A stretch of DNA of 39,355 nucleotides from Deinococcales bacterium (GCA_043778225.1 JAYWGM010000021.1:1-39355); one strand, 5' to 3'. Positions 1 to 39,355 are shown, counted from the first letter of the stretch. Notes: generated by a model not told the origin, from the sequence alone. A program made the numbers and translations.

Positions 1-32
1 CGCCGTAATGAGCGCGAGTAGCCCGTGAGGTG

Positions 33-99
33 CTATTTTACGAGCAAGAACAGAATTGCCGCTTTTTGAAAATTCTAAAATGTAGGCGGGAGATACTTA
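33..99. repeat. Diverged copy of a short intergenic repeat element (inverted relative to the copy at 2167-2235)
   Basis: 53-99 matches the reverse complement of 2167-2213 at 39/47 nt and ends in GGCGGGAGATACTTA. Its last three bases are the stop codon of the 97-357 gene. Confidence 0.6.
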
Positions 100-357
100 G
101 CTTTTGGCTTTGAACAATCCCAAAGCCTGAGCGCCATAGACCACGCCAGCCCCAGCCGCCGCAACAATCGCAATTTGCCCAATAAATGCCAACAGTCCAG
201 CCACAATAGGGGCGAGTATAATGTTTGCCAGCACGCCAGCCACCGCTCCACCGACCACGGCAATGCCAAGGTGTTGTGGGTTTGAGAGCTTCATTTGCAG
301 CATTGCCAGAGCGATACCAGCCCCAGCCCCAATCAGAATTGCAAGTATGATATTCAT
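97..357 (-). CDS. Small membrane protein, GlsB/YeaQ/YmgE (transglycosylase-associated)-like
   Basis: 86 aa with three Gly/Ala-rich hydrophobic helices (ILIGAGAGIAL, IAVVGGAVAG); GGAGG Shine-Dalgarno just upstream on the - strand. Confidence 0.7.
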   Translation of the reverse strand: MNIILAILIGAGAGIALAMLQMKLSNPQHLGIAVVGGAVAGVLANIILAPIVAGLLAFIGQIAIVAAAGAGVVYGAQALGLFKAKS

Positions 358-437
358 AGATAACCTCCATTACACAATATGCTGTTTTTGGTGAGAAAGT
401 TCCATATCTCGTTTGGTCTCGCCTGTTAGCATACGCC

Positions 438-2140
<1,703 letters not shown>

Positions 2141-2166
2141 TTAAAAAGAAGGGCGACGTGACCCGT

Positions 2167-2304
2167 TAAGTATCTACCGCCTTTGTTTTAGATTTTTCAA
2201 AATACGGCAAATCCGTCACTTCGGCGGTAGATACGCTGTCCTTACTCCTTCTAGTCGCAAAATGTTTTAGGAAAAACACCTAAAACATTTCGGGGAGATA
2301 CTTA
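2167..2304. repeat. Composite palindromic (MITE/REP-like) element in the lysY-pilB intergenic region
   Basis: GTATCTACCGCC (2170-2181) is a perfect inverted repeat of GGCGGTAGATAC (2223-2234). A second hairpin AAATGTTTTAGG..CCTAAAACATTT spans 2260-2290. The right end GGGGAGATACTTA is inverted to the left end TAAGTATCT. Confidence 0.6.
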
Positions 2305-2398
2305 GCGTAAGTTTGTTGTGACACCAAACGGTAAAAATGGGCTAGACTGTAGCGTATCAAAGTTTTGTGACCGCCCAAAGCGGTAAGCAAGGGGGACT

Positions 2399-5068
2399 AT
2401 GCCCGTACTATCAATTGGAGACAGACGACTCGGAGCCATACTTTTACAACTTGGTTATGTATCAGATACCGATTTGCAACGCGCCTTAGAAAAACACTCA
2501 GAATTGGGCGGACGTTTAGCCGATATTCTGATTGATAACGGCATTGTCAACGAACGCCGCATTGCTCGAGCCATCGAGGACGAACTTGGCTATCCTTTGG
2601 TCAATTTGGTGCTGCTCGAGCCAGAACCAGAAGTGACTTCTTTAATAGATGGCAACCGCGCCCAAGAACTGATGGCGTTTCCATTTAAGCTTGAGAATGG
2701 CAAATTGCGGGTGGCATTTGTTGACCCACTGAACACCATGGCAATCGAAGCCATCGAAGATGCCACCGATTGTGTGGTTGACCCGCATCAAGCCCTGCGT
2801 GACCATGTGAAATGGGCAATTGCGACCTATTACCCAGAACTAGGTCTCGAGATTCCAGACATCGGTAAACTGTCTAGCCCCGAAGAAGAGCGACTTGGCA
2901 ACCGTTTGGCACGTAAAGGCATCATTACTAACCAGCAACTCGAGGAAGCGCTGGCACTGCAAGAACCCAACGGTGAGCCTTTGGGTAAAATTTTATTGCG
3001 TTTGGGCTATTTACCAGAAGTTGAATTGTTTCGCGCCCTTGCCGAGCAAATTAACGCGCCATTTATCGAGGACAGCATTTCCTTAAATGTTCCCGAGGAA
3101 GTCTCGAGTTTACTGTTGCGCTCGGATGCTTTGCGTTTTCAGGCGGTGCCGATTGCCGACGACGGTACAACGATTACCGTGGTTTGCCCAGAACCCAAAC
3201 GCCAGCCTGATATTCAAGCCCTGTTCAAAAAGCAAGTGCGAATTTCGATGATGACCCCGACCCATGTTGAATCCTTAATCGAACGGATTTATCAATTTAA
3301 GGGTCAGATTGGAGTCAGTCTGGTCGAAGCAGGTAAAATTAACCGCGAGCAATTAGCCGAAGCCTTAAAAATCCAGCGTAAAGAGGGCAAATCTAAACCC
3401 CTCGGTGAAGTCTTGGTCGAGTTGGGTTATGCCAGTTCCGACGAGGTTGAACGCGCCCTTGCCAAACAAAAAACAGGTGGTGGACGGCTCGAGGATACCT
3501 TGGTGCAGTCGGGTAAACTCTCGCCCGAAATGCTGGCGAAATCCTTGGCGGTGCAATTGGGATACGAATTTGTCAATCCCGGACAAGATGCCCCAGACCC
3601 CGGGGTGATTACTTTAATCCCAGAAAATCAAGCGCGGCGCTATACGCTGTTTCCCTACAAAATGAATGGCAACGTGCTGCAAGTCTTGATGAAAGACCCA
3701 CGCAATGTCTTTGCGATTGACGACCTCAAACTGATGACTGGGCGGGAAATCATGCCGGTCGTTGCCATCGAAGCCGATATTCAAAAATTGATTGACCGCG
3801 CTTATGGCGCTTCTGGAATCAATGCCGATGAACTCAATAAAGAACTGGCGGCACTTGGGGCTGGTGGCAGTGGTAAAATTGAAGAAATAGACTCGAGCCT
3901 TGACGACAACGCCGTGGTGCGAACCGTAGACCATGTGATTCGTGAAGCCATTTTGGCAGAAGCCTCGGATATTCACATCGAGCCAAGCCCAGACATGGTG
4001 CGGGTGCGTTTTCGGATTGATGGTGCGCTCAAAGAAATCACCACCCTGCCAAGGGCAAGCGCCAACAGCATTGCGGCTCGTATTAAAATCATGGGTGGCT
4101 TGGACATTGCCGAGCGCCGAGTTCCACAAGACGGTCGGGTTAGCTTTAAGTCCAAGGGCATCAATTGCGATTTGCGGCTTAGTACCTTGCCGGTCAAATA
4201 CGGCGAAAAAATCGTGATGCGTATTTTACAAAAAGCTACGAACATTCCCGAAATCGAAGACTTGGGTTTCTCGGACTACAACTTGGAGCGCTACAAAGAC
4301 CTTATTCAAGAACCTTATGGCATTTTCCTGATTACTGGTCCGACGGGTTCGGGTAAGTCCTACACCACCTTCTCGAGCCTCAAGCGCATTGCTACCCCGG
4401 ATATTAACGTCACAACCATCGAAGACCCAATCGAGTACGAGATTCCCGGACTTAACCAATCCCAAGTCAACAATGCCGCCGGTATGACTTTTGCTCGAGC
4501 GCTGCGCTCGTTCTTGCGTCAAGACCCAGACATTATTATGGTCGGTGAGATTCGTGACACCGAAACCGCCAAAATTGCGGTCGAGGCTGCCCTGACTGGA
4601 CATTTGGTTGTGGGGACGCTGCACACCAACGACGCGGCGGGTGCGGTCACGAGGCTCGAGGAAATGGGGGTCGAGCTTTTCAATGTTTCAGCTTCTTTGG
4701 TTGGTGTACTGGCACAGCGCTTGGTGCGAAAAGTCTGTAAGGACTGCAAACAAGAACTGCCAGCCGACCCCGATGTCTTGCGCCGTCTTGGGGTCAAGGA
4801 CGAACAACTGGTCGGGCGTACCATCGTTAAGGGTTTAGGCTGTAACAAATGCGGCGATTCTGGCTACAAAGGTCGTATGGCAATCCATGAACTGTTGGTG
4901 GTCAACGATGATGTTCGTAAAGCGATTATCGAACACAAAACTTCGACTGAAATTCGCCAGATTGCTCGAGAAAAAGCGGGGCTGGTGACGTTGATGGAAG
5001 ACGCACTCGAGAAAGCCTTGCAAGGAAAAACCACACTCGAAGAAATTGCCAGCATGATTTCGGAATAA
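2399..5068 (+). CDS. pilB: Type IV pilus/DNA-uptake assembly ATPase (PilB; Thermus PilF type) with repeated N-terminal GSPII/MshEN domains
   Basis: Repeated RLGxxLxxxG motifs in the N-terminal half, ASDIHIEP, GPTGSGKS Walker A, TIEDPIEY, LRQDPDIIMVGEIRD, TLHTND, and CKDC..CNKC zinc motif. Confidence 0.95.
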   Translation: MPVLSIGDRRLGAILLQLGYVSDTDLQRALEKHSELGGRLADILIDNGIVNERRIARAIEDELGYPLVNLVLLEPEPEVTSLIDGNRAQELMAFPFKLENGKLRVAFVDPLNTMAIEAIEDATDCVVDPHQALRDHVKWAIATYYPELGLEIPDIGKLSSPEEERLGNRLARKGIITNQQLEEALALQEPNGEPLGKILLRLGYLPEVELFRALAEQINAPFIEDSISLNVPEEVSSLLLRSDALRFQAVPIADDGTTITVVCPEPKRQPDIQALFKKQVRISMMTPTHVESLIERIYQFKGQIGVSLVEAGKINREQLAEALKIQRKEGKSKPLGEVLVELGYASSDEVERALAKQKTGGGRLEDTLVQSGKLSPEMLAKSLAVQLGYEFVNPGQDAPDPGVITLIPENQARRYTLFPYKMNGNVLQVLMKDPRNVFAIDDLKLMTGREIMPVVAIEADIQKLIDRAYGASGINADELNKELAALGAGGSGKIEEIDSSLDDNAVVRTVDHVIREAILAEASDIHIEPSPDMVRVRFRIDGALKEITTLPRASANSIAARIKIMGGLDIAERRVPQDGRVSFKSKGINCDLRLSTLPVKYGEKIVMRILQKATNIPEIEDLGFSDYNLERYKDLIQEPYGIFLITGPTGSGKSYTTFSSLKRIATPDINVTTIEDPIEYEIPGLNQSQVNNAAGMTFARALRSFLRQDPDIIMVGEIRDTETAKIAVEAALTGHLVVGTLHTNDAAGAVTRLEEMGVELFNVSASLVGVLAQRLVRKVCKDCKQELPADPDVLRRLGVKDEQLVGRTIVKGLGCNKCGDSGYKGRMAIHELLVVNDDVRKAIIEHKTSTEIRQIAREKAGLVTLMEDALEKALQGKTTLEEIASMISE

Positions 5069-5074
5069 TTTTGC

Positions 5075-5105
5075 AGCCCAGCGAGTTTGGTCGCTGGGCT
5101 TTTTT
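5075..5105 (+). terminator. Rho-independent terminator of pilB
   Basis: 10-bp stem AGCCCAGCGA / TCGCTGGGCT followed by a T run, 6 nt after the stop codon. Confidence 0.85.
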
Positions 5106-5142
5106 ATGTCGCCCTGTTTTGGGGTAGACTCAGGGCGGGAAT

Positions 5143-7977
5143 ATGACCGCCACTGCTGTCACATCTGTTTTTTTGTCGGCACTCGGAAACGCCAAACTCG
5201 AGCCGCAAAAATTCGGTCGCCCCAAGGCAGTCGCATTTTTAACCTATTTATTGCTCGAGGGGCGGCAAAATCGGCAGTTTATGGCAGATTTATTTTGGTC
5301 AGATGCCGCCAACCCACTCAGCAGTTTACGCAATCAGGTCTTGCAACTTCGCCCTTTTGTGGGCGATGCCTTGGTGGTCAGCCGTCAGTTTATTGAATTC
5401 AATGCCTCGTGTGATGTCTTTGAAATGTTGCAATTGCTCGAGTCTGGGCAGTTACAAGCTGCCATAGATGGCTACCAAGGTGATTTTTTGGCAGGTTTTA
5501 GTCCGCCAGCCAATTCTGAACTCGAGCTTTGGCTATTCAGTACCCGAAAATTCTTAAAGCGCCATATTTTGGAAGCGCACCTCAAATTAGCCGAAAGCGA
5601 GACGCAACAAGAACCAATTCTGGCGAAGGCATTTTTGGTTTTGAATCCTGCCGACCACAGCTTACGGCGTTGGCTCGAAGCCCAAGTCAAAGAACTCGAG
5701 CAAAGAAACGAACTAAAACGAACTCGAGTTGCGCCACACAACTTACCGCCCATCGGCAACGAATTTATTGGTCGCAACCACGAAATCAGCGCCATTCTCG
5801 AGCGTTTCCAAAACCAAGCCCAACTGATAACTTTGCTTGGCTTTGGTGGCATCGGCAAAACACGGCTATCGCTCGAGACTGCCCGTTGTGCCTTGCAGCT
5901 TCAGATGTATTTGGATGGAATCTATTTTGTGGCGCTCGAGACGGCTTTTACCGAGACCGATTTACTGACTCGTTTGGTAGTTGCGTTGCAAATTTCTATC
6001 CAAAACACTAGACCCTTACTCGAGCAAATAAAAACCCACATCGGCAACCAGTTCATGCTGCTGCTGCTTGATAACCTCGAGCAACTGACCGAACAAACAC
6101 CAATTCTTGCCGAAATTCTTGAGCATTGCCCAAATCTGCGTTTACTCTGTACCAGCCGTGAAGTGCTGGGATTAAGTGCCGAACACGTTTACCCAATTGC
6201 TGGACTCGAGACCAACGATGTTTTGGGTGGCGCAGTACAACTGTTTATGATTCGGGCGGCTCAAGACTTTTCGGGTTCTGAACAAGCCCAAATCCTGAGT
6301 CTGTGCCAATTGCTCCAAGGTGTGCCGCTTGCGATCGAATTGGCTGTGCCGCAACTCCAAAGTTTTAGCTTGGCGCAGTTACAAACAGTTCTCGAGCAAA
6401 GTCTGGACACATTGCAAAACAGCCATCCAGACTTACCCGAACGCCAACGCAGCCTTCGTGCGGTTTTTTTGCATTCATGGGGATTGCTTGGACAAACCGA
6501 AAGCCAAGCCTTGCGCCGTATGGCAATTTTTAAGAATGGCGCAAACCGCACTGCTTTACGAGCGGTTGGCGAAATCGGTTTAGCCCAAATTGCCCAACTG
6601 ATAGATAAATCCTTGGTGCAACGCAGCGAACAACGCTATACGATTCATCCGCTTATTCTCGAGTACACGCTTGAATTATTGCGGGCTGATGTAGAATTCC
6701 CGCAAATTCTCGAGCAACACGCGATTTATTTTTTAGACCAAACGGCTGGCGAAATGCCAAAAATTCGTGGTGCAGAAGCGGTTAGCGCCATGCAGAAAAT
6801 CGAAGCCGACTACAATAATTTAGAAGCCGCATGGGCGTGGGCGCTCGAGCATCAGGATTTTGTGCGGGTGGCAGCGCTCGAGGAAATGGTGGTGTTTTTT
6901 GACCAGAAAGCCTTGTTTTTGCAGGGAATAGCATTTTTTGAAGAAGCCAACCAAGCCTTCAAAAATGCCCAGAATCAGGCTTTACTGTTAAGCGGAATTG
7001 CAATTGGCATTGCATGGTTACATTTTCGTTTGGGGAATGCTGAGAAAGCAAAAATGTATGGTGAATATGCGGTCGAGTACGCTAAAAGTGAGCCAATTTT
7101 AGGGAAAAATAATCTGTCTAAGGCATTTAATATTTTAGGAAACATTGCATCATTAGATTATGAACACACAACAGCACTAAATTATTTTGAAGAGGCTGTC
7201 CGATATTGTGATGCCGACAATCTTAAAATTAGAAAGGCAACGCTTCTTATAAGAATAGCTGGAGTTTATCGAGAACTTGAAGATTTTGAAGAGTTTTGGA
7301 ATGTGTGGGAATCTGCTCACTTTTTGAATCAAGAACTTAATATTGACAATATAAAAGTCTTATTGATAATAGAAAAGGCAAACTTCTTACTTTATTATGT
7401 TCCGAGAGAAGAAATCACAAAGTTTATTCCTGAAATGACTCAAGTTTATTACTCAACACAAAACTCTTCTATTTATAGCCAGCCTTATTTTGAAATTTTA
7501 ATTTGTCAGTATTTCTTAGTCATAGAAGATTTGAAAAAAGCTGAATTTTGGCTTCAGAAATTCATTCTGCGAAATATATCTCAAACAAATTCTGCACTCT
7601 ACTTATTTTCACAATCATTGCTTGGAAAAATTGAAATGCTTAAAGGGAATCAGAATACCGCTAAGGATGTATTGACTGGAATTCTTTTTGTTAAGTATGA
7701 AAGACAAAGTATTTTGACACTCTTTATAACTTTGGTTAATCTAATAGACCTAATTCCAAAGGTGTACCGAAATGATTTATGGGACTTATTAAAACTGGTC
7801 ATCGCTCATAAAGCAATGACCAAGCGAAGGATTTTTGTTAAGCAGTTTTTGATTGACCAATCGCTGTACTTGGAGATTGATTCTATCCAAGAGACTTCTG
7901 ACCAGCAAATAGAATCTGCTCAACTGCGTTTTACCAACAAATTACGGACCGCCATTATAACCAGTAGGGTCAGCTAG
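5143..7977 (+). CDS. AfsR/SARP-like STAND NTPase: N-terminal wHTH/partial BTAD, NB-ARC ATPase, C-terminal TPR-like helices
   Basis: KAVAFLTYL..R..MADLFW (SARP N-terminus), YQGDFLAGF, HNLP..FIGR, GFGGIGKT Walker A, LLLLDNLEQL Walker B, TSRE, GVPLAIELA and RQRSLRAVF..SW motifs. Confidence 0.85.
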   Translation: MTATAVTSVFLSALGNAKLEPQKFGRPKAVAFLTYLLLEGRQNRQFMADLFWSDAANPLSSLRNQVLQLRPFVGDALVVSRQFIEFNASCDVFEMLQLLESGQLQAAIDGYQGDFLAGFSPPANSELELWLFSTRKFLKRHILEAHLKLAESETQQEPILAKAFLVLNPADHSLRRWLEAQVKELEQRNELKRTRVAPHNLPPIGNEFIGRNHEISAILERFQNQAQLITLLGFGGIGKTRLSLETARCALQLQMYLDGIYFVALETAFTETDLLTRLVVALQISIQNTRPLLEQIKTHIGNQFMLLLLDNLEQLTEQTPILAEILEHCPNLRLLCTSREVLGLSAEHVYPIAGLETNDVLGGAVQLFMIRAAQDFSGSEQAQILSLCQLLQGVPLAIELAVPQLQSFSLAQLQTVLEQSLDTLQNSHPDLPERQRSLRAVFLHSWGLLGQTESQALRRMAIFKNGANRTALRAVGEIGLAQIAQLIDKSLVQRSEQRYTIHPLILEYTLELLRADVEFPQILEQHAIYFLDQTAGEMPKIRGAEAVSAMQKIEADYNNLEAAWAWALEHQDFVRVAALEEMVVFFDQKALFLQGIAFFEEANQAFKNAQNQALLLSGIAIGIAWLHFRLGNAEKAKMYGEYAVEYAKSEPILGKNNLSKAFNILGNIASLDYEHTTALNYFEEAVRYCDADNLKIRKATLLIRIAGVYRELEDFEEFWNVWESAHFLNQELNIDNIKVLLIIEKANFLLYYVPREEITKFIPEMTQVYYSTQNSSIYSQPYFEILICQYFLVIEDLKKAEFWLQKFILRNISQTNSALYLFSQSLLGKIEMLKGNQNTAKDVLTGILFVKYERQSILTLFITLVNLIDLIPKVYRNDLWDLLKLVIAHKAMTKRRIFVKQFLIDQSLYLEIDSIQETSDQQIESAQLRFTNKLRTAIITSRVS

Positions 7978-8081
7978 GGTGACTCCTAGCAAGTTGGATG
8001 CTCCAAACATCAAAGTAAGTACAGCTAAGACGATGACAAAAGGCTTTGTGAGTTGCATGAGAATTGATTTCAAATTTTTCA

Positions 8082-8123
8082 TAAACACCTCCTTCGGCTA
8101 AGTATAGCCGAAGGAGGTGTTTA
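8082..8123. terminator. Long perfect hairpin, likely a bidirectional terminator between convergent genes
   Basis: 19-bp perfect stem TAAACACCTCCTTCGGCTA / TAGCCGAAGGAGGTGTTTA with a 4-nt loop. Confidence 0.75.
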
Positions 8124-8183
8124 CTTGCAAACTTTATCAACTGCAAAAAGAGCCTACTTTCCCATGAAAACTTGCCAATAGTT

Positions 8184-8630
8184 TTAAGGTCCACCTCCAA
8201 GGGTTGTCGGGTCGCCAATATCATCCCCAGTTTTCGCAACTGGTAACTCGAGCAATTCGCCTTTGACCGAAACCAATTCAAATTGCCCCTCCACTGGGTT
8301 CATCGCTCCTGCGGCTTCGCCCGGAATCACATAAAGCCACCAGCCTTTGTACACCACTTGTTGCTGGGCTTTGTCGGGGCTGCCACCTCGAGTGATCGTG
8401 CTTAAATCGCTTTGGTCAACGCCACTTCCTGCTTTGGGTATGCCAATTAGCGGCATCCATTGCAAAATAAATTCCTGCATATAACCGGGGAAACTGCTGC
8501 CCCACGGGATATATTTGTGAAATGGGTCGGTTTGCATTGGGCGGTACAAGTAAATGGTTTGGTTTGCGCTGGTCACCAAATGCGTGCCGTCGCTCGAGAC
8601 TTCTATAATTACCGTTGCTGGGTCTGCCAT
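8184..8630 (-). CDS. Hypothetical protein resembling COG4315 (Yx(F/W/Y)xxD secreted-repeat, Lipoprotein_15-like)
   Basis: GTHLV..NQTIYLY, WMPL, LSTITR.G..QQVVYKGWWLY pattern; GAGG SD before the ATG; no signal peptide. Confidence 0.6.
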   Translation of the reverse strand: MADPATVIIEVSSDGTHLVTSANQTIYLYRPMQTDPFHKYIPWGSSFPGYMQEFILQWMPLIGIPKAGSGVDQSDLSTITRGGSPDKAQQQVVYKGWWLYVIPGEAAGAMNPVEGQFELVSVKGELLELPVAKTGDDIGDPTTLGGGP

Positions 8631-8685
8631 GTGTCACCTCGGGGTACATAGACAGTCTAGCACATTGTTCTGGTATGCTTTAACA

Positions 8686-10023
8686 ATGAATTTTGAAAAA
8701 GCCAAACAAGAATTGCTCGAATGGCTGGCAATTCCAAGTGTCAGCACCCTTTCCGAATGCGCCCCAGATATTCGCCGTGCAGCCGACTATCTGCATCAAA
8801 AACTGCTCGGTCTGGGGCTACAATCCAGCATCCTCGAGACGGCTGGGCATCCTGTGGTTTATGCCGAATCCTTGCACGATGCGGCGGTTACAGTTTTGCT
8901 CTATGGGCATTACGATGTTCAGCCAACCGACCCAGACAACGAATGGCTAACAGCCCCATTTGCACCTGACATCCGCGATGGGGCAATTTATGCACGTGGC
9001 AGCACCGACGACAAAGGGCAAGTCTGGGCGCACGTTGCGGCGCTCGAGCATCATCTGAGTACCTATGGCAAGTTGCCCGTCAATCTTAAAATTTTAATCG
9101 AAGGCGAAGAAGAAATTGGCAGCCCTAACCTTAAAGCCTTTGTTCTCGAGAATGCCAACAAACTGGCTGCTGATGTGGTTGTAATTTCCGATGGCAGTAT
9201 GTTTGCGCCGGGCGTGCCAACCCTGACCACAGGCTTACGTGGTTTGTGTTATCTCGAGGTTCATGTGCAGGGCGCAAAACAAGATTTGCACTCTGGCGGT
9301 TTTGGTGGCGCGGTGGCGAACCCAATTCAGGCGTTGGCACAAATCATTCAAAGCCTACGCAATGGCAACGGCGAAATTATCATTCCGGGCATTTATGACG
9401 ATGTGCGCCCTGTGCCACCCGCCGAACTCGAGGGCTGGCAGAGCTTGCCTTTTGATGAAGCTGCCTTAATGAAAAGCGTCGGTGTGACTGCCTTGCCCGG
9501 CGAACCAAATTACAGTGTTCTCGAGCGGCTTTGGGCGCGTCCAACGCTTGAAATCAATGGCATTTGGGGCGGTTTTAGTGGCGAAGGACAAAAAACTGTG
9601 CTGCCCGCTAAGGCTGGCGCAAAAATCAGTCTGCGGCTTGTGCCAGACCAAGCCCCGGACCAAATTTTTGAATTGGTCAAAAATCATATTCTGGGTCTCG
9701 AGCTTCCCGGCATGACCGTGACGGTCAAAAAATTACACACCGGCAACCCAGCTTTGGTGGACTCGAGCAGCCCTGCCGCACTGGCTGCTATAGCCGCATT
9801 GTCTCGAGCTTACCCCAATGTCAAGCCGTCTTTGGTGCGGACTGGTGGCACAATTCCAGTCGTTTCGGTTTTCCGTGAGGTCTTAAATGCGCCAGTTTTG
9901 TTGGTGGATTATGGTTTGCCGGACGACGGAGCGCATGGACCAAACGAACGCTTTACGCTCGAGTGTTTTGAAAAAGGCATCGAGACCAGTATTTACTTGT
10001 ACGAGGAGTTGGCAAAACTCTAG
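8686..10023 (+). CDS. M20 family metallo-dipeptidase
   Basis: YGHYDVQP, ARGSTDDKGQ, EGEEEIGS, DLHSG and HGPNE motifs. Start moved to ATG 8686, 6 nt after a TATGCT -10 box. Confidence 0.92.
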   Translation: MNFEKAKQELLEWLAIPSVSTLSECAPDIRRAADYLHQKLLGLGLQSSILETAGHPVVYAESLHDAAVTVLLYGHYDVQPTDPDNEWLTAPFAPDIRDGAIYARGSTDDKGQVWAHVAALEHHLSTYGKLPVNLKILIEGEEEIGSPNLKAFVLENANKLAADVVVISDGSMFAPGVPTLTTGLRGLCYLEVHVQGAKQDLHSGGFGGAVANPIQALAQIIQSLRNGNGEIIIPGIYDDVRPVPPAELEGWQSLPFDEAALMKSVGVTALPGEPNYSVLERLWARPTLEINGIWGGFSGEGQKTVLPAKAGAKISLRLVPDQAPDQIFELVKNHILGLELPGMTVTVKKLHTGNPALVDSSSPAALAAIAALSRAYPNVKPSLVRTGGTIPVVSVFREVLNAPVLLVDYGLPDDGAHGPNERFTLECFEKGIETSIYLYEELAKL

Positions 10024-11297
10024 TTTGCCAATTTCTTTAGCACATCCCAGAATTCTGGAAAGGTCTTGCTGGTGCATTTTGGGTCAAGAATCGTTACACC
10101 CTGTTGCTTAATCCCAATCAGAGCAAAACTCATTGCCATGCGGTGGTCATCGTAAGTTTCGACTCGAGCAGGCTTTATTGTACCGGGGTAAATCGTAAAA
10201 CCATCGGCTTCTTCGGTGGCGCGAATTCCTAGGCGCTGCATTTCGATCACCACTGCACCAATACGGTCGGTTTCTTTTTTACGAATAAATCCAATGCCGG
10301 TTACTTTGGTTGGGCGGTCAGCAAAAATCGCCACGGCTGCTAAAGTTTGGGCAGTGTCGGAAATTTGGCTCATATTGACTTCCTCGAGTCCGCGCAGTTT
10401 AGCTGTGCCGATGACTTGGGTTTGGTTGGCATCAATCCGAACTGTACAGCCCATTTGCTCGAGAACCCGCACAAAGCCTAGATCGCCCTGCAAACTGTTG
10501 CTGCCTAAGCCCGGCACGGTGACACGTCCGTTGCTAATCGCGGCAGCAGCAAATAAATAACTGGCAGCACTGGCATCTGGTTCGACTTGGTAGGTTGTGG
10601 GCAGATACCGACTTGGTGCAACCACAAAGCGCTCAAAGTTGTGGTTCTCGAGCCTGACACCAAAGGCTTGCATCGCTTGGGCAGTCACCTCGAGATAGGG
10701 CTTAGAGACCAAATCACCTTCAACAATTAACTCTAAGCCATGTTCAAAGTATGGTGCGCTCATCAATAATCCACTTAAATACTGGCTCGAGAGGTCGCCA
10801 CGAATTTTGACACTGCCACCGCGAATGCCGTGTGCGGCAATCCGAAGCGGTGGGCAGCCAGTCTCACTCGAGACATCGCCACCAAGCTGGTTAAGCGCCT
10901 CGATTAAAGGCTGAATCGGGCGCAGCCGCATTGCCTCGATACCATCTATGGTGTATTCAGATTGTCCAAGGGCAACCAACGGGGCTAAAAATCTGGCGCT
11001 TGTACCTGAATTGCCAATAAAAAGTGCTTGGCTCGAGGCTTGTAATTTTCCGCCAGTGCCAGAGACCACAAAACGCTGTTGGGCTTCTTGTTCCAGAACG
11101 CCAACCCCAAGCTGACGCAGGGCTTGAGCCATGTACTTGGTGTCGTCGCTAAAAAGCGCTCCCTCGAGGATGCTTTCGCCGCTACACAAGGCTGCCAATG
11201 GCAAAACGCGGTTGGTGTAGCTTTTTGAGCCGGGTGGTGCGACAATGGCATCTACAGGCTTTGTGAAGGGGTGAATCTCAAGGGCATCTGGTAACAT
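10020..11297 (-). CDS. aroA: 3-phosphoshikimate 1-carboxyvinyltransferase (EPSP synthase)
   Basis: PGSKSYTNR, GNSGTSARF, SSQYLSGLL, KETDRI and DDHRMAMSF motifs. Start placed at ATG 11297 (MLPDAL), 7 nt after TATCCT. Confidence 0.95.
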   Translation of the reverse strand: MLPDALEIHPFTKPVDAIVAPPGSKSYTNRVLPLAALCSGESILEGALFSDDTKYMAQALRQLGVGVLEQEAQQRFVVSGTGGKLQASSQALFIGNSGTSARFLAPLVALGQSEYTIDGIEAMRLRPIQPLIEALNQLGGDVSSETGCPPLRIAAHGIRGGSVKIRGDLSSQYLSGLLMSAPYFEHGLELIVEGDLVSKPYLEVTAQAMQAFGVRLENHNFERFVVAPSRYLPTTYQVEPDASAASYLFAAAAISNGRVTVPGLGSNSLQGDLGFVRVLEQMGCTVRIDANQTQVIGTAKLRGLEEVNMSQISDTAQTLAAVAIFADRPTKVTGIGFIRKKETDRIGAVVIEMQRLGIRATEEADGFTIYPGTIKPARVETYDDHRMAMSFALIGIKQQGVTILDPKCTSKTFPEFWDVLKKLAN

Positions 11298-11363
11298 TGT
11301 GAGTAGGATAACAGAGAAAAGGGGAAAGAGAAAAGAGCAAAGCCAAAATGAAAATCGGTTCAA

Positions 11364-11391
11364 CCGTAGGGGCGAGGTACGCCTCGCCTCT
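11364..11391 (+). repeat. GTAG-type REP-like palindrome
   Basis: CCGTAGGGGCGAGG-TACG-CCTCGCCTCT, nearly identical to the reverse complement of 29922-29952. Confidence 0.7.
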
Positions 11392-11517
11392 TGTAAAACC
11401 GTGTTTTTTAATAAATGCTGCTGATACCGAATTAACTTAATCACTCTCGTTTGCCTGAAGTGCGGCAAACTGCCGTTCTTGCGTTAAACTCGGTATCGTT
11501 AATACTCCCGTTGGTCG

Positions 11518-11546
11518 GGTAAAGAATCAAAAAGCGATTCTTTACC
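11518..11546 (-). terminator. Hairpin downstream of the MCP gene (putative terminator)
   Basis: 11-bp perfect stem GGTAAAGAATC / GATTCTTTACC, 30 nt after the MCP stop; the U tract is weak. Confidence 0.5.
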
Positions 11547-11576
11547 TTAATTTGGTATGACTTTGTATCAAAAAAA

Positions 11577-13628
11577 TCAGGCTTTGTATTGAGCCGCAAA
11601 ACCTTTTAAGCGTTCGGCGAGGTCAGCCAAGTGCTGGCTGGCGTTTTTGGTGTCCTTGGTACTCTCGAGGTTTTGGCTGGCGCTCTGCTGAATTTGCTGC
11701 ATCGCACTGCCGATTTGTTCCATACCAATGGTGTGTTGTTGCACACTGGCAAAAATCAATTGGGCATTGGTGGCAGCCTCCTGAATGGCTTGCTCGAGGT
11801 TATGAATTGTACTCGAGACTGATTCAATGCTAAATGTTCCAGTTTCGGCACTTTTTAAGCCTTGCTCGGTGGTCATCACAGCCGTGTTGGTGCTGCTCTG
11901 GATTTCTGATAAAATACTCGAGATTTGGGTGGTGGCGTTTTTACTCTGCTCGGCTAAAATTCGTACTTCTTGGGCAACTACGGCAAAGCCCTTACCGTTT
12001 TCGCCCGCCCTTGCAGCTTCGATGGCGGCATTGAGTGCCAGTAAATTGGTTTGGTCTGCCAATTTAGAAACGGTTTGAATAATTTCGCCAATGGCTTGGG
12101 TCTGTTCGGATAACTCGAGGATATTCTGGGCAATCAACTGCACCCGTTCGCGGATGTCGTTCATGCTGACGGTGGCGATTCTGGCGGCTTGGACACCGAC
12201 CGATGCCACTTGGCTGGCAGCCTTGGCGCTGGAATTGACACTGCTGGCATTCTCGGCAATCTGTTGAGCGCTGGCATGGACTTCTTGGACAGTGCTGGTG
12301 GTCTGGTGGACACTGGCGCTTTGCTGGGTGGCACTCGAGGCTTGCTGTCCAGTGGTGGCAAGAATTTCTTGGGCAGCGCTCGAGACTTGGGTAGCGCTGT
12401 TTTGCAGGTCGGCAATCAACTGGGCTAGGCGTTTGGTCATCTTAAAAAAGGCATTGCCAAATTGGTCGTCGGCAGATTCGGGTTGGATTTGCTGGCTAAT
12501 ATCGCCAGCCGCAATTTTTTCGGCAATGGCTGCCATGTTGCGCTGATAAAGAGTCATTTGTTGTAAAGAAATACTGACCACGCCAATTTCGTCTTTGGCA
12601 TTGTCATCAAAGTCTTGTTCAAGGTTGCCTCGTGCTAACTCCCGAGCCATTTCCGCCATCTTCCGAGCGCGGTAGCCAATGCTGTTGGTGATTGAAAAGA
12701 CTGAAATAATCAAAAGTGGCGCAATCAGACTCATGGCGGCTAAAATCGCGGTCAATAAATCCTGACGCTGTTGCACCACCAGTTCTGCCGAAAATGGGAC
12801 ATTGATTTTGCGCTCGAGTTGTACATAAACCGCCAATAAATAAGGCGGAATCGTAAATGCCAAGACAAAAAAGATTGCATTAAAAATGCTGGCATCCCGA
12901 AACCATCTAAAAAATAAAGGCAAGTTTTTACGACTTGACATGATTTCAACTTTACTTGGGTAAAACGCCAAAAATGAAATCCCAAGCAGCCAAAAGTTAT
13001 GGCGTAGCTGTGATGATAAATCCAGATTAATGGGCGAGAAAATACTGGTCAGGAGTTGGGCAAGGCTGACCACGGTCAAGGCTCGGGTGATGCTTTGAAT
13101 AATTTGCCAGTCCAGATTGCGGCTTTGACTAGCAAAGGTGATGCGTAAAAATAAAACTGTTAAAAAAATCGAAGCGCTCTGATAAATTGTTCGCACCAAA
13201 GAGGGCTGAGCTAACCAAGTCAGTAGACCAGACAGTACCGCCGTCAAGAGGATACTCGAGAACAGCAAGCCCCAAGCATGACCTGCTTTGAAAATACCAC
13301 TGCGCTCGAGCCTAAACGGGGTCAACAAGCCGCTAAAAAGCAGGATGACCACACCAAAAATCGTTACTCCGGATACGATGTCTTCATTTGTGGTCAGAAA
13401 CGGTAAAAATTCGCCCAGACCAATAAAGACCAAACCCAAGGCTAGACCACGCAAGGTATTGCGAATTTGGTTTGTTAAATTCTGAGTTGCTGCTAACAGA
13501 AAGTAAACACCAACAAAATCGGCTGTTCCTAAAATCAGTAAACGCGCTTCGGTTGAATCAAAGGCAAAAGCAACAATTGTGGCTAACCACAGCAAACTAA
13601 AGAGCAACAAATTAAGAGGTGAACCCAT
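11577..13628 (-). CDS. Methyl-accepting chemotaxis protein with multi-pass membrane N-terminus and HAMP domain
   Basis: [40 protein letters not shown] signalling hairpin; HAMP-like LARGNL..DEIG; about 9 hydrophobic segments upstream. Confidence 0.93.
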
Positions 13629-13657
13629 TCTTGAATCATAACTTGAAACTTGGTAAC

Positions 13658-15931
13658 TCAGGGTGATTTACGACGTGTCAATGCCAAAGTCTCGAGCAAC
13701 CAGCCTAAAAAGTTGATGCCATAAATTGCCACCAGTGCGAGAATGAGGTATTGCCAGTTGGCTTGTAGGTCGAGCAGAGGCGGTAAGGTTATTAAACCCA
13801 ATGGACTTGAACCTTGTAAGACACTTTCGGCAAGCGGCAACTGCTGGCTTTGAATAGCCAATAAAGCCCCCAACGCCACGGCTGGGGGCAACAATAAAAT
13901 CCCCCATACTTCATCGGCTAAACCTGTACCTGGAATCAATATCGCTCCCAAATGATACAAAATACTGCGCGGTGCGGTTCTTGCGCTGGCGACTCGAGGT
14001 ACAAGCAGCCATAAAATACTCAAAAGCAGCGTGGCTAGAATAAATGCCCCAAGAATCTGCTGCGCCCAGATTGGAACACCAAGCCCAATAGCCAACCAAT
14101 AATTCCAAGGGTCTTGTACCATGCGTCTGAATTCTTGCTCGAGCGTCCCGAAGCGCAATTTGACCAATTCGGCGGCACTGGGAATCTCGAGCATCGGTGT
14201 GCCTTTGCGGTGGGCTGCATGGAAAGCAGCCCGATAGCCAACAATACTCGAGCCTAGGTTTTGGTTGGCAACACTTGAGCCAAGGCTGGCAGCCCGTTGA
14301 AATTCGGCTAAAGAACCGGCATTGTCGCCTCTGGCTGCCAAAATTACCCCTAAATTATTGGCTGCCCCAGCAATCCCTTGGCTGTTGCGGTAGGCAAGGA
14401 TGGCTTTATCGAGGTCGTTGTCGAGATGTAAACCTAAGCCTTGTAAATAACTGCTGGCTGGCTCGGGTACATTATTTAGGGCTTGATAATAACTTGTACC
14501 GCCAACTGTCCCTTGGGTTAAAAAAGGCTGACGCAACCAATTCTGTGCCAAATTGCTGTACTGCCAGACACCAACCCCAATCAAGCTGGCAACCAACAAC
14601 AACAACAACACCAATTTTTCGGTAAAGGTGTGATAAGACGGTAAGGCATGACGCAAACGCGATAATGGCGCTCGAGAAATCGCTCCAAAACGACCACCAT
14701 GCGTGGCTAAGTCTCGAGTTTGCTGCGACCAATACTTCAAAAGCAGCACCAATTGCAACAATAAAAACGAAATCAGGCAGACAATCGCAGCCGCTAAAGC
14801 CACTGCCGATAACCGAGTTAAGCCACTGTCACCAAACTGATAGACTGTACCAGCACTGACATCGCTGATGAATTCACGAATTTGACGTGCCTCGCCAGCA
14901 CGGTTTTGGGTCTCGAGCCAAGCTGCATACTCGAGAAAAACTGTTCCAGACCCCGGAAAATTTGGGGTGGTATCGCGCAGATAACTCAGCCAAGCCTCGG
15001 CGCGTTTTGGATTTTTATTCTTAAATAAAGTTTTGGCGGTTTCAAGAGGATTGCCCCAAGCCACCAAAACTGCCTTAGAGACAGCAAAACCGGGGTCGTA
15101 ACCACTACTTGCGTATTGATTTCTGGCTCGAGTTAAAGCCAAGTCTGCTAATTCTGGCTGATTGGCTTTTTCGAGTTCTTGGGCTAAACGCAAATAGGCA
15201 TAAAACGGCGCACTATCCTCGATGGCTCGAGAAAAAACCGCTTTGGCTTGGCTGGTTTGGTTGGCTTTTTGTAGCGCCATACCTAACTGCACTTTCAAAA
15301 GCGGATTGGTTGGGTCTTGCTCTGAACGCTCGCGCCAAAAATTCACGGCATCGCCAATAACTGGTTGGCGTAAAGCTCGATTGAGTGTTTCTAGCAACGC
15401 TGCCGAGGCTGGAAAGGTCACACGTTCAAGAATTTTCCCGTTCTCGAGCAGAAAAATCTCTTCAATCCCAGGTGCAATCTGCACGGTCGCACGGTAGCCA
15501 GAAGCGGTTGGCTCGAGGCTTTTGACCAAGCCAGACAAATAAAAGCGTTGGGCAATTTTACCTGTGTTGGCATCTTTAGCCACAATCGTGCTGCCATCTG
15601 GAATAAATTCAAGTTGTGGCGGGGTGCGAACCAAAGAGACTGCTTGCAAACCACTCTTGGCAGTCACAGACAGCCGTGAACCCATGACTTTTAACTCGAG
15701 ACTAAAAGCCCCTTGGTCATTGGCTTGAATCGAAGCTGGAACAGCCTTGCCATCGGGCAGCATTGGGCGTGGCTCTAAAAAACTCAAAGCCACTGTGGCA
15801 GTCGGCTTAAATCCTTGTCCACTGAGGGTTGTGCGCCCGTCGGGGGTCGGCAACCATGGGCTGACCTCGAGCGACTGCGCCAAACTCGAGCCGAAAAACA
15901 GCCCGACCAAAAAAACCAATTGCCGAATCAC
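13658..15931 (-). CDS. Membrane protein with signal peptide and TPR-like repeats, function unknown
   Basis: 757-aa ORF with a signal-like N-terminus (..SSLA/Q), TPR-like segments ([18 protein letters not shown]) and several TM helices; GTG start 6 nt after TATTGT. Confidence 0.75.
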
Positions 15932-16016
15932 TGTCCGACAATAGCACTTTTGGTCAATGGTTTGAAAAGAAACCGTCCCCCAATTTGTTACGCATTCAAG
16001 ATGCTAGGCTGTTGGC

Positions 16017-17036
16017 ATGGCAAAGACCGATGTACTGATTGTTGGCGCTGGACCTGTAGGCTTATTTGCGGCGTTCTATACCGGAATGCGCGATTTATCA
16101 ATGCGAATTGTAGACCCGCTGCCAGAACCCGGTGGACAACTGACGGCGCTCTATCCAGAAAAATATATTTACGATGTGGCTGGTTTCCCCAAGGTGCGTG
16201 CCAAAGAATTGGTCAAAAATCAAATTGAACAGGTTGCGCCTTTTCACCCAATTTATACCCTTGGTGAACGTGCCGAAAAACTCGAGAAACTCGAGACTGG
16301 TGGCTATGCCCTAACCACCGATAAAGGCAACCGCTTTGAAGCTACTGCCGTGATTATCGCGGGTGGAGTTGGCGCGTTTGAGCCGCGTAAAGTGGTTGCG
16401 CCGGGCATTGCCGAATTTGAAGGCAAGGGCGTACAGTACGCTGTTAAAAACCTCGAGATGTACCGAGGCAAACGAGTCCTCGTGATGGGCGGCGGCGACA
16501 GTGCTGTGGACTGGGTTTTAATGCTCAAAGATGTTGGCGCAGTCGTGACACTGATTCACCGCCGCGATTCGTTTCGCGCTCATGCTGCCACCACCAACCA
16601 AATGATTGCCGCCCACGATGCGGGTGAAATTAAAATCCTCACGCCATTTGAATTGCGCCGACTCGAGGGCAGCGATAAACTCGAGCGAGCCATTATTTTT
16701 AACAACAGCACCCAAGAAGAAACCATTCTCGAGGTAGATGAAGTGTTAAGTATGGTTGGCTATTTATCGAAGCTCGGACCGATTGCCCAATGGGGCTTAG
16801 AACTCGAGGGCAACCGCATTAAGGTTTCTAATGTGATGGAGACCAACTTGGCTGGCGTGTATTCATGTGGCGATATTTGTGTTTATCAAGGCAAGTTAAA
16901 ATTGATTGCAACAGGTTACGGCGAAGCAGCCATTGCAGCTAACCACGCGGCTGTGGCAGCCAACCCAAGCCTTAAATTTGAACCCGGACACTCGAGCGAA
17001 GCCAAAGATGCACCTGGCACAAAGCCAGCTGTGTAG
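16017..17036 (+). CDS. Ferredoxin--NADP+ reductase, TrxB/YumC type
   Basis: [12 protein letters not shown] motif, [39 protein letters not shown] and [10 protein letters not shown]; no CxxC motif. Confidence 0.92.
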
Positions 17037-17040
17037 CCCA

Positions 17041-17069
17041 TTGACCAAACTGCTGCCCACTGGTACACT
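17041..17069 (+). promoter_or_regulatory. Sigma70-type promoter of tRNA-Ser
   Basis: TTGACC (17041-17046), 17-bp spacer, extended -10 TG-G-TACACT (17061-17069). Confidence 0.7.
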
Positions 17070-17083
17070 TCTCGCCGCATTAA

Positions 17084-17173
17084 GGAGAGGTGTCCGAGTG
17101 GTTTAAGGAGCACGCCTGGAAAGTGTGTGAACGGGAAACTGTTCCGAGAGTTCGAATCTCTCTCTCTCCGCCA
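17084..17173 (+). tRNA. tRNA-Ser (anticodon GGA)
   Basis: GGAGAGG/TCTCTCC acceptor stem, anticodon arm CACGC-CTGGAAA-GTGTG, long variable arm, GTTCGAATC T-loop, encoded CCA; 90 nt. Confidence 0.96.
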
Positions 17174-17192
17174 TACAGCACAGCGTAAATCA

Positions 17193-17231
17193 AATCACGC
17201 CTCGAGGCTAAAAACTGCTCGAGGCGTGATT
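17193..17231 (+). terminator. Hairpin after tRNA-Ser, with CTCGAG in both arms
   Basis: 14-bp perfect stem AATCACGCCTCGAG / CTCGAGGCGTGATT. Confidence 0.65.
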
Positions 17232-17344
17232 CGTTGGCTATAGGATTTTTGTTGGCTAATGATTTGCCCTCTCGTTAAAAGCTGTCTACACATCTAGCCC
17301 AATTCTCGAGCCAAGCTGTATCACTCGAGTATCCTACTGCCCTT

Positions 17345-18235
17345 ATGATGATTGTAGAAACTGGCACACTCAAGATAAAAACTGGCTTCTCGGAAATGTT
17401 CAAGGGCGGAGTGATTATGGATGTGGTCACGCCCGACCAAGCCCGAATTGCCGAAGACGCTGGTGCAACCGCTGTGATGGCACTCGAGCGCGTTCCAGCC
17501 GATATTCGCCGTGATGGTGGGGTAGCGCGGATGTCCGACCCAGACATGATTGTTGGCATTATCGAGGCGGTCAGTATTCCAGTCATGGCAAAGTGCCGCA
17601 TTGGGCATTTTGTTGAAGCCCAAATTTTACAATCTTTAGGGGTGGACTTTATTGATGAATCCGAAGTTCTCACCCCAGCCGATAATGCCTACCATGTCAA
17701 TAAACAAGATTTCAAAGTGCCGTTTGTCTGCGGAAGCCGTAACCTTGGCGAAGCCCTGCGGCGGATTGCCGAAGGCGCAGCCATGATTCGTACCAAAGGC
17801 GAACCGGGAACGGGCGATGTGGTCGAGGCGGTCACTCATGCCCGTTTAATCACTGGCGAAATTCGCAGAATCCATGCGATGCGCGAAGACGAATTGATGG
17901 CGGCGGCTCGAGACATGGCAGCCCCATTTGAACTGGTGCGCTATGTCTGGGCAAATGGCAAACTGCCTGTGCCAAACTTTGCGGCGGGTGGCATTGCCAC
18001 CCCAGCCGATGCAGCCCTAATGATGCAGCTCGGCATGGATGGCGTTTTTGTCGGTAGTGGAATTTTCAAAAGTGGCGACCCAGTAAAACGTGCCCAAGCA
18101 ATTGTCAAAGCCACGACCCACTACAACGACCCAGAAATGCTGGCTTCGGTCAGCCGTAACCTAGGCGAAGCGATGGTCGGTATTCAGGTTGTGGCATTGA
18201 CCCCAGAAGAAAAAATGGCTGTTCGCGGTTGGTAA
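17345..18235 (+). CDS. pdxS: Pyridoxal 5'-phosphate synthase, lyase subunit
   Basis: [41 protein letters not shown] and [19 protein letters not shown]. Confidence 0.98.
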
Positions 18236-18244
18236 AAAAGTATT

Positions 18245-18284
18245 CCGTAGGGCGACCGAGCGTCTAGCGACGGGGGTCGCCCTG
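18245..18284 (+). repeat. GTAG-type REP-like hairpin between pdxS and pdxT
   Basis: CCGTAGGGCGACC-(17 nt)-GGTCGCCCT followed by T residues. Confidence 0.5.
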
Positions 18285-18302
18285 TTTTTATTTGGAGGAA
18301 AC

Positions 18303-18875
18303 ATGAAGATTGGCGTTCTCGCCCTACAAGGTGCATTTCGTGAGCATAGAATCATGCTCGAGAGCCTTGGTTGCCAAGTCACAGAGGTACGACTGCCCAA
18401 GCATCTTTTAGGTTTAGACGGCATTGTCTTTCCGGGTGGCGAAAGCACAACCATCGGCAAACTGATGGTGCATTATGGGTTTATCGAAGCACTGACCGAT
18501 TTTTACCACCATGGTGGAGCGATATTTGCGACTTGCGCGGGGGCAATTTTACTGGCTACCGATATTGCCGATTCTGACCAGCCCAGACTTGGCTTACTCG
18601 AGATGCGGGTTAAGCGCAATGCCTTTGGGCGACAAGTGGACAGTTTCCAAACGCCGTTAATCATTCAGGGTCTCGAGCAGCCTTTTCCAGCCCTGTTTAT
18701 TCGCGCTCCGATTCTTAGGTCGGTTGGTGCGGGTGTGGAAGTGCTGGCTGAGTATGAGCATCAAATTGTCTTGGCACGAAAAGGTCGGCTGCTTGCCTCG
18801 AGCTTTCATCCTGAATTGACTGCCGACACGCGCCTGCACCAGTTTTTTCTCGAGTCTGTGGTTAAAAGTGCCTGA
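18303..18875 (+). CDS. pdxT: Pyridoxal 5'-phosphate synthase, glutaminase subunit
   Basis: GVLALQGAF.EH, PGGESTT, TCAG, RNAFGRQVDSF and FHPE; GGAGG SD. Confidence 0.97.
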   Translation: MKIGVLALQGAFREHRIMLESLGCQVTEVRLPKHLLGLDGIVFPGGESTTIGKLMVHYGFIEALTDFYHHGGAIFATCAGAILLATDIADSDQPRLGLLEMRVKRNAFGRQVDSFQTPLIIQGLEQPFPALFIRAPILRSVGAGVEVLAEYEHQIVLARKGRLLASSFHPELTADTRLHQFFLESVVKSA

Positions 18876-18940
18876 ATGACGTTCGAGAAGCAATTTTTGT
18901 GCTTTTGCCTTTGTTCTGGTTTTCGGCTAGACTGACCAGT

Positions 18941-19780
18941 ATGAATTGGCGTAATTTCCGAAAGAGTGGCAATGTCGAAGACCGACGTGGTGGCGGGGCG
19001 GCTCGAGCCGGTGGTCTGGGCATTGGTGGAATCATTATTGCTGTGATTGCCAGTCTGGTTTTTGGAGTCAATCCAGCCCAAGTGCTTGGCTTATTGGGCG
19101 GCGCTAACCCCAGAGTCTCGAGTACGGGTAGCGCTAACCTCAACGACCGAGACCGACAATTTGCCGAAAGTATTCTGGGTAAAACCGAGGATGTTTGGGG
19201 GGCAATTTTTAAGCGAGAAAACCAGACTTATCAGCCAGCCAAATTGGTGCTTTTTTCTGGGCAAGACCAAAGTGCTTGTGGCGCGGCAGAAGCTGCCATG
19301 GGTCCTTTCTACTGCCCAAGCGATCAAACCATCTATATTGACATGACTTTTTTTCAAGAGTTGCGCGGCACATCGAATTCTGATTTTGCACAGGCGTATG
19401 TACTGGCGCACGAAGTCGGGCATCATGTCCAGAATGTCTTGGGTATCTCGAGCCAAGTTCGGGCGCAACGCGCCAAATCGGATAAAGTCACCAGCAATAA
19501 CTTATCGGTGCGCCTAGAACTCCAAGCCGATTGCTTTGCTGGCATTTGGGGTAACGCTACGGCTACCGACCGAGCAGCCAACATCACCGAAAAAGAAGTT
19601 CGGGCAGCCCTCGAGACGGCGGCTGAAATTGGTGACGACGTGCTGCAACGCCAAGCTGGGCGAGTCGCAAATCCACACACTTTTACCCACGGTAGTGCCG
19701 CCCAACGTCAACAGTGGTTTGCCCGTGGCTTACAGAGTGGCAGTCCAGACCAATGCGATACCTTTAAGGGCAAAATTTGA
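18941..19780 (+). CDS. Neutral zinc metallopeptidase (YpfJ-like)
   Basis: S.NVEDRR, one TM helix, GPFYCP.D, AHEVGHHVQ, ELQADCFAG and FTHGS..QR. Start at ATG 18941, 7 nt after TAGACT. Confidence 0.93.
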   Translation: MNWRNFRKSGNVEDRRGGGAARAGGLGIGGIIIAVIASLVFGVNPAQVLGLLGGANPRVSSTGSANLNDRDRQFAESILGKTEDVWGAIFKRENQTYQPAKLVLFSGQDQSACGAAEAAMGPFYCPSDQTIYIDMTFFQELRGTSNSDFAQAYVLAHEVGHHVQNVLGISSQVRAQRAKSDKVTSNNLSVRLELQADCFAGIWGNATATDRAANITEKEVRAALETAAEIGDDVLQRQAGRVANPHTFTHGSAAQRQQWFARGLQSGSPDQCDTFKGKI

Positions 19781-19838
19781 GCATGGTGGGGTTTGGTCAC
19801 ACTGTTGAGGGCTTTGAAGGTGTAGACTGGCGGGCGGA

Positions 19839-20270
19839 ATGAATCAGATTCGCTTAGCTTCGACAAAAGATGAAACGTACTTAAAGACCTCTATCCAAGC
19901 CGCATACCACGAGTATCCGCGCTTGATTGCTAAAGGCAATGGTTCACTCGAGTTGGCGGTTGAAACTGTCCTCGAGAATGTGGCTGCCGAAGGCTTTGCC
20001 CATGTCGCCGAAAGCAACGGTAAGATGTTGGGTGTCTCGTGGTGGTTGCCCGAAAACCCCGATGAAATGTCGGTGGCGTACTATGTTGAACCCGATGCGC
20101 GTAAAAATGGTGTTGCGACCCAACTTTTGGAGGCTGGCTTGTCCGAAGCCAAAGCCCGTGGCGCTCGCAGCAGCCTGATTAAAACCCATCCCGAAAATGC
20201 TGCCAGCATCTCTTTGGCACGCAAAGTCGGCTTTGAGCCTGTCGTGGCGTTGCTGCGCCAAGCCCTGTAA
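19839..20270 (+). CDS. GNAT family N-acetyltransferase
   Basis: [16 protein letters not shown] acetyl-CoA motif A; N.AS..L.RK.GF motif B. Confidence 0.85.
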
Positions 20271-20560
20271 TGTCAGGAACAATACTCGAGTCACGCTTGC
20301 GGATGGCTGCATTGGTCAGTGGTCGTGTCCAAGGTGTGGGGTATCGGCATTTTGTGCAACGCCAAGCCGAAACCTTGCGTTTAGCCGGGTACACCGAGAA
20401 CCTGTCGGATGGTCGGGTCGAAGTCATTGCCGAAGGTGAAAAAACTGACCTCGAGCAATTGCTGCATTATCTTAAACAAGGCTCGACTCATGCGGTGGTC
20501 AAAAGCGTTGAGGTGCAATGGGCAGAAGCTACCGGTTTACGTGGTTTTTTTGTCTATTGA
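20270..20560 (+). CDS. acyP: Acylphosphatase
   Basis: [11 protein letters not shown] and G...N..DGRVEV; TAATG stop/start overlap with the GNAT gene. Confidence 0.93.
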
Positions 20561-22225
20561 CTTCTTTTTGGCGTACCCGACAAAATTTTCCACAGACCAC
20601 GTATTGATGCAGCGCTCGGTGGTTACAGCCCCTTTTTGAGCAGCCTGAATCCCATAAACTAAATCCAAATAGCCTGCGGTGCTGTGTGCATCGGTGTTGA
20701 CCGCAAAGAGGTTTTTTGGATGCTCGAGAACAATTCGCCAATCCAAGTCTAAGCGGTTTGGGTTGGCATTGATTTCGATGATTGTGCCAGCCTCTCGGGC
20801 AGCCTCGAGAACCGCTTGCATATCAAATTCGTAACTTGGGCGGCGCAGCAATAAACGCCCTGTTGGATGCCCCAAAATAGTTGTAAATGGGTTTTGTACC
20901 GCTTTAACCAGTCTTGCGGTTTGGGCAGCAGCCGACAGCGTAAATTGGCTGTGAATGCTCGAGACCACAAAATCAAAACCAGCTAAAATCTCGTCTGGAT
21001 AATCGAGGCTGCCATCGGATAAAATATCGGATTCGATGCCTTTAAGAATTTGGATGCCAAGATTCTCGGCGTTTAAGGCATCAATCTCGAGCCATTGTTC
21101 TTGGACTCGGGCGATGCTCAGTCCATTGGCATAAAATGCGCTTCTCGAGTGGTCGCAGATGCCCAAGTAACAGATGCCTAAGTCCATGGCTGCCAGTGCC
21201 ATTTGGCGCAGTGTGTGTGAACCATCCGAAGCGTTGGTATGAACGTGCAGCATTCCAAGGATTTGATTTTGTTGCACCAAGTTTGTTGGCAGGATTCGAC
21301 CAAGGTGTTCGGCTTCACGCAGTTCTGGCGGGCGCTCTGCAAGTTCGAGCAGCCTAAAAACATCGCTTTCGCTGGGCGTGGCAAGCGGGTCTGAGCCTCG
21401 AAATAACCCTTGGCTCGAGAGTGCAAAACCCTTGGTTTGGGCAGATGCAAAAGCTGTCTCGAGAAATGGTTTTGAACCAGTCATCACAAAACGCGCCGCG
21501 CCAAGGTTTTGGGCGTTGGTGATACACAATTGTACGCTCAAGCCCTCGAACAAAAAAGCTGATAAGTGCGGATACTGAGTGTCTGGAACTGGATTAAAAG
21601 GCGCTAGGCACTCAAAAATCAGGTCGTGGTCGCCGAGTACAATCAGATCCAAATCGCCAATCGTCTCGAGACCACGGCGCAGACTTCCGGCTGGCTCGAG
21701 CCGCACCGAATCGGGAAATAAGCCAGACAGCTGCACAAAGGCACTTTCGGCACTTTGCTGTAAATGCCTTTCCCCAGACAGCACCACAAATTCGGCTGCC
21801 TCGAGAATTGTTTTTTGCGAACCTAAGCCAAAACCCTTTAAGCTCGCCAACTGACCCGACTGAGCCGCTTCTATCAGCATTGTCAAGCTAAGAATATCGG
21901 CATCCCATAAGACTCGAATTTTTTTTGCCCCAAGCCCACGAACCCGAAATAACTCGAGAACACCTTTTGGAATTTCTTTTTTTAATTCCTCGAGTGGCAT
22001 AAATTGACCAGTCGAATGAAATTCGCTTAAATTGCTTGCCAACTGTACGCCAATACCGCGCACCCCTGTAAATCCTTTGGCTACCAAATCCTCCCAATTG
22101 CCAGTTAAATTGTCCAGCGCCCGTTCAGCAGTCTGATAGGCTCTGGCGCGAAATTCGTTTTCGCCAATTAGCTCGAGTAAACTGGCGGTAAATCCCAAGG
22201 CTTTGACAGCATCTTTTTTGGTCAT
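20537..22225 (-). CDS. polX: DNA polymerase X / PHP 3'-5' exonuclease (non-canonical polymerase site)
   Basis: [16 protein letters not shown] HhH, GSLRR..TIGDLD, TGSK; PHP motifs HVHT..SDG, DHS, GIESDI, HPTGR and NTDAH. Confidence 0.92.
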
Positions 22226-22328
22226 ATGAAGACAGTATATGCCCAGAAATGGTTTTAAGCCAAAGCGCTTAACGTTTGGGTTAGGGAGAATACATACTCA
22301 ACTCACTTGAGTCTATTACACTCAGATT

Positions 22329-22739
22329 ATGACCTACGAGCAGTTTGAAAATCGCCTCCAAGAAATGGTGGAAATCATTCCAGAGTCTTACTTTAAGAAC
22401 CTCCAAGGGGTACATTGTTTTATTGAACGTAAAGGCGACCCTGAACGCGGCTTGGTAAGGATGGGCGAATATCTTGACCCCGGGTTTGAAAGTTTTATGG
22501 ACTCGAGAATTCATATCGGACGACACATCAACATTTATTATGGCAGTTTTGTAGCCGTTGCCCAGTACAACCCAAATTTTGATTGGGACGAGCAACTTTG
22601 GGAAACCCTAACCCACGAGCTTCAGCACCATTTAGAAAGTCAAGCCAATGACCAAACCTTAATTGAATGGGATAGGCAGCAGCTTGAGAAATTTAGAACT
22701 GCCAAAAATTCTCGAGCGCACTGGCAAGAATTCGCTTAG
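22329..22739 (+). CDS. Small zincin-like metallopeptidase family protein
   Basis: HELQHH (HExxH) preceded by I.IYYGSF and LWETL; ATG 6 nt after TACACT. Confidence 0.75.
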   Translation: MTYEQFENRLQEMVEIIPESYFKNLQGVHCFIERKGDPERGLVRMGEYLDPGFESFMDSRIHIGRHINIYYGSFVAVAQYNPNFDWDEQLWETLTHELQHHLESQANDQTLIEWDRQQLEKFRTAKNSRAHWQEFA

Positions 22740-22750
22740 AATGGAGTAGG

Positions 22751-23302
22751 ATGAAATGGATTCTGGTCGTGATTGCAGTGCTTGGGTTTGGAATGGGAGC
22801 ATATGTGTTGCTGCGCTCAGAAGTTGTGCAGACTGTGCGACTCGAGCCAGTGATGCCATTGCCAAAAAATCTCGAGCCAACCAAGGCTGCTCCAGCCCAA
22901 AATCCAGTCTCGAGCCTCAAACCCAGACCAACCAAGCCAATCGAACCAAGAAAAACGCCCATCATTCAAAATCTGCCTCGAGTGACCCAAACGCCAGTGC
23001 CGCCAGCCACTCAAACTCCCGAAACTGCAACACCAGAACCAAAAAAAACCACGTCACCAGAAGCTACTGTAGCTATCCCAAGTCTGACCGTGCGTCAAGA
23101 AGCTGGCAGTTGGCGCTTACAAGCAGGAGCGTTTCGTACCCAAGGCAACGCCGAAGCACTGAAAGCCAAAGTAATCGCTACTGGACTGATGGCTCGAGTT
23201 TCCCAAGGCGATGATGGTATTTATCGTGTTTTGGTTGGTAATTACGCCAGCAGTGCGATGGCTCGAGCCGACAGCAACAACGTCTTGAGTGCCTTGCGTT
23301 AA
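22751..23302 (+). CDS. SPOR-domain protein (membrane anchor, Pro/Thr linker)
   Basis: N-terminal hydrophobic helix, P/T/K-rich linker, C-terminal WRLQAGAF...NA..L and YRVLVG.Y SPOR pattern. Confidence 0.85.
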   Translation: MKWILVVIAVLGFGMGAYVLLRSEVVQTVRLEPVMPLPKNLEPTKAAPAQNPVSSLKPRPTKPIEPRKTPIIQNLPRVTQTPVPPATQTPETATPEPKKTTSPEATVAIPSLTVRQEAGSWRLQAGAFRTQGNAEALKAKVIATGLMARVSQGDDGIYRVLVGNYASSAMARADSNNVLSALR

Positions 23303-25887
23303 ATGACTCCAATGGCATGAATATAACCTATTCGGATGGTTCGTTCTTTAGCACCCTCAAGGGTTTTACCTGAAAAGTAGGGCGTGCTGGCAGCATACGA
23401 AACATCAGTTGGCTTGATTTTTTCGTGCTTAATTTTGCCACGGGTTTTCTCTGGATACCCATAATTGCCGTAAACGGTTTTTTCCTCATCGTATTTGATT
23501 TCAAGGCTGCGATTTTGAGCAATAGCGAGTTCGATCATCTCTCGCATTTTTCGAGTGTTCAAACCAATCTGTAGTGGGTTAAGACTTTGACTGCTGGTGG
23601 CTGTAAGGTTGGCACGCAAGGCTGCCCCAGCTTCGATACCAAGGGCTTTTAAGGCTTCTTGGAGTGATTTTTCTGAACCCGCTTTGACCAAATAGGTGGT
23701 GCTGTTGAGTTGGGTGGCTAAATGTGCCTCGAGGCTTGGATGGGTCGCAAGCGAATTGGCGAGTTCATGTTGAAAAAGTGTGGTTGGGACAAGACTGGGT
23801 TTACCAATTTTGCCTTCCCAGAGTGTTAGAAGCGCTTCAAAATGCCTTGGGATATTGCCTTTGACTCGAGCCGAAAAAGCCTCGCGGTAACTGGCGTTAA
23901 AAGCACCAGCTTGGACGGCTTGGCGATTCAAGCCATAAACCCCAGCTTTAAGAGGTATGGCAAGACTGCTCATCATCGCTCGAGCTGCTAAATCTGCACC
24001 ACCCTCGAGCTTAAATGTTCCATCGGCTTGAAAAACGATGGTGCGATTTGGCGTTCCTGAATAACGGTGAACTATGGTGTTTTTTGGAATTACCTCGACC
24101 AGCATAAAGCGTTCGCCAACCGCTCGTGCGCCAGAACTTAATTTAAGCGCAGCATCGCGTTCTTTGGAGTCATGGTACTCGAGTAAAGTTGTTTTTTCGG
24201 TCAGACTCAAGCGTTCGCGTCGCCCAGACCACTCTTGAATACTCGAGCGGACATTGCTAGGTAAGGGGGTACTCGAGTAGATGGTCAGCATTTCCAGAAT
24301 GGTTTGTACACTTAAACCTGTTTCCAAAGCACGGTAAACACTGGCTCGAGAAATCGTGTACATCGCGGTTTGGGCATCAATCCGTTGGCAATCGGCACAA
24401 GACAGGGCAGCTATGGCAAAAGCTGATAATTGATCTAAATAGACAAGCACATCAAAATTGGCTTGAACCAGTAAACTTGCTTGGGGTTTTAAGTTTGGGT
24501 TTGGTGCGCCTTGGGCAAACTGACCAATCCATTTTGCACCAACCCCTCGAGCAATCACGTATTCTGGTTTATCTTTGCTGCCTTTGGTCTCGAATGCCAC
24601 CAGCCCAATTTCGTGCAGCCTGCCAATGATTTCGTGCTTAAAAAAGCCAGGTACAGCCGTGACTGGCTTAGGGTCGCGGTACGAATAACCATCGCTTTCG
24701 CCCGAAAAATAACGCAGTACCCGTTCAAACATCGCTTTTAAGGCGGGTTCAAGCGCCACAGGATCATCGGGCAGTAAAGGAAGGCAAGCCAGCAATCCCT
24801 GCCGAGCCGCCATCACATTTGGAATACCAACCGGACGGCTGAGGTAATTCTGTTCGGTTTTGAATGGCGCAGTTAGGTACAACTCGAGGCAATTGGCATA
24901 GCGAAGCTCGAGGGGCAACATCAAAAAAGCCGACCAGTTTTGAATGTTGGGCTTTAAGCCATCAGTAGTTGGTTTTAGAAAACCAAGGGTTTGTAAGCCA
25001 TTTAAGTAAAATTCGAGGCGGCTGGCTAACCAGACACGGCGTTTGGCAAACTTAGAGAAAACCGCTTTGCTAATTTTGCCATCTTTGGTGGTACTGACCA
25101 ACCCATCCTCGAGAACCAGATTCATCACTTCAGATAACTCAAGTAAAACCTTGGCAGGATGCGTAAAAATAAGATTGCCTTTGACGGTTGTAAGCTCCAG
25201 AGGCTTGGCTTGAAGCGGGGTAACAGGTGGCAATTTTTTTAGGGCAGCTAAAATCCGAGCATCCACAAACAGTAAATCAGCTTCTGAATTTGTAGCAGTA
25301 TTTGAGCCATAATAATAACTTTGGCTAAACCACGAAGCACTTGAAGATTGTGGAATCAGCAAGCAATCGCGCAGCAACAAACCAATCAGACGAACGCCAA
25401 CTTGATTGGATAAGTTCCCACGAAAATAAGGTACGCTGGTGTTCATTTTAGGAGCGGTAAAACCAAGCCGAGCCAGTTGGGCAACCACTTCCCAGCCATT
25501 GACTGGACTGCCACGCAACGCCACATAGTCCAAAGCTGCCCGTTCTAAGTCTGTGCAGTTCTCGAGCATCGCTGTTAGGGCTTTCTCGGATTTTAAGGTT
25601 TGCAAAATGGCTTTTTGCGCCTCAGCTACCCGAGTGACTTTATTGCCCGCAACAAAACGATTGGCAACCAGTTTGATATGGTCAGCATTCATGCGTTCAA
25701 ACATCGAATCGAGCTTAACGGTTTGCTCGACTAAAGCAGGTATGGATACAGAAGCATCACCTAAAAGGCTTTGCCGTAATTGCTCAGGCATGATTGAACC
25801 CATCAGTTCTTGCAACAACAATAATTCTTTTGGGTTATCGAGTAAATCCGAAAAATCAGCCAAATCTAAGCGAGGTAATTTAGGCAT
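23299..25887 (-). CDS. XPB-associated protein: helicase-associated (Helicase_C_3-like) domain(s) plus C-terminal WYL-like domain; p52/Tfb2-like layout
   Basis: LLVQANFDV..YTISRASVYRALETG...IL..L...S..PLPSNV...I.EW parallels the N-terminus of the neighbouring XPB (LIVQADRSI..YRITPLSLWNA..SG..VPSNV). C-terminal IELAIAQNRSLEIKY..IKP..RTIRIGYI resembles WYL. Confidence 0.8.
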   Translation of the reverse strand: MPKLPRLDLADFSDLLDNPKELLLLQELMGSIMPEQLRQSLLGDASVSIPALVEQTVKLDSMFERMNADHIKLVANRFVAGNKVTRVAEAQKAILQTLKSEKALTAMLENCTDLERAALDYVALRGSPVNGWEVVAQLARLGFTAPKMNTSVPYFRGNLSNQVGVRLIGLLLRDCLLIPQSSSASWFSQSYYYGSNTATNSEADLLFVDARILAALKKLPPVTPLQAKPLELTTVKGNLIFTHPAKVLLELSEVMNLVLEDGLVSTTKDGKISKAVFSKFAKRRVWLASRLEFYLNGLQTLGFLKPTTDGLKPNIQNWSAFLMLPLELRYANCLELYLTAPFKTEQNYLSRPVGIPNVMAARQGLLACLPLLPDDPVALEPALKAMFERVLRYFSGESDGYSYRDPKPVTAVPGFFKHEIIGRLHEIGLVAFETKGSKDKPEYVIARGVGAKWIGQFAQGAPNPNLKPQASLLVQANFDVLVYLDQLSAFAIAALSCADCQRIDAQTAMYTISRASVYRALETGLSVQTILEMLTIYSSTPLPSNVRSSIQEWSGRRERLSLTEKTTLLEYHDSKERDAALKLSSGARAVGERFMLVEVIPKNTIVHRYSGTPNRTIVFQADGTFKLEGGADLAARAMMSSLAIPLKAGVYGLNRQAVQAGAFNASYREAFSARVKGNIPRHFEALLTLWEGKIGKPSLVPTTLFQHELANSLATHPSLEAHLATQLNSTTYLVKAGSEKSLQEALKALGIEAGAALRANLTATSSQSLNPLQIGLNTRKMREMIELAIAQNRSLEIKYDEEKTVYGNYGYPEKTRGKIKHEKIKPTDVSYAASTPYFSGKTLEGAKERTIRIGYIHAIGVI

Positions 25888-26194
25888 GGGTTGCCTGCAC
25901 TTTAGGCGTATGCCCAGCTTTTCGCAGCGCCTCGAGCAACGCCTTGGTATTCTGTGGCAGCACCAGCGCTTGGGTACTCGAGACGGCTGCCAGAATCAGT
26001 GGTTTAACCCGCGCATCCAGCATTAAAGACTGCAAATCAGCCGCTTCGGAAACCTCGAGTAAACTTAAATCCTGATGTGCCAAAACCTGCCCAGCTATCG
26101 GAGCGGGTTCAAACAAAGCCCCAGCTATCGGAGCGGGTTCAAACGAAGCCCCAGCTATCGGAGCAATCAAAGTTTCCTTTTTAACTCGAGCCAT
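25880..26194 (-). CDS. Small protein in the XPB operon; putative p8/Tfb5-like fold
   Basis: Starts 4 nt after the XPB stop and overlaps the next start by 8 nt. The C-terminal ~60 aa resemble the ..TTYLV....K.L.EALK..G segment of the 862-aa neighbour. Confidence 0.7.
   Translation of the reverse strand: MARVKKETLIAPIAGASFEPAPIAGALFEPAPIAGQVLAHQDLSLLEVSEAADLQSLMLDARVKPLILAAVSSTQALVLPQNTKALLEALRKAGHTPKVQATHA
26091..26164. repeat. 30-bp tandem repeat, about 2.5 copies, in frame
   Basis: CCAGCTATCGGAGCGGGTTCAAAC(A/G)AAGCC twice plus CCAGCTATCGGAGC; encodes APIAGA(S/L)FEP repeats. Confidence 0.95.
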
Positions 26195-26198
26195 GGTG

Positions 26199-27917
26199 CT
26201 AGTTTAACAGACCTGCGGGTACATCATCAAAATGCCACTCGCTTTCGTCCGAAATTCGGTAGGCATAGCCTTGTTCGGCTAAGAACAATTGCCGATGATG
26301 CGCGAAATCCTCTTCTTTGGATTCCCGAGTCACAATCGAATAAAAATGGGCGGTTTCGCCAGTTTTCTTGGGGCGCAACAACCGACCTAAACGCTGGGCT
26401 TCTTCTTGCCTCGAGCCGAACGCTCCAGAAACCTGTACCAGCACTTGGGCTTCGGGTAGGTCAAGCGCAAAATTACCAACTTTAGACAAGACAATGCGCT
26501 GAATTACCCCAGCCCGAAAACCCTCAAAAATCCGTTCGCGTTCAGTTTGTTTGGTTTCGCCAATAATTAACGGACACTCTAAATCAGCAGCAATTAACTC
26601 GAGTTGCCCGAGGTACTGCCCAATAATTAGGGTCGGGACATTGCCATGCAGTGCCAGAATGCGTTGTACCAAATCGCGTTTAACAGGATTCTCGGCAGCA
26701 ATCCGAAACTTCATGTTCTCTTCAGATACGGCGTAAGTCAGGCGCTCCTCCTCGGGCAGTCGAGTCCGCACTTCGCAGCAGACCGCCGTGGCAATCCAAC
26801 CGCGCCCCTCGAGGTCTTTCCAAGGTAAATCGTAACGCTTAGGACCAATTAAACTAAAGACATCACCTTCGCGTCCATCTTCTCGGATGAGTGTGGCGGT
26901 CAAACCAAGCCGTCTTCGCGCCTGAACCTCGGCAGTCATACGAAAGACTGGTGCGGGCAGCAAATGCACTTCGTCGTAAATGATTAAGCCCCATTCTGAG
27001 GACTTAAAAAGCTCCATATGCGGATATTCGGTTACACCCTCTTCTCGAGTCTTTTTGGATTTACGATGCGTCAGCATCTGATAAGTACACAGTGTAATTG
27101 CGGCAATGGCTTTTTTATCCGAACTGTACTCGGCAACATCATCGGGTTCTAAACGGGTTTTCTCGAGAATTTCGCGCCGCCACTGCGCCACACTGGTACG
27201 GTTGGTGGTTAAAACCAAAGTACGCTGCCCAATCAAACTCATGACCTGAATCCCAACCATGGTTTTACCACTGCCCGGCGGCAAAACGATCACACCAGAA
27301 CCACCCGATTTTGCCCCAGCTTGGTAAAACACTTCGGCAGCCTCGAGTTGATAATCTCGCACTTTGGTTCGAGATGCAAGTTCAATTGGAAACTCTAGCC
27401 CTTCGGCAAAGCCAGCCAAATCCTCAACCGGATAACCCAACTCGAGCAGCGTTTGTTTGACTACCCCCCGATTGAGAAGCGGCACCGCCACCGCAAAATC
27501 GCCTAGACCATCGCCGAGCAGCACCATTAAGCGCTTATTGCGTCGCAACTCGAGCAGCAATGCCTTATCGGATGGCTGCACCTCGAGTGCGTACTGCGTT
27601 CCAGCCTCATGCAGCTTTAAGCGCCCCCAACGCCCCGCCAATTCACGCACATCGGTCAGAACATTGCTCGGTACAGGATACTTGGCAAAATCCTCGAGTG
27701 CCACAATCATCTGTTCGGGTTTCACACCACTGGCAGTCGCATTCCACAACGACAACGGCGTAATGCGGTAAGTATGCAAATGCTCTGGCGATTTCTCGAG
27801 TTCGGCAAAAGGTGCAATCGCTGCCCGCGCAGCCTCGGCAAGCGCATTATGAACCTCGAGAAAAATACTTCGGTCGGCTTGAACTATTAAAGGATTATCA
27901 GGATTAAACGAAGCCAT
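26199..27917 (-). CDS. xpb: XPB/Rad25 (ERCC3-like) SF2 DNA helicase/translocase
   Basis: NPLIVQAD..AEL.KSPEH.HTYRIT N-terminal domain, RDYQ, PPGSGKT, DEVH, GLTATLIRED (XPB RED motif), SKVGNFALDLP and GSRQEEAQRLGRLLRPK. Confidence 0.95.
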   Translation of the reverse strand: MASFNPDNPLIVQADRSIFLEVHNALAEAARAAIAPFAELEKSPEHLHTYRITPLSLWNATASGVKPEQMIVALEDFAKYPVPSNVLTDVRELAGRWGRLKLHEAGTQYALEVQPSDKALLLELRRNKRLMVLLGDGLGDFAVAVPLLNRGVVKQTLLELGYPVEDLAGFAEGLEFPIELASRTKVRDYQLEAAEVFYQAGAKSGGSGVIVLPPGSGKTMVGIQVMSLIGQRTLVLTTNRTSVAQWRREILEKTRLEPDDVAEYSSDKKAIAAITLCTYQMLTHRKSKKTREEGVTEYPHMELFKSSEWGLIIYDEVHLLPAPVFRMTAEVQARRRLGLTATLIREDGREGDVFSLIGPKRYDLPWKDLEGRGWIATAVCCEVRTRLPEEERLTYAVSEENMKFRIAAENPVKRDLVQRILALHGNVPTLIIGQYLGQLELIAADLECPLIIGETKQTERERIFEGFRAGVIQRIVLSKVGNFALDLPEAQVLVQVSGAFGSRQEEAQRLGRLLRPKKTGETAHFYSIVTRESKEEDFAHHRQLFLAEQGYAYRISDESEWHFDDVPAGLLN

Positions 27918-27924
27918 TGTTTAG

Positions 27925-27930
27925 ATTATA
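27925..27930 (-). promoter_or_regulatory. Consensus -10 box (TATAAT) of the probably leaderless xpb operon
   Basis: ATTATA on + is TATAAT on -, 7 nt upstream of the xpb ATG; no SD. Confidence 0.65.
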
Positions 27931-27934
27931 ACGG

Positions 27935-29011
27935 CTAAACTGGGTCATGAATTCGACCGTTGCGTCCGTTCAGTAAACCACCCTTAAAACCACGGCGTAC
28001 CGCAAGTAACTCTGCCATGATTGCAATGGCAACTTCGTTGGGGCTTTCTGCGCCAATGTCCACGCCAATTGGATTGCGAACATGAGCCAAATTTCCCATG
28101 CTGCTTGAGCGCATTTTATCAAACCGTTCTTTTGGACCTAACACCCCAACATACGGCACATCCTGACCTAAAATCCACTCGAGACAAGCTGTGTCACGTT
28201 CCAAATGATGATTCATTAAAATTGCAAATGTCCGCTTAGAAACCTCGAGTCTCGAGTCAAATTCAGTCGTATGAGCCAAAACTAATTCGCAATTTGGAAA
28301 TCGAGTCGCATTCAAAAATGCACCTCGAGCATCCACAATTCGCACAGCCCAACCCAATGCTACGGCTTGGGCTGCAAGCGGAATGGCATCGTGACCAGCC
28401 CCAAAAATCAGCAACTCGGGGGCTGGACTGCTGGTGTCAAAAAACCAATCTGAAGTATGCCGTAATGTATCAATGGACTTGGTTTCTGCCCGAGGGTACA
28501 ATGAAGCCATCATCTCGAGTCCGATGTCACGAATACTTTGCATAATCACAGGGTCAGTTATGCCCTCGAGCCGACCATCTGAATGCACCAGCACTCTCTG
28601 GAAATCTGCAACATCCAAACCAACGGCTGCCACTGCCAGTTCTCCACGCTCGAGCAACCCAAGCCAAGACTCGAGCAGCCCATTATTTTCGAGCGGTTCG
28701 ATCAAGATGTCCACGCTGCCGCCACAACCAATGCCCAAACCCCACATTGCATCTTCGGAGAGGTCGTAAGACACCACTTTGGCAGAGTTCGACTCGATAA
28801 GCTCTACCGCAACCGCTACGACCTCAGCCTCGAGACACCCACCGGACAGCATACAGACGTAATCGCCATCCTCTCGAATCAGCATTTTTGCGCCTTCACG
28901 CCGGTAAGCACTGCCACGTACCCGCACCACGGTCGCCAGCGCCACCCGCACACCATCGGCTTTGGCGGCTCGAGTCGCCTCGAGAATTTCTTTAATTTCG
29001 CGTTGTTCCAT
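27935..29011 (-). CDS. xdhC: XdhC/CoxI family molybdenum-cofactor insertion chaperone
   Basis: ALATVVRVRGSAYRREGAKM, SGGCLE, GIGCGG, FGAGHDA, Y.G.LGP and P.G.DIGAESP.E.AIAI.AE. Start at ATG 29011, 7 nt after TATTCT. Confidence 0.92.
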   Translation of the reverse strand: MEQREIKEILEATRAAKADGVRVALATVVRVRGSAYRREGAKMLIREDGDYVCMLSGGCLEAEVVAVAVELIESNSAKVVSYDLSEDAMWGLGIGCGGSVDILIEPLENNGLLESWLGLLERGELAVAAVGLDVADFQRVLVHSDGRLEGITDPVIMQSIRDIGLEMMASLYPRAETKSIDTLRHTSDWFFDTSSPAPELLIFGAGHDAIPLAAQAVALGWAVRIVDARGAFLNATRFPNCELVLAHTTEFDSRLEVSKRTFAILMNHHLERDTACLEWILGQDVPYVGVLGPKERFDKMRSSSMGNLAHVRNPIGVDIGAESPNEVAIAIMAELLAVRRGFKGGLLNGRNGRIHDPV

Positions 29012-29073
29012 TAGAAAAAGAATACAACGAAAAAGAGGCTCGAAATCTTCTCGAGCCTCCAATTCACTAAACT

Positions 29074-29913
29074 TCAAAGTCTCGAGATGGCGTACTCAGC
29101 AATTTTTTGAGGAATGTTGACACCTGTGGTGGTCACACTGTTCTTAAATTCCATGGTGTGATTGACTTCGATGACCAATAAGCCACGCACTGGGTCTTCG
29201 ACCAAATCCACTGCCACCACTGCCCCGCCAACCGCTACAGCACTGCGTTCGGCAAGGCTTGCCAGTTCTGCCGTCACCTCGCAATTCTCGGCTTTACCGC
29301 CCCGCGCCGTATTCGTAATCCAGTGGCTCGAGTTGCGGTAAATTGCCGCAATGCACTTGCCCGAAGCCACAAATGCCCGAATGTCGCGCATCGGTTTATC
29401 AATGATTTCTTGGATATAAAAAATCTGGTGTTGATACCCGCCCAGCACTTCTTTATGCTCGAGAATGGATTCGGCAGCGTCACGGTCATTGATTTTAGAC
29501 AGTAAGCGCCCCCAAGAACCAACGGGCGGCTTCATGATGACGGGATAGCCCATATCTTCGATCACCTCGAGCGCTTTTTCGGTGTCAAAAGCCACTTGGG
29601 TGCGCGGTGTGGGAATTTTGTGCTTGGCTAAAAGCGCATTGGTCACGAGCTTATCACCGCAATTGGCAATCACATGGCTGGGATTCACCACATCCACCCC
29701 CCAAGCCTCGAGACTGGCAGCAATCGCGTAGCCTCGAGACTGCGAGACACAACGCTCAATCACGACTTTCCATTTAGGAGAATCGCCGTGAAAATCAAAA
29801 CTAAGATGTGGCGCGTAGACTTTATCGTACTCGACACCAAGTCCGTCCAGCGCTGCAAACAGCATTTTTTCGTCCTCTCGGACGCGATCATAAATCAGGG
29901 CAAGGTCAGCCAT
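29074..29913 (-). CDS. lysX: Alpha-aminoadipate--LysW ligase (RimK-family ATP-grasp)
   Basis: [45 protein letters not shown] and [11 protein letters not shown]; adjacent to lysW. Confidence 0.96.
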
Positions 29914-29921
29914 AAATGAAA

Positions 29922-29952
29922 CCGTGGGGCGAGGCGTGCCTCGCCCCTACGG
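29922..29952 (-). repeat. GTAG-type REP-like palindrome between lysW and lysX
   Basis: On the - strand: CCGTAGGGGCGAGG-CACG-CCTCGCCCCACGG. Confidence 0.75.
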
Positions 29953-30126
29953 TTATTCTCCCCAGTCCTCGCCCTCTTGTGGGGCGGCTTCTAAACGTGG
30001 TGGCTCGAGACTAACAACTTCAAATTCCGCACCAGTTTCGTCGTCAATCACGATTTCCCCCAGTTCGGGATTGTCGAGTTCAATGATTGCTCCGGATTCT
30101 GGGTTTTCAAACTTTATTTTTGCCAT
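29953..30126 (-). CDS. lysW: Amino-group carrier protein LysW (Cys-free variant)
   Basis: 57 aa, acidic, ends in EDWGE; AAGGAG SD upstream of ATG 30126. Confidence 0.95.
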   Translation of the reverse strand: MAKIKFENPESGAIIELDNPELGEIVIDDETGAEFEVVSLEPPRLEAAPQEGEDWGE

Positions 30127-30145
30127 AGGTACTCCTTTTGTTATT

Positions 30146-30424
30146 CTAATTGTCCTCAAGGACAAAAGAAAATTGGCAGTCTGGACAAGTGACTTTTCCA
30201 AGCTCGAGGTCGAGTTCTCCGAGCGCTAAGAAACTACCGCATTTGGGGCATTCGGTGCTATAGCCTAGCGGCTCGAATTCGGGTGGCTCGAGACTGGTGA
30301 CTTCGAGTTCTGCGCCACATGAATTGCAACCAAGGATGTCACCCAACTGGAATTCCTTCCAGTCGGCAGCACTAATTTCGAGTTCTTCAAAGCAATCTGG
30401 ACAAGTTACAATAAGCGAGTTCAT
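30146..30424 (-). CDS. LysW-like double zinc-ribbon protein (LysV-like)
   Basis: Four CxxC pairs. First half is LysW-like (CNSCGAELEVTSLEPP) but lacks EDWGE; lies immediately before lysW, as lysV does in Thermus. Confidence 0.75.
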   Translation of the reverse strand: MNSLIVTCPDCFEELEISAADWKEFQLGDILGCNSCGAELEVTSLEPPEFEPLGYSTECPKCGSFLALGELDLELGKVTCPDCQFSFVLEDN

Positions 30425-31155
30425 TCAATAACCTCTAAAATTTGCAGCAACGACCGCAAAACCAATTCGGCTATTAAAGCATCAAAAGCTGCCATATCAC
30501 CAGTGTTGGCTGCCTCGAGTGCATCGTAATACCGCGCCCGAACCGAAAGTGGGACTAGCACAGGCGGAAATCCTGCCCGCAGCAAATGCAAATTCATCAG
30601 TAATCGCGCTGTGCGACCATTACCATCAGCGAACGGATGAATATGCACCAAACCAAAATGAACTCGAGCCGCCTGAACAACAATGTGATCTTTGTAATCA
30701 TGTATTTGCTGCACGAACTCCTGCATTAAATCAGGGACTTTTAAGGGATTCGGGAAGATTCGACTCGAGCCTACCACCCGAACTCGGGTATCACGGTAAT
30801 ATCCAGCATCCAAATCCTGAATACCTGTCAAAATTAGTTTATGCAGTTCGAGAATTTCAGTCTCGAGTAAAGCCGATTTTTGCATTGCCAATTTGGTCAT
30901 CAGACGCATGGCACTGCGGTGATTAACGACCTCGAGATGCTCACGCAAAGGCTTACCGCCAATGGTGATGCCATCGAGCAGAATGGCTTTGGTTTCTCCA
31001 AGCGTTAAGGTATTGCCTTCAATCGCATTGCTGTGATACGTGTGCGTGACTTCCCAATCTAAGCGCAAAGCCGTAAGCAAACGAGGCTCGAGCGGTAAGG
31101 CGGCATCCCAACGCGCTTTGAGACCATTTATCTGCTCGAGTAAAGTTAAAAGCAT
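30421..31155 (-). CDS. Fic-domain protein (class II, N-terminal inhibitory motif)
   Basis: Canonical HPFADGNGRTAR; SNAIEGN (S/TxxxEG/N) motif N-terminal to it. Confidence 0.93.
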   Translation of the reverse strand: MLLTLLEQINGLKARWDAALPLEPRLLTALRLDWEVTHTYHSNAIEGNTLTLGETKAILLDGITIGGKPLREHLEVVNHRSAMRLMTKLAMQKSALLETEILELHKLILTGIQDLDAGYYRDTRVRVVGSSRIFPNPLKVPDLMQEFVQQIHDYKDHIVVQAARVHFGLVHIHPFADGNGRTARLLMNLHLLRAGFPPVLVPLSVRARYYDALEAANTGDMAAFDALIAELVLRSLLQILEVIE

Positions 31156-31646
31156 TATTCGCCAGGGAATTTTTGGTACTTTTTATAAAACTCGAGAATG
31201 CTACCTTCTTTCAGGGCTTCACGCAAAAATTCGGGTGGTGGTGGAAGGCGCAGCACTTCGCCATCGGCTCGAGTGATAATACCTTCGTCGCGGTTGTACG
31301 TTACTTCTTCGCCGTCCGTAAGAATTTCTGGGATTTGTAAATCATCAAAGGCTGGAATGCCAAGGTTCAGTAAATTCCGATAATGAATCCGTGCAAATGA
31401 TTGCGCGATAATCCCACCAATCTCGAGTTTTTTGAGTGCCATCGGCGCATATTCTCGAGAACTGCCTAAGCCCCAGTTCTTACCGCCAACCAGCAAATCG
31501 CCCTTTTTCACTTCGGCTGCAAATTCAGGGCGAAAATGGGCAAAAGCGTATTTGTAAAAACCCTCGCCAGCCATAAACGGGGCGTACTTACCGGGTAGAA
31601 TATCGTCGGTGTTGATAGAATTTCCAAATTTCCAAACTCGAGCCAT
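31155..31646 (-). CDS. lysU: Homoaconitase small subunit (LeuD/HacB family)
   Basis: INTDDILPGKYAPF, NWGLGSSRE.A and SFARIHYRNL.NLG; lys cluster context. Confidence 0.88.
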   Translation of the reverse strand: MARVWKFGNSINTDDILPGKYAPFMAGEGFYKYAFAHFRPEFAAEVKKGDLLVGGKNWGLGSSREYAPMALKKLEIGGIIAQSFARIHYRNLLNLGIPAFDDLQIPEILTDGEEVTYNRDEGIITRADGEVLRLPPPPEFLREALKEGSILEFYKKYQKFPGE

Positions 31647-31721
31647 TAGGTGTTCTCCATTTTTAATACTCTTAAATGATACAGTTTTTCTGGGAAATTT
31701 CGGATAACCAGCAGAACCAGT

Positions 31722-31900
31722 TTACCCAATGTTGGTCGTAATTTCGCCACGCAGATAAACAACGGCTTGTCCACAAATTAAGACACATTGACCACGCAAT
31801 TCGCATTTCAAAATTCCACCTCGGTTAGAAAGTTGTCGCGCCTCGAGCTTGGTTTTACCCAGTCGCTCTGCCCAAAATGGTGTCAGGGTCGCATGGATTG
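31722..31900 (-). pseudogene. C-terminal remnant of a PhzF-family epimerase gene
   Basis: HATLTPFWAERLGKT.L.ARQLS.RGG.L.C....V.I.GQAV.YLRGEI matches the PhzF C-terminus. The preceding EDPVTGS motif and the N-terminal ~200 aa are absent. Confidence 0.75.
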
Positions 31901-32067
31901 AATGTCCACGCTGTTTTGTGTTGTTCAGGATCGAGTTTATCATACTGCACAATCTGTAACAAATGAGACAAAGCCAATTGTAGAGTATGATTCGGGATGA
32001 CCATGACTAAGAAAGCACTACCAATAGGCTCGAGTAGCTTTGTGTCAATTGTTGTAGAAGCAACACT

Positions 32068-32610
32068 TCACTCATGTGATTTTTTGAGTGTGAGCCTGTT
32101 TCTAATGTCTTGTTCGAGATAATACAAATTTTTTTCTGTAATTACCACGAAAAGAGAAATTGGCAATCGTTCATAGCTCGAACAAAGAACAAATTGAAAG
32201 AGACCAGACGCATCTGGAGCCTGAGTATAATCAGCATAAACTTCGAGTTGATTAAAAGAATCTAGCCTGAGTCGCCGAACTTGCTGAATAAAGACTCTTT
32301 GGGTGGTGATTTCAATAACGTTATTTTCTGGCTCTGCATTCACAAAAATACTTATGGGATAAAGCCATTCTTGCAAAAGTAGCCAGCAAAGCCACACGCA
32401 TCCTAAGCCTATCCCAACGTATGATTCAAAACCAAACCAACCAATAGCAGCAGGTAAAAGAGTCAAACTTCCAAATACCAAGAGTCTTGCACTTAAACCT
32501 CGCTTTGATTCCAGCTTAAATCGATTTGAATTTTTCTCACCATGGTAATTGAGTGTTTCGTCTCGCCCTGAAGCAATGTTGCCTAGTGTATTTGCAAAAC
32601 GCTCAATCAT
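32068..32610 (-). CDS. Hypothetical membrane protein (2 TM helices), AT-rich
   Basis: 180-aa ORF with an ATGA overlap on the lysT stop; two hydrophobic segments. Confidence 0.6.
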   Translation of the reverse strand: MIERFANTLGNIASGRDETLNYHGEKNSNRFKLESKRGLSARLLVFGSLTLLPAAIGWFGFESYVGIGLGCVWLCWLLLQEWLYPISIFVNAEPENNVIEITTQRVFIQQVRRLRLDSFNQLEVYADYTQAPDASGLFQFVLCSSYERLPISLFVVITEKNLYYLEQDIRNRLTLKKSHE

Positions 32611-33851
32611 AATAGAGTCGCAATATCTGATGGTAAGGCAATACTGCCCATAATGGCAGTGGCAGCAGCTACGGCTGGACTGGCTAAATAAATTTCGGCA
32701 TCTTTATCGCCCATGCGCCCTATAAAATTGCGATTGCTGGTCGAAACACAAACCTCGCCGGGCGCGAGTACGCCTTGGTGTCTGCCCATGCACGGACCAC
32801 AGCCGGGCGTGGAGAGCGTGCCACCAGCTTGGATAATCGTTAAGAGCGTGCCGTCCTGCATGGCTGCCTCGAGAACTTCGGAACTGGCTGGAATGACCAG
32901 TAACCTTGTGTGCGAAGCCACTTTATGACCTTTGAGAATCGCAGCAGCAATTTGTAAATCCTCGAGCCGCCCGTTGGTGCAAGTGCCAATGAACACTTGG
33001 TCTACGCGCTTGCCACGTAAACTCGAGACGCTTTCGACATTATCCACGTAACTTGGTACGCTTATGCGTGGGGTTAAGGCAGCGCAGTCAATGGTTATTT
33101 CTTTTGCATAAACCGCGCCTTCGTCGGGGTAAACCCAATCTGGAACGTTGTACATGGTTAGTATTTCGCCGCCCGGTACGACCATGCCGGCTTTTGCGCC
33201 AGCTTCAACACATAGGTTGGCGAGGGTCATCCGTTCGCCCCTCGAGAAGTTGTCCCCAGCATGAATTTCAATTGCCATGTACGTTGCGCCGTCAGCGGTC
33301 AGAAGCCGAATCATCTCGAGGGCAATGTCTTTGGCGCTGACATCACCAGTTGGCATTCCAAGCAGGGTTACTTTGACACTCTCGGGAACTTTTAACCATG
33401 TTTTACCACTGGCGGCAGCCAGCGCAATGTCGGTTGCGCCCATGCCCGTGCCAAAGGCTGCCACTGCGCCGTAAGTCGTGCTGTGAGAGTCCGAACCCAG
33501 CACAATCGCACCCGGAAAAGCCAGACGTTCTTCGATTAAGACCTGATGGCAAATGCCGCGTCCGACATCAAAAAGTTTTACGCCAGTCTCGAGCGCGAAT
33601 TTTCGGCTGACTTGGTGCGATTTAGCGACATTGACACTGCTGGCAGGTGCAACGTGGTCTATGACAATGCTGACCCGCTCTGGGTACTTTGGTTTAGCAT
33701 GAAGTTCTTGCTCGAGAATTTCGATCACACTTTCGGCAATTGAATCCACAATCATGACGTTATCCACTTCGACCACAGCCAAATCGAGAGCGTACACGGT
33801 TTTATTGCCTTTTTTGGAAAGAATTTTTTCTGCCATTGTTTGCGGTTTCAT
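32607..33851 (-). CDS. lysT: Homoaconitase large subunit (LeuC/HacA family)
   Basis: DHVAP, GICHQ, GSDSHSTTYGA, IGTCTNGR, PGCGPCMG and STSNRNF.GRMG; lys cluster context. Confidence 0.9.
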   Translation of the reverse strand: MKPQTMAEKILSKKGNKTVYALDLAVVEVDNVMIVDSIAESVIEILEQELHAKPKYPERVSIVIDHVAPASSVNVAKSHQVSRKFALETGVKLFDVGRGICHQVLIEERLAFPGAIVLGSDSHSTTYGAVAAFGTGMGATDIALAAASGKTWLKVPESVKVTLLGMPTGDVSAKDIALEMIRLLTADGATYMAIEIHAGDNFSRGERMTLANLCVEAGAKAGMVVPGGEILTMYNVPDWVYPDEGAVYAKEITIDCAALTPRISVPSYVDNVESVSSLRGKRVDQVFIGTCTNGRLEDLQIAAAILKGHKVASHTRLLVIPASSEVLEAAMQDGTLLTIIQAGGTLSTPGCGPCMGRHQGVLAPGEVCVSTSNRNFIGRMGDKDAEIYLASPAVAAATAIMGSIALPSDIATLL

Positions 33852-33879
33852 TTTTTTACCTCAGTGCTACTATTCTATT

Positions 33880-34224
33880 ATGCGATTCATGACCATTGTG
33901 CTTTTCCAAGACCCAAGCGAGCCAGAAGTCTGGTATGGGGCTGTGCCAGCTATGCGTGGTGTGCATTCAGATGGTGCAACTCGAGACGAGGCACTTAAAA
34001 TGACGACCTTAGCACTCGAGGGGACGCTCGAATTATTTTTTGAATTGGGGCGTTTGCTACCATCAGTGGCTACCGATTTAGACTTTGGATTAGCCCAGAT
34101 TCGGACTGATTTTGGTTTGCCAGACGCAGCCTTTGAAACGGTTCGGGTGGATTTATCAGTTAGTTTTACAGCATCGGCATTGTTTGAAACCGAGGTGAGG
34201 TCTTTTGCCACCGCGTCCGGCTGA
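33880..34224 (+). CDS. hicB: HicB-family antitoxin (no obvious DNA-binding C-terminal domain)
   Basis: [22 protein letters not shown]....AL partial RNase H fold pattern; adjacent to hicA. Confidence 0.8.
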
Positions 34225-34412
34225 GGTTGCCAGAAAATTACGTCGGATTGGCTTTGAAGAATTTACAACCAAAGGTGGGCATCGGCATTATTTTCATCCA
34301 GATGGTAGGTTTACGGTTGTTCCGTTTCATTCGGGCGAAATGAAAAGAGGGTACATATCGTGCAATTTTGACGCAAGCTGGGCTGACTGAAGAAGAATTC
34401 CGCGACCTCTAA
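34205..34412 (+). pseudogene. hicA: HicA mRNase toxin with a 1-nt frameshift
   Basis: L.R.GF....KGGH..Y.HPDGR.TVVP.H. Removing one base at 34343-34351 restores ..[20 protein letters not shown] ending at 34412. Confidence 0.85.
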
Positions 34413-35236
34413 AAACCCAATTCTTTCATCGCCACTTGGCGCATTAAGTTGGTGTCTGGCTTGAGTCCAGTCCAGAGTTCAAAGGCTTTTGCACCTTGGT
34501 AGACAAGCATTCCTAGACCGTCTACAGTTTGAATGCCAGCTTTTCGTGCTACCCGCAATAGCCGTGTCTCGAGTGGGCGGTAGACAATATCGCAGACCCA
34601 TGGCTTGCTGTTTTCGCCACCCATCGGCAGAAGCTCGTCGGGAATAGGGGAGAGGTCTGGCTGCTCGAGTCCGACACTGGTGGTGTTGACCAGTCCGACA
34701 GAGCCATGAATTGCGTTTTCTAGCAGATCATCCGAAAGAAAAGCATCTAAATCGAGTTCTGTCGCCAAGACTCTGGCACGTTCAAAATTGCGATTCCAAA
34801 CCGTAACCAGCGCTCCCGCTTGTTTGAGTCCATACGCCACGGCTCTGGCTGCACCGCCAGCCCCAAGTACCACTACGTCTGTGTTTTGCACGTGAATTCC
34901 AGCTTCTTCAAGTGAACGCATAAAGCCATACGCATCGGTGTTGTGTCCCTCGAGCCAACCGTTTTTGACGACAATCGTGTTGACCGCGCCAATGATTTTG
35001 GCTTCGGTAGAAATACTGTCCAAAGTCTCAAGAACCGCTTGTTTGTGGGGAATGCTCAGGTTAACGCCCCATGTGTCAGTCTGGCGTAGTTGCTCGAGGG
35101 CTGCCTTGAGATTTTCGGGTGGCACATCCAAAGCCTCGTATTGGGCATTGATACCAAGGGCTTGTAGGGCGGCGTTGTGCATGACTGGTGAGAGGCTGTG
35201 TTTGACTGGATGGGCAAATAAAAAGGCTTTGGTCAC
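34409..35236 (-). CDS. aroE: Shikimate dehydrogenase
   Basis: HSLSPVMHN, N.SIPHK, GAVNT, NTDAYGF, GAGGAARA, DIVY.P and DGLGMLVYQ. Confidence 0.96.
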   Translation of the reverse strand: MTKAFLFAHPVKHSLSPVMHNAALQALGINAQYEALDVPPENLKAALEQLRQTDTWGVNLSIPHKQAVLETLDSISTEAKIIGAVNTIVVKNGWLEGHNTDAYGFMRSLEEAGIHVQNTDVVVLGAGGAARAVAYGLKQAGALVTVWNRNFERARVLATELDLDAFLSDDLLENAIHGSVGLVNTTSVGLEQPDLSPIPDELLPMGGENSKPWVCDIVYRPLETRLLRVARKAGIQTVDGLGMLVYQGAKAFELWTGLKPDTNLMRQVAMKELGF

Positions 35237-35859
35237 GCTTTTATTGTAGCCTGTAAGATGCCCAATATCGATGCCTCGAGACTCTGCCCTTGGCTGTCGG
35301 CATAGGCAAGCAGTTTTTGATGAAATTCTGGCTCGAGTTTAAGTTCGACAGTCATTGGTTGATTTACGGCACTGGCTTCTGGGGTTCGCAGACCCTCGAG
35401 TACCCGCCGCATTACCCCACGAATGCCACCCTCGAGTTCGCCTAAAATCTGACCAACAGCAATTCCACCGGTCATTTGTCTCCCCGAAATTTCGGCTTGT
35501 CGAATCACGCCAAGCAATAAATGCCCAGGCGAGACCTGACTGGCTTGTAAGCGCCGTGCTTCGGATGCTGCTGTTTCCATGCTCAGCCGTGCAGCTTCGG
35601 TGATTTCAAGCGTTGTTTCGTGGCTGGTTTCGCGCCGACCAACGATTTGCTCGAGCCGTGTTCGGGCTTCACCAAGTGGTAAAGACAAAGTTTGGGCAAA
35701 GGAATCATTCTGGCGCAATACCCCAAGCAGCAAATGTTCTGGCGCAATTCTGGGATGTCCAAGACGCAGGGCTTCTTCTCGAGCAAAGCCCAAAACCATT
35801 CGTGCTTGGTCGTCAAAACGGTGCATGGTGCTAGTTATATCGGGTTTAGGTGGGTTCAT
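35233..35859 (-). CDS. Clp N-terminal (double Clp-R) domain protein with C-terminal ribbon-helix-helix-like segment
   Basis: RFDDQARMVL..AREEA.RLGH..I.PEHLLLG and A..EARRL....V..GHLLLG repeats; no AAA+ domain; C-terminal MTVELKLEPEFHQKL..YA...GQSL...I..IL. Confidence 0.8.
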   Translation of the reverse strand: MNPPKPDITSTMHRFDDQARMVLGFAREEALRLGHPRIAPEHLLLGVLRQNDSFAQTLSLPLGEARTRLEQIVGRRETSHETTLEITEAARLSMETAASEARRLQASQVSPGHLLLGVIRQAEISGRQMTGGIAVGQILGELEGGIRGVMRRVLEGLRTPEASAVNQPMTVELKLEPEFHQKLLAYADSQGQSLEASILGILQATIKA

Positions 35860-35942
35860 ACACTCAACTTTAGGTTAGGTAGGCACTTGCTGGACAGGAA
35901 TTTTCTCACAAATTTGACTCGAGAACCGTAAGCCCTAACCAT

Positions 35943-35972
35943 AAAAAATGATGCCGCGTTTCAACGGCATCA
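35943..35972 (-). terminator. Rho-independent terminator of the 35993-36676 gene
   Basis: TGATGCCG / CGGCATCA stem followed by six T residues on the - strand. Confidence 0.7.
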
Positions 35973-35992
35973 CTTGGGGGTAGGGCTAGATT

Positions 35993-36676
35993 TTAGCGTC
36001 TGCCACCGCCACGTCCGCCATGCAGTCCAAAGTTGGCATCGGCTTGGGCGCGAGCCAAAATCGAATCGGCTTGGGCTTGGGTTAAGGTTTTGGCTTTAAC
36101 GGCGGCATCCAACTGGGCTTTTAAGTTGTTAATCACTGCATTCTTAACCGTCTCGAGGGTCACTTTTTGGGTTGTCGCAAGGCTGGTCAGGGTTTGTCCA
36201 GCCCGCAGTTGGGCATCGAGTTGAACGGCTGTTAAATTCAGGGCTTTAGCCGCACTCTCGAGCAACGAAATTTGGCTGAGGTTTGCGCCCATCATGCCAC
36301 CATCCATGCCACGTCTGCCATCGCGTCCTTGTCCATCTCGATCGTTACCACGTCCGCCGCCACCGCCACGCTCCCAAACGCCCAAACGCCCTTGTCCGAC
36401 TTGGGTTTTGAGTTGTTCGGCTTGGGTCTTGGTGATGTCTTGGTTTTTGAGCATTTCGTCTACGGTCGCGTTGCCAGCAGTTTTCAGGGCTGCCTCGAGT
36501 TTGGCTTGGTCTACGCCCAATGTGCCAGCCAATTTTTGGACAAAGGTTTTGGAATAATCCACAGCTTGTTGAACCACGCTGGTTGTGCCAGTTTGCTGTG
36601 CCATAACAGCGTTGTAGGTTAAAGGTGTGACCACGAGGGCGAAGGCGGCGAGGGCGGTTTTCAGGTGCTTATTCAT
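35993..36676 (-). CDS. Secreted helical protein with internal duplication and Gly/Arg-rich linkers
   Basis: Signal peptide MNKHLKTALAAFALVV..AVMA/Q; AAGGAG SD before ATG 36676; two similar LA..LG/LN...ITKTQA/LTQAQA modules. Confidence 0.8.
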   Translation of the reverse strand: MNKHLKTALAAFALVVTPLTYNAVMAQQTGTTSVVQQAVDYSKTFVQKLAGTLGVDQAKLEAALKTAGNATVDEMLKNQDITKTQAEQLKTQVGQGRLGVWERGGGGGRGNDRDGQGRDGRRGMDGGMMGANLSQISLLESAAKALNLTAVQLDAQLRAGQTLTSLATTQKVTLETVKNAVINNLKAQLDAAVKAKTLTQAQADSILARAQADANFGLHGGRGGGRR

Positions 36677-36980
36677 ATTTTTCTCCTTAGTGAACACCTT
36701 GGTGTTCGTGCCAATAAGGTAGCGCGGCTTGGTAACGGTTGGGTTACAGCCTTTGTTACTGAGGGCGGTAAGAGCATCCTCAAAGCTCATAGGCTTTTGT
36801 GCGTGGCTTGGCTGTACGAACCAAGTGTGCATAAAGGGCAAAACAATTTGAACAATCAACAGCTTCGTGTCTGGTTACTCGAGAAGTGTCGGTTTTTTCT
36901 GACAACTTGCACTTTTTTTGATGTACAACTTGCTAAAAAATTGTGTTAGGCTAAGGGTCGTAAGTTAGAGGAGAGTCGAA

Positions 36981-39113
<2,133 letters not shown>

Positions 39114-39201
39114 GTATTATTTTGTGGGGCGAAGTGCCTCGTTAAGTAAGTTTTTATGGGCTTTCACATTAAACTATCTCTCACGAACTCCCCCAGCGCT
39201 G

Positions 39202-39225
39202 ACCCCCTCTTTTGAGGGGGTTTTT
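39202..39225 (+). terminator. Rho-independent terminator after glnA
   Basis: ACCCCCTC-TTTT-GAGGGGGT followed by TTTT. Confidence 0.75.
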
Positions 39226-39355
39226 GGTTGGTGGGTTATGGCTTTTATCCTCATGTTATACCGTCTTTATTTAGATACTATGCAATCCGCAAAAAACGCG
39301 GATTGCTTCGTACCTGTCAAAGACGATATTTGTTGATACTCCTTTTAGTCGGGAA

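Follow-up and report, generated by a model that had tools for sequence, protein, structure and literature searches.

Gene layout and sequence features of the locus

The window, the whole stretch of 39,355 nucleotides from a Deinococcales bacterium that was analyzed, contains three tightly packed minus-strand genes encoding XPB (P0001), a small protein (P0002) and a large protein (P0003) (Table 1). The gap between the XPB and small genes is 4 nt (26195–26198), and the small and large genes overlap by 8 nt (25880–25887). These open reading frames match exactly the packing described in an earlier note on this DNA. The TATAAT box that the same note had placed ahead of XPB was found at 27930–27925. 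It stops 7 nt short of the XPB ATG and lies in the 17-nt gap that follows the upstream XdhC-like gene and its stop codon. A generic sigma-70 scan did not flag the hexamer before XPB because a -35 partner is absent. The position of this putative promoter element is compatible with a leaderless-type start of XPB.

Table 1 Positions of genes, domains and motifs of the cassette in the window.
Feature	Position	Strand	Basis
XPB gene (P0001), 572 aa	26199..27917	-	NCBIfam NF045503; Pfam ERCC3_RAD25_C, Helicase_C_3, ResIII
Small p8/Tfb5-like gene (P0002), 104 aa	25880..26194	-	AF2, Foldseek, hhalign, predicted binding
Large p52/Tfb2-like gene with C-terminal WYL domain (P0003), 862 aa	23299..25887	-	Pfam, HMMER, AF2, Foldseek, VIA
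TATAAT hexamer, candidate leaderless-type -10 box	27925..27930	-	sequence read
XPB N-terminal domain, Helicase_C_3, residues 10-133	27519..27890	-	Pfam, E 1.9e-32
RED motif, XPB residues 345-347	26877..26885	-	motif read in translation
P0003 N-terminal helical/winged-helix region, residues ~60-459, p52 N-half-like	24511..25710	-	VIA
P0003 unit 1 clutch, XPB-NTD fold, residues 465-560	24208..24495	-	VIA, Pfam
P0003 unit 1 small domain, residues 561-611, counterpart of p52 C-terminal p8-binding domain	24055..24207	-	HMMER, hhalign, predicted interface
P0003 unit 2, residues 612-770, second XPB-NTD-like domain and second p8-like small domain (~699-758)	23578..24054	-	hhalign
P0003 WYL-like domain, residues 775-862	23302..23565	-	VIA fold match

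XPB is defined by a RED motif together with motifs I and II of SF2, and in TFIIH the N-terminal domain of XPB (Helicase_C_3) pairs with the p52 clutch. P0001 scored 792.3 bits against the NCBIfam equivalog NF045503 (cut-off 610, residues 9–555) and carries, besides RED, a Walker A GSGKT at residues 215–219 and DEVH at 315–318, as expected from its earlier description as an XPB with a RED motif. Passages of PMC13024598 refer to the RED motif as well. Judged by its sequence, P0001 is a bona fide XPB bearing the N-terminal domain that binds p52 in eukaryotes.

A profile built from five orthologues of the small gene retrieved 78 proteins of 62–166 aa at E ≤ 0.01. Related loci likewise carry the small gene in the middle, flanked by XPB and the large gene. 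On these sequence comparisons, the small open reading frame is a genuine conserved gene rather than a chance frame.

The large protein resembles p52/Tfb2

A P0003 family profile of 63 homologues, used in a HMMER search of the sequences of solved structures, gave E 8.6e-9 for human p52 and 8.4e-8 for yeast Tfb2. The alignment covered p52 from 247/263 to 408/424, reaching from before the clutch into the C-terminal domain (~390–424). The AF2 model of P0003 had a pLDDT of 88.2, and in a Foldseek comparison, ranks 1–19 were all p52/Tfb2 chains, with E-values of 1.3e-9 to 1.3e-4 over 347–585 columns. VIA aligned P0003 residues 230–606 with p52 135–456 at Z 11–13.7, with a high rmsd over the multi-domain region because the domain orientations differ; full-length p52 rows spanned residues 66/137–606 of the model and 20–456 of p52. 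For the N-terminal half, residues 227–459 matched p52 120–319 (6tru_A) with Z 9.2 and 160 residues aligned. The unit 1 clutch matched human XPB 70–165 with Z 15.2 and an rmsd of 1.9 Å over 92 aligned residues.

The only Pfam model above cut-off in P0003 and its long homologues was Helicase_C_3 (in P0003 at residues 472–582, E 8.7e-13). The scores of P0003 against Pfam Tfb2 (PF03849; 16.7 bits, cut-off 34.5) and TIGR00625 (16.6 bits, cut-off 320.7) stayed below threshold. A sub-threshold Pfam Tfb2 match recurred at the same place in 10 of 29 long homologues, and the cut-off was reached in 0/29.

The region ahead of the WYL domain is built from two tandem units (residues 460–611 and 612–770), which matched each other in hhalign with Prob 97.8 and E 1.2e-12 over 120 columns. 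XPB 1–175 matched each of them with Prob 98.4. The p52 layout claimed previously, a winged-helix N-region followed by an XPB-NTD-like domain and a small domain, thus stood in profile, Foldseek and VIA comparisons, but its single XPB-NTD-like domain gave way to two. Based on the models and alignments, P0003 is a p52/Tfb2 homologue in which the winged-helix region, the XPB-NTD-fold clutch and the small alpha/beta domain are collinear with those of p52.

The small protein and its predicted pairing with P0003

P0002 consists of a disordered N-terminal tail of ~35 residues with three copies of APIAG and a folded core at residues ~40–100, predicted by AF2 with a pLDDT of ~86–91 and a β-α-β-β-α-β topology. 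In hhalign the protein matched both small domains of P0003, at 96.4 (residues 561–611) and 96.8 (695–765), and a separate run gave Prob 92.9. The XPB DRD segment scored 80.8, and seven unrelated control segments scored 0.0–2.2. The proposal that the small gene encodes a free copy of the P0003 small alpha/beta domain is supported by these values.

The likeness to p8 was weaker. Foldseek ranked Tfb5 (3dom_B) first with E 0.18, prob 0.95 and TMt 0.62, and no match was obtained at E ≤ 1e-3. VIA gave Z 6.3 for Tfb5, 5.4 for p8 and 5.0 for the Tfb2 C-terminal domain, values tied with those of an unrelated PKS acyltransferase (6.4) and YebC (6.3); XPB 172–293 in 8ebt_A scored Z 6.1. The fold is a common split β-α-β arrangement. 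In two PDB profile searches, Tfb5 was the only natural family retrieved, with de novo TIM barrels ranking higher, and its direct sequence match was not significant (E 0.24–0.42). P0002 had no Pfam or NCBIfam match at E ≤ 1, so that Pfam gave no Tfb5 match either. The suggested p8 likeness draws on the fold and its topology, on transitive homology and on the predicted binding, and not on significant direct sequence similarity or a curated model.

Binding of P0002 to P0003, which the earlier note had implied, was predicted with ipSAE values of 0.78, 0.77 and 0.77 (best of three controls, 0.00). Of 157 solved complexes, 116 score this well, as do 2 of 215 mismatched pairs, but a pass may mirror resemblance to p52-p8 complexes of known structure. 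Contacts agreed between runs to 84% or more, and the partner had a pLDDT of 72 or higher. The predicted interface on P0003 comprised residues 556–573, 576, 580 and 590–611. This places P0002 on the unit 1 small domain (556–611), not on its closest paralogue at 699–758, and the docking segment is the one aligned with the C-terminal domain through which p52 binds p8. By hhalign, P0002 is homologous to this C-terminal-domain counterpart of its p52-like partner, and it is predicted to dimerize with it.

The C-terminal WYL-like domain

An added WYL domain had been anticipated, and P0003 residues 775–862 matched the WYL folds, a helix plus an Sm-like β-barrel, of PafBC (Z 11.1), BrxR (10.7), CapW (10.4) and DriD (10.3) in VIA, with an rmsd of 2.1–2.7 Å over 72–76 residues of solved WYL domains; Hfq rows scored lower (Z 7.6–8.4). 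P0003 had no match to Pfam WYL (PF13280) at E ≤ 1. Sub-threshold Pfam WYL matches were present at the C-terminus of 5 of 29 long homologues, and a distant Dehalococcoidales homologue (L025) passed the Pfam WYL model with E 8.9e-8. Several of the four matched proteins bind single-stranded DNA, according to PDB titles and the title of PMC11804915.

Distribution and linkage of the three genes

The gene-neighborhood survey suggested by the earlier note was carried out on 301 Deinococcota genomes. The large gene was found in 47, and strong matches to the small gene were confined to 45 of these. XPB was present in 46 of the 47, and in the 301 genomes a score above the XPB cut-off never occurred where the large gene was absent. 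The arrangement is restricted neither to this genome nor to Deinococcota. The four other genomes of the same genus lacked the cassette, which forms a clean 4.6-kb indel between conserved neighbors. The patchy distribution (47/301) is compatible with an accessory function, be it repair or another role.

The pairing of small and large genes extends beyond Deinococcota, with 10 such loci, including Chloroflexota; in 5/5 genomes tested, XPB lay elsewhere in the genome. With the P0003 profile, 4756 cluster representatives passed E ≤ 1e-3, of which 660 also passed E ≤ 1e-30, and most of these relatives were 750–790 aa long, stopping short of the WYL domain. No publication describing this cassette was found in the literature. 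Separately, Atlas clusters in Actinomycetota and Bacillota bear the automatic name 'XPB/Ssl2 N-terminal domain-containing', a lead only.

Interpretation of the cassette

With a probability of about 65%, we consider the cassette to encode the bacterial equivalent of a TFIIH sub-module, XPB-p52-p8. Of the trio put forward earlier, the p52-like P0003, the free small domain and the predicted P0002-P0003 pairing were retained; the single XPB-NTD-like unit gave way to two, with P0002 predicted to dock on the first. The presence of XPB with two look-alikes of its TFIIH regulators in a relative of Deinococcus suggests that the trio is not confined to eukaryotes.

By analogy with TFIIH, where p52/p8 activate the XPB ATPase (in passages of PMC7708078) and the p52 clutch (306–399) together with the p8-binding C-terminal domain cradles RecA2 (in passages of PMC6422496), one clutch-like unit of P0003 would bind the XPB N-terminal domain. 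P0002 is predicted to pair by β-strand addition with the unit 1 small domain of P0003, as p8 does with the p52 C-terminal domain, and the pair would hold XPB RecA2 and tune its ATPase/translocase activity. If the WYL domain binds single-stranded DNA, as PafBC, DriD and CapW lead one to expect, it would recruit or activate XPB where DNA is damaged or unwound. The cassette would likely serve in DNA repair or another DNA-opening task.

Much of the same evidence also bears on a parallel origin, in which P0003 is a generic XPB-NTD-containing scaffold, P0002 a bacterial duplicate of the DRD-like half of XPB, and the trio an analogue of XPB-p52-p8 rather than a homologue. P0002 could indeed stem from duplication within bacteria, independent of eukaryotic p8: it matches the XPB DRD segment and XPB 172–293 in 8ebt_A as well as Tfb5, to which its direct match is not significant. 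Helicase_C_3 alone passes the Pfam cut-off in P0003, and XPB 1–175 matches both units. We nevertheless regard a parallel origin as unlikely, as the p52 alignments reach well past the clutch, both in the structural comparisons (347–585 columns, model residues 66/137–606, N-terminal half Z 9.2) and in HMMER, where they span from before the clutch to the p52 C-terminal domain; the sub-threshold Tfb2 match recurs at one place in 10/29 long homologues, and the predicted docking site of P0002 is collinear with the domain that binds p8.

The WYL domain admits two further readings. An anti-phage or other conflict system, with XPB as motor and the WYL domain sensing phage-derived nucleic acid as in WYL-regulated defence, would agree with the closeness of BrxR and CapW, regulators of defence systems, with the patchy phyletic pattern and clean indel, and with weak PADLOC matches of XPB to PbeA helicases (E 2e-18). 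This appears quite improbable given that PADLOC gave no match for P0002 or P0003, that the cassette is without a nuclease or other effector, and that its neighbors in the 39-kb window are housekeeping genes, one Fic gene being the sole defence/mobile exception; moreover, PafBC and DriD, equally close WYL folds, serve DNA-damage responses. Since most characterized WYL proteins are transcription factors (PDB titles), P0003 might also be a WYL-type regulator in an operon pairing regulator and helicase, P0002 having no role in a complex. We give this hardly any credence: no HTH/wHTH module of the PafBC/BrxR type precedes the P0003 WYL domain, the region ahead of it aligns instead with p52 and the XPB NTD, and P0002 is strictly linked to P0003 and predicted to bind it.

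If the cassette is the TFIIH counterpart, a broader and decidedly tentative extension would make the trio an ancient, widespread bacterial machine, seen so far in Deinococcota and Chloroflexota and, as unverified leads, in Actinomycetota, Planctomycetota, Bacillota and others, whose non-motor parts are all made from one repeated unit. In that reading, the unit joins an XPB-NTD-like domain to a small DRD/p8-like domain behind it and is present once in XPB and twice in P0003, with a free half in P0002. Archaeal XPB pairs with the Bax1 nuclease, and bacteria were reportedly described in 2012 as lacking p52 homologues; the regulated XPB module of TFIIH may therefore have come to eukaryotes from bacteria and not from their archaeal ancestor. 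A bacterial version with a WYL sensor would, if real, offer a minimal, genetically tractable model of p52/p8 control of XPB.

Comparison with known systems

Bacterial 'XPB/Ssl2 N-terminal domain-containing' (Helicase_C_3) proteins encoded beside XPB, for example in Chloroflexota and Actinomycetota, belong to the same family as P0003. No paper was found in the literature that assigns such proteins to p52 or gives them a p8-like partner. In Anaerolineae loci, the place between XPB and the large gene is taken by a SWIM + Helicase_C_3 protein, where the present locus has the free small protein instead.

Archaeal XPB-Bax1 likewise has a prokaryotic XPB encoded next to its partner, but the partner here is p52-like and not a nuclease. 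The three-gene cassette contains no DUF790 gene, DUF790 presumably being the Bax1 family; the DUF790 gene of this genome lies on another contig (C7). DUF790 was found in 32/47 cassette genomes versus 88/254 others, and is thus not tightly linked to the cassette.

With PafBC, DriD, CapW and BrxR, P0003 shares the fold of residues 775–862. Their WYL domains, however, are part of HTH transcription factors, whereas that of P0003 is fused to a p52-like helicase partner.

The likeness to TFIIH XPB-p52(Tfb2)-p8(Tfb5) extends over all three proteins. XPB here has an N-terminal domain of the kind that pairs with p52; P0003, as p52, has winged-helix repeats, an XPB-NTD-fold clutch and then a small alpha/beta domain; and a separate protein with a ~70-residue core, P0002, has the fold of that small domain and is predicted to bind it. 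The bacterial system differs in that P0003 and P0002 fall short of the curated models for Tfb2 and Tfb5, that P0002 has its disordered tail, that P0003 is ~400 residues longer than p52, with a second clutch and small-domain unit and a WYL domain, and that the three genes form one bacterial operon.

Layout and surroundings of the XPB cassette

The ORF listing bore out the three tightly packed minus-strand genes that the earlier note had described: XPB (P0001) is separated by a 4-nt gap from a small gene (P0002), which in turn overlaps a large gene (P0003) by 8 nt. The first gene was likewise confirmed as XPB with its RED motif, with an NCBIfam XPB equivalog score of 792.3 bits (cut-off 610), Pfam matches to ERCC3_RAD25_C, ResIII and an N-terminal Helicase_C_3 domain (residues 10-133, E 1.9e-32), and the motifs GSGKT at 215-219, DEVH at 315-318 and RED at 345-347. 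As for the TATAAT box placed in front of the cassette, the hexamer is present, but a generic promoter scan left it unflagged. Its placement would fit a leaderless-type transcript, and we regard it as a candidate promoter element.

Coordinates of the cassette genes and of other features in the window
Feature	Position	Strand	Remark
XPB (P0001)	26199-27917	-	572-aa ORF
Small gene (P0002)	25880-26194	-	104-aa ORF
Large gene (P0003)	23299-25887	-	862-aa ORF
TATAAT hexamer	27930-27925	-	7 nt before the XPB ATG, inside the 17-nt spacer that follows the XdhC-like stop codon
APIAG repeat	26100-26170		N-terminal tail of P0002, residues 11-35
PolX-type polymerase gene with PHP domain	20537-22225	-	downstream of the cassette, same strand
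ORF	5143-7977	+	944 aa, no Pfam match at the thresholds used; comes after the type IV pilus ATPase (T2SSE/MshEN) gene
ORF	22281-22595	-	104 aa, no Pfam match at the thresholds used
ORF	32068-32610	-	180 aa, no Pfam match at the thresholds used
ORF	35993-36859	-	288 aa, no Pfam match at the thresholds used

The base composition of the window is unremarkable, and its remaining genes have housekeeping functions (XdhC- and LysX-like proteins, aconitase-type subunits, PdxS/PdxT, shikimate-pathway enzymes, a type IV pilus ATPase and a PolX-PHP polymerase), plus one Fic gene. The polymerase gene was rejected as a cassette member because a plus-strand SPOR gene intervenes and because it is absent from related loci. 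PADLOC returned no matches for P0002 and P0003, and generic helicase matches only for XPB.

Architecture of the large protein

Helicase_C_3 was the only Pfam domain above cut-off in P0003 (472-582, E 8.7e-13); Pfam Tfb2 remained sub-threshold (16.7 bits, cut-off 34.5), TIGR00625 (tfb2) fell far under its cut-off, and Pfam WYL was undetected. A word-indexed search with P0003 gave 10 proteins only, and an exhaustive profile search was used instead, yielding 4756 cluster representatives at E ≤ 1e-3, of which 660 passed E ≤ 1e-30. Lengths of 750-790 aa predominate, in proteins that stop near profile position 715, while a subset of approximately 800-930 aa reaches the profile end.

When compared with solved proteins, a 63-sequence P0003-family profile matched human p52 (E 8.6e-9) and yeast Tfb2 (E 8.4e-8), with the p52 alignment spanning residues 263-424, so that it begins ahead of the clutch and reaches the first part of the C-terminal domain. 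The same profile also matched XPB N-terminal regions (E 2.8e-5 to 2.8e-4). The AF2 model of P0003 was confident (mean pLDDT 88.2, pTM 0.68), and Foldseek ranks 1-19 were p52/Tfb2 chains throughout (E 1.3e-9 to 1.3e-4, 347-585 alignment columns), followed by PafBC, BrxR, CapW and XPB chains. Whole-chain TM-scores were low (0.15-0.19 by query) and the rmsd was high, which is usual when a chain has several domains joined flexibly. In VIA comparisons, residues 465-560 matched human XPB 70-165 with Z 15.2 (rmsd 1.9 Å, 92 residues), residues ~230-606 matched p52 135-456 with Z 11-13.7, and residues 227-459 matched the N-terminal half of p52 with Z 9.2. For residues 775-862, the WYL domains of PafBC, BrxR, CapW and DriD gave Z scores of 11.1, 10.7, 10.4 and 10.3, respectively, and Hfq rows ranked below them (Z 7.6-8.4). 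Among P0003 homologues, Pfam WYL was sub-threshold in 5 of the 29 long ones and significant in a distant one (L025, E 8.9e-8). By sequence profile and by model, P0003 is p52/Tfb2-like in architecture, with a C-terminal WYL fold. The p52 layout and the XPB-NTD-like domain that the earlier note had assigned to this protein were thereby upheld, and its WYL claim held at the level of the fold.

Local hhalign comparisons between column blocks of the 63-sequence alignment matched P0003 460-611 (unit 1) to 612-770 (unit 2) with Prob 97.8 and E 1.2e-12 over 120 columns, and XPB 1-175 matched each of the two units with Prob 98.4. From these matches, the unit of an XPB-NTD-like domain plus a small alpha/beta domain is present once in XPB and twice in P0003, whereas p52 ends with a single one.

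The small protein and its predicted docking

P0002 had no matches in Pfam or NCBIfam. In four Deinococcales/Trueperaceae loci an orthologue occupies the same place, flanked by XPB and the large gene, and a profile of five orthologues retrieved 78 proteins at E ≤ 0.01, the named ones all being "hypothetical protein" of Deinococcota. The motif APIAG occurs three times in the N-terminal tail of P0002 through a 30-nt tandem duplication not shared by the orthologues; a terminator scan read this repeat as two identical hairpin-like sites.

In the AF2 model of P0002 (44 sequences), a disordered tail (1-35) precedes a confident core (blocks 41-90, pLDDT 86-91) with b-a-b-b-a-b topology. Foldseek returned nothing at E ≤ 1e-3 for this model; rank 1 was yeast Tfb5 (3dom_B; E 0.18, prob 0.95, TM by target 0.62), and the top 50 held many p8/Tfb5 chains and some p52, intermixed with unrelated small alpha/beta domains. 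A wide VIA search gave Z 6.3 for Tfb5 (56 residues, 2.4 Å) and Z 6.1 for XPB 172-293, with weaker rows for p8 (Z 5.4) and the Tfb2 C-terminal domain (Z 5.0). The Tfb5/p8 rows were tied with unrelated ferredoxin-like rows, a PKS acyltransferase (Z 6.4) and YebC (Z 6.3), and the fold of P0002 alone is therefore not discriminating. For the suggested structural match to p8/Tfb5, the Foldseek ranking speaks in favor, its E value is weak and the VIA scores are tied. In two PDB profile searches with the P0002 family, Tfb5 was the sole natural family, at a non-significant E of 0.24-0.42; the de novo TIM barrels heading these searches were dismissed as spurious repeat matches.

Sequence profiles tell more about the kinship of P0002 than fold searches do. 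The P0002 family matched P0003-family 699-758 with Prob 92.9, P0003 blocks 695-765 and 561-611 with Prob 96.8 and 96.4, and the XPB DRD block 95-175 with Prob 80.8, compared with Prob 0.0-2.2 for seven unrelated blocks (N-region, clutch, middle, WYL, XPB core, XPB wH). These values support the earlier reading of P0002 as a free copy of the small domain of P0003.

Complex prediction with P0003 460-862 (63-row alignment) and P0002 (44-row alignment) also favored the proposed pairing of the two proteins, with ipSAE values of 0.78, 0.77 and 0.77 against 0.00 for the best of three controls. Among solved complexes, 116 of 157 attained this ipSAE mark, compared with 2 of 215 mismatched pairs; a pass may reflect resemblance to solved complexes, which is the similarity at issue and not proof of binding. 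The runs had at least 84% of contacts in common, with a partner pLDDT of at least 72. The predicted interface comprises P0003 residues 556-573, 576, 580, 590-611 and 627-649 and P0002 residues 26-50, 68-80, 83-90 and 95-102, with the tightest contacts between P0003 strands 562-570 and 605-609 and P0002 37-46. P30, G35 and H40, conserved residues of the "disordered" tail, sit within this interface. Docking on the closest paralogue, P0003 699-758, had been the first expectation and was abandoned, as the model put P0002 on 556-611 plus 627-649. The predicted docking segment is collinear with the p8-binding C-terminal domain of p52.

Linkage within Deinococcota

Among 301 Deinococcota genomes (counts include G251, flagged unpublished), the P0002 profile matched 49, of which 45 strongly (E ≤ 1.3e-24) and 4 weakly (~1e-4), and the P0003 profile matched 47 at E ≤ 1e-10. 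XPB scored above cut-off in 44, and two further copies were cut by contig ends. All 45 genomes with a strong small gene fall within the 47 with a large gene; in the other two (G278, G293) the large gene is cut at a contig end. XPB was present in 46 of the 47 large-gene genomes, and none of the 301 had XPB above cut-off without the large gene. Read from coordinates, 44 of 45 genomes have the small gene immediately upstream of the large one, with both on one strand and one contig; in the exception (G051) the two genes are split over contigs.

No cassette was found in family f3 (62 genomes) or in the four further genomes from the genus of the window. One of these four, G188, has the order XdhC-like gene, ~40 nt, SPOR gene and next ORF (L057:1380-1540). 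In the window, the 4.6-kb cassette lies exactly between the XdhC-like and SPOR genes (boundaries 23299-23302 and 27918-27934). Since it fills the exact gap seen in G188, the cassette is a self-contained unit, gained or lost as a whole. The stops of P0003 and SPOR overlap by 4 nt (convergent TTAA), and no repeats flanking the cassette were seen by eye.

Related loci beyond Deinococcota

The small-family HMM was run over 34 related loci. In 14 of them (4 Deinococcota and 10 others, mostly Chloroflexota), a free-standing small frame comes immediately upstream of the large gene; in 13, the small segment is the C-terminal end of a larger upstream SWIM + Helicase_C_3 protein of 293-342 or 663-829 aa, and in 7, several of them truncated, no such segment was detected. 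XPB lies inside 12 of the 34 loci. Paired small and large genes occur outside Deinococcota too, but none of the 10 loci there that have a free small gene contains XPB; each of the five non-Deinococcota genomes tested, of which four carry a free small gene and one the fused form, has a full XPB above cut-off at another place. A profile that took in the Chloroflexota small proteins retrieved 60 proteins of 66-134 aa, for which there are independent gene calls named "hypothetical protein" of Chloroflexota. As leads only, atlas look-ups gave related clusters in Actinomycetota, Bacillota, Fibrobacterota, Planctomycetota and Myxococcota, with WYL on 21-47% of members in some clusters.

In Anaerolineae and relatives (L005-L008, L011, L015, L016, L022, L027), XPB and the p52-like gene flank the gene of an extra protein, which carries a SWIM zinc finger at its N-terminus (scoring at the Pfam cut-off or slightly under it) and a Helicase_C_3 unit at its C-terminus; L007 has two additional genes of this type (609 and 776 aa). 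By its domain content, the SWIM + Helicase_C_3 protein is a third carrier type of the XPB-NTD-like unit. In L010, L014, L024 (Dictyobacter, Chloroflexia MAG) and L029, the gene in front of the p52-like one encodes a ~755-829-aa protein whose sole Pfam domain is a C-terminal Helicase_C_3 unit, with SWIM also in L029. XPB is not nearby in these four loci and lies elsewhere in the genome of L010.

A DUF790 gene outside the window

The same genome encodes, on another contig (C7:992-2233, L058), a 413-aa DUF790/PF05626 protein (418.9 bits), a family that we take to be the Bax1 nuclease family. Matches among control genomes were limited to three archaeal ones. DUF790 occurs in 120 of the 301 Deinococcota genomes, and it was discarded as a hidden cassette partner for lack of strict co-occurrence (32/47 cassette genomes vs 88/254 others). 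In several genomes (G147, G184, G217, G113, G242, G272, G251) the DUF790 gene adjoins a ~470-545-aa SF2 helicase that matches the XPB model weakly (E ~1e-31). These bacteria thus seem to have a separate XPB-like/Bax1-like pair of archaeal type.

Proposed mechanism and relation to TFIIH

One report places the p52 clutch at 306-399 and describes the p52 C-terminal domain as binding p8, "cradling XPB RecA2" (PMC6422496), and another has the XPB ATPase activated by p52/p8 or by DNA (PMC7708078). By analogy with TFIIH, a clutch-like unit of P0003 would pair pseudo-symmetrically with the XPB NTD, and the pair resembling the p52 C-terminal domain and p8 would touch RecA2 and tune ATPase activity and translocation. 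Several WYL proteins reportedly bind ssDNA, going by the PDB titles of WYL structures and the title of one paper (PMC11804915); P0003 775-862 may likewise bind ssDNA and thereby target or license the XPB motor. Candidate roles for the cassette are repair, restart and conflict.

Regulation of XPB by p52/p8 has so far been regarded as eukaryotic. A search of the open-access and bioRxiv literature found no account of p52- or p8-like proteins in bacteria. P0003 relatives already carry the database name "XPB/Ssl2 N-terminal domain-containing protein", so the family is annotated and uncharacterised. What XPB does in bacteria is described as elusive in a 2026 review, which names Bax1 as sole prokaryotic partner (PMC13024598). 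A three-gene operon with p52-like and p8-like partners would give bacterial XPB a testable partner set, offer a small soluble system in which to study the gating of an SF2 translocase by a clutch, a p8 pair and a nucleic-acid sensor, and raise the question of the origin of the TFIIH core. The cassette is best likened to the XPB-p52-p8 module of TFIIH, from which it differs by the duplicated unit and the fused WYL sensor.
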